Below, one piece after another: positions 1 to 64,000 of a stretch of 64,000 nt of DNA. Below the pieces are notes generated by a model. That model was not told where the DNA came from. It did not search any database and saw nothing but the letters and a program-made list of their open reading frames with translations. The first letter of the stretch is position 1; each line of letters begins with the position of its first letter. The stretch comes from Carpediemonas membranifera BICM. Its lineage: Eukaryota > Protista > Fornicata. The translations under genes and the position numbers were made by a program. The stretch lies in NCBI GenBank assembly GCA_019828565.1, contig JAHDYR010000001.1, forward strand, positions 372,001-436,000. Reading direction: 5' to 3'.

Positions 1-351
1 CAGCCTGCCCCGCGTGGTATCCCGAATATCGAGGTGGCGTTCGACCTCGGCATGGATGACGACCTCAAGATCACTGCTGAGGACAAGAGCTCGGGCAACC
101 GCCACCAATTCTCGATCTCTCGCACGAGCCACCGTAACGAAAAGCAGAGATTTCTTCCAACTGAGGGCGCCCAACTAGTGGTCCGAGAACCGAGCGCGGG
201 AGCACAGAACGCAGAGTGCCGGGCCGACTCTGACCAAGGGCAGGATGAATATGATGACATTCGATCCTCATCTTGTGATGCTTTCGAGAACAGGAAGAGT
301 GAAGGAAATTTTGATGATGAGATGATTAACCGGGAAAATGTGATAGATTGA
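1..351 (+). CDS. Hsp70-family protein, 3' end (runs off the left edge); substrate-binding beta-domain followed by an atypical short tail
   Basis: Frame 1 from base 1 reads QPAPRGIPNIEVAFDLGMDDDLKITAEDKSSGN, matching the Hsp70 SBD motif PAPRGxPxIEVxFDID...SAxDK; ends ...ENVID*. Confidence 0.75.
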   Translation, partial: QPAPRGIPNIEVAFDLGMDDDLKITAEDKSSGNRHQFSISRTSHRNEKQRFLPTEGAQLVVREPSAGAQNAECRADSDQGQDEYDDIRSSSCDAFENRKSEGNFDDEMINRENVID

Positions 352-882
352 ATATTTGGTGCAAGGGTAATAAAGATTTGAGTCAACCCGACTCGCTCCA
401 GTAAGCGAGCAAGGGACGAAACAAGCTTCACGTTTGGTGGGATGTGGTCTGGGTCCCGTTCACGCGAGAGCTCGTTTCCCAGACAAGGGGACACGGAGTG
501 CTCAAAGTTTCGAGAGAATGACTGCACCAACCAAAAAATGCAACCAATTGGAAGCAGTATCGACGCCACTCGACCCGACTCACGGGAACAGTAAGGAAGT
601 GACTATTGCTGGCACAAGAGGCTTTTGTGGCGGGAGGCCTCGGTAGGAACGGGGTCGCCATGCACCCTGGCCGACCAAATGCCGATTGATGATTTTGTTT
701 AGACAGCAGGAAGGGAGCCAGAGACGTTGGTGCCGGCAGTGATGTATCTGAACACCACCAAGGCGATGGTAGCAAGATCGAATATTTGGTCTGATACGAC
801 CTGATTTCGCATTTCTGCTACAGTCGAGCACAAGTCAGAACGATCAGGCGATAAGTTCTGGCGAAGTAGCGCAGTTCTAGCT

Positions 883-1683
883 ATGGGAAATGGTAATTCC
901 GCAGCACCAAGTCGTTCTGACATCAACAATACACCGGTAGCGAGCCATGGTCATACTACCGCGAAGGAATCGGACAAGGGACATATTGTGAACATAGACT
1001 GGAAGCATGGCGGGCATTCAGTGTACATTACAGGTTCATTCAACCGCTGGAGGGAGCGCATACCGATGAAACACAAGGACGGCGTCTGGTCAGTGGGCAT
1101 CCGCCTCCCCATTGGACTGCATCAGTACAAGTACGTCGTGGACAACGAGTGGAAGTATGACCACACCAAGCCCACTAGATCAGACCCTATTGGGAATGTG
1201 AACAACATTATCGAGATCCACGAGACGCTCGACGACCCTGATGCTCGCGAGTACACACAGACCCTGCCTGTGCTAGGACAGGGGCTGTTTGATAACATGG
1301 GGCTTGTGCCAGACGCTCAGCCCAAGCAGCTGAACACCACGCCTCTCAACAGACAGATGAAGGACGACGGCCGCATCCACCCCGACGCCGCAAGCCAGCA
1401 AAGTGCCGAGGTCGTCGGTTCAAGAGACCCGTGTCTGCTGCCCCTACCCGAGCACGTGGTGCTGACCCATTTATACCGGGCGAACACGGCGACGACGACC
1501 CAGTACGGCGTCACTGTCCGTTTTAGGAACAAGTTTGTGACGACGATAGTTTATAACCCGAGCTCGGGTGTGCTGGACGAGCGGCGGCGTATTGAGCAGG
1601 AATGCCAGTACGGCGGGACGATGCTGAGGCCTGGTGAGAGTCTCGGGCAGTTTTACTTGAGGGAGATGCAGGCTGAGGTGTGA
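883..1683 (+). CDS. PRKAB: AMP-activated protein kinase beta subunit (SNF1 beta)
   Basis: MGNGNS myristoylation start; CBM48 domain (WKHGGHSVYITGSFNRW...HQYKYVVDNEW); C-terminal ASC domain (DPCLLPLPEHVVLTHLY...RFRNKFVTTIVY). Confidence 0.92.
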   Translation: MGNGNSAAPSRSDINNTPVASHGHTTAKESDKGHIVNIDWKHGGHSVYITGSFNRWRERIPMKHKDGVWSVGIRLPIGLHQYKYVVDNEWKYDHTKPTRSDPIGNVNNIIEIHETLDDPDAREYTQTLPVLGQGLFDNMGLVPDAQPKQLNTTPLNRQMKDDGRIHPDAASQQSAEVVGSRDPCLLPLPEHVVLTHLYRANTATTTQYGVTVRFRNKFVTTIVYNPSSGVLDERRRIEQECQYGGTMLRPGESLGQFYLREMQAEV

Positions 1684-1754
1684 TTATTGTAAAGAGCAGC
1701 AGCTAGGGGTATTGGCCGACTGTTTTATACTCAATCTAATCTCAGAGATGGGGT

Positions 1755-3704
1755 ATGGGGGATATTGGCAGGGTTTGGGGAACTCTGGGTTGGGGCAATC
1801 AGATAATGGAACCAACTGCGTCTCTGAATGCGCAGTGGGGCAAGATAAGCGAGCTGATCGGCAGCATTCAGCGCATTAAGGCTGATCTTGATGGGGAGAA
1901 CGCCAATGAGCCAGAGCTTGACGCTGTGATCAAGGACGGTGCGGTCTTCCTCGAGAAAAGTATCGCTCGCCTCCAAAACTTCGGTATATTGTCTAAGACA
2001 GCAAAAGAAGCTTACTTGATCTCTGTTTCGTCCATCATCAGCGATGGAATTCTCGCCCCCATCGCCAGTCTCCCCATTTCCAATCCACTGACTCGCCAAG
2101 CAGTCGGATACTCCCCCAAACACATCCAGGAGGCAGCTAGTGAGTGCCGCAGCGTCTGTAAGCAGCTTTCTATCCCAATCTCTGATCCCTCGACCCAGGT
2201 GTTCGCGTCTCCCATCGAGGCATTGGAATCTGTCCAGACTGCATTAGAATCGATCCGCACCAGCGCCGCTAGACTAGACAGCACGCTGGGAGAGTCGCTA
2301 GAGACTCTGCATGCTCGTATAACCTCGGCACTCCTCGCACTGAATGGCGAGGCCCCAGTCACGCTCAATTCAGATGCTCCTGAGCTTCCGGAGACATTAT
2401 ACACCCTGCTCCAGGGCACGTTGAGGACTATTCTAGTTGCTGCCCAAATGCCGGAATCCAACTGGTTTCTCTGCCGGAAATTTGCCTTTACCAAAATGGT
2501 GGTCGAGAAAGACGCTGAAACGGGTACTGTCGGGGCAGTTTCATTCGAACTATACCACGGAAGGGTGGCTATGAAGGGACCTAACGGCCATGGCCAGCTG
2601 GGAGACCCTGCTTCGCCAGCAGTAACAGGACCCGTCTGGGTTCGAGTCCCACCAGTCTCATCATTTTTTACTAATGGGTTGAGTTCGTTTGCTGCGACGT
2701 CTCGAGGAGTCTATAGTTGGGGCAGCAACACGAAAGGCCAGCTGGGGGTTGGGTCATCCGAACGTCTTGCAGCACCAAGAAGAGCAGTTTTCCCATCCGA
2801 CTTTGCCCAAGTCGAGCGGTCATCGGGTCACCATCGACTCCATCAATTTATTACTGAGGTGATGTTCTCGACGACAGCGAAGACTTGTCCTTCTTCATTC
2901 ATTCAAACTCAGTCTGGGTGGCTGGCTGCCGGTTGTAACAAGAACGGCGCCCTCGGAATAGGCTCAGATGCCCAGGTTGTGTCTACTTTCCAGCGAGTTC
3001 ACCTCCCGGCCGACTTTATTAGCGTTGACGCGGTCATTTTAGCCCGCGCCTCTTTCTGGTTGAAAGACGGTCAGTGCTATTGCTGCGGATACAACCAGGA
3101 CGGCAGCCTGGGCAATCGGACGAAGATCAACGCACACACACCCGCCCAGCTGACAGTGGGGGCGCATGACATTGATCACTTTACTGTTTACGGCCAGAGC
3201 TTTATCTTCCTCTCAGACGGCCGCTGTTGGCTCACTGGCCCTGACCGCGACGGCCTGGTCAACCATAATAATCTGTACACAAATACTTGGATATCGACTC
3301 GATCTTTGCGTGCGGCTGGATTGTCTCCGAATCTATTGAACTATGACCGGCTCCATCCGTCAAAGATTGCCATTGGCTACGAAAAGATTTTTATTCGTCT
3401 GACTGAACAATGGCTGGCCATCGGCGAGAACGACTTTGGCCAGCTTGGTACAGGAGAGTGCAACGCCCGCCTACAATCCTGGATGCCTGTCGCGCTCCCT
3501 CTGCATGTTGACATCGTGGACTTCTTCGATGGGGGTGATTCAGTCTGGTTTGTGACCACGGACGGTCTGTATGCGGCTGGATCAAACAGGTACCGTCGGC
3601 TGGGGCGTGAGGGGGCAGTGACGGTCTGCCCGGCCCCAGTGAAGGTTGAGGGGATTCCTCCGGGGATCAGGGCGTGTATTATGTACAGTTTAAGGCATGT
3701 TTGA
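1755..3704 (+). CDS. RCC1/BLIP-II repeat beta-propeller protein with helical N-terminus (start may be ATG 1806)
   Basis: Repeated VYSWGSNTKGQLG, AAGCNKNGALG, CCGYNQDGSLG, AIGENDFGQLG and AAGSNRYRRLG motifs. Confidence 0.85.
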   Translation: MGDIGRVWGTLGWGNQIMEPTASLNAQWGKISELIGSIQRIKADLDGENANEPELDAVIKDGAVFLEKSIARLQNFGILSKTAKEAYLISVSSIISDGILAPIASLPISNPLTRQAVGYSPKHIQEAASECRSVCKQLSIPISDPSTQVFASPIEALESVQTALESIRTSAARLDSTLGESLETLHARITSALLALNGEAPVTLNSDAPELPETLYTLLQGTLRTILVAAQMPESNWFLCRKFAFTKMVVEKDAETGTVGAVSFELYHGRVAMKGPNGHGQLGDPASPAVTGPVWVRVPPVSSFFTNGLSSFAATSRGVYSWGSNTKGQLGVGSSERLAAPRRAVFPSDFAQVERSSGHHRLHQFITEVMFSTTAKTCPSSFIQTQSGWLAAGCNKNGALGIGSDAQVVSTFQRVHLPADFISVDAVILARASFWLKDGQCYCCGYNQDGSLGNRTKINAHTPAQLTVGAHDIDHFTVYGQSFIFLSDGRCWLTGPDRDGLVNHNNLYTNTWISTRSLRAAGLSPNLLNYDRLHPSKIAIGYEKIFIRLTEQWLAIGENDFGQLGTGECNARLQSWMPVALPLHVDIVDFFDGGDSVWFVTTDGLYAAGSNRYRRLGREGAVTVCPAPVKVEGIPPGIRACIMYSLRHV

Positions 3705-3849
3705 TGGTTTAAAGGTGCTATCCTGCGTGTTGGGGGGATGACTCGGAAAAACGTTTTTAAAGAATAAAATAATTAAAAAAGTACAACAAAGGACACCTAA
3801 AGAGCCCTCCCAGGCTCTTCGCACGGTGTCGCTGGCCTTGACTCGATCC

Positions 3850-5604
3850 TCAGAGTCTGGGGTGACCTGGGTGATTGCGACTCGACCCCACGCCGGGCCG
3901 GACTCCAACGCTGACTGGTGTCCGCGGGACAATACCAGGCCTCACCCGCTCACCAGGCGATGACCGCATCATATCTTCAGATCCACTGTCCGCGGACAAA
4001 CTGGGCGACTCGACCATAGTCCACCGCGAGCTATTTGGGCGATCCTGCACTGACGAGGGCGGACTGAGCTCCTTCAGCACCAAGGGCGGGGGTTCGATAG
4101 AGTGGGGGGACGGTGGTCTGGGCCGGACCCGGGGTGGTGTTCGAAGAGACGGCAGGGTGCTGGCTGGAAGAGATGCTGCCAGTGACGGGGGCGGCAAGGC
4201 TACCTTCTCTGTCTTGCCGGCAATGGTGTGAGGAGTATGGGGGCGTGCCCTCAGCGCCCCTCGTGGCCTGCGCGATGACGGCGATCCCAACGGACCCGGA
4301 CTCGGGGAAGGCGGGAGTGCCGGAGAATTCAGGAGTCGGGGAGTCGTTGAGGCAGAAGACCGTGCCGGAGACTGTGTTTCCGGCATCTTTAGACTCGTAG
4401 CCCCCGTGGCAATGGCCGGCAGGGTCGGCGGGGCGGAGAGCACCATGCGAGCCGTGTCATGCGTCTTCATAACGACCACCCCGCTCGCTGGTGTTGACTT
4501 CGGTGCCGACCCAGCCAACTCTGGCGTCCTGGTCTCCCGCAGCCCCCTTCTCCGCATTGGACTCTGCCCGCCGAGGGTCGACGCCGTGTCAGCCTGCATG
4601 CGGCCCCGGTGGAAGCCCTCCTTGCTCATGATGGCGCGGGGGCTCTTGTGCTTCTCGGTCTTGCTGGATACGAGCGAGGCCTCCTGCCAGTCGACGGGAG
4701 GTGGCGTTGGCTTGGGCGACTTCAGTGCATGCATGATCTGTCTCGTTGCCAGGCTCGTGCTTGCTGCAGATGGCTGCTCCTTCGGTGTTGACACGGCCAC
4801 GGTCGCCTCGGGCCCGGCAGTGAACCTCGCCGCAGGGTCATAAACACTCGGGGCAGCCCGGGGCTGGGGTGAGTGTGTCCATGGCACATGAGGCCCTACT
4901 AGCCGGGGCGGGCCATCAGTGGGCACTCTGATGACAATATCGCCAGTCTCGGCGGCAATCCTGCTGTTGACAAGAACGGGGACGCCGTCGACCATAATCG
5001 TCACGCTGTGGGACAGCGGTGGGCTCGCTGGCGAGGCTGGACGGTTGCTGGATAGCGTGTCGGGTGTGTTAAGGCCTGGGCTTTCATCGATTGAATCTGG
5101 TTTCCCTGAGTGCGCCTGACCAACCACCTCGACCGTGTCATCCAGGTTTCGCTGGCGACGGGAGCGGTGACTCGAGCTTAAAGTCGAATGGTCCCTTTCA
5201 GCGTCATCCAGAGGTGCATTATGGCCTGAGGTCGCGTCGTTGCGAGGATGTTCTAGCGATTGGAAGTCCAACGAGAGCGGCGGCGGGTGTCGAAAAGGAG
5301 GCTCTGAAGATGACGAGGCGAGAGATCTAGAGAGCTTTGTATATGAGGAGGCGTAGGAAGGTATTTCCTTGAACTTGCCCGCATCCACTCGCGTAAGATC
5401 AGCGAGCACCCCAATGTATGAATCGGGTATGAAATCGGGAGATGGATACGCCAATACACAAGTGCCAGTATTTGGCAATCGAATACATCGGTGAGATCCC
5501 ACCATCTGTTGTATATTGCGTTGGCTGGCGGTTCTCTCTTTTCGCAGCTTATGGCAGCAACCTGCTCTGGGTGATACCGAGGCGTTGCTGACGAATAGAG
5601 ACAT
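3850..5604 (-). CDS. Pro/Ser-rich, largely disordered hypothetical protein; 5' end uncertain
   Basis: 584-aa open frame with low-complexity P/S content; no recognisable domain. Confidence 0.6.
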   Translation of the reverse strand: MSLFVSNASVSPRAGCCHKLRKERTASQRNIQQMVGSHRCIRLPNTGTCVLAYPSPDFIPDSYIGVLADLTRVDAGKFKEIPSYASSYTKLSRSLASSSSEPPFRHPPPLSLDFQSLEHPRNDATSGHNAPLDDAERDHSTLSSSHRSRRQRNLDDTVEVVGQAHSGKPDSIDESPGLNTPDTLSSNRPASPASPPLSHSVTIMVDGVPVLVNSRIAAETGDIVIRVPTDGPPRLVGPHVPWTHSPQPRAAPSVYDPAARFTAGPEATVAVSTPKEQPSAASTSLATRQIMHALKSPKPTPPPVDWQEASLVSSKTEKHKSPRAIMSKEGFHRGRMQADTASTLGGQSPMRRRGLRETRTPELAGSAPKSTPASGVVVMKTHDTARMVLSAPPTLPAIATGATSLKMPETQSPARSSASTTPRLLNSPALPPSPSPGPLGSPSSRRPRGALRARPHTPHTIAGKTEKVALPPPSLAASLPASTLPSLRTPPRVRPRPPSPHSIEPPPLVLKELSPPSSVQDRPNSSRWTMVESPSLSADSGSEDMMRSSPGERVRPGIVPRTPVSVGVRPGVGSSRNHPGHPRL

Positions 5605-5728
5605 AATGGCCTGCTACTGATGAACATGCCGCTCACATTAGACCTGGGCTGAGTCTTACGTCCCTTCCCTCAACGCCTCAGCGGGCTCGACTGCTGACCT
5701 GAGTCAAGGTTCAGACGGGGATGAAGCA

Positions 5729-5863
5729 ATGTTACCTTACTACAACCAACAGACCTTCCCAGCCCGCGTGTCCCACTTCATGGAGAAAACTACCCTTGGC
5801 TTGGCCTTGTGTCGGGCCTGTGATGATGATGAGCGCGCTGGTGATAGGGCTAACAAGAGCTAA
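5729..5863 (+). CDS. Possible 44-aa small ORF (MLPYYNQQTFPARVSHFMEKTTLGLALCRACDDDERAGDRANKS)
   Basis: ATG-TAA frame filling the gap between two minus-strand genes; below the ORF-track cutoff. Confidence 0.25.
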   Translation: MLPYYNQQTFPARVSHFMEKTTLGLALCRACDDDERAGDRANKS

Positions 5864-5890
5864 ATACGCAGTTTAATTCTATATGTACAG

Positions 5891-7864
5891 CTAAACTATA
5901 GTCAACGCGATATCAACCACTTCAGGTCGAGTGAGCGGCGTTCTCTTGGTCAAACTCGACAAAAGCATGGCAATCGTCGGTCTATCAGCCGCTCTAGGGA
6001 GCAGACACGCCTTTACGACGCTGCTATACCAAGCGGGGGTGTCTTCCCGCAGCAAGCCGGTCAACTCAGCTCGACTCTGGGCGTGACTCAGAGCCTGGCC
6101 GTCGAGTCGACTCCACCCATGGTTTCCGGAAGCCAGCTCGATGAGAACTCCGGCAAATGAATAAATATCACTTGCCGGAGAAAAGTCAGAGTCGATGCAG
6201 TCATTTGGGTCATTTGGGATTTCCGGCGCGCTCCACACAGTGCCAGTTGCCGGATAAACACTCGCTCCTCGGTCTCCAGAAGTCAAACTGTGGAACTCAA
6301 AAGACCCGAGTCGAATTCCAGAGTTGGAACGAAGGAAGGAGCCCGGCTTGATGTTGCGGTGGACAACGCCAGCAGTGGCGACTGCTTGGAGACATGCGGC
6401 ACAATCTATGGCTATCGATTCGATCTCGGGCCAGGTGGGGCGGGTGCCGGGAGACTCGTATCGCATCCGAATCCAGGAATGGAGTGTTGGACAATCTGGA
6501 TCGATGGGATCGAGTATGACCGCTCCAAACTTCGGGCTGCTCATGTAACCCGTTGAGGCAATCGCGTGGGGTCCAGCAAGGAGCTTCAAACCAATCATTT
6601 CCCGCCGGACAAGGTACATTTGATCGGTTCGATCGGATGCGAGATACATCTTGACCGTTGAATCTCTCCCATTGACAACCGCTGTCGCGAGTGTGGAGGC
6701 GTCAGTGCGGCACAGAAGTCGTGTGGGAATTATTGAGTCGAATCTCAACGCGATATCACTAGATTTGGCCCCTCCTCTTGTCTGCTCGAGTGCTAGAGCG
6801 TCTAACGCAGCCAGCATCACGTGTTGGTCGAACTCACCTCCGCTGCTCCCGTTGTTCATCGGGCAGACGACGGACGTCGTTCTCTCAATCGTCCGAAGCA
6901 CAGTACTGATCACAGCGGCGTGCCTGTCAGCTCTGAGTGCTGGGATGAAGCCCATGCCGTCCTGCAGCATCGACTGGACATCGACGGTGGCCTCATCGAG
7001 GGTACGTATGACTCGCTGGACAGAGACGGTCTGCTCGCCAGTAAGGTTGGCTCTTGCCCGCACAGCGAGAAATGAGCACAGCTGGGCGAGTTTCCATGCC
7101 ATCTTCCCGACCTCCTCCTGGTTGAGCGTCGAAGGTCCCTGCCGGCTCGCGACCTGTCGATGGAGCTCGAGCAGGGCGGTGGCGGACTTGTAAACATCAG
7201 AAATAGCTGATACTCTGACCTGTGCAGCCTCTGTGATGATGTTCATGGCGAATACTAGGCTGCTGGCAGTTCTATAGGAGCTCGAAAGGGGCGTGGCGGT
7301 GGGCTGAGCGAATTGGATGAGGTTCGCGAGCTTCACGGGGGCTGTTTCTCTAGAGTATGGAGAGATAAGTGCATTCTGTGAGCTGGATGGCGTTTGGAAC
7401 GACGGTACGGCGGTACGGCGGCATGATCGAACAACAATCAATACAGCTGCCAGTGAAACGACTAAGACAAGGAGCAAGAGCGCAATGAGCAACACTGCAT
7501 TGAGTGTTGCTCCTACTATCACTGCCACAAGCGTTCCAACGGCAAGGAGGTCGGTCATCGTCGGACAAATATCCAACTGCACCCAGACTTCAGCCTCGTC
7601 TCCCAGGGCCAAGAAAGAGCTGCTTACACCGGAACTGGGACTGGGTGTCGCACTGAGTTGTGTAGACACATTATATATTGACTGGTCAACGACGGTCAAC
7701 CCAATGATGAATTGAGAGTCTAACACGACGATACCCGGACTGTATGGACGATGAACAGACCGTGAATAGCCGGGTGCAGCCACAATGGCAGAATAAAGCA
7801 GAGAGTGGCTGCAAAAATTTGATCGATTTGATTGATTCTCAAACATTTCCTTAGCTCTTCCCAC
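5891..7864 (-). CDS. Transmembrane MLKL-like protein: TM segment + four-helix bundle + TKL-type pseudokinase (start ATG 7846 or 7558)
   Basis: About 40-aa hydrophobic stretch ending RSCRR; helical block NQEEVGKMAWKLAQLCSFL...SVQRVIRTLDEA...ALRADRHAAVI; kinase fold with no Gly loop, STVK lysine, HRNIKPGSFL instead of HRD, GSFE instead of DFG, WSAPE, SDIYSF, DRP. Confidence 0.75.
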   Translation of the reverse strand: MGRAKEMFENQSNRSNFCSHSLLYSAIVAAPGYSRSVHRPYSPGIVVLDSQFIIGLTVVDQSIYNVSTQLSATPSPSSGVSSSFLALGDEAEVWVQLDICPTMTDLLAVGTLVAVIVGATLNAVLLIALLLLVLVVSLAAVLIVVRSCRRTAVPSFQTPSSSQNALISPYSRETAPVKLANLIQFAQPTATPLSSSYRTASSLVFAMNIITEAAQVRVSAISDVYKSATALLELHRQVASRQGPSTLNQEEVGKMAWKLAQLCSFLAVRARANLTGEQTVSVQRVIRTLDEATVDVQSMLQDGMGFIPALRADRHAAVISTVLRTIERTTSVVCPMNNGSSGGEFDQHVMLAALDALALEQTRGGAKSSDIALRFDSIIPTRLLCRTDASTLATAVVNGRDSTVKMYLASDRTDQMYLVRREMIGLKLLAGPHAIASTGYMSSPKFGAVILDPIDPDCPTLHSWIRMRYESPGTRPTWPEIESIAIDCAACLQAVATAGVVHRNIKPGSFLRSNSGIRLGSFEFHSLTSGDRGASVYPATGTVWSAPEIPNDPNDCIDSDFSPASDIYSFAGVLIELASGNHGWSRLDGQALSHAQSRAELTGLLREDTPAWYSSVVKACLLPRAADRPTIAMLLSSLTKRTPLTRPEVVDIALTIV

Positions 7865-7988
7865 AAAATATTAACGAGGGCAGCTGCCCTACTCAGAGGC
7901 TTCGGCACTGGCATACTGGGAGGTGGTCATAAGATACGCGAATCTGTTTTTCGGCTAGCCAGGATTTTTCTCCACAAAAGGACAACAC

Positions 7989-10541
7989 ATGAAAACTGCT
8001 CTCTGCCTCGTTGCTGTTCTCATTACTGCAGTGCTTTCAGAATATTTCACAACGTTTGAGGCATTTGACGCGGATTTGGATTCCTCTTTCGCCTCCTCTG
8101 TCTACATGACCGGCGACAAGCTCTATCTCGGTGCTCCTCGCCGAGACGATGCTCTTTCCAATGTTGGAGCAGTGTATGAGTATGTACTAGGATATGAACA
8201 ACCTCTTTCGACCGGTACCGTCATCACGCCGGTTGGTTCGACCGCCATAGCCAATGGATTCTTCGGTTCCTCCTTTGTTGGCCTCAAGAACGGCTTGGCG
8301 ATAAGCCATCCTGGCCTTGGAGACGGGTTTGTTCTCTATTATGATGATGAGGAGGGCACAGCGAAGAACTTTACTGGTGGTATGAACCCACTCGGTATTG
8401 CCGGCTTCGGCGCCTTCCTCGCTGCCTCTGATGATACCCTCGTGATCGGATCAAGCCCAGCCACCGACAAGGTAGTTGTCTGCCCCATGGATCCTGTCAC
8501 ATTCCAGCCCGCTGACACGTACCTCACTGTCACACTGCCTAGCGCCATCACAATATCATCCATCGCAATTTCAGACAGGTTCCTAGCCATAGCAGGCAGT
8601 AACACTGTCTACATGTACTCCCTCGACCGTACTGACGGCACTGTGAGCGGCACGACCCACCTCCACACCATCACGGGCCTTGGGTTGAGCATCAGCCTCG
8701 CTCTCAGCGATGAATACCTTGTGTACGGCGAGCCTTACCACTCTGGCGTCGCGCCTATGGCTGGCAAGATCTCCATCTCAGCCATTTCACCCTCTAGCAC
8801 GCTCGCGGACCCCCAGGTTATTCAGCACTACAACCCATACGCCAACTTCGGCAGCTCTGTCAGCATATACGATGACAGGGTCGCCGCAGGTTCTCCGAAT
8901 GCAACGGTGAGCTCCCAAGTAGCCGCGGGCACTGTCTATGTCTACAAAGAGACCACGACCTGGGGGATGGATCTCGAGATCTTCCCACCCTCACCCGTGA
9001 CCAACGGCAGAGTCGGTGACTTCGTCAGTATTACGTCCCGCGGCGTCCTGGCCGGCTCACCCACAGTTTCTTGGGGCACAGGCCTTGGCATGGTCTTCTC
9101 GCCGCAACCCAGCCCATCCTGCGACGCTGGGACCCACACCGACGGATGGACCAGCTGCGCCGACTGCGAGATAGGCACGGCCTCAGCGAAGAGCAATGCC
9201 CCTGCTTGTATGGTGTGCGATGCTGGACACTACCAGGATTCGACTGGGATGAATGCGTGTAGCAGCGCTGGCGTCGGTACTTATGTTCCCGACGACGACG
9301 TGCCTCATTCGACTGTCAAAAACTGCGGGGTGGGTACGTACAACAATGAGACAGCCGCCTCGGCATGCACAGCGGTGCCCGTTGGCTACGAGATCGTTGA
9401 CGGCCGCACAGCAATCCAGCCGTGCAGCGCAGGCAGCTACCAAGACACTACCGCCCAGGACAGCTGCAAGACCTGCGCCGCTGGCTATAGCACTGCCGAT
9501 GACGGCAAGCCTCACCTCCAATGTACCCGTTTTGTGCCACCCTCTATCTCTGTCGACACGCATACTTCTCCGGCTGCAGTGAGTGTGGATACAGGCGACT
9601 TGGCGACTTCAATCTCGACTGCAACTCTGGCTCTGCCGAATTCTGTCACTGCTTCTTGCAGTATCGTGGAAGATTCGATGGGTAATGATTATATCGTGCC
9701 GTTGATCCCGTTATCTGGTTCGACCGCAACAGTTGCCGCCGGAACTTACACCATGACCGTCACTCTTGCTGACTCTTCAACCGCCTCAATCAGTCTGACA
9801 TTTGATGAGACGCTATCGATTCCGAGACCAACCAACACACTCTCTGGCTCTACCCTCACTGGTACTGTCACTGCAGCTGCCTGCCCCGCGGCCATCATGT
9901 TCGGTTCGTACTCTTCTGCCCTGACTGCCGTGACTGTGTCCTCGTCGTCCGTGACTTGCAACTCGACGTTCACGCCCACTGCTGACCAGCTGGGCGATCA
10001 TTTGTCTCCTGCATCCACTGTCAGCGGTCGTACTCCAGATACGGCAAAGATTTGCGTATCTCTTGATTCTGTCAATATTGAGAGCACCGAGAGCTTCGCG
10101 ATGGTCATTGGCACGATCACTGCCACAAGTCTGACTACTTCCCTCGGCTCTCTCTGCGCCGACTTCTCGACCGTCTCGTCCAACGCCATCAGCACAGGTT
10201 CGACCAGTGCCGGCAAGCAGTACGCCTTGAGTGTGCTTTACAACGGCAACTCATGCCTCGACTCGACTGTCACAATCCCCCAAGTGACTGAGTCTGACAA
10301 TTCCGGTCTGATCGTCCAAGTCGTGCTCGCGGTGCTTGCCCTCCTTGTGGTAACAGCAGTCGCCCTAGTAGCCTGCTGTGTGGTCTGCGTCTTGCCCGTA
10401 ACTGGTCTGAGCGGTGTCGGTCTGGCCTTCCTCGGCTTCAAGAAGGGTAAGGATGGCGGACAGGACGACATGATCAACGGTAACGTCACCAGCAACCCCA
10501 TCCACGGGAACTACCTGCCTCAGGTGCCTGCATTCGTCTAA
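7989..10541 (+). CDS. Type I surface protein: signal peptide, FG-GAP (integrin-alpha-like) propeller repeats, Cys-rich GCC2/GCC3-type repeats, Ser/Thr-rich stalk, TM, short tail
   Basis: MKTALCLVAVLITAVLS signal; FASS..LYLGAP..GAVY and FGSSVS..VAAGSP..GTVYVY; CDAGTH/CDAGHYQ/CSAGSYQ repeats; hydrophobic C-terminal segment followed by KKGK. Confidence 0.85.
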   Translation: MKTALCLVAVLITAVLSEYFTTFEAFDADLDSSFASSVYMTGDKLYLGAPRRDDALSNVGAVYEYVLGYEQPLSTGTVITPVGSTAIANGFFGSSFVGLKNGLAISHPGLGDGFVLYYDDEEGTAKNFTGGMNPLGIAGFGAFLAASDDTLVIGSSPATDKVVVCPMDPVTFQPADTYLTVTLPSAITISSIAISDRFLAIAGSNTVYMYSLDRTDGTVSGTTHLHTITGLGLSISLALSDEYLVYGEPYHSGVAPMAGKISISAISPSSTLADPQVIQHYNPYANFGSSVSIYDDRVAAGSPNATVSSQVAAGTVYVYKETTTWGMDLEIFPPSPVTNGRVGDFVSITSRGVLAGSPTVSWGTGLGMVFSPQPSPSCDAGTHTDGWTSCADCEIGTASAKSNAPACMVCDAGHYQDSTGMNACSSAGVGTYVPDDDVPHSTVKNCGVGTYNNETAASACTAVPVGYEIVDGRTAIQPCSAGSYQDTTAQDSCKTCAAGYSTADDGKPHLQCTRFVPPSISVDTHTSPAAVSVDTGDLATSISTATLALPNSVTASCSIVEDSMGNDYIVPLIPLSGSTATVAAGTYTMTVTLADSSTASISLTFDETLSIPRPTNTLSGSTLTGTVTAAACPAAIMFGSYSSALTAVTVSSSSVTCNSTFTPTADQLGDHLSPASTVSGRTPDTAKICVSLDSVNIESTESFAMVIGTITATSLTTSLGSLCADFSTVSSNAISTGSTSAGKQYALSVLYNGNSCLDSTVTIPQVTESDNSGLIVQVVLAVLALLVVTAVALVACCVVCVLPVTGLSGVGLAFLGFKKGKDGGQDDMINGNVTSNPIHGNYLPQVPAFV

Positions 10542-10903
10542 GCACGCATTAGAACTTGTAAAACAGCTTATATAGTGGTGTTGAGTCTTTCGAATGTGCA
10601 GTTTAAAGTCAAACGAAAATTTATTTTTGGCACGAGGTCCAGAAATAATTATCGCTATGCGTGCTCTCTATGGGCCATATCATCTGTATAGACTGCTCAA
10701 CCATGGTGATGAGGGCTGGATTACCTGCGTGGACTTCATGGCGATAGAGGCGTCTCGGATCTCCACAAATCAGTTATTTCTGGGGAATTTTGTGCACAGC
10801 ACCATGAGCAGGATGGTGTGGCCGAACTGTTACGGCAGGCACAGGGTGGTGACAAAAATAGTCGCCGTTTTCGTCGCCAAAAGTGCACAACAACAAACAT
10901 CCA

Positions 10904-13372
10904 ATGGAGGACGAACGAGAGAAGCTTGAGACCTCTGGTAGCGTCAGCGAGATCGAACTCGAAGCAGATACTCCCAAGGCAGCCGCCAAGATGACGAAGA
11001 TGAAGAGCGCATCGTCACTCCCCGTGGTTCCCGACAAATTCCGCGTCCACAGCGAGGGAGGCCGCTATGTGAACAAATGGAACCCTTCTCCTACACCGAT
11101 CCTCATGGACTACTTGAAGAAGTCCATCCCTTACCGCGTTTTCCACCGCAAACCCGAACTTGGGCTCCCCGTCACCGCACGCACGCTCAACTTCAAGGCC
11201 AACCTCATGGTGCGCCAGTACGAGCATGAGCAGGTTGAATCCGCAGTATTTTTCTTCGACGACAGCTTGACGGCGACCTGGCTGGGGCATTCATCCTGTT
11301 ACTTCCAAGTACACGGCACGGCCTTCCTCGTCGATCCCGTCATCAAGAAGCGCATCGGCAAGGTATTCAAGGCCACTCGCGAGGCTGGCACCGCCCTCCG
11401 CGACGGCTGGGCCTCGCTGCCACATGTCGATTACGTCCTTTTGTCCCATGCTCACGCCGACCACTTTGACCCGAGAGCAGTTCAGGAAATCGACAAGCTC
11501 TTCCACCCCGTGTTCATTGTCCCTGATCAGATGGCCACCACGCTCCACGGCCTCGGGATCGACAAGGACCGTGTCTTTCAGCTGAAGCTATGGGCGACTC
11601 ACACAAGCACGCTCGACTCCCGCAAGACCGACGTCTCTGTCCAGCTGATCCCCACCCAGTCCTACCACAACGCCGGTGCCTTTAAGGAAAACACGGTTCT
11701 ATGGGGCGGTTTCGTCGTCCGGGCTGAGAAGGGTGGCACGGCACACTCAGTCATCGTCATTGGCCCCAGCGGGTACAACCCCGACTGGGCAGAGACCATC
11801 GCCAAGCTAGGCCCCTTCGACCTCGCATTTATCGGCATCGGCGGGTCGGCCCCAGCCTATCTCCAGCAACACCATATGGACCCAGCCGACGCCGTCCAGC
11901 TCCACATGCAGCTCGCCCCCACAGAGTCAATCGCGACTCACTGGGGAACGTACAACTCAAAGACGGCGTACGAGGGCCTGCTCGATCCCATGCTCCTCCT
12001 CCAGGCTGCCGCTGAGGAGGCCCAGGTGGGCAACTTCCTGACGCCTGTTATTGGTGAGATCGTCAACCCACTCCGGGATGTCAACTTTGATTATCTCAAT
12101 CAGATTACTGCTGCCACGACATCTGCTGTCCACGAGATTCTCCAGAACGAGATCACGATGCCGAATCTGATCATGTCTGGCCAGCCGGTCGACATCCATC
12201 GCCTACACGCGGTCTGTCACCGTTTCGCGTTCCAGTTCACGAACGAGCTCATTGGCACGCTTTCAACAGCCCAAGACGTCTCTGGAAATGCCGACGACCT
12301 CACTCTGAACGCTGTGGAAGCTGTGGTGAAGCTTGCTGCTGCCGTTGCTCGTACTGTGGTTAGCAACTTCATCGCTGACAACAACATCACGAAGACCACC
12401 CGAGGCGACATCCTCACCACCCTCACGGAGATGCCGCTCGACGACCTCTTCCGACTCTGCCATTCTGCCCTCGAGATGATGACAACGATGGACGTGTGCG
12501 ACATCCCCGACCAGACCCAGCTCTACTGGCCCGACGACGACGACGAGAGCAGGAAGCTGTTCATTGACGCCAAGGATGACCCATTCACGGCCATCGTACG
12601 CGGCCTCAACAGTGAGAGGGGCCGCAAACTCATGCCGACTGGGACGCTTTTCTTTATAAGCCCCTCATCCCTTGGACCCCTGCTTGCGCCCATCTTTGGG
12701 CCTGTAGAAAGACTCGACCCCCGCTTCACTGCTTGCGGTATGATCATCAGAGGTCTGCAGACAGTCCAGATCGGCGAGGAGAATCTCGACCTTCCCTTGC
12801 TCTGGATGTCCAGACACCCCACCCCAACCGCCGCCACCTGGGTCCCGGAAGGCGTCAATCCGGCCGACTGGTTCGCTGGGACGACCCCGCCGATGTCTAG
12901 AGCCGGCCCCGACCTGCATTCCCTGCCTGCGGTCATGCTTTACGAGCTCGGCAGGCCGCAGAGTCGATTTGCAGTCAGGCCCCCGAACATCGCCCTGACC
13001 GAGACGGAGACGGCGAAGCTGAAGGAGTATATCATCAATGCGCGACAGGAGATGCGCACGCTCTTTGCCTACAACACGCACGTCGCAGAGGTCTTCCCCG
13101 GCGCCAATCACCTCCGCAACTTCGCCCTCCTCCAGCCCCTGCTTGAGGCCCAGTTCGAGGAGGACCTATTCTCTGGTGCTCTCATCGGCAAGACATATCA
13201 GCAAATCGGCCTGCTCGATCCCCGTCTTGAGGCAGGCGAGATGTCTATCGACGACTTCAGTCTGCTCAACTGTGGACCCTATCAGCCGTACGGTCTCTCC
13301 AGGCACGGCGCCGCGAACTACTCACCCCTGCTTGACCCAGTGGAGCTCGAGATTTCGGTGGAGTTCGACTAA
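10904..13372 (+). CDS. NAPE-PLD-like metallo-beta-lactamase fused to a helical linker and a degenerate permuted papain-like (NlpC/P60) domain
   Basis: TWLGHSS, FLVDP, LLSHAHADHFD, LWGGFVV, HMDPADAV, ATHWGT; C-terminal PTGTLFF...FTACGMII...LWMS...LFSGALIGKTYQQIGLL. Confidence 0.75.
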   Translation: MEDEREKLETSGSVSEIELEADTPKAAAKMTKMKSASSLPVVPDKFRVHSEGGRYVNKWNPSPTPILMDYLKKSIPYRVFHRKPELGLPVTARTLNFKANLMVRQYEHEQVESAVFFFDDSLTATWLGHSSCYFQVHGTAFLVDPVIKKRIGKVFKATREAGTALRDGWASLPHVDYVLLSHAHADHFDPRAVQEIDKLFHPVFIVPDQMATTLHGLGIDKDRVFQLKLWATHTSTLDSRKTDVSVQLIPTQSYHNAGAFKENTVLWGGFVVRAEKGGTAHSVIVIGPSGYNPDWAETIAKLGPFDLAFIGIGGSAPAYLQQHHMDPADAVQLHMQLAPTESIATHWGTYNSKTAYEGLLDPMLLLQAAAEEAQVGNFLTPVIGEIVNPLRDVNFDYLNQITAATTSAVHEILQNEITMPNLIMSGQPVDIHRLHAVCHRFAFQFTNELIGTLSTAQDVSGNADDLTLNAVEAVVKLAAAVARTVVSNFIADNNITKTTRGDILTTLTEMPLDDLFRLCHSALEMMTTMDVCDIPDQTQLYWPDDDDESRKLFIDAKDDPFTAIVRGLNSERGRKLMPTGTLFFISPSSLGPLLAPIFGPVERLDPRFTACGMIIRGLQTVQIGEENLDLPLLWMSRHPTPTAATWVPEGVNPADWFAGTTPPMSRAGPDLHSLPAVMLYELGRPQSRFAVRPPNIALTETETAKLKEYIINARQEMRTLFAYNTHVAEVFPGANHLRNFALLQPLLEAQFEEDLFSGALIGKTYQQIGLLDPRLEAGEMSIDDFSLLNCGPYQPYGLSRHGAANYSPLLDPVELEISVEFD

Positions 13373-13670
13373 GACTGTCTCTTGTGTAAATATGTTGATC
13401 AACGATGATGTGAATGCCGCACGTGGTCATACGAGAGCATGCCAGCAATAGAGGGGACATTCCGTCCAGCAAAGGACTGGCATGTGGCACGCAGCCATAC
13501 GGGGGCAATAGCCAGTCTCTATCCACTGATATACGTGGCCGGCATTTACTATAACGGTGCACATAACTCTTCACACTCCACCGAGCACGTCGAGTGCCTC
13601 AAGTCTCCGGACGGTGTCCGACGTCTCATACAGTATGCGCTTCTCCGTGTATCTATGCCTCTTCTGCACC

Positions 13671-14099
13671 TTAACTGTGTGAGTTCTTCTGGGCTTGATC
13701 CAAACATGTGTATTCCTTGCCGCCCGACTCTGGCGACACAGCCCAGCGGATCTTCATGGGCTGCTGGCCAACACTCTTGCGCTTGCCGAGGCCGTCTCTG
13801 GAGCGGCGCCTGACTTTCGTTGGGGGCATCAGGTTCTTGGCCAGAAAGCGTTCGTCGCGAGATCGATGCACCTCATCGGCTTCAGGCATACTGTCATATC
13901 CTTCTAATTCCTGCGGATTAACGGATTCTTCGTCAAGCATTGCTTGCGTATACCTCTGGAGGAAGCTTTCTACCTTCTTTGTGGGCGAGCGGGCTGTGCC
14001 GTCTTCATCTTCCGAAGACGACTCCTCCGCAATACTTATGTCGTTTGGCCTCAATGTTTCTTCTTCATTTGGCGTGCTTGATTCCAAATCAACCACCAT
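13671..14099 (-). CDS. Small acidic hypothetical protein
   Basis: 142-aa ATG-initiated ORF with protein-like E/D/S composition, divergent from the polymerase gene. Confidence 0.55.
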   Translation of the reverse strand: MVVDLESSTPNEEETLRPNDISIAEESSSEDEDGTARSPTKKVESFLQRYTQAMLDEESVNPQELEGYDSMPEADEVHRSRDERFLAKNLMPPTKVRRRSRDGLGKRKSVGQQPMKIRWAVSPESGGKEYTCLDQAQKNSHS

Positions 14100-14430
14100 C
14101 CCTTCAATCGCTACCAGAGATCGCCGAAGTTCACAACTTGGCCGACTCGGAATGAAATCATCGCAATATTATCCGATAGGGTGGGCGGAAAGGGTTGAGT
14201 TGATGCGCATTTCCCGTCCTGACACGCGTTTCTGCATTTTTCTTGGTCCCAGATTTGAGAAACGAAGCCGTAACCGATCTGAGCAAGTTCCAGCATTCCA
14301 CGGCCATAATTCCCGCTCTGTATCGCAGCTTCTGCGCGACGCGACATGCTTATCAGCTGGAAGCGAGAAAATGTAATGTCAGTTTTGGCCAGAGTTCGAC
14401 GCCGGAGCGGTCTTCAAAGCGAATTGCTGA

Positions 14431-16176
14431 ATGTCCAGCGCATATCAGGCCTGGACTGTGTATGATAGACGGACGAATAAGAACTCGACGGCAGAACAGC
14501 GAATGAGCATGCAGAACCGGTTGAACGCAGCGACGTATGATGCTAGAGCCTTTCTGACGTCATATTTCGAGCCAAGAAGCCGCCAGCATACTACACCAGT
14601 CGTTGAAGAAGCGCCTGCTACCTTTCCGCCCATCTCCACCGCTGTTCTGCCCGATGGTCTCCTCGTCCTCGATCTCTCCACCTCAAAACCAGGCAAGCGC
14701 AAGGCCCAAGCCCTCGCAGCTCCGTCGGCCACCCCACTGTGCCTCACCTCATCCGGATCCTTCGCTGTCGACACCATTGTCCCCCTGCTCACCAGAGCCG
14801 TGATTGTCCCAGACACGCAGGCCGTCCTCGCCGAATACAGCATAGCTACAACGCCCAGAAGATGGGTAGACCCCCTGCTGGCACACTGGATGCTCAACCC
14901 AGATGAAGGCGACATTAGCATCAATCAATTGATTAGCACCGGTTCGTATGAGGACTACACCAACCTCTGGGCAACTCTCAGCAAGTGCCTCGTCGATTAC
15001 GGACTCCAACGAAGGTTTCTATCCATCGAGATGCGTCTGGCCGCTGTCTGCGCTGACCTATCTCGCCCTATTCACCTCTCTCAGGGCGCCCTGAATGCTC
15101 ACAACGTCGCACTCACCGCTCAAATGAACCAATCAATTGAAGACTTCAAAATGAGTCACCCCGCCGCTATCCACGTCAATGTAGCCTCCCCTCAGCAGGT
15201 ATCGGCCCTACTTTACGGAACAATGGGTCTACCTCGACCGCAAGGGGTTGGTCGGACAAACACTGGCACTGACATCAAGTCACTTAGCACACTAGCTGAG
15301 CACCCGATAGTCGGTCATATCATATCATATCGCAAGGCAGCCAAGCTTTTATCGACTTATGTGACTCCATTTATCGGCGTTGACTCTGTCGCGACCGTAT
15401 GGGGCCAAACCCACACGGGCACAGGCCGCATGCAGTGCAGGGGTGGCTACCCCTTGCTCCAGACCCCCGCCGGCATCCGAAACTGCATTGTCCCAGATCC
15501 CAATTCCGGCAAAGTGTGGGTCGGTGCAGATTATTGTCAGATCGAGTGCGTCGTCGCTGCTCACATGTCGGCTGACACGGAGCTGAGCGAGATGCTTGGG
15601 GCGAGTGATGTCCACCGCGCCGTGGCTGCCCGAGTGTTCTCAGTGCCCGAGGGCGTAGTGACCGACGTACAGCGGGCCATAGCCAAACGTGCAGTTTATG
15701 CCTCAATTTATGGGATGTCGGCTGAGTCTCTGGCCGAGTCTCTCGCTCAATCTGGAGTGAGTGTGGCCGACTGTCACTCTGCGGTTGTCAAGATATCGGA
15801 GATATTCAGCGGTCTCGCGAGATGGAAGGCTGAGCTCGAGCGGCTCCCGACTGTGCAGACCCTGTTCGGTCGACCGCGACACATATCGTCCAGGCACGCG
15901 ACACGAGCGGTTAATAGTGTGGTCCAAGGGACCGCTGGCGATCTTCTTCGCATGTCTGCCGTTCGAGTGCACGAGAAACTGCGGCAAACGGCCTCTGGCC
16001 GCCTTGTAATGCTCCTACACGATGAAATCATCGTAGAGTGTTCAGAGGCCGAAGTGGTGTCTGTCGCTGCTATTCTTCGGCAGGCGATGACTGAGGGGTT
16101 TCCCATTGACCGGCTGAGAGTCAGCTGCAAGCTGTACCGACGGTCTTGGGGCGAAATGGAGGAAATTAACATGTAA
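14431..16176 (+). CDS. Family-A DNA polymerase, Pol theta/Pol nu-like, without helicase domain
   Basis: DPLLAHWMLNP (theta/nu pseudo-exonuclease-like), TGTGRMQC..PLLQ, motif A GADYCQIE, motif B RAIAKRAVYASIYG, AVNSVVQGTAGDL, motif C LLHDEIIVE. Confidence 0.9.
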   Translation: MSSAYQAWTVYDRRTNKNSTAEQRMSMQNRLNAATYDARAFLTSYFEPRSRQHTTPVVEEAPATFPPISTAVLPDGLLVLDLSTSKPGKRKAQALAAPSATPLCLTSSGSFAVDTIVPLLTRAVIVPDTQAVLAEYSIATTPRRWVDPLLAHWMLNPDEGDISINQLISTGSYEDYTNLWATLSKCLVDYGLQRRFLSIEMRLAAVCADLSRPIHLSQGALNAHNVALTAQMNQSIEDFKMSHPAAIHVNVASPQQVSALLYGTMGLPRPQGVGRTNTGTDIKSLSTLAEHPIVGHIISYRKAAKLLSTYVTPFIGVDSVATVWGQTHTGTGRMQCRGGYPLLQTPAGIRNCIVPDPNSGKVWVGADYCQIECVVAAHMSADTELSEMLGASDVHRAVAARVFSVPEGVVTDVQRAIAKRAVYASIYGMSAESLAESLAQSGVSVADCHSAVVKISEIFSGLARWKAELERLPTVQTLFGRPRHISSRHATRAVNSVVQGTAGDLLRMSAVRVHEKLRQTASGRLVMLLHDEIIVECSEAEVVSVAAILRQAMTEGFPIDRLRVSCKLYRRSWGEMEEINM

Positions 16177-16284
16177 GTAAAGATTCTAAGATTGCGTGTC
16201 AGCTCAGATTCGCGGATAAACTTCGAATCTGCTATCGAATCTCGTTGACGAGATCAGACCTCAGAGCGAGGTTGGTGGAAATTC

Positions 16285-17772
16285 ATGAGCGACGCCATCT
16301 ACGACCTTGAAATTAGATACCTTGGAGAGATTGAGCGGCAAGGAGCCTACATGACCTCTCTTGGTCTTGGTTTCACCGCTGCATTCCTTCTTGTGCTCTT
16401 TCAGATCTGTTTGTGCGCCTTAACGCCATGCGGCTGCTGCTGTGCTAGTTCTCTGCTCGATGCTGTTCTTGAGAAGATCGGACAGAAGGCTGCCGTCGCC
16501 ACTGCGTCTCTTCAGACCGGAGCGCCCGCCATCGTCACTGCCTTCTCCAGTCCTCGGAAAATGAAGCACGACGGAGCCATAGCTGGTGCCACAGTGCTTG
16601 TCCTGGGCTGTATGTTCCTCATTGCGTGCTACTTCACCGTTTCCTATTCCATTGACAGCACAGCCAATTGCAATCTCACAAGAACAGGAGGTTCAGTTGA
16701 TGTAAGGGACAAATCTGTCGAGATCCCGATCACATTCACGCTAGAGATCAGCTACAACAGCGGAATCGGCTCCTCCAAGAAGGATGAGATCGATCGGGAC
16801 ATTGAGTCGACCGTTCGGGCTTGGGCTGGCGATAATCTCGACTATTTCGACAAATCAGCGCTCTCAGACTCGTTCGAATGGCGAGTGAACGGCCGCCACG
16901 TCCTTTACGAGACCGGTTTCCTCAAGTTCAACACGGAAAACATGACTGTCAATGCTTTCACAACGTATAGCCGCATCGTCCCATTTAGCCTCGGCGCTAA
17001 GGTCCTCAAGTACGTATTATTCCGTAAGTACACCCTTGTTGTACCCCAGTCGACCGTTACTGTCATTGAGCCCGCCGATGTCACCTTCACCATGCCTACT
17101 GCCGTCACTCTTGTGGTCGAGGACGATCTCGAGCTTGGATTGAACTTCAGCCCGTCTGTCATGGCCCTTAAGTTCATGAGGCCGGATCCTAATAGTATTT
17201 TCCAACTGAACACCACTTCCATCAATGGCACCTCTCTGATTACAGAAACCCCGGGCCAGTTCGGCATCAACTTCGCCGCGGACCAGATTGAGAGTGCTCT
17301 CATTCTCATGCAGTGCAAGTCCATCACGGAGCAGATAGGCGGGGCCGTTCAATCAATCATGATTCTTCTCGTTTCTTACCCAATCGTGAAGACCGTCATC
17401 GAGGTTCTCAGCTCACTCAAGGACATTGTCGTGCCTGGTGCGATCTTCTGCTTCAGCTTCTGTTGGATTCCCGTGACGATGGTCTGCACAGTGCTTCTCA
17501 TTCTCGACGCGCTCTACAGTTCAGATTTTATCGCCAAATACAAATACACGGCATCTGGGTACTACAAGATCGGCTTGGTCATTGTATGGATCGTTCTGAT
17601 CATGGCGGTCGTCATCGGGGTCGAGTCGATGGCCGCAACTCTCGTCTACGCCTTCGACTGGTCGTGGAAGGGCCTCAAGTTCACACGGAAGTCTCTGTCA
17701 GCCCCTAAAGATGAGGATGACGAGGAGGCAAGGTCGCCCAACCCCTTGGTGCAGCCGGCCGTGACTGTGTAA
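16285..17772 (+). CDS. Multi-pass membrane protein with a large extracellular/luminal loop
   Basis: Two N-terminal and about three C-terminal hydrophobic segments, Cys cluster, NxT sequons in the loop; TGTAAA overlaps the stop. Confidence 0.7.
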   Translation: MSDAIYDLEIRYLGEIERQGAYMTSLGLGFTAAFLLVLFQICLCALTPCGCCCASSLLDAVLEKIGQKAAVATASLQTGAPAIVTAFSSPRKMKHDGAIAGATVLVLGCMFLIACYFTVSYSIDSTANCNLTRTGGSVDVRDKSVEIPITFTLEISYNSGIGSSKKDEIDRDIESTVRAWAGDNLDYFDKSALSDSFEWRVNGRHVLYETGFLKFNTENMTVNAFTTYSRIVPFSLGAKVLKYVLFRKYTLVVPQSTVTVIEPADVTFTMPTAVTLVVEDDLELGLNFSPSVMALKFMRPDPNSIFQLNTTSINGTSLITETPGQFGINFAADQIESALILMQCKSITEQIGGAVQSIMILLVSYPIVKTVIEVLSSLKDIVVPGAIFCFSFCWIPVTMVCTVLLILDALYSSDFIAKYKYTASGYYKIGLVIVWIVLIMAVVIGVESMAATLVYAFDWSWKGLKFTRKSLSAPKDEDDEEARSPNPLVQPAVTV

Positions 17773-17876
17773 AATGGATTGATGAAGACGAAGGAAGGAT
17801 CTGTTGATTTGAACAGAATCTGGAATGGTCAAAGTACCTGTGAGATTCACACAACACATAGTCTTCAAAAACTGAC

Positions 17877-18005
17877 ATGGGACAGCTTCAATCACTGATT
17901 CATACTCTCGAGGATAAGCACACTGGAACGGATGTTTGTGCCTCCGCTGATAGAGGTGGAGAATCTTGGCCTCCGATATGCTGGAAGGATGAAGGGACGA
18001 TGTAG
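17877..18005 (+). CDS. Putative 42-aa N-myristoylated microprotein, copy 1
   Basis: MGQLQSLIHTLEDKHTGTDVCASADRGGESWPPICWKDEGTM*; AATAAA about 15 nt after the stop; resembles 18389-18532. Confidence 0.45.
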   Translation: MGQLQSLIHTLEDKHTGTDVCASADRGGESWPPICWKDEGTM

Positions 18006-18388
18006 GCGTCTAGAAGCGCAATAAAGACGTAGAAACGCTAACAATGGCAAGTTGAACACAAAACTACCGAGCTTTACTGATCACAACGGTTCATGCAATG
18101 AATGGCTCGAAAGCGGCGCGCAGATTCTCAAAGATTCTGCTGCTCACGCACCCAGAGCCAAGGAAACAGGTGCATGGGGCCGCTCCGCAGGATGACCTCT
18201 GTAACATGTGGCAACTCATTTCTCTCGTCGCACTCTCGCACTGGTCGTTCACTTCGAACTTCATGTCGAGCCGATCAATGGCGAACTCGTTGCCATACGA
18301 TGACAACGCTGGTCAGCGTGACTCGATATGAGAGAATCTTTGTGTGTCGGAGTCGAAGTATAAGTCAGGAACACACAAGAATTTCACG

Positions 18389-18532
18389 ATGGGTCAGATT
18401 CAATCCCACCACGGCACTCACGAGACAACCAACGCCACGGCTTCTGGCGACAACTGCGCTTGGCCTTTCATTGGCGGCATTTGGGGCGTCACCGATGATT
18501 CGACTCCTGCCCCCAGCGATTCGACGCTGTAA
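18389..18532 (+). CDS. Putative 47-aa N-myristoylated microprotein, copy 2
   Basis: MGQIQSHHGTHETTNATASGDNCAWPFIGGIWGVTDDSTPAPSDSTL*; stop overlaps TGTAAA as in bona fide genes here. Confidence 0.5.
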   Translation: MGQIQSHHGTHETTNATASGDNCAWPFIGGIWGVTDDSTPAPSDSTL

Positions 18533-18799
18533 ACATGCTTTGTACAGTAATGATGGATATAATTGCCATTTTGTGCTATATACAGCCATTTAGTCCGGAT
18601 TCAAAGGCTGTATTCTTGTCTCAAAAGTGTGGCCTTGATTCATTTCCCAGATTCACTTGACGCTATGTCGATCTCACTCACCAAAACACCGCCAACAGCG
18701 CCATGCTCCTGCATATAACGACCAGCAACCCGTCTTGACCCTTTGATCATCATCATGGCTCAATAATCGAGGTTAGGACAAGCATGCACAATGTGTGAA

Positions 18800-20812
18800 T
18801 CAGGCAAGACCTTGAGGGCCAAACCGGTCTGTCTTCCTCCCAAATACCAGCCGTCTCACCGTCCGCCCGACCCGTTGGTTGATTGAGTCAAAACCGCATC
18901 TCCCGATGTGGAAAAACGGGTGGGCGATCACCATCACCGCGCTGATGAGCTGCATGGCTCCGATCATGGCATTGAGCGAGGTTGCGACAGTGGTCGAGTC
19001 AAGCTGATTTGTAAACGTATGAGTGAAGTCGCCGACGATGCAGCCCATTCTAAACACAGCCTGAGCAAACACACATGGCAGGAGAGCCTCGCGGTTGAGA
19101 TCTCTGACTACAGAGAAGCACACAGCCAGCGCCAGGGTCAGGAAGAGCGACATTGTAGCCACACTCGCCTCGAGACCGAACAATCTGACCGAGTCCGAGT
19201 CAAATTTGGGCGACTGGGCGATGAAAAGGAAGATAGCCGGCAGGGGGGCGACAATAAGCATCACTCCGCCGATGCCTGCGACAGAGAAGAGGGCGAAGAC
19301 GAAGGGACCGAGCGTGATGAGTGAACGGTGGAGAACTCGCTTCAAGTCGTCGCCGGCGGCACCCATTGCAATGCGCCGATCGATGGCGAGCTTCCGGCTT
19401 GCCTTGCATGCCATGTCATGAATGTCACAATTCACCAAAGGCCACCATGCATTGACATCTTCACTTACCGAATCATTCATGGAGATGTACGATATTGCCG
19501 CCAGAATCAAAGATACGAACAATATTACAAATATTGCGATCTGTCTCCGTTTTGTATCAAACTCTGACACCTCAGTCAAATTGATGATCTCCTCATATTC
19601 AAGAGACGCTCGGTTATTCCTCTTCTCGACCTCCACATCAAAGTCGGAAGCCCTTTTGACGTCAGTGTCGTGGTTCAAACAGAACAGGGGCACTGCTGCC
19701 GAGACTATCAAGCAAAGAAGGAAAGCAGCCCTTGCGATGTCGGTATATCGGCCCAGCGAGCCGTACACCGCGGTCCATTGGGACGCAGCGAATAGTGTGT
19801 GATGGGCGATGGCAACCTCCGTAGTGACAGATGTGATACATGCGGGGAGGCAGAGCATCAGAATCGGCTGGAGTTGCGAGGGGAAGTGTGTTGCCAGGAC
19901 AGAGTACGCGCTTCCAACTGTAGATATACTGGCGATCGACTGGATTATGAAAACGACCCAGCCGAGATTTGAGAGATTGTTGTCGTTGACGATGGCTTGA
20001 AGGACGAAAGCTGCGAGAATACTGGACGTGCCGAATAGGAAGATAATGTCCTCGCGACAGAACGTATCAAAGATTCGCCGAGTCTTGACAGAATCCTGGG
20101 ATACGAAATGATCAATTCCCGGGATGAGCACGAGAACGATAGTACCAAGCATGGAAACCACGAGACCGCCCCCGACGACGAGAACGCCACCCAGGGTCGG
20201 ATCAATGGCAGTGAGAGGATCAGATTCGGTCGAGATGTGGGCTTGAACAACCGAGCATACGAAAGCGAGTGCGGCCACAGAGAAAGCGTGTCTGAAGGAG
20301 AAGGGAACAGACCAAATGTAAGGCTCGTAGTCGGTCTTCTTGATCATGCGGAATGCCGTGATTGCCGCTACAAGGCACGTTACGGAGTCTTGAACCGTCC
20401 ACATGAAAAGCTCGAGGAGGAACTGTAGTGAGCGAAGGATGCCGGCCCAGCCTGATGCCACGGTTAGAATCACGAAGCCCACGTTGGCTATGAGGAGTGT
20501 TGCGGCGGATATGAACACGCCGAGGAGAAGTACGAGAGCTAGGCGACGCCGGGGTCGCATAAGGGTGCCATTGAGGAGGGCACCGGATGTGAGGGCTTTG
20601 GAAAGAGATACAATGGCTACGAATGCGTATTTTGCGAAATCTTCAGCGTCGAATGATGTCATCTGGCCGTTGAGGGCAGTTAAGAGGAGTTTGAGCAATG
20701 CTAGGCAGCTGTCGATGGCGATGATCGAAATGAACATCGACAGATCGTATTTCAGCCGTTTATACGGATCAGATGTGTATGTTGCGGTATTTGGCCACCC
20801 GATGATCCGCAT
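18800..20812 (-). CDS. Polytopic membrane protein (more than 12 predicted TM segments), transporter-like
   Basis: 670-aa ORF dominated by hydrophobic helices. Confidence 0.7.
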   Translation of the reverse strand: MRIIGWPNTATYTSDPYKRLKYDLSMFISIIAIDSCLALLKLLLTALNGQMTSFDAEDFAKYAFVAIVSLSKALTSGALLNGTLMRPRRRLALVLLLGVFISAATLLIANVGFVILTVASGWAGILRSLQFLLELFMWTVQDSVTCLVAAITAFRMIKKTDYEPYIWSVPFSFRHAFSVAALAFVCSVVQAHISTESDPLTAIDPTLGGVLVVGGGLVVSMLGTIVLVLIPGIDHFVSQDSVKTRRIFDTFCREDIIFLFGTSSILAAFVLQAIVNDNNLSNLGWVVFIIQSIASISTVGSAYSVLATHFPSQLQPILMLCLPACITSVTTEVAIAHHTLFAASQWTAVYGSLGRYTDIARAAFLLCLIVSAAVPLFCLNHDTDVKRASDFDVEVEKRNNRASLEYEEIINLTEVSEFDTKRRQIAIFVILFVSLILAAISYISMNDSVSEDVNAWWPLVNCDIHDMACKASRKLAIDRRIAMGAAGDDLKRVLHRSLITLGPFVFALFSVAGIGGVMLIVAPLPAIFLFIAQSPKFDSDSVRLFGLEASVATMSLFLTLALAVCFSVVRDLNREALLPCVFAQAVFRMGCIVGDFTHTFTNQLDSTTVATSLNAMIGAMQLISAVMVIAHPFFHIGRCGFDSINQRVGRTVRRLVFGRKTDRFGPQGLA

Positions 20813-21000
20813 CGCTCGAAGAAGCTCGTCGTCTCACTTTCTGCTCGATCTCATCGAATCTCGATATTGAGTCAATATTCGACCGTCCTGTCCAACTCAA
20901 CTCACCAGCAAACATTGTTAAGCAGCTATCTTGCCTGAATTCCATCGCCTCCCAGCGGGACCCGATGCAGAGCATTTACAAGTCGGACTGTCAGTAAGCC

Positions 21001-21651
21001 CTATATGCCGAGATCCCTCGCCCTCTCTGCAAACGGATCCTCTACCTCCGCTGCCGCTGCCGCTGGCTGCTGCACTGCGACGGCCTTGCTCCCTGCTGCG
21101 GTCATCCTGGCGAAGTCCTCGCCCGCAACTTCCATGAGCACCTTCTGCATGACAGAGTCGGCGACCTCCTCCTCCTCCTCGTTGCCTAGTGCGTCATCGA
21201 TGGAGTCGCTGACCATCTCCTCGATGAAGCCGCTCTTGGCCATCTCCTTGGAGAGCTTCATCATGCTTGCTCTGATCTCGGGGAGCTTGACGAGGCTGCT
21301 CATATGTTGCATCACCTCGGAGGAGGACTCCATTGAGCCAACCATGCGTGAGGTGGCGAAGGCCTGCTGAATCGACATCATGACGCTGTTCACGTGAGAC
21401 TTCGAGACGTAGAGGCGCTCCACGGCTTTCTCAGTGCGCGCTACCTCTTTTGCGAGGATCTTAGCAATCTCAATGTCATTGGCCTGCGCTGCTTTGCGGA
21501 TCTCGCCCTTCACCTTGTCAATTTCCCTCTGAATGGTCCGGATCTGCCTGTCTATCGTCCGCGTCTCACCACGAAGGGCCGATCTCCACTCTCTTGACTG
21601 TTCTTTCATCTTCTCTGCGCTAGTTTTCCCGCTGGCTCCAAATACTCCCAT
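21001..21651 (-). CDS. VPS24: ESCRT-III subunit Vps24/CHMP3
   Basis: MGVFG...EWRSALRGETRTIDRQIR...AKILAKEV...LYVSKSHVNSV...LVKLPEI..MMKLSKEMAKSGFIEEMV. Confidence 0.92.
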   Translation of the reverse strand: MGVFGASGKTSAEKMKEQSREWRSALRGETRTIDRQIRTIQREIDKVKGEIRKAAQANDIEIAKILAKEVARTEKAVERLYVSKSHVNSVMMSIQQAFATSRMVGSMESSSEVMQHMSSLVKLPEIRASMMKLSKEMAKSGFIEEMVSDSIDDALGNEEEEEVADSVMQKVLMEVAGEDFARMTAAGSKAVAVQQPAAAAAEVEDPFAERARDLGI

Positions 21652-22110
21652 GGTGTCTTGGATGAGCTGTGATCCCACCCTCGCCAAACATAGCTGGCAA
21701 AAAGCAGAAGCACTCACAGGCTACTTGCGGATGACAGCGTGACAGTGAGGGCGGCGTTGGTCCGAAATCTCGGATTTACAGCGGGGTCATGGAGTTGCGA
21801 AGTCATGGCGATCGCTTCATAGCGATGCTCCAACAGATGCTTAATGCGCTGAAAAGAGCAATGAACCCTCTATCAGAAGCCACTAGAAACCTAAGATTGC
21901 CGCAAGAACAACAGCTGCTTGACGCCATCGACGCAGAGCCCGGGAGCTTCCCCATTCCCTGTTCTCAAAGGACAGAGCGGACGAGTGAGAGAGCGGCAAG
22001 AGCTATTCCATGATGCTGTGCATGCAACACCAATCTAGAACAGCTGAGGCTGAAACTGCTGCTTCCAGAAGACGGAGGAGGAAGACGTTGTCGTCAAAGT
22101 GTCGTCTCTC

Positions 22111-22590
22111 TCATAAATTGAGCGCGGACATCAGTGTCTGATCGTCATTCGTGTTTGTGCCGGCCAGGATTGCACCAACGAAGAAGCAAATGCCTCCCAC
22201 GACAGCGGCAATCGGGCATGCCACGATAAGAGTGCAAATGAAGTAGGGAATGCAAAGCTGGGTAAGAGGAGCAGCGAATGAGCCATACGATGGTGATACA
22301 AGGACAGAGAAGGCCTGGGTAAAAGATGCTTGGGCGAACAAACAGGAAATGCACTCATAGATGAGGTTAATGCATGGAATAAGAGAGATTATCGCCTCAA
22401 AGAGAATGCACGGAGAGAAACAGATCAGTAAGACCACAATAAGCGCGATCAGGTAGCCGTAGATGCCAAAAATGAGCCCGATGCTCACAGGATCATTCTC
22501 GCCTGAGCTATCAGCGGAGGAATCGTCAGTATAGCACAACACAGTACTGAGAAGCGATATGAGAAGGAAAATGAACAGAGTTGAACGCAT
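22111..22590 (-). CDS. Small Cys-rich membrane protein with signal peptide
   Basis: MRSTLFIFLLISLLSTVLC signal, then 2-3 Cys-containing hydrophobic segments. Confidence 0.65.
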   Translation of the reverse strand: MRSTLFIFLLISLLSTVLCYTDDSSADSSGENDPVSIGLIFGIYGYLIALIVVLLICFSPCILFEAIISLIPCINLIYECISCLFAQASFTQAFSVLVSPSYGSFAAPLTQLCIPYFICTLIVACPIAAVVGGICFFVGAILAGTNTNDDQTLMSALNL

Positions 22591-22740
22591 GAATCTCGGG
22601 CTCGCCTTCTTCTTTTGCTGTTGTGACCGAAGAAGACTCAAGCATCCCGCTGGGCGATCGGCAAAACATGGCAGCCATCATGTAGCCACCCACATAGGTC
22701 GCCGGCATAGCCTTCCTTTAAACCAACTATCGTACCTATC

Positions 22741-23985
22741 TTACTGATTCGCGCTGATCTCCCTCAGCACAGACTGCTCCTCCTTCTGGAGCATCGCGAT
22801 GTTGCTGCGGATGTCGTCAAGCTTCTGCATGAGCACGTCGACGTCAGCCTTGCCCTTGTCCTTCGTTTCCTCTCTTTCCATATGGCGAAGGAACGCCGGC
22901 TTGCTGTCCTCGGCGTTGTTTGCCGGAGCCGCGCCAGACGGGATCATTACAGTGCCAAACCCGTCGGCGTCGTCGAAACCAGGCACGACAGTACCGGCAT
23001 CGAATGGCATTGTGGCTGCAGCCATCATCGTACCGCTGGCCATGGTGCTCCCGGCGTCAGTTGTTGTGAAGAAGCCGGTGCCGTCGTCGAACTCATTATC
23101 GGGAGCGGTAGCCTTGATGGCAATCAGCTCCTCAACAGCGTCGACCATGACGTCCTTCGAGGGTGCGGCCTTGATGAAGGGATGCTGAAGCAGCATGGCG
23201 CACGATGGGCGAGCTTGAGGGTCCTTATCGAGGCACTTGGCAATGAAGTCGTTGAACTCGTCAGACCAGTCCTCGGGCTGGGCGAGGGTCGGCGAGGGCA
23301 AGACGGGGATCTGGAAGATGAGACGCATCGGGTGGACGTCCGAGCGGGGCGGGAGCGTGTCGGCAAGCTCGATGGCAGTGATGCCGACGGACCAGACGTC
23401 AGCTACGGTGCCGTACTCGAGGCCCTGAACGACCTCGGGGGCCATCCAAAATGGACTCCCAATCATCGTCTTGCGCTTGGAAATGGTGTTGGCAAGCTGG
23501 GCAGAGACACCGAAGTCGGCGAGCTTGACAGAACCGTCGTCCTTGAAGAGAATGTTGCCAGACTTGATGTCTCGGTGGATTTTCCTGTTGCTGTGAAGGA
23601 ACTGGAGCCCGAGGAGCGTCTCCCTCATGACAAAGGAGATCTGCTGCTCATCCAGGCCGTGTCCGAGGGCCTCTACCATCCCAGACATGCTGTCCTGGCA
23701 AAGCTCCATCACGATCCAGAGATCGGGCTCGAGGAACCAAGAGCCGTGGTACCGGATCACCTGGTCACACGCCTCGAGTTCCTTGAGCATCTGGATCTCC
23801 TTGTTCACTTCATCCCAGTCTCCATCGATCGCAATAACCTTGATTGCCACGACAGTTCCTGTCTGCTTGGATATCGCCTTATAGACGGCACCATAAGAGC
23901 CTTCGCCAATCTGATCGAGCAGCTGGAACAGCGTGCTGGGATCCTCGTTGCTCGTTATCAGTGTACTGGCATCAATACCCGGCAT
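22741..23985 (-). CDS. STE20-family kinase, MST1/2 (Hippo/Krs)-like, with short C-terminal coiled coil
   Basis: GEGSYGAV, VAIK, HRDIKSGN, DFGVSAQL, KRKTMIGSPFWMAPE, HPMRLIFQIP, WSDEFNDFI. Confidence 0.92.
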   Translation of the reverse strand: MPGIDASTLITSNEDPSTLFQLLDQIGEGSYGAVYKAISKQTGTVVAIKVIAIDGDWDEVNKEIQMLKELEACDQVIRYHGSWFLEPDLWIVMELCQDSMSGMVEALGHGLDEQQISFVMRETLLGLQFLHSNRKIHRDIKSGNILFKDDGSVKLADFGVSAQLANTISKRKTMIGSPFWMAPEVVQGLEYGTVADVWSVGITAIELADTLPPRSDVHPMRLIFQIPVLPSPTLAQPEDWSDEFNDFIAKCLDKDPQARPSCAMLLQHPFIKAAPSKDVMVDAVEELIAIKATAPDNEFDDGTGFFTTTDAGSTMASGTMMAAATMPFDAGTVVPGFDDADGFGTVMIPSGAAPANNAEDSKPAFLRHMEREETKDKGKADVDVLMQKLDDIRSNIAMLQKEEQSVLREISANQ

Positions 23986-24440
23986 TGGAGTCGCCTGGAG
24001 CTTTCGCTCGGAGAATTACACAAAATCTCCGTAAATAGCGTAAACATACAGTCGCTGCCGGTCGTACCTATACATCATCGTGACTCGACATCCGCTGTTT
24101 TATTCGCACACCTCAACGTGGCGAGTCGCATTGTCAGCTTCTGACAAAAGTTTCCAGTCAGCGGCGCTGAATCTCGGAATGATGCTATAGAGGGGCATGC
24201 AGGTTGTAGAACCTGTCAGATGCAGTCATGAAGTGCCCTCCTTCTGGACATTCCAACTTTGATGACATCCGAGTCATGGCTTCATTCAGGGCGAGATCGA
24301 GTCTGGAAAAGAGTGAGCGTGTCTGAAGGGGGCATGCAAGCTCCCACAGCCTTTGTTGTAAGTAGTTTTCCTCACTTTTCTCGCGGTTGTGCCTGCGGCA
24401 GTTTTGGGGCAGCTCTAAAAACTCATCGAAGCCATAACAA

Positions 24441-25566
24441 ATGGGTAGCGAAGATATTGATAAGCATGTGCTTCGGAAATACGAGATTGTACGTAAGGTC
24501 GGTAAGGGCGCCTACGGAATCGTATGGAAGGCAACTGAGAAGAAGACTGGAGAGGTTCAGGCCCTCAAGAAGATCTTCGACGCATTCCAGAACGAAACTG
24601 ATGCCCAGCGCACTTTCCGTGAGATCATGTACCTCCAGGAGCTCGAGCACCCAAACATTGTGATGCTCACCAACGTCCTCAAGGCATCTGACGACAACGA
24701 CATCTACCTGGTCTTTGAGTTCATGGAGACCGACCTGCACGCCGTCATCCGCTCTAACATCCTCCAGGAGGTGCACAAGTCCTACATCATCTACCAGCTC
24801 CTCAAGGCCCTCCACTACATGCACTCTGGCGACCTCATCCACCGCGACCTCAAGCCTTCCAACATGCTTCTCAACTCCGAGTGCCACATGAAGCTTGCTG
24901 ACTTCGGTCTTGCCCGCTCCGTGGCCGTCCTCGAGCGCGGCGAGGAGGCCAACCCCGTCCTCACCGACTATGTCGCCACCCGCTGGTACCGCGCCCCCGA
25001 GATCCTGCTCGGGTCCACCCGCTACACCAAGGGCGTCGACATCTGGTCTGTCGGCTGCATCAGTTCGTCCCCCCGACCCACCTCACACAGTCGGCGAGCT
25101 CCTCGGTGGCCGCCCCATGTTCCCCGGCACCAGTACCATGAACCAGCTCGAGAAGGTCGTCGAGGTCACCGGTCGCCCCGCCGCTGCTGACGTCGAGGCC
25201 ATCGGGTCCGCCTTTGCCGACACGATGCTCGAGTCCCTGCCGAGCACGACGACTAAGAGCCTCAAGGACATGTACCCGGACGCCGACCCCACCGCCCTCG
25301 ACCTCATGGCCCGCATGCTGCAGTTTAACCCCAAGAAGCGCATCACCGCGGCCGAGGCCCTCGAGCACCCCTTCGTCGCTCAGTTCCACAAGGGCCACGT
25401 CGCCGACGAGATCACCCTGCCCAAGCCCATCGAGATCACCGTGGACGACAACAAGCGGTTCAGCATCAACGAGTACAGATCCCGGCTGTACGACGACATC
25501 ATCTCTCGCAAGAGGGCCGCCCGCAAGCGCCGCATGGCAGCTCGCAAGGAGCGCACTGCCAAGTAG
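24441..25566 (+). CDS. MAPK15: MAP kinase ERK7/8 (MAPK15); exons 24441-25062 and 25091-25566
   Basis: [32 protein letters not shown] activation motif; removing a 28-nt intron restores WSVGCIIGELL. Confidence 0.93.
25063..25090 (+). other. 28-nt spliceosomal intron in MAPK15
   Basis: GTTCGTCCCCCCGACCCACCTCACACAG joins two ORFs into an intact kinase subdomain IX. Confidence 0.9.
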
Positions 25567-25649
25567 ACTCACTCGCACCATAAACTTGAGATAATACGCG
25601 ATATCTAGTGGTTTACTGGCTCAGTTCAGACGATTGGGTTGTCATGTCA

Positions 25650-26180
25650 TCAACAGATGTGAGCCCGATGGACCCTGGTAACATGGCTGACGAAGGGCAT
25701 GTCCTGCAACTTCGCCGCCACCTGCGCGCAAGTCACACCCCGGGGAAGACCAACGATGACTGCGGCCTGGGTCGAAGGGGCCACGAATCGAGCCACTGCG
25801 ATCCGCTGACTGATGAGTGAAAGAACGGCGGTGGTCTCATTGTCTGTTAGACTGCGGTGCATGGTCACAATGGCATAGTTTGTGCTGGCCCCGCAGGCGG
25901 CTGTGGCCTTGTCGCGCTGCTCGGCCGGCATCGGTAGCGATGAGATCGGCTCCTCGGAAGCATCTGCGCATTGAAGTGAGTTTTCAGCATGAATTGGAGT
26001 CTGTGAGATTGATCTCACCGTTGGAATCGACGTCAGCATCTCTCTTGGATCCAAATCGCTGTAAAAGAAGTACTTGTTGGGCCGTTCGATCCCACGAAGC
26101 TCACATCCGTTCTTCTTAATCTCTTCTACCACTGCGGTATCTCTTTTTGCCATCACCACCGTCCACAAGCGGTTGTTCAT
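25650..26180 (-). CDS. Hypothetical protein, possibly a stand-alone subtilase-propeptide-like fold
   Basis: Open frame; two segments resemble protease prodomain patterns (..ERPNKYFF..MLTSIPTVRSI; AKLQDMPFVSHV). Confidence 0.45.
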   Translation of the reverse strand: MNNRLWTVVMAKRDTAVVEEIKKNGCELRGIERPNKYFFYSDLDPREMLTSIPTVRSISQTPIHAENSLQCADASEEPISSLPMPAEQRDKATAACGASTNYAIVTMHRSLTDNETTAVLSLISQRIAVARFVAPSTQAAVIVGLPRGVTCAQVAAKLQDMPFVSHVTRVHRAHIC

Positions 26181-26329
26181 GTCTTTGTCAGGTTTTGCCA
26201 GATCTGCGCATAAAGTGACGCCATCGCTCTCAACCAGGGGCAATGTGTACGTCAGCCACGTCACCGGCTGTTCCCTCTCCGCTGAGCGAATTTCTGGTGC
26301 TTTGTGAGGGTAACTAACGAAGCCACGAT

Positions 26330-29300
26330 ATGTCCGAAAGTGAAAGCAGCGGGCAGCAGAGCAGCGATGCTCTCAGTGAGCAAGACATTGCTAATACACC
26401 GTATTCTGATGGAGAAGTATCCTCTTCCTCCTCGTCATCGTCTGTTTCAAATCAAACTCCTGCTATTCTCCGCCCTCCAGAGAAAATGAAGTATGGGGCC
26501 CTCGGAGAGCCTTCCCTGCTCAACTTACGCTACATGATTGCCCACATTCTCACTCGCCCGTTGATCATTGCCATGCAGCTTTGTGTAATGCTCTACAAAT
26601 CCATGCTGCAGTGGCTTTCGAGCATCGTGAGCATCAGCGTCAAGAACATCATCGTCCCCTTTGGTCTCATTGCCCTGATCAGCGTCGGGATCCGTCGTGC
26701 CATCTCGGACAACGCGTTTGTTGGCGACATTGGCCTTACTGGCGGCGCCTTCCCCCGCTGCACGACGACCCAGGACGAGACGTGCGTTTCCTTGGTCGTT
26801 GTTGTGTCTGCCACGGCCTACGCACTTTACGGCCACACAATCCTCAACAACTTTGCCATGAACAACGGTTTGACTGTTGCCTCGATGCCCTGGATCCCGG
26901 GCTTCACCAGTGTCACAGACGACATCATGTGGACAACAGACGTTTCCCTCATTAACGACTGGCTTCCCAGTCATCTTAACGTGACTCCCGCCGTCGTAGT
27001 TATCGATGAGGTTGACCCAACTGATCAGCTCATCACTTACCAGGCATTTGTCAACACTACAGGCATTCAGAGCATCTCGAACCAGGTCCTGAGGTACACC
27101 AACAACGTCCAGGGCCCCCTAGTCCTCGAGATGAGCAGGGCGCTCGCAGAGTATTACGTGGAGCACAGTTTGCCGCGGTATGACGTTAACTTCATACGGC
27201 AAGATGTCGATGCGGCTGATGTGAACCTCGAGGACGAGGTCATGGCTGCTGTGAACGCCACGTTTATGCCCATGCTTTGTTTCGCAGTTTTAGGCTTTTC
27301 TTTCATTGGCATCCTGAACGACTTAGTTTTCGAACGAGCTAACTACATCAAGCAGAGCCTCACGCTGCTCGGTCTGAAGGACACAGTCTACTGGCTTCAC
27401 AAGTACATCTCCCAGGTCATCTCAGCGTTTGTGATCATCACATGCTTCTACTTCGCAGACGACCTACTAGAAACCAAGATCATTCCAAACGCCAGCTATC
27501 CAGCGGTGCTCGTCTGCTTCGGTACCTTCATGCTCGCTTTCGACGGTCAGGCCCATTTTTTGTCAGTCTTTATCAACCGCGAGAAGACGTCTGCGATGGT
27601 CGCTTTCGGCTGTTACATCATGCAGCTCATCGGCATCTTCCTCTTCGGAATGATCATGACTCTCGGCATCCCGTTCATTTTCCCCGAGGTCATCATCATC
27701 GTCTGGATGCTTGTTTTCCCAGGTGAGTCCCCCCACTCAAACCAGATTGTTACATAGATATGGCACTGGCCAACATACTATTTATCATGCAGAGAGCATA
27801 CTCTGGCTTGACATTTACCAAGTTCACCCTTTCAGAGATGACCACGACCCCAATTCCAGCCGAGGGAGAGGGGTATTCCGCAAGACACTCTGTCACAATC
27901 CTGGTGGCTGCCGCTGTGCTGTATCATGTGGTCGCGTGGTATCTGTATCACGTGTTCCCGCCCGGCGACGAGAGCCGCAAGCCCTGGTACTTCCCCGTCG
28001 CCCCCTCCTGGCTGTTTGATATCCGCAGTGGTACGAAGATCATCACTGATCAATCTCATATTGTCGCTTCCGATATTGATGCTGATATCCAGAACGAGGT
28101 TGACCTGGCGTTGACCTCGGACGCCGGCCTCAGAATCATGAAACTCAGCAAGACATTCAAGGGCGGTTTCGGTCGATCAAACCGGGCGCTAGACGATCTC
28201 TGCCTCTCTGCTGAAACAAAGACTTGCCTCGTCCTCCTCGGCCACAACGGCGCAGGCAAGAGTACGTGCGTTAACATGCTGGACGGTCTGACCCAACCCA
28301 CCAGCGGCGACGCGCTCATGTACGGCAAGTCGATCGTGTCTGAGCCCGAGTCGATTCGACGCATGATCGGAGTCGTCCAGCAGCATGACATGACGTTCAA
28401 GGGCGTCAGCGGGCTCCAGCACGTCATCCTGGCCGGCCTGCTCCAGCGTACGCCGCATGTTTACCGCCGGGCGAGGGAGGTCATCGACCTGGTCGGCCTC
28501 ACCAAGGCACGCAACCGGGACGCCTCGAACTACAGCGGCGGGATGAAGCGGCGGCTGATGCTGGCGATGGCGATGGTTCATAACCCCCGCATCCTCTTTG
28601 TGGACGAGGTCACGAGTGGTATGGACCCCCTCAACCGGAGGAACGTGTGGGCAATCCTGAAGGACATCAAGGCGCAGGGCCGCATCGTCGTCCTCACCAC
28701 CCACTCCATGGAGGAGGCTGACATGCTCGGTGACAAGGTTGCCATCCTCGCTAACGGTCGACTCAGAGCAGTCGGATCCGTGCTCGATCTCAAGCAGAGA
28801 TTCGGATCCGGGTACAAGATATCGCTCATTCCGAAGGCCCGCACTCTGATCTCATCTGAGAACAGGACGGCAATCGAAGGCGTGTTCGCCCGAGAGTTGG
28901 CTGCCAGGCCCGTTGCCGGGGCCGGAATCACCTTCGCCATTCCAAACGCCGTCCCTGCCGAAGTTTCTGAGTTCCTCAAGTCCCTCGAGGCCTCCATCCG
29001 CGGCACTGGGCCTGATTCTGAGACAATGGACTCCATCTCGTCTTACAACATCTCACATTCGTCACTTGGCGAGGTTTTTATGTCTGTTACCACAGGCAAG
29101 GGCCGGCAGACCAACCAGACCGAGATCAAGAACGCCGTGAGGCTGGCTGACGGAAGATATCAGATCAATCTGACGATGACCGGTTCGAGCGTTGACCTTG
29201 GCTTCGTGACCGTAGCGCCCAGCGACACGTTGGCGGATGTCCGGCAGAAGCTGAAGTCGGATCTCCCAGGCCTCGCTCTGGGCGATGACGACTTCATTTT

Positions 29301-29463
29301 CAACGTCAACGGCTCCCCCGTGGACCACGAACAGGAGACAGCGGTCACTGCGGTGTCGGTCGGGACTGTTCTCACCCTTGACAGTCGGAAGGCCTGGATA
29401 CAGCGGATGGCTGCCTTGTTCTCCCGTATGCTGGATACAGAGGACGACAGTGATGCTGAATAA
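26330..29463 (+). CDS. ABCA: ABCA-subfamily half transporter with C-terminal ubiquitin-like extension; intron 27723-27757 (alternative acceptor 27745)
   Basis: ABCA TMD (LVFER...LLGLKDTVYW), GHNGAGKS, YSGGMKRRL, VDEVTSGMDP, LTTHSMEEAD, LKQRFGSGY; a GTGAGT...TAG intron joins the two ORFs in frame. Confidence 0.9.
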
Positions 29464-29657
29464 AGCTGTTTTGAGTCGACGAGTCGCATCGGCTAGAGCA
29501 TGAGGCACACTGGGGATGCTTCAGGGTTGCCTAACAGTCGGCGGATCTGATCGGCGTGAGACAGCCGCTCTATCTTTCTCCCCTCTGGAGCAACATGCCA
29601 CATCTTCCTGACAGCCTCAGCAAGTGAAACGTTTACTTAACTTCTATGATAGCAGTG

Positions 29658-30158
29658 TTACTCCTCCTTCTTGGCCTCCTCCTGGACCTCTTCCTTGGGC
29701 GCGTCATCATCTTCATACTCGGCTGGTGTTTGGATGGCGGTGAACTTGCTGAGCACGGCGGCGATGGGCTCAAAGTCAAACTCTGGCAGAGATTTCTCTG
29801 CAGGGCACTCCTCAAGTGATGCAGGGAGAGCATTCTCGAAGGCAGGGACGAAAGTGGTCGGATCGAGGCCGGTGAGAAGCTGGACGAAGACGCCGTTCTT
29901 GACGAAGATGAAGGTCGGAGATGAGCGGGCCCAGAGAGGGCGGAAGAGCTCAGATGTCTCAGCAACCATGCGGAAGAACTTCACGGGACGTTCGCCGGCC
30001 TGTTGAGAGAGGCGGCGGGTAGTTTGCTCCATGGCCTTGGCAAAACCGCAGAATTCGGCCCCAATCTCAAGGCAAGCGAGGCCAGGTATGCGCAGTGACT
30101 TCAACAGCTCTTGGTCTGTTGAAATCATGGAGCAGATGGAAACAGCTTTCTTTGCCAT
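29658..30158 (-). CDS. Thioredoxin-like protein (NME8/9 or dynein-light-chain type), CxxC degenerate
   Basis: AEFCGFAKAM at the WCGPC position; SPTFIFVKNG cis-Pro strand; acidic tail. Confidence 0.65.
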   Translation of the reverse strand: MAKKAVSICSMISTDQELLKSLRIPGLACLEIGAEFCGFAKAMEQTTRRLSQQAGERPVKFFRMVAETSELFRPLWARSSPTFIFVKNGVFVQLLTGLDPTTFVPAFENALPASLEECPAEKSLPEFDFEPIAAVLSKFTAIQTPAEYEDDDAPKEEVQEEAKKEE

Positions 30159-30330
30159 CTTTCGTTCGTCTGTGAAGCTTCGACTCAAAACAGTCAACCA
30201 CCGACAACAGAGGTGATCACCTGCCTGAACGCAGCCCTACAACAGGCCTCACGGGTGCTTCAGCGAGCGTAATCTTTTTTCACGAATTTTTCGAGAGAAC
30301 ATCATCTCCTTCTTCATCTGTGCAAAAGAC

Positions 30331-31158
30331 ATGTCCACAGGAAATACGCAAGCGTACTACAGCCCTGCGTCCGCACATATTCACACACGTGGTCCTGGAG
30401 CCAGTGGACGCCCGTACTCGCCGGGGCGTAGGCTTGGTTCCCCTGGAAGGCGCACACAATCACCAAACCGCACTGGTTCTGGCGCGCCAGCCCGTCAGCG
30501 TAGCCCAAAGCGTATTCTTGACGCGAAACGCGAGCTGCAGGACGTCGACGAAGACCTCCGTTTGCTTCAAAACCGTGTCCAAAAGCTCAAGCTCGAGGAG
30601 GAGAAGGCTCGCATGAAGACCGAGATGGCCAAGAGGAAGGCCGAGGAGATCCAAAAGGCAAAGGAGGAGCACATGAGGCAGCAACGCATCGCTCAAAAGA
30701 AGCGCGAGGCCGCCGAAGAACGCCAGCGGAAAGAGCGCGAGCGTAACTACCAGCTCGCCCTTGAGCGCCGCAAGGCCATCCAGCAGAGCAGAGAACGCGT
30801 GGCCCAAGAGAAACGCAACTCCTTCCGTGAGGGCCGTGCTGCCGCTGCCAAGGCCAGCGAGACTCTCGCAGAGACCCGCAGAAAGGAGCGCGAGCGTGCT
30901 TCCCAGCTCAAGCACATGGTCAAGAGCCAGCTCGAACAGGCTACTGAGAAGCGCATGCAGCTGACACAGCAGACGGAGATAATGGCTGCCAGCCTCACGG
31001 AGCAGACTCTGTCTGACCTCGAGCAGACGAGAGCTCGTAAGGAACAGGAGAGCAAACGGCTGGCGATGATCGAGCAGGAGATGCTCGACAGGCTTCAGGC
31101 TGTCCGCGACGAGCAGAGAAACGCCTACCAGGATCTCGAGGCCGCTCTGAACGAATAG
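30331..31158 (+). CDS. Charged coiled-coil protein with SP-rich N-terminus
   Basis: E/K/R/Q-rich heptads, several SPxR sites, TGTAAA after the stop. Confidence 0.75.
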   Translation: MSTGNTQAYYSPASAHIHTRGPGASGRPYSPGRRLGSPGRRTQSPNRTGSGAPARQRSPKRILDAKRELQDVDEDLRLLQNRVQKLKLEEEKARMKTEMAKRKAEEIQKAKEEHMRQQRIAQKKREAAEERQRKERERNYQLALERRKAIQQSRERVAQEKRNSFREGRAAAAKASETLAETRRKERERASQLKHMVKSQLEQATEKRMQLTQQTEIMAASLTEQTLSDLEQTRARKEQESKRLAMIEQEMLDRLQAVRDEQRNAYQDLEAALNE

Positions 31159-31386
31159 GTGTAAATGTATCTGATATTACTCCCATCCGTGTGAAGCGGT
31201 GTTCTTCTGGGACAATGAGATGTGGTGTGGCTGGGTTGGCAAGGTGGCAGGTTTCCTGGGTAAGAATTGAAACGGTCTAGGTCCGCGGAACAGCGGGTTG
31301 CCGATTGGATAGACAGCCAGTAGCGTGGATATGACAGATACGGTTCGATATTTTGCGACTGCTTCGTTTTGGGGGCACTTGCAACT

Positions 31387-31923
31387 ATGAGTGCAGTGAA
31401 GGACGTGGCTGAGCGTCTCGAGCAGCTAGAGCTCTTTGAGTCGGACAATGATGCTGTACTGCTGTCCTCAAGATCAATTCGAGAAGAACGTGAAGGAGCG
31501 TTGCGACGTGGCATGCAAAAGGCTGCCAAGCACGCCAGCCTCAGTAGACAGAGCAGCTTTGAGCGGCTACAAACTAACTATGAGCTCTTTAAGGCATCAC
31601 AGGCATCACTAGCAACTTCCTCAAGCACAAGCTCCATCAATGGCCTCAGCGAGGACGAACTTGTCTCACTGAGAACAGATGTGAATGCCGACATCAGACG
31701 TCAGTGCAACGAGCATACAAAGCTCATTGAGGACGCAGACATCCCGCGCGCCGAGCGCGACAGATTGCTCCGGGCATCGAAGAAGAAGCTCGCATATCTT
31801 GCTGCGCTTCAGCGGCGAAGGCTCGAGACATCACTCGACGTTGAGCGGGTCGAACCAACGGAGACAGTGATACGGAAGGTCGACTATATTGGGCGACTTA
31901 GTCAAGCACTTGATACTCTTTAG
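31387..31923 (+). CDS. Hypothetical helical protein
   Basis: ATG-initiated ORF of about 178 aa with protein-like composition. Confidence 0.6.
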   Translation: MSAVKDVAERLEQLELFESDNDAVLLSSRSIREEREGALRRGMQKAAKHASLSRQSSFERLQTNYELFKASQASLATSSSTSSINGLSEDELVSLRTDVNADIRRQCNEHTKLIEDADIPRAERDRLLRASKKKLAYLAALQRRRLETSLDVERVEPTETVIRKVDYIGRLSQALDTL

Positions 31924-32021
31924 ATCTCGAGAATTGATGACAGAATCAGGACGCCCTCTATCAATAGCGGTCTGTAGATAAAAACCGTTGGCGTTCGCTT
32001 TACATTCACACTATAATATCA

Positions 32022-35000
32022 TCATGTATCCAGGCTGACCGGCGACTCACCAATAGTCGACAGCCGGGACGGTGTCGCGGGAACTTCAAGCCCAACCCGG
32101 CGACGGAGGTTGAGAGCAACACTAGGAGTGCCGAACTGCTCTCTAAACGAGTTGACAACGGCCACACGCTCGACAGGGGAGGGTATCGCTGCGCTGCCAG
32201 GCATGACCCTGCTCCGGTCGGGCTTGGGTGTCGCCCCCGTCTCGGGCAAGGAGGTGACGGTCTCACCCAAGACCTCCACGGTCTGTTTGAGAGCCTTGAT
32301 GTCATCTGTGACCGTCCCAAGAACCTCGTGGGTGATCTCGGCATGCTCAGCCATGGCAGTCTTCGTGGCATCGAGCACAGCTTCAGAGGCGGAGTCAAGG
32401 GTCGTGTTGGCGTTGAGAAGCTGACTTATAGCCGCAGATACGGCCTCAGCGCCGGCCTGCGCCTCTGTGTCGACCATTGTAGCAAGCTCAGACACCACGC
32501 CGTCGGCCCACTTGCCGTTCTGGATCAGGCGGTCAGTGAGCCCGGCAACAGCATTGGAGGCGTGGCTCGTGATGTCATGGACCTCCTCGACGACCAGGGG
32601 CACCGTTTCATCCACCTGACAGGCAACGTGCACTGTAAGGTCGTGGGATTCCTTGACCGACTGGGAAATCGTCTTAATGTGACTCTTGATCGAGTCGACG
32701 CTTTCTTCGACAGTAAGCATGGCGCCGGATGCCTTGCGGGTAACTGACGCGACGAATGCAGTAAGATCGTCCCGCGTGGCGGTCGAGGTATCTCTTTCCA
32801 TGTGCAGATGCGAGTCGATTGAGTCAAGTATCGCTGCGCTGTTGGCATCGACTGCCTCCTCCACCACTGTCAGCAGCCTCTTCTTGAAGTCGGCCAGTTG
32901 TGTCTGGAGTGCAGATCTGACACTCAGCCTGGCATTCTCTGTTTCGGTAACGCGTGTCTCGACCGTCGCGACGAGCTCCTCGCCCTCCTCCTCGATTGGC
33001 CCGAGGATCTCCTTGAGGGTTTCGACAAGACTCTTGCCAGCGCCCTCCACCTCGGCGCATGCGTCGGCCCCGTACTCGTTGAGGCGGCGGGCCTCGTCCT
33101 TGATACGGGTGGCGTTGTCACGAATTTCATGCGCCATTGCGGTCACAGATTCGATATGGGGCATCAGCGATTCATCGAAAGTAGGCTTCAGCGTGGCGAT
33201 ATCTTCGGCCTCAACAGAGATAGCCTGGTTGACCTCCGAATAGACGTTGTCACAGCTCTCCTTGAGAACCGCGGGGATTTGACTGCACGCGACATCAGCG
33301 TTCCTCTGAGCGGTCGCCACGTCCTTACCCAGCTGCCGTCTTGTCTCATTAAATCTACCAAAGATCGTATCGACCGAATCCACCCACTCTGCCACGATGC
33401 TGCCCTGCGTGCTGACCGAATCTTGCATCTTCCTCAGGCCCTCGCCGAGATCCTCCCTGCCTTGCTCAATGGCCACCAGGTTGATGGTCTCGTGATCGTG
33501 CGCCCTGTTGAGTTTGCTGAACATGCCCTCGAGGTCACCCTGCGTCTTCTTGAGGCTGGTGATGGCTGTGACGGCCGTCTGCTTGAGCTGGCCGTGCTTG
33601 GTCTCGAGCTCGTCGTTGACCACGATCTCGGCCCCGAGCTTGCTCGTAGTCGCCTTCAGCTCGGTCTCGGCTCTGCGCAGTTTAGCCAAAGTCGCGTCCT
33701 TCTCTTTCTGCGTCACCGCCAAGTCCTTGGACACCATCTCAAACTGTTCGTGCAGGCCGGCCAGAGTCGTCTCAAGCTCCTTGAGGTTGTTCTCCATGGC
33801 CTTCTCGTCCTCCTTCATTTTGTCGAAATGTGTCGGGTCAAGCCAGACACCGTCCTGGCGTCTCGCAGCGGCGAGCTCCCTTTGGAGGGCCTCGATCTCC
33901 CCCATGTACTCGCGCAGCATCTCCTTCTTCGTGCGGCGTTCGTTTGCCTCGGGGTTGTTCTGGACCTGCATAGCTGCCGCAGCGTATCTCAAAGTCGACT
34001 GAGTCTCGGCGATACAGTCAGATGCAGGGGATACGGTGGCAATGATCGTCGTCTTCGCCTTGCCTCCGAGGCTCTCCTGGAGAAGCCGTGTGAGCTTCGA
34101 GTCGCGGTAGGATATGTGCCTCTCGTGCTGTGAGAGCTCTCTGATCACCTTGCCGAGCGTAAGGAGAGACTGGTTGATGGCGCGGCCTTCCTTCTGTTGC
34201 TTGACGTTGCCGCGTTCAACGGCACCGGACAAAGCTGCACTCTCAGAACCAGCGAGATCGACGAGGTTAAGCTTACCGATCTTGAGGAGCTCCTCGCCAG
34301 CGGCACTAGACTCGCGCACGTGAACGGTAATCGAGAAGATGCAATGGGACCGCGAGGAGCGTGCGTTCATGTCGGTAGCGCTCGTTGTGCGGCGCTCGGT
34401 ACTCCTCTCGAGATGGTTGAGAACCTCGACGGCATCAGACACGACGAACTCCTCAAGGCCTTGCACAACAGTGGGGCATCCAGGTACGGCGCGGTTGGAG
34501 AAGATGCGGGGCTCGGCGTTGGGCTCGCCTTCCTTGACTTCGGCGAGGAGGTCGAGGAGATGCTCGTTGTATAGTTCGAGGTGTGATATTCTCACCGTAA
34601 AGTCGGCACCCGACTCGCTGAGCGAGTCAAAGATCTCAGACACGGCCCGGGGGATGATACCGGTGTCGGCTGGGAGGTCTGTGAAGCGCATGTTAGGGCT
34701 GATCTCGCCTGGGGCAACGCCTTCCATGGTGTAGGTCTTGCATGTGTAAGTGTGGGGCTGGGAACATACCAGTGCCTGTCTGGCCATAGGCGAAGATGGT
34801 GCAGTTGAAACCTTGGAGAACCTCCGCGATGACGGGTGAAACGACCTCCTTGTAGAGGGTAACCTGGTTGGTATCGGCGGCATATGCTTTGTTGTACACA
34901 AACTTCGGCTGGTGCTTCAGAGAGGGGATTGAGACGGTGCGGCGGCCTTCGACTTGCAGGATCTCCTTGGTGCCTAGCTGCTCCTTCTCACGGCCGTTCA

Positions 35001-35067
35001 TGGGCCGGATTCTGAGGGCAACGTTGATGTTCACGCTATTAGAGCTGTTCTTTCCCTGTTTGGACAT
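32022..35067 (-). CDS. KIF11: Kinesin-5 (BimC/Eg5); exons 35067-34770 and 34741-32022
   Basis: VNINVALRIRP, GFNCTIFAYGQTGTG|KTYTMEG, NARSSRSH, GKLNLVDLAGSE, INQSLLTLG, YRDSKLTRLLQESLGG, C-terminal BimC box TGATPK. Confidence 0.92.
34742..34769 (-). other. 28-nt intron with non-canonical GT...AT ends in the kinesin-5 P-loop
   Basis: GTATGTTCCCAGCCCCACACTTACACAT; removing exactly these 28 nt gives GQTGTGKT. Confidence 0.75.
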
Positions 35068-35405
35068 TGGAAACTGGACTATCTATCAATGTACGATTGC
35101 GTAGGTGCTAGAACGGCTTGTGATAGTGGCGTACGAGCGAGGAAGCGGGCTCGAAGTTCACTTGCAGAAAAATTTCTAAAATTTTTCTTGATTCAGTCGA
35201 TCTCGGATATCATCACCCAGGCTGCGGCAGTGTATTGCCTGGAATAGCCTGCCATCAAACTGCCCAGCAAAGTTTTTAATTTCCAAATCGCTGACGTAGA
35301 GCGAGCCACATTCGTGGGTTGACCAAGGCCGAGACGAGAGAAAGATTCTTTAGGAGACTTTATGGACCATACGCTGCGTAGTTTTAAAATCCGATGGCCA
35401 AAGCC

Positions 35406-35813
35406 TCAATTGTTGACACTCCAACGATAGCCGCACTTCAGGCAGGTATAGAAGACAGTCTGGCCCTCATCGACTGAACGCATCTGCATGGTGATGAAGC
35501 TACACTGGTTGTGGCCGCACTTGGGGCACTCCTCTTCGACGATGGCCTGGCTCTCCTGTTCGTGTTCCACAGCCGCAAAGAGATCTTCCTTCTTGATATG
35601 CGCCTTTGTGCGAATCTCCTCACCCGTAGTTCCCAAATCGTCGAAGTCCATGCGGTATTTGCAGGAGACACAGCTCGCACCGAAAGAAGTGATGTGCAAG
35701 AGCATATGGCAAACCGGGCAGAAGTGAACGGCAGTCTTTGATGCGTTAGCGGTAGTAGCACCAAACTGATACGAATCAAGTTCCTGGTTTGGCTCTTCTC
35801 TTGCGTTCACCAT
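35406..35813 (-). CDS. RPA12: RNA polymerase I subunit RPA12
   Basis: N-terminal Zn ribbon FCPVC..CVSC; TFIIS-like CPKCGH...MQMRSVDEGQTVFYTCLKC. Confidence 0.88.
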   Translation of the reverse strand: MVNAREEPNQELDSYQFGATTANASKTAVHFCPVCHMLLHITSFGASCVSCKYRMDFDDLGTTGEEIRTKAHIKKEDLFAAVEHEQESQAIVEEECPKCGHNQCSFITMQMRSVDEGQTVFYTCLKCGYRWSVNN

Positions 35814-36089
35814 CGTCGTTCTGCCGTCCAACATTTTTTTACGCAAAAGTTATGCGGGCTAAGCAAGCGACATTGGAGCCATCTGTGTCACGCTATCGAC
35901 ATACTGGCTCGAACATACCCTCTGCTGAAGCTCATTTGTACGGAGTGCAGGTTAAGGTTCAGGGCTCGAGCAATGGAGGTGTTCGTTCCTTCCCAGTGCC
36001 AATAACACAGTGTCAGCAAACATACTATCCCATTGACCAATATCGAGGTCTATAACGCTGTGATTAAGCGTGAGAAGGGAAGACGGAAC

Positions 36090-36530
36090 ATGAAAGCGAA
36101 TCAGCTTCCTCACAGTGTGATCAAGTTCGAAGGAGATGTCCGCGACTACCTCAAGGCACACGTTAAGCGTCTGCGGGAGGAAGTGGAAGTTACCAATCGC
36201 AATGGCGATTCCACCGGACGCTCTGAGGTCCGTCTCCGCGCCCTCATGGACATCTTTGAAGACCACAAGAGCCTCAACATTGCCTCCGAGGACCAGCTCG
36301 CACTGCTCAACAATGAGCTGACGAATGAAATGGAGCTTGCCCTCTTTTCTCCGAGCATTTTCGAGAAGGAAGGTGCCGAGGTCCTCTCGCAGCGCCTCCT
36401 GGCGTGCTGGGGCGTTGAGCCCGCGGAAGAGCCTGAGTATGACGAGGATATGCCCATGGAGCCTTCCCAGCCCCTGGCCGAGGAGAGCCGGCCCCAGGAC
36501 AGCGATAGTGAGAGCGACAGCGACTACTGA
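36090..36530 (+). CDS. Hypothetical protein with acidic tail (start uncertain)
   Basis: GC3-rich ORF, D/E/S-rich end. Confidence 0.55.
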   Translation: MKANQLPHSVIKFEGDVRDYLKAHVKRLREEVEVTNRNGDSTGRSEVRLRALMDIFEDHKSLNIASEDQLALLNNELTNEMELALFSPSIFEKEGAEVLSQRLLACWGVEPAEEPEYDEDMPMEPSQPLAEESRPQDSDSESDSDY

Positions 36531-36683
36531 GGGCTGGGGCGAGGATACAAGCTCAGGGGCATGACATACGCCGGTGTTGATAAATCGAGGGTATTTGGCA
36601 AGGTGTTTACTGAAGCACTGGCGTGGCATTGCTGGGCTGACGAGCATACTACGATTTCCAATGGAGCTACCCCACGAACCACC

Positions 36684-37274
36684 TCACCCGAACTCCGACT
36701 CCATAACCTCTCTGTTCTTGGCGTCCACAGATGCCTCAATCTCTTCCGCCAACTGCCGCATGAGCCTGTCAAGCTGGTGGTTGGAAAAGATGGCCACCAA
36801 CTCTTTCAGACTGAGACTACCGCCATCGGTGAGATACTGGCCGTACCATTGGGAGTGCTGCATCTCCGTATCATGGAATCTCTGCAGGTTCACCATGTCT
36901 TTCATGATCTGGTCGTGTCGGTGACGCTCGATGGCGGCATTCGTGATGGTAGTAATCTCCTCGGTAAGGATTGGACCGAGTCGTGGATCAATAGACGAGG
37001 ACTGGGCCTCAGTTATCGTCTCGGCGATTGTGAACTGCTGCCTGGGCGGTTCAAGCGAGGAAAGAATGCCATGTACCTTCTTTCTCACTGATTCAACGCG
37101 GTCTGAAAATGCCATAAGTTCCTGATTGTTGATTGCTTGCACCTTGGTCCGATTGAGAATCTGGTTTGCTGCATCTATCAGCAGTACGTCCAGCATTCGG
37201 TTCTGCAACTCTGCCTCCTGCTTTGAAATGACTGGAATTGAAGATTTCTTCCCAGCGCCCACATATCTATTCAT
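36684..37274 (-). CDS. Hypothetical helical/coiled-coil protein
   Basis: ATG at 37274, about 196 aa, helical composition. Confidence 0.6.
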   Translation of the reverse strand: MNRYVGAGKKSSIPVISKQEAELQNRMLDVLLIDAANQILNRTKVQAINNQELMAFSDRVESVRKKVHGILSSLEPPRQQFTIAETITEAQSSSIDPRLGPILTEEITTITNAAIERHRHDQIMKDMVNLQRFHDTEMQHSQWYGQYLTDGGSLSLKELVAIFSNHQLDRLMRQLAEEIEASVDAKNREVMESEFG

Positions 37275-37319
37275 GCCAAAGCGTTGTCGCCTTAAAGTGC
37301 CTGGTTTAAACTGCACAAA

Positions 37320-37647
37320 ATGGTATGAGCGATATCTCTTGAACTATCACACAGGACACCTTGGAAGACCAGCTATCATCACTACAAGCTGAAGTGAACA
37401 AGCGTAGGACCGACATAATTAACGCACCTGGCGAAGCAAGGCAAATTCTCCAACATGTGGACGCTGCTGCTGGCCAGATCGGTTCCCTGATCAAACAGGT
37501 GGAGCGCGAGAACCTCGAACTGTTGAAACAGCACGACACTCTCACAAAGTATGGATTCCTGCATCTCTGTTACCCAGATTCCTCGACTCGTGTGTTTCCG
37601 ACCTGAACCGGGCGCTTGAGGTCGACCTCTCGAAGCATGACCTCTGA
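37320..37647 (+). CDS. Small (about 88 aa) coiled-coil protein with three exons: 37320-37322 (ATG only), 37355-37548, 37578-37647
   Basis: Introns GTATGA...CACACAG (32 nt) and GTATGG...TACCCAG (29 nt) give M|DTLEDQLSSLQAEV...TK|FLDSCVSDLNRALEVDLSKHDL*. Confidence 0.7.
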
Positions 37648-38747
37648 GCAGCTGTTGTTATACTTTATCACACGATTGAGCACATAAAGTTCAGCCTTTC
37701 TCAGATCAACGCCGTCCGAGCTTTTTATTCGCACACGCTAGCGTCCATCAGAACGATAATACAGGTTCACCATGTCTTCTGGGCCGTCTACACTGCGGAT
37801 TGCTTTACATTAGTACCCTCTGACTGATTCGACTGATTCGATGAGCGGGCCGACCTGCCTGGGCGAGTCACAAGAGTGCGAGGAGGGCCAGCGGCGATCT
37901 CCCGACCAATATCTAGCGGCATTCCAGTTGCACACCTCTATTGACAAGCGCTCCGAGTCGGAGAGTCGTGGACCAAACTGCGAACCAGGACAACCCTCGC
38001 TCGAATCGCTCCCACAAGCGTTGCAAGGTCTGGCACAGCAAGCGGTCGATACGATTTGTGATATCACTCGAGTCGTCGAGTCGAAGTTTTGATTCAATCA
38101 TTGCAGATAACCACGTGTTTGAACGTGGCAGCACTTCATTCACCGCTGATGGTTCTAGCTGCAGTTGCTGACGCGATTAATTCTGTTAACGTTCAAACTA
38201 CTCAGTCGTACATCAAGCTGCTGAATTCGACGTTTAAGTTCGTCGTTAACCTGAGTGTGGTGTTGATAAGCCTACACAGGCTTGTCGTCTACGGAATGAG
38301 CTTTCTAGATAGGAACCGGCAATCTAACGATGCAAACAAGCGCCCTGCAGATGCCATTGAGATGCTTCCGGATCAGGGGTCGATCCAAAAGCAATCCCGA
38401 ATGCTCACCCAGGCAGTCGTCGTCCAGCTCGTCAAGCCCACGCCCCGCCGCATGCTGACCTACTCAGACAACATCGAGTCCTCGTCTCAAACCGACGAGA
38501 TTCGGACCCTTGACGGATGGACATCCGAGGAGGACAACCTCTTCTAACCCGAAAGCTGCCTCACTGCCTCGGAACAACATCGGACATCTTACCCTAATAC
38601 CTTTCTACCCTGAATCAATGCTCTGTTTCGCCCCTCCTTTTGCCTCTTTCAGTTCAGTTCGTAAGCTTCTGACCACCATAAAACTCAGCGATCATGCCTT
38701 TTAATACAAACAATCAATGCACAGAACACGTAAATGCAACATCAAAC

Positions 38748-40709
38748 TCACACCTCACACCAACCGACCGCCCCAACCCTCCAATGGTCGTCCCAGTATA
38801 GTGCCAGATCGCATGGCCCCAGCAGACCAAGCGAGGCAGGGAATGACCCAGAACAGCCCTGCTGGACTTCAGCCACATGATTCAAGCTGAATCCGATCAG
38901 AGGCTTCCATAGTTCAGGGTTGAGGGTAGCGAAGAGCACCCCAGATGGATCTGAGATCATCACAACGGTGTCGACAGCGACAGGGATCGGCTGAGGCATG
39001 TCTGGCCCCAGCAGCGCGGCGAATGCGTCTCGAGACTCTTCAGTCGACACGTCTGGGAAAGAAATTAGACCCCAGATCTTGAATCCCCGCTGTTTCCGGA
39101 CAATCGAGTCGAGAGCATGGATCTGGGCGATTGTCACTGAGTCACGAGTCGGTCGTGGAATCTGGTCGATCGTCAGCGGACCCCCGTTGACCGTGCAGAT
39201 CTGGGACATCGGCATTGGCGGGAGGAAACGCCGTGGGGCGACTTTCACACGACTGTAACGGGTCATGGACAGTTTCAGTGTCCGGGAGTCTGAATCAGCT
39301 CGGACCACAACATCTGACACTTTCACTGAAAAATCTCGACTAACACGCGACATGGCCTGGAGATCGTTAAAGAACTGAAGCATAACAATGCCGCTGTCAT
39401 CATCCTTCGGAAGATCAATAGATATGGCCTGACCGCCCCAATGTGCCAACGGAAGATCGTCCTTGCTTTCTCTCTTGAATGACGGCACGCCGAGACAGTC
39501 TGTCAGTTGCAACTGACAGTCAGTGAGATTCAGGCAAGATCCTACGACATCTAAATACTCTGACCCGCCCGTCTTGATAGTATTCGACCACGTTAGACGC
39601 GATACAGTCATCTCTGAGCTGCTACCGAGTTCAAATAGCGGGGGTGGTGCGGCTTGCACACCACTCAGGGCTGGGCAGAGCCGTTTGATCGCCCAATCGT
39701 CACCCATATCCCATGGAGCCAATGGGGAGACGTAATCTCTGATCGCGGTGAACTTACCGCCTCGTCTCGGGTTGGTGACGATGACCTTGTTCTTGTATGT
39801 CGACACAACCACCTCAGCCAGCCTCAGCATGTCTCCAGGAAGCCACTGCGGTGCAGTCTGGCCTGCAAAGAACCAGTTGACAGTGAAACGACAACCGCCA
39901 GAGCTTGGGTCTGCATCATAAAGGTCGACCGTCAGCATAGGATCAGATTTGGCCCGTGTCCCGTGCCGGCCGAGGGTCACGGCGCCCACTACGCCATAAA
40001 CAGTGCAGTTTGTGATCCTGTCCTTGTCTTTGAGAGCATCCTGCAGGGCTTTGAATGAGGGGGCGTGTCGGACCGTGGCGGGGCGGACCGAATTCACAGA
40101 GTGCATCTTCTTGGTCACATCACGGACATGGATCTGGATATCTACGATGACAGCAGTGTTCTCCTTGCGAAATAGGCCAAGGTCGACGTTCTTTGTCGCT
40201 GAATCGCTGCAATAGAGCTGGCCTGGAGAATTTGAGTAAGTATGAAGTTTCAGCTGTTTTGTGCAGTATTCGTTGAGTAAAATAGCCCACTCATCAAGAA
40301 TAGTAACCGATACAAAGGCGTCTGTGGCTCTGTTGATCCCTGTGCATTCAATGTACGGCTCCAGCTTCGTACCCTTGTCTACCGCGCGATATCGAAGCAG
40401 AGACATGCCTTTGATGATCAAGTTATTGTCATGGGGATTCCCTCGCTGCTGTGTAATGCCGTTTAGCAGCGTTGTGAATCTCATCTTGGACTGTCGACTC
40501 GGTGCAGTTTTGGTCCAGTCACGGTCCGCTCTTGTCGAATCATCAAGCCTCTTGTTCTCCGTGAAGCTCCCTCGAGGTTGGGAGGATTGCTTGCGGACAA
40601 CGTAAGAATAACGGCCGTGAACACGCAAAGTCTTGGTCCTCCGCCAATCCCAAGATGTCTCCCGATCGCCGCCTCGGGAGTATCCCAGCAATAGCTCTTC
40701 TCCTTTCAT
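38748..40709 (-). CDS. POT1: POT1/TEBP-alpha-like multi-OB-fold ssDNA-binding protein
   Basis: NCTVYGVV...KSDPMLTVDLYD...FTVNWF...PQWLPGDMLRLAEVVVSTYKNK resembles POT1 OB1; YLDVVG...LQLTD resembles the start of OB2. Confidence 0.6.
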   Translation of the reverse strand: MKGEELLLGYSRGGDRETSWDWRRTKTLRVHGRYSYVVRKQSSQPRGSFTENKRLDDSTRADRDWTKTAPSRQSKMRFTTLLNGITQQRGNPHDNNLIIKGMSLLRYRAVDKGTKLEPYIECTGINRATDAFVSVTILDEWAILLNEYCTKQLKLHTYSNSPGQLYCSDSATKNVDLGLFRKENTAVIVDIQIHVRDVTKKMHSVNSVRPATVRHAPSFKALQDALKDKDRITNCTVYGVVGAVTLGRHGTRAKSDPMLTVDLYDADPSSGGCRFTVNWFFAGQTAPQWLPGDMLRLAEVVVSTYKNKVIVTNPRRGGKFTAIRDYVSPLAPWDMGDDWAIKRLCPALSGVQAAPPPLFELGSSSEMTVSRLTWSNTIKTGGSEYLDVVGSCLNLTDCQLQLTDCLGVPSFKRESKDDLPLAHWGGQAISIDLPKDDDSGIVMLQFFNDLQAMSRVSRDFSVKVSDVVVRADSDSRTLKLSMTRYSRVKVAPRRFLPPMPMSQICTVNGGPLTIDQIPRPTRDSVTIAQIHALDSIVRKQRGFKIWGLISFPDVSTEESRDAFAALLGPDMPQPIPVAVDTVVMISDPSGVLFATLNPELWKPLIGFSLNHVAEVQQGCSGSFPASLGLLGPCDLALYWDDHWRVGAVGWCEV

Positions 40710-40829
40710 TTAGCTGTGGCAAATTACAAGTGCAGCTCGCATGGATGCGCTGCTCGATATCGCGATATTATGGTCGGGTGACATCGCCCTTCATCACGCG
40801 ACATACAAATAAAAAATGATCCTGAACAC

Positions 40830-41394
40830 TCACCGCATGCCGCTCCTAGACACTGGCCTGTCTCCGCCTCCAGGGCTCCTGGGCCGCTGTAGTGCCTTGA
40901 TCTCGTCTTCCTTAGCCTTGTTATAGTGCTGGATGGTAAGGATCAACAGCGATCGTACAGCACAAGCGTCGAAGACGACGACTACTGCCCTCTGAAGCTG
41001 GTGGGCAATGATCACGAGGATGGATGAAGTCATCGTCGTCTCCGTGATGGTGCTGTAGATGATGAGGTAGAGGTAGAAGATGCACAGGGCGCTGAAGTGG
41101 ACGAAGGCCATTATCAGAGTCATTCGGAGGTGTTTGATCCATTGTCTGTGTGAAAAGAGGGCAGAAGCAAAAGACATACTTGGGGTCTACTACGATGGTG
41201 TTATCGAAGGTGAGGTACCAAACATAGAATATCATGCTTCCAGGGATGACAACTGACGTGATAATACGCAGAAAGCCGAAGAAAATAATTGCTACAACGT
41301 GTATGTCCAAAATGACGACCGAGTAACCCTCAAGAAGCAAATCAAGCATTACGAATATGATAAATGCCGAGAATGGCAGCAAAACTTTCAGCAT
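40830..41394 (-). CDS. TMEM138-like ciliary membrane protein; intron 41179-41146
   Basis: A 34-nt GTATGT...CACACAG intron joins two ORFs; DLLLEGYS, FDNT, MTLIMAFVHF and LQRAVVVVF follow the TMEM138 pattern as recalled. Confidence 0.55.
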
Positions 41395-41611
41395 CTCTGA
41401 CGTGAGTACCAAGAAACGCTGACCTTCAGTTTTCGTGCCATAAACTGCATGTTTTCTCTTTTCGCTGTTTGACCCTCGACTCGGCTCTGACTCTCATGCG
41501 ACTGGACTGAGGCCGCTATCGGACTGTTTTCGAACCGTATCTTTGCCCACCGCACTTTACGGCCAGCAAACGTTTCGCCTGCACAATCCACCTACCTTGC
41601 CCGCAAGTTTG

Positions 41612-44297
41612 ATGGATTCGATCGCGGACAAGTACTACCGTATGTTATACTCCTGCTTTTTACGCAGATTGGATCAATCAAGTGCGTATCTTTGCACTTA
41701 AGCAATGGCGCATCACTTACAGGGCGTGGTTCTCGTCCTGCTGCCTTATTCTCTGCCCCATCATCTTCATTGTGCTCCTTGCCGGCACTGAAGCATGGAT
41801 GAGATCAGCCATGCCTGATTACGAAGCCTCAATGGAGATCTCCACCTCAGGCGACCCGGATCCCGTTATCGGGCTCACTACCGGCATGATGGACGAGACA
41901 TGCGAATCCTGCAGCGTCGTCATGGCCATTGCGCCTGACAACGCCGACACGCAGGCCATCCGCACCCGCGTCCTCGCGAACGAAGGCCTCGACTCCTCGG
42001 ACATCGAGATGTTTGCCTCGGCTGAGGCTCTGAACGCCAACCTTCTTTCCGAGACGAACAGAGTGTTCGGTGCCGTTGTTTTCAGTGACACATCCTCGTC
42101 GTACAGCTATGCTGTCCAGTACAACCACACCGCGTACTCCTGCCAGCTGAGCATGTTCTTCCCAGTCTGTCCCGATGCCCACCGCCTCCTCGTACTCCCG
42201 TTCACACGTGCGGTTGACCGAGCCATCGCCCAAATCGTGGCCAGTGACACATCCATCACTCACGACATCGTCCTCCAGTCGTTCCCCCACCCCATGCTGT
42301 CCCAGACGACGGTGATGAGTCTGTACGCCCCCGTCTTCATCTTCCTGATGTCCACGGTCCACATGGTCATTCACACCGCCTCGTTGCTCAGCGAGAAGGA
42401 GAACCACCACCACACAAGCCTCCGCATCGTTGGCCTCCTCGACTCCGTCTACTGGACCGTTTGGGTGCTGGCCATGCTCATCACCAGCCTCCTCTCCTTC
42501 GCCGTGATGTTCATCACGTGCTTTGTGTTTGACTGGATTGGCTACCCGCTGGACCTCATCACCGGGAACAGCATAGTCCTTGTGGCCCTGCTGTTTATCC
42601 TCTACGCCATCAGCTCCATCGTCATCTCCATCCTCATCACTGCCGTGGTCGACTCCGTCAGAGTCGGTACAGTCGTGGCGTTCTTATACTTTATCGTCGG
42701 AGTCATCTTCGGGTCATTGGCTCAAAGCTACTTCTTCACTAGCAAGACGAACTCGCTCGTGCGATTCCTGCTCTCGCTGGCACCCCCAGTCGTGTTCCAG
42801 AAACTGATGGCCGACCTCGCTGTTGCAGGTGTCGAGGGCGCCGAGTCGATTTCATTCTCCAACATCGCAGACAACGCTGATTATCTCACATATCTCGACG
42901 GTCTGATCTTCATGGTCGTCGATATTCTTCTGATTCTTGTCCCCACCCTCTATCTTCAGGCCGTCGTCCCCTCCAACGGCACTGGTCTCCATTGGTCGTT
43001 GATAAGAAAGCGTCGGTCGAAGAAGGAAATTGCAGTGAAGGACCAGGTCTTCCTCCGGGAGCTGAGGCCCGAGGTCCACCAGGAACGCGAGAGGGTTGTG
43101 AACATCCTCAAGACGACGAAGCAGGCGGACAGAAAGGGCATCATCATCAAGGACCTCCGCAAGATCTTCAGGATTGGATTATTCCGTCGCAAATTTATCG
43201 CGGTTGAGGGTTCTTCCCTCGCCATCGACTCTGGAACCATCCTCTGCCTGCTCGGCCAGAACGGAGCCGGCAAGACGACGACGATCTCTATGCTCACGGG
43301 CCAGCTGCCGATGTCCTCGGGCGAGGTCTTCGTCGACGGCCACGCCATGCCCGCCGAGATGGGATTGATCCGCCACCATATCGGCCTCTGCCCCCAGTTC
43401 GACATCATGTGGCCGACGATGACGGCGAAGGAGCACATCCAACTGTTCGGCGCGCTCAAGGGTCTTTCTGGCGAGCGGCTCGACCAGGAGACGATCGACC
43501 GGCTCGAGGAGGTCAATCTGACGTCCAAGACCAACATCGCCACGAAGAAGTTCAGCGGCGGCATGAGACGGCGGCTATCTCTGGCCATCGCCTTCACCGG
43601 CTCCCCGTCTGTCGTCTTCCTCGACGAGCCGACCACTGGTCTCGACCCGGTCACCCGCAGCGCGGTGTGGGAGACGGTGCGGCGTCACAAACACGGCAAG
43701 GCGATCATCCTCACCACCCACTCCATGGAAGAAGCAGACGTCCTCGGTGACCGCATCGCTATCATGGCTGCCGGCCGAATGATGTGTGTTGGCAAGAGTC
43801 TGACGCTCAAGAACGCCTTTGATGCCGGCTACCACATCGCCCTCATTACTGAGCCCGGCCGTGGCCGCGAGGTGCTCGACCTTGTTGGCAGCGAGCACGT
43901 ACTGAGAGATATCGACCTCCGCTCCCAAACAGCTGACTCGGTAATCCTTTCCGTCCCTCGCGATGCAATCGACCGTATGCCCGATATCCTCCGCAGATTC
44001 GACCTGATGAAGTCTGCAGGCCTGCTCGCTGGATACACTGTTTCCCTCACGACCCTCGAGGACGTGTTCCTGATGACGTCCCAGTCCGTAAGCAGGGCGA
44101 GAGACGGCAGACCAGAGTTCACAGTCACCGGTGAGGGCAAGGAAGCCCCCACACAGGCTGCTTCTGACGCGGGCAGTGACGGACCCGAGGAACTGGAGCC
44201 TTTGGCCCCGGTTGACCCGGTAAGTTCTTCCGACTCAAGCGACTCAGACCCGGAGGAGGATGGAAATTTTGTCACCCCCGCTTTCCCTGAGATTTAA
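41612..44297 (+). CDS. ABCA: ABCA-subfamily half transporter; exon 1 41612-41639, intron 41640-41667
   Basis: 28-nt GTATGT...TACGCAG intron supplies the ATG; LSEKE..LRIVGLLDSVYW, GQNGAGKT, CPQFDI, FSGGMRRRL, LDEPTTGLDP, LTTHSMEEAD. Confidence 0.93.
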
Positions 44298-44370
44298 ACA
44301 GATATTTGAAGCTGTTTGGCACTTGTATGTGTGTTTAGGCGGTTTGTGGTTTTGCCAGATTAGACCAAGC

Positions 44371-45702
44371 ATGTCTGATGATGGTCCTGACGATGGAAAA
44401 CTGAATGAATCACGTACTTTGAAAGCGATACAGGAAACAATAGCTGGAGCACGTTCGCCATCGCCACTCAAAAGTGCGTTGTGGCGCCCGATGCATCCAC
44501 CGAGCGCCACCCGCTTCACTCCAAGGTCAGATGCCCTCGCTTCGATAACCCATCGGCCAAGGAAGCTCTCTAGAGTTCAAACTCCGTTGGTTTGCACGGA
44601 AGTACGGCGTTCGCCGTCACCTCCCATCGTCCATGCACCGGCGCCCCAGAGCTGCGTCTCAACTGACACAGAGCTCAACGTAGCCCTCCTGAATGCGCAC
44701 AAAGCCTACCTCGAAGAGCACAAAGCACTCGAGAATGAACACAGGGCCCTGGACGGCCGCGGGTGCCGACCGGCCCTGCATCTGGCGACCGTGACGATCC
44801 CGCCCTCGTTTATCACCAGCCGCAGCAGGTTTGGGGGGCAGCCGTACCGTGGTATTGACGGTGAGTCCCCTCCTTGCTGTCAACTCTGTGGCGATCGGAT
44901 GCTCTTCGTGCTCCAGCTCGACCTCGAGGAAGTCACACATGAGGCAACGAAGGCTGCCAAGAAGTATGGAATAGACCCAGAATTCGTGGTTGTTCCCGAG
45001 ATATTCAACCCCAATGCCACTGCCCAGCCAAAGAACCATCACCTCATGCAGCTCTTCATATGCCGCAAATTCTACACCAGGGATGAAGACACTCCAAACA
45101 GCCACGCCCACAACCCCTCCATGACTCACCTCGTCCGAGTCATCCCGAGTCCTGCCGCACCAGCCCTGAAGGTGGCCCTGCCCGAACCCGATACTCAGTA
45201 CCTGCCCGCACGGGCGGTGATGCAGCTTATGCCGTTCCCTGATCACCCAAACCTGCCTCTGCCGCATACATCAGAAGATCTGGAGAAATCTGGGTTTGAT
45301 TGGGTCGGAGCTAGATTGCGGAGATCTTATCCATATCTCCTGGAGATTAGATCAGATACTGACAGCGTCAAGGGATATGCCGGCCCTATCGACAAGATCC
45401 TCGGCTATGCAGACGGGTCACCCTCGGAGCCACTAGTTTGCCCCAAGTGCCACGGCACCGACTACTTGCCTGTGATCCAGATCTACAGCATCAACGCCCG
45501 GCTCTCGGTCAACCCGACCTTCACCCTCCTCGTCCGACAATGCCGCAGCTGCCACGCCTTTGCTGCGAGCTGGACCCCCAAGGAGTCGGCACGTGACGTC
45601 CGATTGCTGGAGAGAGCAAGAAGGCGGACTGAGCAGCGGGCGGTGGCTGCACAACGTGAGAGTCAGCCGATAGAGAGCGATGGTGTCATTGACATTGACT
45701 GA
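44371..45702 (+). CDS. DUF1963 (YwqG)/PDCD2-C-like Zn-finger protein with disordered N-terminus
   Basis: SRFGGQPY...PCCQLCGDRMLFVLQLDL and DKILGY...CPKC...VIQI duplicated-module pattern. Confidence 0.6.
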   Translation: MSDDGPDDGKLNESRTLKAIQETIAGARSPSPLKSALWRPMHPPSATRFTPRSDALASITHRPRKLSRVQTPLVCTEVRRSPSPPIVHAPAPQSCVSTDTELNVALLNAHKAYLEEHKALENEHRALDGRGCRPALHLATVTIPPSFITSRSRFGGQPYRGIDGESPPCCQLCGDRMLFVLQLDLEEVTHEATKAAKKYGIDPEFVVVPEIFNPNATAQPKNHHLMQLFICRKFYTRDEDTPNSHAHNPSMTHLVRVIPSPAAPALKVALPEPDTQYLPARAVMQLMPFPDHPNLPLPHTSEDLEKSGFDWVGARLRRSYPYLLEIRSDTDSVKGYAGPIDKILGYADGSPSEPLVCPKCHGTDYLPVIQIYSINARLSVNPTFTLLVRQCRSCHAFAASWTPKESARDVRLLERARRRTEQRAVAAQRESQPIESDGVIDID

Positions 45703-45915
45703 GTTTTTGAAGTCGCATCGACTCGTCTCAGTTGAATTTTGGAGAGGAACCTGGGAATGGAGCTTTGTCCTGCAGGAGCGCCATTTTTTAGTATAAAGCG
45801 ACTCTGCCCGTTACAGCCACACGATTTACATGTTTACATGGGCACGTATCGAGCATTTTATGGCAGGTGATCTACCGGCGGAGACCTACTCTGAGCTTCG
45901 GCGATCCTCACGGCT

Positions 45916-48900
45916 ATGTACATCAAGAAAATTGTCCTAGACAACTTCAAGAGCTATAAGGGCCGTATTGAGATCAATAACCTCGGCGAGTATGCGAATT
46001 CCGTCGTAGGGAAGAACGGATCGGGCAAGAGCAACCTATTTGAGGGTATGTAGCTCAATTTTCAGACTAATACAGCTATTCGCTTCGTTTTCGCAGCCTC
46101 CAAGGACCGTGTAACCCAGGATAACCGGCGTCACTGGATGTACAACGGAACCGATGGGGAAACGAATGCCGAACTGTTCACCTCAGTGGAGGTAGTCATC
46201 GACAACACCGGTGAGGAGGCCTTCCTCCCTGGTAAGAGAGGTGACATCTCGATCAAGCGCACTATTGGCCTCAAGAAGGATGAGTGGCGTATCGACAACA
46301 CCAACATGCTTCGCAGAGAGGCTAACACCTGGTTTGAGTCCGCCGGCCTCTCTGGCTCCACTCACTTCATTGTACAGCAAGGTGAGGTCAACCGCCTCGC
46401 CGACTTCTCAGCCGAAGACCGCCTCCATGCCGTACTGGGCATGGCCGGCACCGAGCTCTACAACGCCAAGAAGGAGGAGTCTGAGCGTCTCATCAAGGAC
46501 GCCGACAACAACAAGGAGACTGCTGAGGAACACATCAGGGACCTTGACGATCGCATGAAGAAGCTGTCGAGGGAGAAGGACGACCTCGCGCAGTTCCAGG
46601 AGGCGGACCTCAAGTACAAGCAACTGCAGTACGCCGGGCTCTCCAAGGACATCGCGCGGGTCCGGGCAAGGATCGCCGCACAGGCCAAGGAGATGAGCGA
46701 CCTGCAGAAGGAGTACACCCGGAACAGCGAGGCCCTGCGTCGCCACAACGACACGCGCAGCAACCAGGAGCAGGACCGCAAGATCTCCGAGGACGAACTC
46801 CGCGTCCTCGAGCAGGAGCGTGCAAGCATCAAAAAGAGGCTCCGCGCGACAACTGTTGAGTTCACACGGCTCGAGCTGCAGCTTCAGGCCATGCCCACGG
46901 ACCAGGCGGACAAGGAGGACCAGGTGAACCTCAAGCGGCTCCGCAAGAACCTGCAGACCGCCAAACAGGAGCTCAGCGACAAGACAGCGACCCTCGTCAC
47001 CCTTAGAGCAGAGGTCGAGCGGACCGCGTCCGCCCTGGAGGTAGCTGTAGTGCGCAGAGACGCCCTCAACGAGAAGCTTGACGCAATGGCGCGCTTCCCC
47101 AACAAACAGGCCCGGGACGATTGGGTAGACAAGGAGTGCGGCCGGGTTGAGGCCCAGGTTGACGGTAACAAGAACAGACTGACCGCCTGCGAGTCCCGCC
47201 TGCACGCCAAGACAGAGGAGCTCCAGGCCTCGAAGCAGGAGCTCGCCCGGCTGGAGGAGGAGCTGAAGACGGTCAAGAGCACGCACGCGAGATTCGCCGA
47301 GGAAGCTGCGACGTATCGCCAGAACCTCGCCGCCCTCGAGCAGGCCACCCGGGAAGGCAGGGGTGTTCTGGCCGACAAAGAGCGGGCCGTGTCACAGGCG
47401 ACGATCCAGAAGGACACCGCAGCCCGCAACCTCTCCCGTGCGATGCCCAGAGACCTGTACGAGGCGATGGTAGCCGTCGAGCGGCTCGGCATGGGTCCCA
47501 ACGAAGGAGTTTATGGCCCGATAGTGAACTTACTCAATGTCCGCCCGTCCGCGTACGCCGCTGTGGAGGCTGTGGGCGGCAACCAGCTCTTCCACATAGT
47601 GGTCGACACGGACGCCACCGCCCGCATGGTCCTAGACCGTCTGGGCGATCGACCCCTCTCCCTCAACATCATCTGTCTCAACCGGGTCCGCACCAAGAGC
47701 TACAAATACCCCAACTCCACTGAGGATTCGGTGCCGCTCGTCAACATGATCAAGGCCGATGACAAGTTCAAGCCGGTGATTAACTCAATCTTTGGGCGGG
47801 TCGTGATGGTCAAGGATCTGAAGCAGGCTGCAACGCGCACCCTGCGCGGGTTCAAGAAGCTTGATGCGGTCAACACCTGTGGCGACATGCTGAGCCGTCA
47901 TGGCGAGGTGTCCGGCGGCGGGAACTCGGCCGCTGAGGCCACTCGTTTCGCCAAGGCCAACGCGCTCAAGGCCGCCACTGCTGCTGTTGAAGCCGCTCAG
48001 GCCAAGCTGGACTCATACCACGAGGAGCTCAAGGCGACAAGGAGCAACATCAACGCCGAACATCAGCGGATCACGGTGGCGCTGGACGAGGCCGCCAAGC
48101 ACGACGGGGCAGTGCAGGAGGCGGGTCGGGAGGCCCTGCTCGCGTCCATTGCAGACACAGAGACGATCATCGCTTCGCTGGATGCCGAGCGGGTTTCACT
48201 CGATGCCACCATTGTTGGCCTGAACGAGCGCCTTTATGAGCTCAGCAAGATGCGCGCCAGTCCTTTCAAGGCCCCCACCGTCAAGGATCGCAATGATCTG
48301 AAGAACGCCGAGCACGAGGTTCGCGATCTCGAGACCCAGCGTCAGGATGCTATGGAGAAGCTCGAGGCCGTGGAGCAGCGTCTGGTTGTCATCAAGGCCC
48401 GTATCGCAGAGCAGGAGGCCGCCGTGGCCGAGGCCGCCGCCAAGAGGGCGTCAATCGTGCAGGAAACCCTGGACGACGGCGTCAGGGAGCGCTTCGATGT
48501 CGTCGAGGCCCAGCGAACCGATCTGGAGGCCCAGATGGCGTCAATCACCGAGAAGATCGCAGCTACAAACGCGTACCTCGACGGCCTCAACAGCGATCTC
48601 TTCGTGGCCGGGGCATCCGAAGACGATGAGAAGGTCGAAGCCAGACTTGTCGAAACCTCCCGTAAGCTCGAACGCATCACGGTAGAGCACCAGAGGAGCA
48701 GAGACGAGGTCTCTAGGCTCGAGGGCGACCTGGCCGGCCTCAAGGTCAGTCCAACCGACGAGTACGACGGTCTCAGCCGCAAGAAGATCATCGACGCCAC
48801 AGCCGCCGCCCGCAAGGAGCTGGACCGCTTTGCGCATGTCAACCGCCGAGCCATAGAGCAGGGCCGAGACATCCAAGGGGAGTACGATTCCCTAAAGACA

Positions 48901-49617
48901 CGACTCGAGACAAACGAGCAGGATAAGACCAAGCTGACCCGCGTCCTCGGCAAGAGCGAGGAGCAAAAGCAGAAGGCCGTCCTTGGCGTTCTCAAGAGTG
49001 TCGGTGATAACTTTGAGCGGATCTTCAAGGAGGTTTCTGGACAGGGTGATGGCGCGCTCCACGTCTACACCAAGACGACCGATATGGGTCTCGCAGCTTT
49101 CGTCCGGAAGTGCGGTGTCATTGACGATGATGATGACGTCGACACCGATACTGAGGTCGCCTCTGAGACGCAGTCACAGTTGCCTCTCACCCTCGCTGAC
49201 CTGAGCGGCCTCGAGGCGATGGTCTCCTTCTCGTCCGGCCACAACCCCAAGAGCATGGCCGAGCTGAGTGGCGGTCAGAGGGGTGTGGTCGCCCTTTGTC
49301 TCGTGTTCGCTCTCCAGTCGGCCATCCCTGCTCCGTTCTACCTCTTCGATGAGGTCGATGCAGCCCTGGATGGACGTTACCGCAAGAACGTGAGCAAGAT
49401 GATCCGCAGCCGTGCGAAGGATCGCCAGTTCTTTATTGCTTCCTTCCATGATGAGCTCCTGGACGCGTGCTCGAACTTCTACATGGTTAAGTTCCAGCAT
49501 GCGACGTCGCGGATCATGCTATGCTCGAAGAGCGATTCCAAGAGCGTCATCGAGGCCTCAAAGAGAGCTGCCGCGCCGCTGCTCAGCAGACTAGAAGACG
49601 ATGATGTTGAGATGTAA
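45916..49617 (+). CDS. SMC3: Cohesin subunit SMC3; exon 1 45916-46045, intron 46046-46075
   Basis: MYIKKIVLDNFKSY, GKNGSGKSNLFE|AIRFV, RTIGLKKDE (acetylation KK), hinge, LSGGQ, PAPFYLFDEVDAALD. Confidence 0.95.
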
Positions 49618-50257
49618 ATAAGAATGTTTACTGGATAAATAAGTGGCTGATGGCGCCTGCTTGTAGCCTCTGATGTTGATTAGTCATGAAACGTCGCTTG
49701 TTGTTGCTCAGTCGGTCAGGCTGTGTGAGAAAAGATGTGTTGTGCTCAGCTCTCATAAGCTAACCGTGTCATCGGTCTCGTCGTCGTCTAAAGGCCATTG
49801 TAGAGTCCTCCTGCAGTCCCGAAGGATTACAACTATGGAAAAAACTACAATAAACAATAGAGAACCGGAGACCTGGCCTAATAACAGTCGTCATCTGTGC
49901 ACAATCATTACAAACACATGGTCCCAAGTTAGAAAGTCGAGAGGTGAGGTGTTCGCCGGCATTTCTATCAACGCGCACTTCTCAACTTTTCCGAGAAAAA
50001 AAACTGTAATAAAGTGCGGGGCCAAGAAAGAGGTCATTGAAGGGTTGAGACTGTAATTGTGTGCGAATGTGCGTGAGAATATACAGCGTACAAATCTGCT
50101 GCTGTGGATTTTTGTGTGAAACGGCTAGACTTTGTTTGACAACATCAGCATGGAAACGCCGTTGTAGGTGGTGACAGTCATGCCGCTGGGTTGAAATGGA
50201 CCGAATTAATCACATATTACATGCCTGCATGAAGTGAAACTCGAGTCCGCTCAACTT

Positions 50258-50752
50258 ATGTGCGTCGCCCGACTCTGGCATCGTAACGACATCATCCCCC
50301 AGACCTCACTCAAACTCACGCCCTGCCCGGTTGACCTGGAGGAGGTCACCGAAGAGGGCGACATGGAAGAGACTACAGGTGAGCCAACCCTGGACGATGA
50401 GGACGTCCACCACACTGAGTCGGAAGTCGGGTCCGAGATTCCCGACTCCGACCTCGAGTCTCAGATGGAGGGATCGGTGGCCGAGTCTGATGGGGAAGTC
50501 GACGAGCCCGAGGACGCGCAGCCCACCGAGGAGCCACCCGTAGCCGACCCCGCCGAGCCGTGTGAAGAGCCTGAGGAGAAGGGCGGCTGGCCCGTCGTGG
50601 GCGAGATCCAGTTGCCGGCGAACGAGCTGTTCCTCGCCCCGGCGCGACTCCCACTGGGCGACCTGGTCGACGCTCGCGTCACCCGGATCATGGCGCTCCT
50701 GGAACAGAGGAGCCAGAGCCGGGCGTCCCGACGGAACTCCCTTGCACAGTGA
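50258..50752 (+). pseudogene. 5'-truncated duplicate of the acidic tail of the LRR gene (62215-63750); still an open frame
   Basis: Same protein sequence from PVDLEEV to the stop; short, diverged N-terminus. Confidence 0.7.
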
Positions 50753-51447
50753 TAAACACTCTTTCGACATACCGTAAACAATGAAAAGCTTTTTATCTAC
50801 ATGGCAGAGTTGGCCGGGGGCTGGACGAACTGCATCTGCGGGGCGTACGGCATCTGCTGCATCTGGGGCGGGTACTGCTGGGGTTGGTACTGCGCGGGCA
50901 TCGGCTGACCCTGGTATGGCATCTGGCCGGGAATACCGTACGCCGGGAAGTTTTGGATGGGCATGACCTCGGGGCGGATGAGCTGGAACATCTTGCCGGC
51001 GAAGATGATTTCGAGGATCATGCAGAAGCCGTACGTGAAGAACATGGAGAGGCCGCCGGTCATGTTGTCGAGCATGTGCACCGCGAGGGTCATGAGCCAG
51101 AAGATGAGGAGCGGGAAGATGTTGCGGGTGTTGGCCTTGACGCCGAGCTTGATGCAGGCGACGATGCCCATGTCCTTGCGGGTGAGCAGGAGGAAGCTGA
51201 CAGTCGAGAATGTGAGCAGCTGAGCGGCGTAGATGAGGGGGACCGTGACACCCAGCATGGAGATAGGGGTGACGACGACGATGACGACGATGTAGATGAT
51301 GGTGATGCGCGGGATGAACTCCTTGTCGGGGAACAGCGCCTCGCGGATGCTGATCTTACGGCCCAGCATCTCCTTGATGATACCCTGCCGGATACCCGAC
51401 TCCATGTAGATGAGAGGTGGCAGGGGCAGCAGAAGTGCGAATAGCAG
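50325..51447. repeat. Inverted repeat copy A (1123 bp)
   Basis: Reverse complement of 61506-62642; differences seen are one substitution, one 1-nt indel and one 15-nt unit indel. Confidence 0.95.
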
Positions 51448-51732
51448 AATGACAATGGAGAGCAGCAGCAGGACGAGGCCGATGACAGTCACTGCGAGCA
51501 GCGCGAGGGAGATCAAGACGGCGTTATTGAAGACGGTGCAGACGCCAAGGGCGGCAGTCCAGACCATGGAGCCGACAGTGATGACGAGCGAGTAAGCGAG
51601 GGAAATTACGGTGGCATAAACACCATAAATGATGGCGAAGGCTACAATGGCGATTACGACGCCAACATAGTGCATGGGATTCGCCATGAAGACGTCAAGC
51701 GCGAGCTTGAAGTCATCCAGGGTGACGGTCAT
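50797..51732 (-). CDS. Multi-pass membrane protein with Q/P/Y/M-rich cytoplasmic tail (full-length copy)
   Basis: About 6-7 hydrophobic segments; tail GQMPYQGQPMPAQYQPQQYPPQMQQMPY; likely start MTVTL. Confidence 0.75.
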   Translation of the reverse strand: MTVTLDDFKLALDVFMANPMHYVGVVIAIVAFAIIYGVYATVISLAYSLVITVGSMVWTAALGVCTVFNNAVLISLALLAVTVIGLVLLLLSIVILLFALLLPLPPLIYMESGIRQGIIKEMLGRKISIREALFPDKEFIPRITIIYIVVIVVVTPISMLGVTVPLIYAAQLLTFSTVSFLLLTRKDMGIVACIKLGVKANTRNIFPLLIFWLMTLAVHMLDNMTGGLSMFFTYGFCMILEIIFAGKMFQLIRPEVMPIQNFPAYGIPGQMPYQGQPMPAQYQPQQYPPQMQQMPYAPQMQFVQPPANSAM

Positions 51733-52127
51733 GTTCTCGACGATATCAGCCTCTGAGAACGGTCTGCGTAAGCTGTAGTAGCATGGGGAAGCGTACCTTT
51801 CATTCAGAACGTGCGTTGTTCGCTCGCGTTGCATATGCTGAGAACTTTTAGGTTGGTGATGCGCGTGGATTTTGCTTCCCGATCTGGAGATGTCGCACCT
51901 CGCAAATCTACGACCAATGCTCAGCCCACTGGATCTCCTCCCAGTCGAGCTGTCGGCCTGAGCCAGCTGTTTACGTGAGATAAATTGAGAGCCAAACATT
52001 AGTGGTTAGTAGTCAGCTAAACATGGCGCTGGGAGAGTCGAGCTCCTGGAAGAGACGCGCTAGGGCAGAGAGCACCTACCCGAGGCCAGCCGGCTAGATC
52101 GAGAACATGCAAACGGAAGAAGCGTTT

Positions 52128-55100
52128 TTAAACCTCGGGGTCTGCAAGATCTACATCACTGAGCTGGAACGTCCGCAGCTCCGCGGGTGTGTCTGTGCCA
52201 ATGATGAGTTGCCGGTCCCTCTGATTCCATGCCATCGACGACACAGGCCGATCGTGCTGAAGCACGCGGATGGCGACAGGGGTGCTACTCATACCACCCC
52301 AAATGATGAGCTCGCAGTCATATGCTGTGACCCAGTGGCAGTCGCCGATCCTGCAGACCAGCAGCGAGGCGGTGGTGTCCCGGACGGTGTGTCCCTGACT
52401 CCAGCCGACCTTCTTCGTCGCCATGTTGAGCAAACCCACAGCAGCCGTTTCAGTCCCAACCAGCACCTTTCCAACACCCGAACTGACCATGCAGATGTCG
52501 ACAAGCCCGCTATCAATGGCAACCTCGTCAGAGGTACCCAGCTCCCGCATGATGATTTTTCCCTGGGCAGTACCAATCACAATCGTGTTGCGGATGACAC
52601 CCATGGCGACAGGGGTAACCCTGCGAGTGCTGAGGGCAATGGGGTCCTTGAATACAAGCCGTCTAGTCCCATTTGGTCCTGATTCGATTCCCCATGAATA
52701 AATGGGGCCTGCAAAGGCACATGATAAGATAGTAATCCGCTTCTGGCGGTCAAGGTGGACTGCTACAGCTGTGACCATCCCTTTGTGAACCATCTCGGAA
52801 GACCCGCCGCGGTTGTCGGCCGTCACGATGTCCCACATCCGGACGACGCCATCCTCGTGCCCGGTGATGAGAAGCGGCGTGTCAGGTATGGTTTCCGCCG
52901 CCGTGATGGCGACGTGCGTGGTCATCGGGTCCGACAAGGGGTCGAGGCTGAGCGGGTGCCACACCGTGATCATCCCGGCGCCGTCCACACCGTACAGGCG
53001 CAGCGAATCCTTGCTACGGTACGCCTCGAACGCCTCTGGAGACAGCCCCGGGTCGGGCTCCTCGTCGCCGGCTCCCTCTCCGGGTGGGGGCAGTCGGTCT
53101 GAACGGGCGTTGATCTTGTGGCGGTGCATCGTGATCATGTCATCAAGAGCCCTGCATCCGTCCTCCAGCACCCCCGCCGCTGTGGGCGTCTGGTAGCTGA
53201 AGCCATGCCCGTAGCCCACATGGCCGCACGATTCGGCAGGACCGTCGCTAATCGAATCATTATCCGAGAATGAATCCAGCGGGGAGGGTATCTCGATGTC
53301 CGCCTCCTCTGGCGACTCCCGCACGGCCATCGGGGTCCGGGGCAGCTCAGAGATCATGGGGTCCAGCGCCTCGTCGGACTCCTCCACGTCCTCGAAGTCG
53401 GCAAAGCGGTTGCTCATGCTGAACTCGCTCGTAAGTCCAGTCCGAGCATCACCATAGCTGCTACGTCCAAGCGCTCTCACGCCCAGTCGCCCCCCATGAT
53501 GCGACGGGGATGGTGTCGTCTCAATGCCCCTCGATGCCATGACAGTCCGTGCCCGCCGCGCCTTCTGGGCATTGGGCGTGCTTCTAAGGCGGCTCAGCTC
53601 CTCGGCAAGGTCTGCCGAGAAGTCCGGGGTGATGGTAACCGTGGGTTTCTTGGGCAGCCCCTCGGATCTGGTCCCCTGGACAGATTCTGACCGTCGCTGG
53701 TGGGGGTTCGGCTCAAACATGCGGTTGAGGTCCCGTTTGAACAGATTCAGGGCGCGATACCCCGATTGGGTCAGGCCCTCTCGCGTGTGGAAGGCGAGGG
53801 AGGTCTTCCGGCCGCTGGTCTTGATGCTGGGCAACGACCGGTGGTTATCAGGGGTCATACGCGGAGTTCTGAGGTTCTTGATCGACGGCTTCTTCCCGCT
53901 CTCTCTAATCTGAGGCAGGAAGTGTCCGACTCCCCTCTCCAGCGTAAGCGACTTAAACACCTTAGGAACGGTCACAGGGGCCCTGATAAGCTTGGTCCCG
54001 CCCGTGGTCTCAGACAGCTCAGTGAAATGTGAGACAATGAGATGAATGAAGGGTCTGTGAACACCCCGGGATGTCAGCGAGGCGGCGTCGACATTGCGGG
54101 CAGGGTTCTCATCCACCATGTAGGTCTCAATGCAGTGGGGACGCGTGATGAGTATCTCCGAATCTCCAAACTTATCGATGCTGATCACGGGGAGGATCGA
54201 GTGCGCCTGTGAAGAGACTTTGTGAGACCGAATCGCCTTCCTCAACCGAAGCACGCGCGTCTCCTGTTCCGCGGGATCGTCGCCGCGAACTATTGTTGAT
54301 CTATCCGGCTCTAGTGCTGAGTTTAGCAAGGCCTTAAGCTGCACTTTGACATAAACAGGGCCGGGGAGCTGGGAGGCGTAGAGCACCTTGCCCGACTTGA
54401 TTTGGACGACGGTGAGGCCGCCATTGGAATCACCGAGGTACGCCGTCTCGCCAATAAAATAGATAGCGGTGAATCTTCGGTCATTGGTGGCTGATTTGGA
54501 TAAAATCTCGGATTTGATGAGTTGACCGTATATTCTGACCTTCTTGTCATAAGAGATGGCCGCCACGATGTCCTCTTTGCTGATATGGACCACCTTGGAT
54601 ATCGCGAGCTGTGTGAAGTGGTCAAACTTGTATAGCGGCTGGAAATGAACAACTCCACCGACCGTGTCGCCACGCTTGTATAATAGAACGTCCCCAGTTG
54701 TTGTCGAACAGTAGAGCACCTCAACATCGACCATGGAGGACGATGAGAGCTGCATCGAGGTGACCCAGCCCATGACCCACCGCTGAGTTGGCAGCGTCTG
54801 TGCGACAGTATATTGAAGTCCGCGCGCATTGTAGTCCTGTCGCCATACCTTCACTGTCGAGTCTGTGCTGGCCGTGAAGAACATTGTCTCGAAGGGCGTT
54901 ATTGCTGTGATGGTTCCACCGTGGGCTGGCGTTAACGTCTGAATCAGTTGGAACTTCAACATTTTCCACAAGTGAGAGGGCACTGGCCCCTCGCTCGGGA
55001 TGATCTCAGTCAGTGACCATAGTGCCCAGATCTTGATCGCTCGGTCGGTGCTTCCTGAAATAACATAGTGCCGTCCTTGGACGCAAATTGTTGCTAGAAC

Positions 55101-55415
55101 GCTAATTGCTGATGTATGCGCCTTCACTGATATCTGTGGCGTTGAGATAACTGTCCGCCGATTCAAGCCCTGGTTTCTTTGGAACGCTACAAGGCGACCA
55201 GTGCTGTGCCCAGCGACAAGCGTCTGCATCCTCGGAATTAGCACAGGACATGACGTATATTGTACAGCTGTGAACGGTTTTGAGACATATGGGTCACTAT
55301 AGCAGATGTTTCTTCCAACAAACATCGGCACTCGCTGGTTGAGAGCGTTAAGCAGCACTTCACATAAATGGCTCGAAGAACAACTGTTGTACACCTGGCA
55401 GCGTAATAGCTCCAC
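52128..55415 (-). CDS. WD40-repeat protein with two propeller regions and a disordered middle
   Basis: AHTSAI..ISGSTDRAIKIW, AHGGTI..FTASTDSTVKVW, ITGHEDGVVRMWD. Confidence 0.85.
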   Translation of the reverse strand: MELLRCQVYNSCSSSHLCEVLLNALNQRVPMFVGRNICYSDPYVSKPFTAVQYTSCPVLIPRMQTLVAGHSTGRLVAFQRNQGLNRRTVISTPQISVKAHTSAISVLATICVQGRHYVISGSTDRAIKIWALWSLTEIIPSEGPVPSHLWKMLKFQLIQTLTPAHGGTITAITPFETMFFTASTDSTVKVWRQDYNARGLQYTVAQTLPTQRWVMGWVTSMQLSSSSMVDVEVLYCSTTTGDVLLYKRGDTVGGVVHFQPLYKFDHFTQLAISKVVHISKEDIVAAISYDKKVRIYGQLIKSEILSKSATNDRRFTAIYFIGETAYLGDSNGGLTVVQIKSGKVLYASQLPGPVYVKVQLKALLNSALEPDRSTIVRGDDPAEQETRVLRLRKAIRSHKVSSQAHSILPVISIDKFGDSEILITRPHCIETYMVDENPARNVDAASLTSRGVHRPFIHLIVSHFTELSETTGGTKLIRAPVTVPKVFKSLTLERGVGHFLPQIRESGKKPSIKNLRTPRMTPDNHRSLPSIKTSGRKTSLAFHTREGLTQSGYRALNLFKRDLNRMFEPNPHQRRSESVQGTRSEGLPKKPTVTITPDFSADLAEELSRLRSTPNAQKARRARTVMASRGIETTPSPSHHGGRLGVRALGRSSYGDARTGLTSEFSMSNRFADFEDVEESDEALDPMISELPRTPMAVRESPEEADIEIPSPLDSFSDNDSISDGPAESCGHVGYGHGFSYQTPTAAGVLEDGCRALDDMITMHRHKINARSDRLPPPGEGAGDEEPDPGLSPEAFEAYRSKDSLRLYGVDGAGMITVWHPLSLDPLSDPMTTHVAITAAETIPDTPLLITGHEDGVVRMWDIVTADNRGGSSEMVHKGMVTAVAVHLDRQKRITILSCAFAGPIYSWGIESGPNGTRRLVFKDPIALSTRRVTPVAMGVIRNTIVIGTAQGKIIMRELGTSDEVAIDSGLVDICMVSSGVGKVLVGTETAAVGLLNMATKKVGWSQGHTVRDTTASLLVCRIGDCHWVTAYDCELIIWGGMSSTPVAIRVLQHDRPVSSMAWNQRDRQLIIGTDTPAELRTFQLSDVDLADPEV

Positions 55416-55535
55416 ATTAACGCTGCCTCTCGAGTCACCACTGCTTGGAGCTGAGGGATTTCAAGGCCAACAAGAGTTGCCCGTCCGATGGAGTCGATCA
55501 CAGCTTAGTGTTGTTATTTTAGTCCGAAAATGTGC

Positions 55536-56138
55536 TTAATAGCGCTGGCTGAAGCCACCGCGGGATCCGCCGCGGGATCCACCACGGCCCCTGGAGAAAC
55601 CGCCACCTCTGCTACCGCCACGGCCACCGCCACGGGAGAATCCACCGCCACGGGAACCACCGCGAGAACCGCCACGAGAGCCTCCGCGAGAGAATCCGCC
55701 ACCGCGAGAGCCACCACGGCTTCCGCCGCCACGGCCGCCGCCGCGGGGTCCGTTGGAGAAGCCCTTGGCCTTGTTGCCACGAGCACCACCGACCTTTGTG
55801 GGCTTGGTGAAGCGTTCTACAGGAAGAGTTCTAGACTCGTCGATGAAGAACTTCTCGCCGACCTCAAAGGACTTCGCGTTGATGCCTTGCATGGGCTTGA
55901 CGGAGAAGAAGCGGTTCTTCACGGTACCAAGAACCTCCTCAACGTTTCCGACCTTCTGATCGTTCTTCACGAAGATATCAGCCTTGAACTGAGGCACCTT
56001 CTCGGCAAGAGTCATTTTCAATACAAGATCGCCCTCAGCGCTGTGCATGAACTCTCCAACCTCGACATGGATGCCAGAATCACGGTTTTCAAACCGATTT
56101 CCACCGCCATAACCACCTCTGCCGCCTCTAAAACTCAT
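55536..56138 (-). CDS. GAR1: H/ACA snoRNP protein GAR1
   Basis: RGG-rich ends flanking VGEFMHSAEGDLV...VPQF..KVGNVEEVLG...FSVKP..GINAKSF..LPVERF. Confidence 0.95.
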   Translation of the reverse strand: MSFRGGRGGYGGGNRFENRDSGIHVEVGEFMHSAEGDLVLKMTLAEKVPQFKADIFVKNDQKVGNVEEVLGTVKNRFFSVKPMQGINAKSFEVGEKFFIDESRTLPVERFTKPTKVGGARGNKAKGFSNGPRGGGRGGGSRGGSRGGGFSRGGSRGGSRGGSRGGGFSRGGGRGGSRGGGFSRGRGGSRGGSRGGFSQRY

Positions 56139-56302
56139 AGGCTCGGTCTCTTCTACCTCTTCGACTCAAGATCAAAGTCACCAAAATTGTGGCGCCAAAA
56201 AGAGGGGGGTTTGGCAGCGTGGGAAGAGTAGACCTGATTGCGAGCACTACCACGCTCATTCACGACCATCTTCTTTTTTTCAGGAAAAAATGAAACTCCA
56301 CC

Positions 56303-57277
56303 ATGTCGTCATCCAACGCTGTCTATCTGGACACTTCGGGCGATCAAAATGAGAAAACATCACTACTGAACTTCGAGAATACGGATATGATGGAGAAAAC
56401 CATCATGGAACTTGATGGGAAACGGCATTTGCAAGTGTTGTCCACAACTACGTGGAGCACACACAACCAGTTCAGGCGCTCATCAGCGAAGATTAACGTC
56501 ATGTCTGTAGGCATGGATCAGAGTCAGGAGCTTGACAAGATCAGTCTCCTCGGGAATTCCGAGCAAGTCGATCCGAATTCGATGCAATTGTTCTGCCTTT
56601 GGCGCCATACGGACGGCACTTACCGCATGAGGAAGATTAATGATCAGTATAGGATGAGTAGGACGACTTTCGAACCCCAGTCTCGGGAGGAGCTTGAGCG
56701 CCTGGCGGAATCTGCGCACAAGAGCCTCCGGGAACGGACGAAGAAGATCGACGAGAAGATCAAAGATGAGAACAAGGATCGCAAGATTGCGGAATGGCTT
56801 GAGAAGGAGACCAAGAACGAGGGCAATGAGTTTGACGAGCAGGATGGCCATGCAACCGACGACGACGACGATGCCGCCGTCGAGAAGGACCTCGACCAGG
56901 TGTCTCGACAGTTCTTCGACAACGTGCTATACGTTGAGGCGCCCGAGGACGAGGAGGAGGCAGACGAAAGTATGTCGGAGGATGACGGGCAAGAGATGGA
57001 CGTGGACGGCGAGATGAGGGCTCAGACGGGCAAGCGGAAGCAGCCGGCGCAGGAGTTTGATCGCAATGACAAAGCTTACGCTAACACTGTCCGCCTGGCG
57101 CTGGAGGACTATGTCGGGCTGGAGAAGGGCGGTACGAATGAGAACACGCTGCACAACTTCCTGATGACGCAATTCTCCGAGATCAGGACGGATAAGAAGA
57201 AGCTCAGCATCGTCAAGCAGGTTCTGAAGATGTGTCTGGATCGGAGGGACGGGATGGTGTTCCTCAAAGCAAAATAA
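56303..57277 (+). CDS. Possible divergent TFIIF alpha (RAP74/Tfg1)-like protein
   Basis: Beta-rich N-terminus (LFCLW..DGTYRMRKINDQYRM), acidic middle, C-terminal winged-helix-like end (..IVKQVLK...MVFLK); architecture-level resemblance only. Confidence 0.4.
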   Translation: MSSSNAVYLDTSGDQNEKTSLLNFENTDMMEKTIMELDGKRHLQVLSTTTWSTHNQFRRSSAKINVMSVGMDQSQELDKISLLGNSEQVDPNSMQLFCLWRHTDGTYRMRKINDQYRMSRTTFEPQSREELERLAESAHKSLRERTKKIDEKIKDENKDRKIAEWLEKETKNEGNEFDEQDGHATDDDDDAAVEKDLDQVSRQFFDNVLYVEAPEDEEEADESMSEDDGQEMDVDGEMRAQTGKRKQPAQEFDRNDKAYANTVRLALEDYVGLEKGGTNENTLHNFLMTQFSEIRTDKKKLSIVKQVLKMCLDRRDGMVFLKAK

Positions 57278-57373
57278 AGCTTTGGTCCTGACATGTTGAC
57301 TGGGTGAGCAGCCTCCTGTGACAGTATGCGAATTTCACGAATCCCATCATTCACCTGCTAAACTGGCTCTACA

Positions 57374-58798
57374 ATGGGCTGTGGGGTGTCGAAAGGCACT
57401 GAATGCATAGTTGATGACGGTAGAGATCTGCTTGCTGACCCGGATCAACCATGCATCTTCCCGTTGATCGACTGTGTGCCCGCGAGTCCATATACTGAGG
57501 ATCCATCGCCAATTGATGATATCGATAGCGAAAATAGCGCTATTCAGACAAACAAAGGTGTGGTGATGTCAAGTTATGCTGCTGTTAGCTCTTCTTCGCC
57601 ATCTCCTTCTCTCGACAACGACGAAACACGGCCCATCACGGCCCAGAGCAGCCTAGAGCCCGAGACCGAGCTCGAGATTCATCTGCCAACGCTGAATAGC
57701 GTATCTGATCGCGTCCTATCCACGCTATGTTTCCTTTATGATCAGGACAGCTGCGTATGGTGGCTATCCCGCCGTATCTTGAGCTTGAGGCGATACCAGG
57801 ATGTCACAACACACGAGGGCCGCTGTTCAGTCGCCCGGACCGCTGTTATTGGCGGAAGATTGGCCGTATCTGTGAATGATTCACCCTGGGCCATGGGATC
57901 GACTCCGACCGTCCGTCACGTGTTGTCATCGGAGGGATCCGTCTTCATCATTGCTGGAAATAGCGTGTTCGCCTTTGGTGCCAACCACCAAGGCGTTCTG
58001 GGTGTTGGCAGTGTCAATTCGACACTGTTTTCCCCCGTTCGTTGTGATGTGACGATCTCAGCATCCACCCAAGTCTGTATATATAGACCAGACAACGCTG
58101 CCTGTTATCTAGAATTGCAAGACAGCAATTCATCCGATTATCAGCTGTTTGTCGCCGGCAGCAACATCCATGGCAGATTTGGGGTTGACTTAACTGAGTC
58201 GACCATTTACCGGTTTACTAGCGTCCCATTAGTCCCGCCAATGCGGTATTTAGACCTCACTGTGACCCCTGACCGCACCATCGGCTTCTCGGGCCAGACT
58301 GTTGTCGTCAGTGGCAACAACGGCCGCGGCCAGCTCGCGGTGGGAAGTCGATCTGACGTTCACACCTTGACAAGACTTATCGCGCGTGTAGATGCAGTCA
58401 GATTTGCCGAATATTCCCTCCTCCTGCTGTCTGGCGGTAAGGTCCTGTTCGCGGGTTGGTCGCTTTACCACCCCTTGGGCAAGTTTCTACTGGGCGATCG
58501 GGTCATGGAGCAGAGCCTTGACATCGACGTCCTGCTGCACTCTGACGCAGTCATACCGGACTATTGTCTGGAGCCGACGGCAGTCGACTTTCCCTTCCCT
58601 GTGTCAGATCTGGATATCACAGAATCTGAGCTGTATTTGTTTGAATCTGCAGATACAGGAACCTGGTACGCTGTATCCCCTGATGCGGTCTCGTCCGTAC
58701 CTTCGCTGGAGATCGCCAGGGGCTGGCTTGCCGTTGACCAGCGTGCCGCCGCTGAAATATGGATTCGGAGCAACGGGCGATGGCACCAGATTCGTTAG
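57374..58798 (+). CDS. Dually acylated RCC1-like repeat protein
   Basis: MGCGVS start; FAFGANHQGVLG, VAGSNIHGRFG, VSGNNGRGQLA. Confidence 0.8.
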   Translation: MGCGVSKGTECIVDDGRDLLADPDQPCIFPLIDCVPASPYTEDPSPIDDIDSENSAIQTNKGVVMSSYAAVSSSSPSPSLDNDETRPITAQSSLEPETELEIHLPTLNSVSDRVLSTLCFLYDQDSCVWWLSRRILSLRRYQDVTTHEGRCSVARTAVIGGRLAVSVNDSPWAMGSTPTVRHVLSSEGSVFIIAGNSVFAFGANHQGVLGVGSVNSTLFSPVRCDVTISASTQVCIYRPDNAACYLELQDSNSSDYQLFVAGSNIHGRFGVDLTESTIYRFTSVPLVPPMRYLDLTVTPDRTIGFSGQTVVVSGNNGRGQLAVGSRSDVHTLTRLIARVDAVRFAEYSLLLLSGGKVLFAGWSLYHPLGKFLLGDRVMEQSLDIDVLLHSDAVIPDYCLEPTAVDFPFPVSDLDITESELYLFESADTGTWYAVSPDAVSSVPSLEIARGWLAVDQRAAAEIWIRSNGRWHQIR

Positions 58799-58900
58799 CG
58801 GACAGCCGGTACGTTAGCTTTGCTCCTGTATATCCTGATCCAATCCAGTTCGCTGTACAACAGATCCCTCTCTATTGATATGGTTTAAACCGTCAAGCGG

Positions 58901-59518
58901 CTACAGATTGTTGAACCGCTGAGACAACGCATCGATCCCGGGAGCAGTAGGGGCCTTCTGTGCCTCTGTTGCCTGGCCGGACGTCGACTCGACCGCTGGT
59001 GCGAACTCCGACCTGAACTCAAGCAACTCCTTGGCGGCGATGCCTTGGATGAGGGTGTCAACCTCCTTGAGGGGCACCGCAGAGGCGGCGGACTGACTCA
59101 TGACCTGGTCCATAAAGGTCGACTGAGCCTGGACGTCCTCGAGCTGGCCCATGAACTGACCGACGGCCTGCCCCATCTCAGTCATGTTGGCGGAAGAGAG
59201 TGAGCTGGCCAGGTTGTGACCGAGCTGGCCCATAGTCTTGCCTATAGAGGACATGTTGCTCTGTTGCTCAAGGAGGCCGATGCAGTGGTCGAGGTTGGCG
59301 ACAAGAGAGCGGTATTGAAAGGCTTCTTGCTTCTTGCGAATAGCCGTTGTGGCATATAGGCGTGCGCTGTTGTCATCGGAGCGCTTTATGCATGCCGTCA
59401 CCTTCTTTTCGGCCGCAATCTTGTCCTTGTCGGCCTTCTTTGCGTTTCTTGTCAGCTCCTTCATCGCAAACTTAATGTCGAAGATATCGTCAGCAGTTTC
59501 GTGCTTGTGGTGTCCCAT
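58901..59518 (-). CDS. DID2: ESCRT-III subunit Did2/Vps46/CHMP1
   Basis: IFDIKFAMKELTRNAKKADKD..ARLYATTAIRKKQEA...C-terminal MIM1 LSQRFNNL. Confidence 0.9.
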   Translation of the reverse strand: MGHHKHETADDIFDIKFAMKELTRNAKKADKDKIAAEKKVTACIKRSDDNSARLYATTAIRKKQEAFQYRSLVANLDHCIGLLEQQSNMSSIGKTMGQLGHNLASSLSSANMTEMGQAVGQFMGQLEDVQAQSTFMDQVMSQSAASAVPLKEVDTLIQGIAAKELLEFRSEFAPAVESTSGQATEAQKAPTAPGIDALSQRFNNL

Positions 59519-59560
59519 TATGATTTAAGAAGCTGGGTTTGGCTCATCGAATCTCCAGCC

Positions 59561-59640
59561 TGTTGCGCAGTATAAACACATTTTTCGAACCTCCCAGACA
59601 GGGCCTGAAAGGAACGATCAAAGTGCCAAACTGCACAACA
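59561..59640 (-). ncRNA. Candidate Fanzor omega-RNA scaffold hairpin
   Basis: 80-nt extended stem-loop starting at the base after the Fanzor stop; 11-bp outer stem, 10-bp inner stem, six G-U pairs possible only on the minus strand. Confidence 0.55.
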
Positions 59641-61307
59641 TCATCCGTCAGCAGACGAATGGTGGCGGTTAGCCAATTGATGATGCTGGAATGATGTTGG
59701 AAGGCGCGGGATCGAGGTGCGACTGAATGGAGAGCCACTGAGCTCATCTTCCGTGGCAAGAGAACGCCACAGGATGTTCTCTGCAGCACTCTTGTCCCGA
59801 TGATCAACATTCAGAGCATCAGGAACTGTTGCGCGCCACTGAGCACCACGGCACTGTGGATTTTCGCAGAGCATCACACGATGTGGGTGAACGTGCTGGT
59901 CATCACGCGGACGAACTCGCTTGTAGGGGGCGTGGCAGTGAGGGCAGACGACGATGGTGCGATCCTCGTTAACCATGTTAAGATCGACGACAATGTTATA
60001 CCCCTTGAGAAGGGGAACTATCTCTCTCGCGAACTTTCGATATGGCGCGTAAGGAATGAACATACCAGCAGGCGTGGTGAATCCCGAGCTCCCGTAGAAG
60101 ACTTTCAGGCGAATGGGGGTGGCGATGGGATGGTGGCGACGCCAACCGAACTCCCGAGCAACTGTTGGCCGCAGCGGGCGAAGTGCTTCTGGCGAAGGAT
60201 GTGGTTCGCAAAGCGCACTCGGCGGAAAGACTTACGCATTCCAGCCTCGAAAATGTCGTTCGCGTTGTCCAGCACAAACCTAATAGAGTTGTTGATACTC
60301 ACTAGTTTTGTGCTCTTGAACGACGCGGCCGTCATATCAAAGCCGAAACTTGGCGTCTTAGTGTATCCGCACTTTGGAAGGACGCCGGAGCTGGTGGTGC
60401 CATCGGGGTGCCTGATGTAATACCCTCCGATGGACCTCGCGCCCGGGTCGAACCCCATGAGGGCATCAGGATCCGGCGCGGGTGGAGCCTCGGCATTATT
60501 GGTCCCGAGTCGGAGGCGCTCTTTCTCCCGCCATTTCGCTCGCTTTCGAACGGGCATGCTCGCATCATGTTGTGGCCGATAGCGACCGAAGCCTCTCTTA
60601 ATAGTCACCGCCACACAGACCCCATCGGTGCTCAGGCTGAGCAGACGGCCCATTGACCTGGGGTTGTCCCGGTAGCGTCTTTTCTGCTCTTCTGTCAACG
60701 GTTTGGTGGCGTGTGGGAGTGTGGGATGAATTCCCACACGATGACAGAAGTTCTCGTTTAGTAGGCCCATCGTTTCACCGTAGGCCATGAAGCCCGGTCG
60801 GACGGGGGCCATGGGCACGATTGGCACGAGGCGAGGCTGGCGGAGCGACATCGAGTACTCCCCGTTGAAGTGGCTGATGAGGCCACTCAACGTCTCCACT
60901 CCGTCAGCAATTGCCCAGACGCAAGAGAGAATGCGTGGGGCAGCCTGGGAGACTGGGAGCCCGTCATTCTCACCCATGTGTGCCGCCCAGAACAGCGATG
61001 GGAGACACGCGAGGATCTCAGGGTTGACCATGTTGAGGATGGCGTGAACGCCGGCCAACTCCTGCTCGAAGAAGGCCGGAGAGCCAACACCTGCGAGAGC
61101 TTCTTCGAGTCGGGCGAGGGTGCCCTGTAGCCTGTCACGGTACGTCGTCACCGTGCGGGCGAGCCACAGCTTCACAGAGTTGGCGTATCGGATGAACCAC
61201 TTCCGGAGACTGCTTGCAGGTGAGCGACAGCTCGAGATCGGCCACCCTTCAGAGTCTTCAACCAAGTCAAGGCAAAACTGCGGCAACGAGGGCTCCCTGA
61301 CGCCCAC
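59641..61307 (-). mobile_element. Fanzor (eukaryotic TnpB-family) RNA-guided nuclease gene, split by one frame break near 60100-60155; 5' end unclear
   Basis: STDGVCV, RuvC-I MGFDPG, FRRVRFANHILRQK helix, VFYG..F..P, alternative catalytic Glu in VNEDRT, CPHC..CENPQC Zn finger, RuvC-III HRDKSAAENI. Confidence 0.85.
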
Positions 61308-61403
61308 CCACTACCAACCCAGCAACGCTGCTGGTCAAGGATTTTTGGAGATGTATTGAACGACATCTCGACATTTGAGATCGAGAATCCGACAGCCGCA
61401 GTC

Positions 61404-62171
61404 ATGCTCCTCATCGAATGCGTATCCGCTTATATCTACCTAATGTTAATGGCGCTGCTCGCGGTGACTGTCGTCCTTGCCCTCATAGTCACAGCCACTG
61501 TCCTCCTGCTATTCGCACTTCTGCTGCCCCTGCCACCTCTCATCTACATGGAGTCGGGTATCCGGCAGGGTATCATCAAGGAGATGCTGGGCCGTAAGAT
61601 CAGCATCCGCGAGGCGCTGTTCCCCGACAAGGAGTTCATCCCGCGCATCACCATCATCTACATCGTCGTCATCGTCGTCGTCACCCCTATCTCCATGCTG
61701 GGTGTCACGGTCCCCCTCATCTACGCCGCTCAGCTGCTCACATTCTCGACTGTCAGCTTCCTCCTGCTCACCCGCAAGGACATGGGCATCGTCGCCTGCA
61801 TCAAGCTCGGCGTCAAGGCCAACACCCGCAACATCTTCCCGCTCCTCATCTTCTGGCTCATGACCCTCGCGGTGCACATGCTCGACAACATGACCGGCGG
61901 CCTCTCCATGTTCTTCACGTACGGCTTCTGCATGATCCTCGAAATCATCTTCGCCGGCAAGATGTTCCAGCTCATCCGCCCCGAGGTCATGCCCATCCAA
62001 AACTTCCCGGCGTACGGTATTCCCGGCCAGATGCCATACCAGGGTCAGCTGATGCCCGCGCAGTACCAACCCCAGCAGTACCAACCCCAGCAGTACCCGC
62101 CCCAGATGCAGCAGATGCCGTACGCCCCGCAGATGCAGTTCGTCCAGCCCCCGGCCAACTCTGCCATGTAG
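61404..62171 (+). CDS. Second, N-terminally shortened copy of the Q/P/Y-tail membrane protein (may be a pseudogene)
   Basis: Near-identical to 50797-51447 from LLFALL onward; shorter divergent N-terminus abutting the Fanzor 5' end. Confidence 0.6.
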   Translation: MLLIECVSAYIYLMLMALLAVTVVLALIVTATVLLLFALLLPLPPLIYMESGIRQGIIKEMLGRKISIREALFPDKEFIPRITIIYIVVIVVVTPISMLGVTVPLIYAAQLLTFSTVSFLLLTRKDMGIVACIKLGVKANTRNIFPLLIFWLMTLAVHMLDNMTGGLSMFFTYGFCMILEIIFAGKMFQLIRPEVMPIQNFPAYGIPGQMPYQGQLMPAQYQPQQYQPQQYPPQMQQMPYAPQMQFVQPPANSAM

Positions 62172-62642
62172 ATAAAAGCTTTTCATTGTTTACGGTATGT
62201 CGAAAGAGTGTTTATCACTGTGCAAGGGAGTTCCGTCGGGACGCCCGGCTCTGGCTCCTCTGTTCCAGGAGCGCCATGATCCGGGTGACGCGAGCGTCGA
62301 CCAGGTCGCCCAGTGGGAGTCGCGCCGGGGCGAGGAACAGCTCGTTCGCCGGCAACTGGATCTCGCCCACGACGGGCCAGCCGCCCTTCTCCTCAGGCTC
62401 TTCACACGGCTCGGCGGGGTCGGCTACGGGTGGCTCCTCGGTGGGCTGCGCGTCCTCGGGCTCGTCGACTTCCCCATCAGACTCGGCCACCGATCCCTCC
62501 ATCTGAGACTCGAGGTCGGAGTCGGGAATCTCGGACCCGACTTCCGACTCAGTGTGGTGGACGTCCTCATCGTCCAGGGTTGGCTCACCTGTAGTCTCTT
62601 CCATGTCGCCCTCTTCGGTGACCTCCTCCAGGTCAACCGGGC
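61506..62642. repeat. Inverted repeat copy B (1137 bp)
   Basis: Reverse complement of 50325-51447 with an extra CAGTACCAACCCCAG unit. Confidence 0.95.
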
Positions 62643-63750
62643 TCTCTCCGAAGGGTGTGAGTTCGATCGTCGCAGGGTGCCGCTGGAGATATAGGGTGCG
62701 TACCGTCTGGTTATTGCCGAGCATCTCCTCGATCGATGCCAGCAGTTCGGCGGACTTAAGAGCGCCAGTCTCGGCGATATTCAAGCCGACGAGCGTGCGA
62801 TTCAGCTCTCTGACAAAGCAGCCACGCACCTCATGGACGGCAGACACAGGGAACGGCAGGGCAGGGCTGTCATCACCGTCTCTCGTGTGCGTCTCTCGGC
62901 TGGCGGAGCGACGCCGGGACCTAGGCCTGGGCGACTTGCTCCGCTTCTGCTTGGAGGAGGGTCGACTGGTCGGTGGGGCATCAGGCTCCATCATTCCCTT
63001 ATAAATGACAACCTCCTCGTCGAGCAACGGAGCGACATCGAGGGCCGTGACAAGATCCCGAAGGCTTTCGGGCGGAATTCGGTTTTGTGAAATGTCAAGA
63101 TACTGCAACTCACTGGTAGTCAGGGTCTTGATGAGGGGGGCCATGGCCTCTGTGCTGTCGAGCCCGGTGTGGGGCAAGTGGAGTGTCTTCAGAGGGAGGC
63201 CGGGCTCGAGCATCGAAGCGATGATGTCATGGCCATCGCAGTCGATGCGGGTGTCACTGATCGTCAGGCTTTGCAGTGAACCGAACTTGGGGACAGCGGC
63301 GACGATGGCGGCGATGCATTCGTTGTCAACGCTGTCCTCGAAGGAGAAGACCAGGTCCTCGAGATGGGTTAGGAACCCGAGCCCTTTGAGCACAGTCGTC
63401 AGAATAGGAAGGTCATTCAGCAGGCCCAAGTCGTTGAAGCGGACGCTGGTGATGGACTCGCACCGCATGCTGAGCATGAGGGCTTGTGCGTCAAATTCGT
63501 TCAAGGGATGCATCCATAGGCTGATATTCCGGACTGAATCGACGGAAATCGGAGGCTTTCCCTTCTTTTGCGCAGATTCTGGAACACATCTGGCCAATTC
63601 CGCCCGTAGAGAAGGGTGGGGCCGAATATTCATGGCGGTTGTCGCGTTAATGTAATCAACGGCGAAAGATCCGGTAGTATTAAGCTTTTCTATGAGTACA
63701 GGTTCATCTGTGGTTGTAGCCGGCGCTGGTTCCTTCGGTGCCACCGCCAT
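62215..63750 (-). CDS. RI-like leucine-rich-repeat protein with acidic tail (full-length copy)
   Basis: SLQSLTISDTRI, LKTLHLPHTGL, LQYLDISQNRI, TLVGLNIAETG, TVRTLYL. Confidence 0.8.
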   Translation of the reverse strand: MAVAPKEPAPATTTDEPVLIEKLNTTGSFAVDYINATTAMNIRPHPSLRAELARCVPESAQKKGKPPISVDSVRNISLWMHPLNEFDAQALMLSMRCESITSVRFNDLGLLNDLPILTTVLKGLGFLTHLEDLVFSFEDSVDNECIAAIVAAVPKFGSLQSLTISDTRIDCDGHDIIASMLEPGLPLKTLHLPHTGLDSTEAMAPLIKTLTTSELQYLDISQNRIPPESLRDLVTALDVAPLLDEEVVIYKGMMEPDAPPTSRPSSKQKRSKSPRPRSRRRSASRETHTRDGDDSPALPFPVSAVHEVRGCFVRELNRTLVGLNIAETGALKSAELLASIEEMLGNNQTVRTLYLQRHPATIELTPFGESPVDLEEVTEEGDMEETTGEPTLDDEDVHHTESEVGSEIPDSDLESQMEGSVAESDGEVDEPEDAQPTEEPPVADPAEPCEEPEEKGGWPVVGEIQLPANELFLAPARLPLGDLVDARVTRIMALLEQRSQSRASRRNSLAQ

Positions 63751-64000
63751 GTTTGTCTTCCTTGAACGTTGTGGACAAATTTTTCTGACGATAAAATGTG
63801 GATAACTGGGCGGGGCGGTTTGTGTCTATGCTTACGCAGCCCTTATAGACCCATACCATTCTTTCAGGCGGCACCAAAAAAACGAGGTGCTCTAATCTGC
63901 ACTGCTTGAACGAAATGGAGCTTGAAGAGGAGAATTGGTTCGAGTGGATTGCTAACGAGTCTGCTGATGAGCAGATGGACAATGAAGAGGAACCTATGCT

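Follow-up and report, generated by a model that had tools for sequence, protein, structure and literature searches.

Does a unicellular eukaryote encode a membrane-anchored relative of the necroptosis effector MLKL? The question is raised by a reverse-strand gene in a 64,000-nucleotide stretch (the window) of contig JAHDYR010000001.1 of Carpediemonas membranifera, a free-living metamonad with a genome of 24.2 Mb in 69 contigs and 8300 proteins (PMC8516963). A preliminary description of the window had read its product, here designated P0001, as a transmembrane (TM) segment followed by a four-helix block and a pseudokinase, and this layout is supported by hydropathy, helix prediction and a Pfam Pkinase match. 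The MLKL-type bundle-kinase proteins described in animals, plants and fungi are soluble. Our literature search found no paper on P0001, and neither a TM-tethered form nor a receptor with the bundle between membrane and kinase. If the domain call is true, the module reaches Metamonada in one more independent bundle-kinase fusion, and P0001 would provide a test of the older role of the bundle, membrane attack versus signalling control.

The gene and the membrane anchor

The frame 7864-5891 on the reverse strand is open and real, and every peptide quoted in the preliminary description was recovered in it. The start, placed earlier at GTG 7864, is most likely ATG 7558, giving a protein of 555 aa, because the database protein begins at this codon and because, in two runs, RNA-type contigs (presumed by guess to be RNA) end at 7527-7530. 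These contigs cover 5871-7530 without joints, indicating that the gene is unspliced, and leave 7531-7991 uncovered. Upstream of ATG 7558 the frame stays open for 102 more codons, to 7864, with codon scores intermediate between those of coding and non-coding sequence, and a search of these codons for ectodomain homology gave no match; a longer form of P0001 reaching into them is possible. The paralogue count suggested earlier showed that the gene is single-copy in the genome (24,237,836 bases in 69 contigs searched). The features of the locus are listed in Table 1.

Table 1. Features of the P0001 locus and the related receptor kinase gene L033; positions are those of the window unless a contig is given.
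Feature	Position	Strand	Evidence
Gene for the TM, helical bundle and pseudokinase protein P0001 (555 aa)	5891..7558	-	Frame, database protein
Hydrophobic signal-anchor, 40 residues (aa 4-44), small-xxx-small motifs within it and basic RSCRR after it	7427..7549	-	Hydropathy
Ser/Pro/Thr-rich linker, aa 49-93	7280..7414	-	Sequence; coil for the most part in model
H0, additional amphipathic helix before the bundle, aa 94-111	7226..7279	-	Structure models
Four-helix block, aa 116-231, probably MLKL_N-type	6866..7213	-	ESM, alignment, model, threading
Brace-like helix joining bundle to kinase, aa 245-261	6776..6826	-	Structure models
TKL-like pseudokinase, aa ~272-541	5936..6745	-	Pfam, PDB sequence matches, motif survey
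430-bp gap separating divergent start codons	7559..7988	.	Coordinates; 7531-7991 without RNA-type contigs
Neighbour, 850 aa, head-to-head with the P0001 gene	7989..10541	+	Pfam, BLASTP, RNA-type contig
L033, 1745-aa one-piece receptor kinase	G000:C68:333382-338619 (L033:1883-7120)	-	Genome search with kinase

By the positive-inside rule, the basic residues after the anchor suggest that the C-terminal part of P0001 is cytosolic. The anchor helix was predicted with an AF2 pLDDT of 82-94 in a full-length model; the full-length single-sequence model of P0001 was set aside as useless. About 115 residues lie ahead of helix 1 of the predicted bundle, and between the bundle and the kinase domain the structure models place a helix that may correspond to a brace.

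The pseudokinase domain

The kinase domain of P0001 (Pfam Pkinase, E 9e-10) retains the beta-3 Lys (K303), the alphaC Glu (E320), the APE motif and the sequence SDIYSF. The Gly-loop position carries no Gly, both the catalytic Asp and the catalytic-loop Asn are missing from HRNIKPGS (HRN at 6361-6353), and SFE replaces DFG (6304-6296), with loss of the Asp and the Gly. The earlier motif readings, namely a Gly-less loop, a kept beta-3 Lys and the HRN and xFE substitutions, were all correct, and judged by these motifs the domain is a pseudokinase under the standard definition. By analogy with MLKL, in which ATP binding is cation-independent (PMC4718504), P0001 could bind ATP only without cations.

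The further argument that HRN and xFE point to MLKL did not hold. In a motif survey of 383 fetched kinase domains, a sample biased to look-alikes of P0001, 44 lacked the catalytic Asp; Asn took its place in 31 of these 44, and a non-Asp residue before FE occurred in seven. Both substitutions are recurrent in unrelated pseudokinases and therefore not diagnostic of MLKL. The HRNIK sequence is also present in two CK1-like genes of the genome, L003 (G000:C57:47397-47771) and L006 (G000:C8:807895-808260), whose products have HRN but an intact DFG and are probable pseudokinases.

The best solved relatives of the domain are RAF kinases (~1e-6), and the TKL assignment is based on these RAF-type PDB matches, not on a tree; MLKL is absent from the best 60 PDB sequence matches listed (RAF, PAK, PknA, CTR1). 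In the kinase phylogeny proposed as a check, P0001 formed an unplaceable long branch of 2.8-4.5 changes per site. The trees were built without animal and seed-plant MLKL sequences, and with two bacterial copies containing internal stops (L085 and L096) left out. An AU test did not reject the grouping of P0001 with bacterial MLKL_N-kinases (p 0.46) or with the kinase of the receptor L033 of the same genome (p 0.32), so that common descent of the P0001 and L033 domains is neither shown nor rejected by this test.

Bacterial MLKL_N + TKL kinase genes are found intact in MAGs (L066, L070-L098; Francisellaceae, Pseudomonadota and Myxococcales records), in eight of the 41 genomes of one order, with at most five copies each, and in three of the 86 of another. 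Their kinase domains form one clade, one of the proteins (P0192) adds Sel1, and as a group they resemble the eukaryote-type proteins that host-associated bacteria carry. Three intron-less genes on gene-poor metagenome contigs, encoding P0222, P0225 and P0234 (L068, L069, L100), combine MLKL_N with a tandem pseudokinase/kinase, the first domain of which carries HGELK; they are probably of plant origin.

The helical block and MLKL_N

The block delimited previously at 7246-6870 corresponds to residues 105-230. A single-sequence AlphaFold model (pLDDT 42) places helices at 94-111, 116-138, 147-171, 177-199, 212-231 and 245-261, with a short helix at 204-209 between helices 3 and 4; the layout of MLKL in PMC9815663 likewise has four long helices, the third and fourth separated by a short one, and a flanking helix at each end. 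The AlphaFold and Foldseek check proposed earlier returned a four-helix bundle (aa 111-232), but a generic one without an MLKL match. The low-confidence model (pLDDT 42) was closest to a designed binder (Z 10.6) and FliS (Z 8.5-8.9) and, in Foldseek, to a FAT domain (E 0.35). Fold searches gave no MLKL match for either model of P0001; the search with the Atlas model returned unrelated bundles. Since the models are of low confidence (pLDDT 42), the missing match says little. The bundle is net basic, with 14 K/R versus 11 D/E.

The MLKL identity assigned to the block is likely, though not proven: it is favoured by the nearest neighbours in an ESM feature search, while Pfam, hhalign and fold searches failed to detect it; we consider homology to MLKL_N probable. 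With matches admitted up to E 1, neither MLKL_N (PF22215) nor MCAfunc (PF19584) was detected in full-length P0001, in the block or across the genome, and PDB sequence searches with the block gave no match. The seed profile of our MLKL_N reference set matched the MLKL structures of mouse and human at 1e-9. On our own profile HMM, the block scored 0.8-1.2 bits, a value equalled by 4% of shuffles and 7% of real windows, versus 22-91 bits for held-out true members; the glocal z was 1.6 and the hhalign probability 0.15%, with a mostly bacterial profile of the 27-member reference set, which was taken from fetched proteins. A kinase alphaI helix reached 7-10 bits on the MLKL_N profile by chance. The matches of the Trichomonad-like P0017 to this profile proved to be kinase alphaI helices and were rejected, as was L032, a weak MCAfunc match in the C. 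membranifera genome that is a phosphodiesterase-like protein.

In the ESM search, the MLKL_N and MCAfunc clusters were nearest to the block, with 164-178 features in common and all of the best ten family matches in one clan; the score of 0.87 falls below the line of 0.9 set by the tool and constitutes a lead only. Loop-tolerant helix-block threading, with block limits fixed after the alignments had been seen, gave a z of 4.7, above 99.8% of 2353 real-protein windows and reached by none of 400 shuffles. The reversed block threaded nearly as high (19.8 versus 21.6 forward), and much of this signal is therefore helix periodicity. The best pairwise match of the block to a single MLKL_N member lay above 99.9% of real windows. 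MAFFT placed Asn146 on the invariant Asn of the 27-member set at the cost of a 7-residue insertion; this Asn belongs to the NKxQC motif at the start of helix 2, the Cys of which is missing in P0001, and helix 3 could be aligned in two competing registers. Searches for homologues of the block, which covered proteins between 0.55 and 1.75 times as long as the query, retrieved the block itself as sole match, a search of 1.84 billion representatives gave, among the matches listed, down to E 4e-7, the kinase region only, and scans of viral contigs found nothing.

The head-to-head neighbour, L033 and possible functions

The neighbour comprises a signal peptide, FG-GAP repeats, Cys-rich ephrin-receptor-like repeats, an Ig-like part and a long TM segment, and ends in a tail of ~33 aa without a signalling domain. 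Its RNA-type contig begins at 7992, three bases past its ATG, and the gap between the two genes is possibly a shared promoter region. It is homologous to the ectodomain of L033 (BLASTP E 9e-17 and 2e-9), in which a signal peptide and an FG-GAP/Cys-rich ectodomain are followed by a ~40-aa TM segment, a linker, a helical block (aa ~1146-1280) and a TKL kinase that is catalytically intact by its motifs (GGFG, HRD, DFG). The block of L033 gave no Pfam MLKL_N or MCAfunc match. On our profile it scored 9.5-9.9 bits (0 of 2000 shuffles, 0.2% of real windows), it threaded at z 6.8 with a negative reversed control, its ESM score for MLKL_N was 0.91 with a low recognition value, and it carries NKRQ, a clearer form of the NKxQC motif. 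Judged by these comparisons, it is a better-supported MLKL_N candidate than the block of P0001. The two blocks gave no significant alignment to each other, so descent of P0001 from an L033-like gene is a matter of inference. The L033 kinase groups with the TKL expansion of its own genome (SH-aLRT 94-95), apart from bacterial and moss-like MLKL_N-kinases, which fits the repeated independent origin of MLKL_N-kinase fusions (PMC11297308).

Together, the neighbour and P0001 comprise the parts of L033 and look like a split copy of an L033-type receptor kinase. Ectodomains of the FG-GAP/Cys-rich/Ig-like family are encoded at no fewer than 38 loci among 8300 genes, and such a neighbour would be met by chance in roughly 0.5-3% of cases, the pairing having been judged after the fact. 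Frames of this family extend up to ~5200 aa; some members (L005, L007, L018) carry TKL kinases, and others apparently have none.

The reading that we favour, at a probability of about 0.45, is that P0001 makes up the intracellular part of a split surface receptor and acts as a switch or scaffold. It would hold at the membrane a far-diverged bundle of MLKL_N type together with a catalytically dead kinase of TKL type and, since it lacks an ectodomain, would depend on a partner for its switching. This partner, the tail-less neighbour receptor and/or L033, would sense an outside ligand and either cluster P0001 via the TM helices or phosphorylate it, as the L033 kinase could. The pseudokinase may serve as a conformational latch, setting the bundle free or changing its arrangement, and the bundle may mediate oligomerisation or auto-inhibition. 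The sequences show the anatomy of P0001, its lost catalytic residues, the homology of the ectodomains and the arrangement of the genes, and make the MLKL_N identity probable; topology, partnership, phosphorylation and output are what we infer from them. Plants pair a tail-less ectodomain protein, the receptor-like protein, with a SOBIR1/BIR-type co-receptor, a TM kinase or pseudokinase with little ectodomain. These pairs differ in having LRR ectodomains and no MLKL-type bundle, and the likeness is one of analogy only.

P0001 is outside the MLKL family as defined, since it is not soluble, its bundle is not N-terminal and it misses the Pfam cut-off. It shares with vertebrate MLKL (PDB 4BTF, 2MSV, 6LK5) a helical bundle, a brace-like helix and a pseudokinase with the beta-3 Lys kept, the Gly loop, HRD and DFG altered and, as in the mouse protein, the catalytic Asp changed to Asn. 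Vertebrate MLKL is, however, soluble and begins with the bundle, whereas in P0001 the TM anchor, linker and extra helix come first, and the sequences give no sign of orthology. The plant MLKLs (AtMLKL1-3) and the grass MLKL_NTD-kinases (Pm13, R3AK) are likewise bundle-kinase fusions, repeatedly independent, but have no TM anchor, and they work with NLRs or TIR signalling where P0001 would have a surface receptor; the kinase of Pm13, unlike that of P0001, is active. L033 shares with P0001 the long TM, the linker, the MLKL_N-like block and the TKL kinase, and differs in being one piece, with its own signal peptide and ectodomain and intact kinase motifs. An extra helix before an MLKL-type core is known from Basidiomycete MLKL-like and Goodbye-like NLR N-termini (PMC9815663); these are NACHT/NLR fusions without TM or kinase, and the likeness of the helix is by position.

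P0001 could alternatively be a tethered MLKL-like executioner. Once activated, its pseudokinase would free the bundle to form oligomers and make the membrane permeable, leading to ion flux or death, and the neighbour would be the sensor. The order of bundle, brace-like helix and pseudokinase is that of MLKL, K303 is kept while both metal ligands are lost, as in the cation-independent protein (PMC4718504), the bundle is basic, and the 50-aa linker would be long enough for it to touch the membrane; head-to-head pairs of sensor and MLKL are also known, as in wheat R3NLR/R3AK (10.64898/2026.08.07.743466). Killing by R3AK, however, depends on its N-terminal helix 1 (10.64898/2026.08.07.743466), and in P0001 the corresponding helix is preceded by ~115 residues; N-terminal extensions cast doubt on killing in the fungal relatives as well (PMC9815663). 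Moreover, the bundle of Pm13 restrains its kinase and does not kill (PMC11297308), and this reading requires the MLKL_N identity, itself unproven. We regard it as unlikely. Still less probable is its extension to a surface-receptor-coupled MLKL system formed by L033 and the split pair, in which the bundle would open the membrane on ligand binding, a necroptosis-like, independently assembled device in a metamonad.

It is rather doubtful that P0001 is an ordinary lineage-specific TM pseudokinase with an unrelated amphipathic four-helix bundle, a scaffold of the FAT, talin or FliS kind, beside a chance neighbour. The uniformly negative standard profile tests, the generic bundles among the top fold matches, the high reversed threading control, the ESM score under 0.9 and the chance scores of the alphaI helix all fit such a protein. 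The missing MLKL match nevertheless carries little weight with models of pLDDT 42, and the invariant Asn, the short helix that separates helix 3 from helix 4, and the ESM neighbours favour MLKL_N, as does the presence of a TM-MLKL_N-kinase receptor, L033, in the same genome. The extreme length of the kinase branch (2.8-4.5 changes per site), the weak codon bias of the kinase-coding region and the lack of detected relatives could also mean that a receptor kinase gene broke and left P0001 as a decaying, functionless remnant. This is highly improbable given the intact frame of 555 codons, the RNA-type contigs and the conservation of K303, E320, APE and SDIYSF; the divergent orientation of the two genes is also unlike the outcome of a simple break.

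Ankyrin + TKL kinase genes (L011-L025, L037-L063) form a large near-identical expansion, with many members on contig C5; some have WD40 or small-GTPase N-termini and several are apparently fragmented. Elsewhere in the window, the forward strand encodes an RCC1-repeat protein with a helical N-terminal region of ~230 aa without annotation (1755-3704) and a stand-alone family A DNA polymerase of 581 aa (14431-16176; Pfam E 1e-61).
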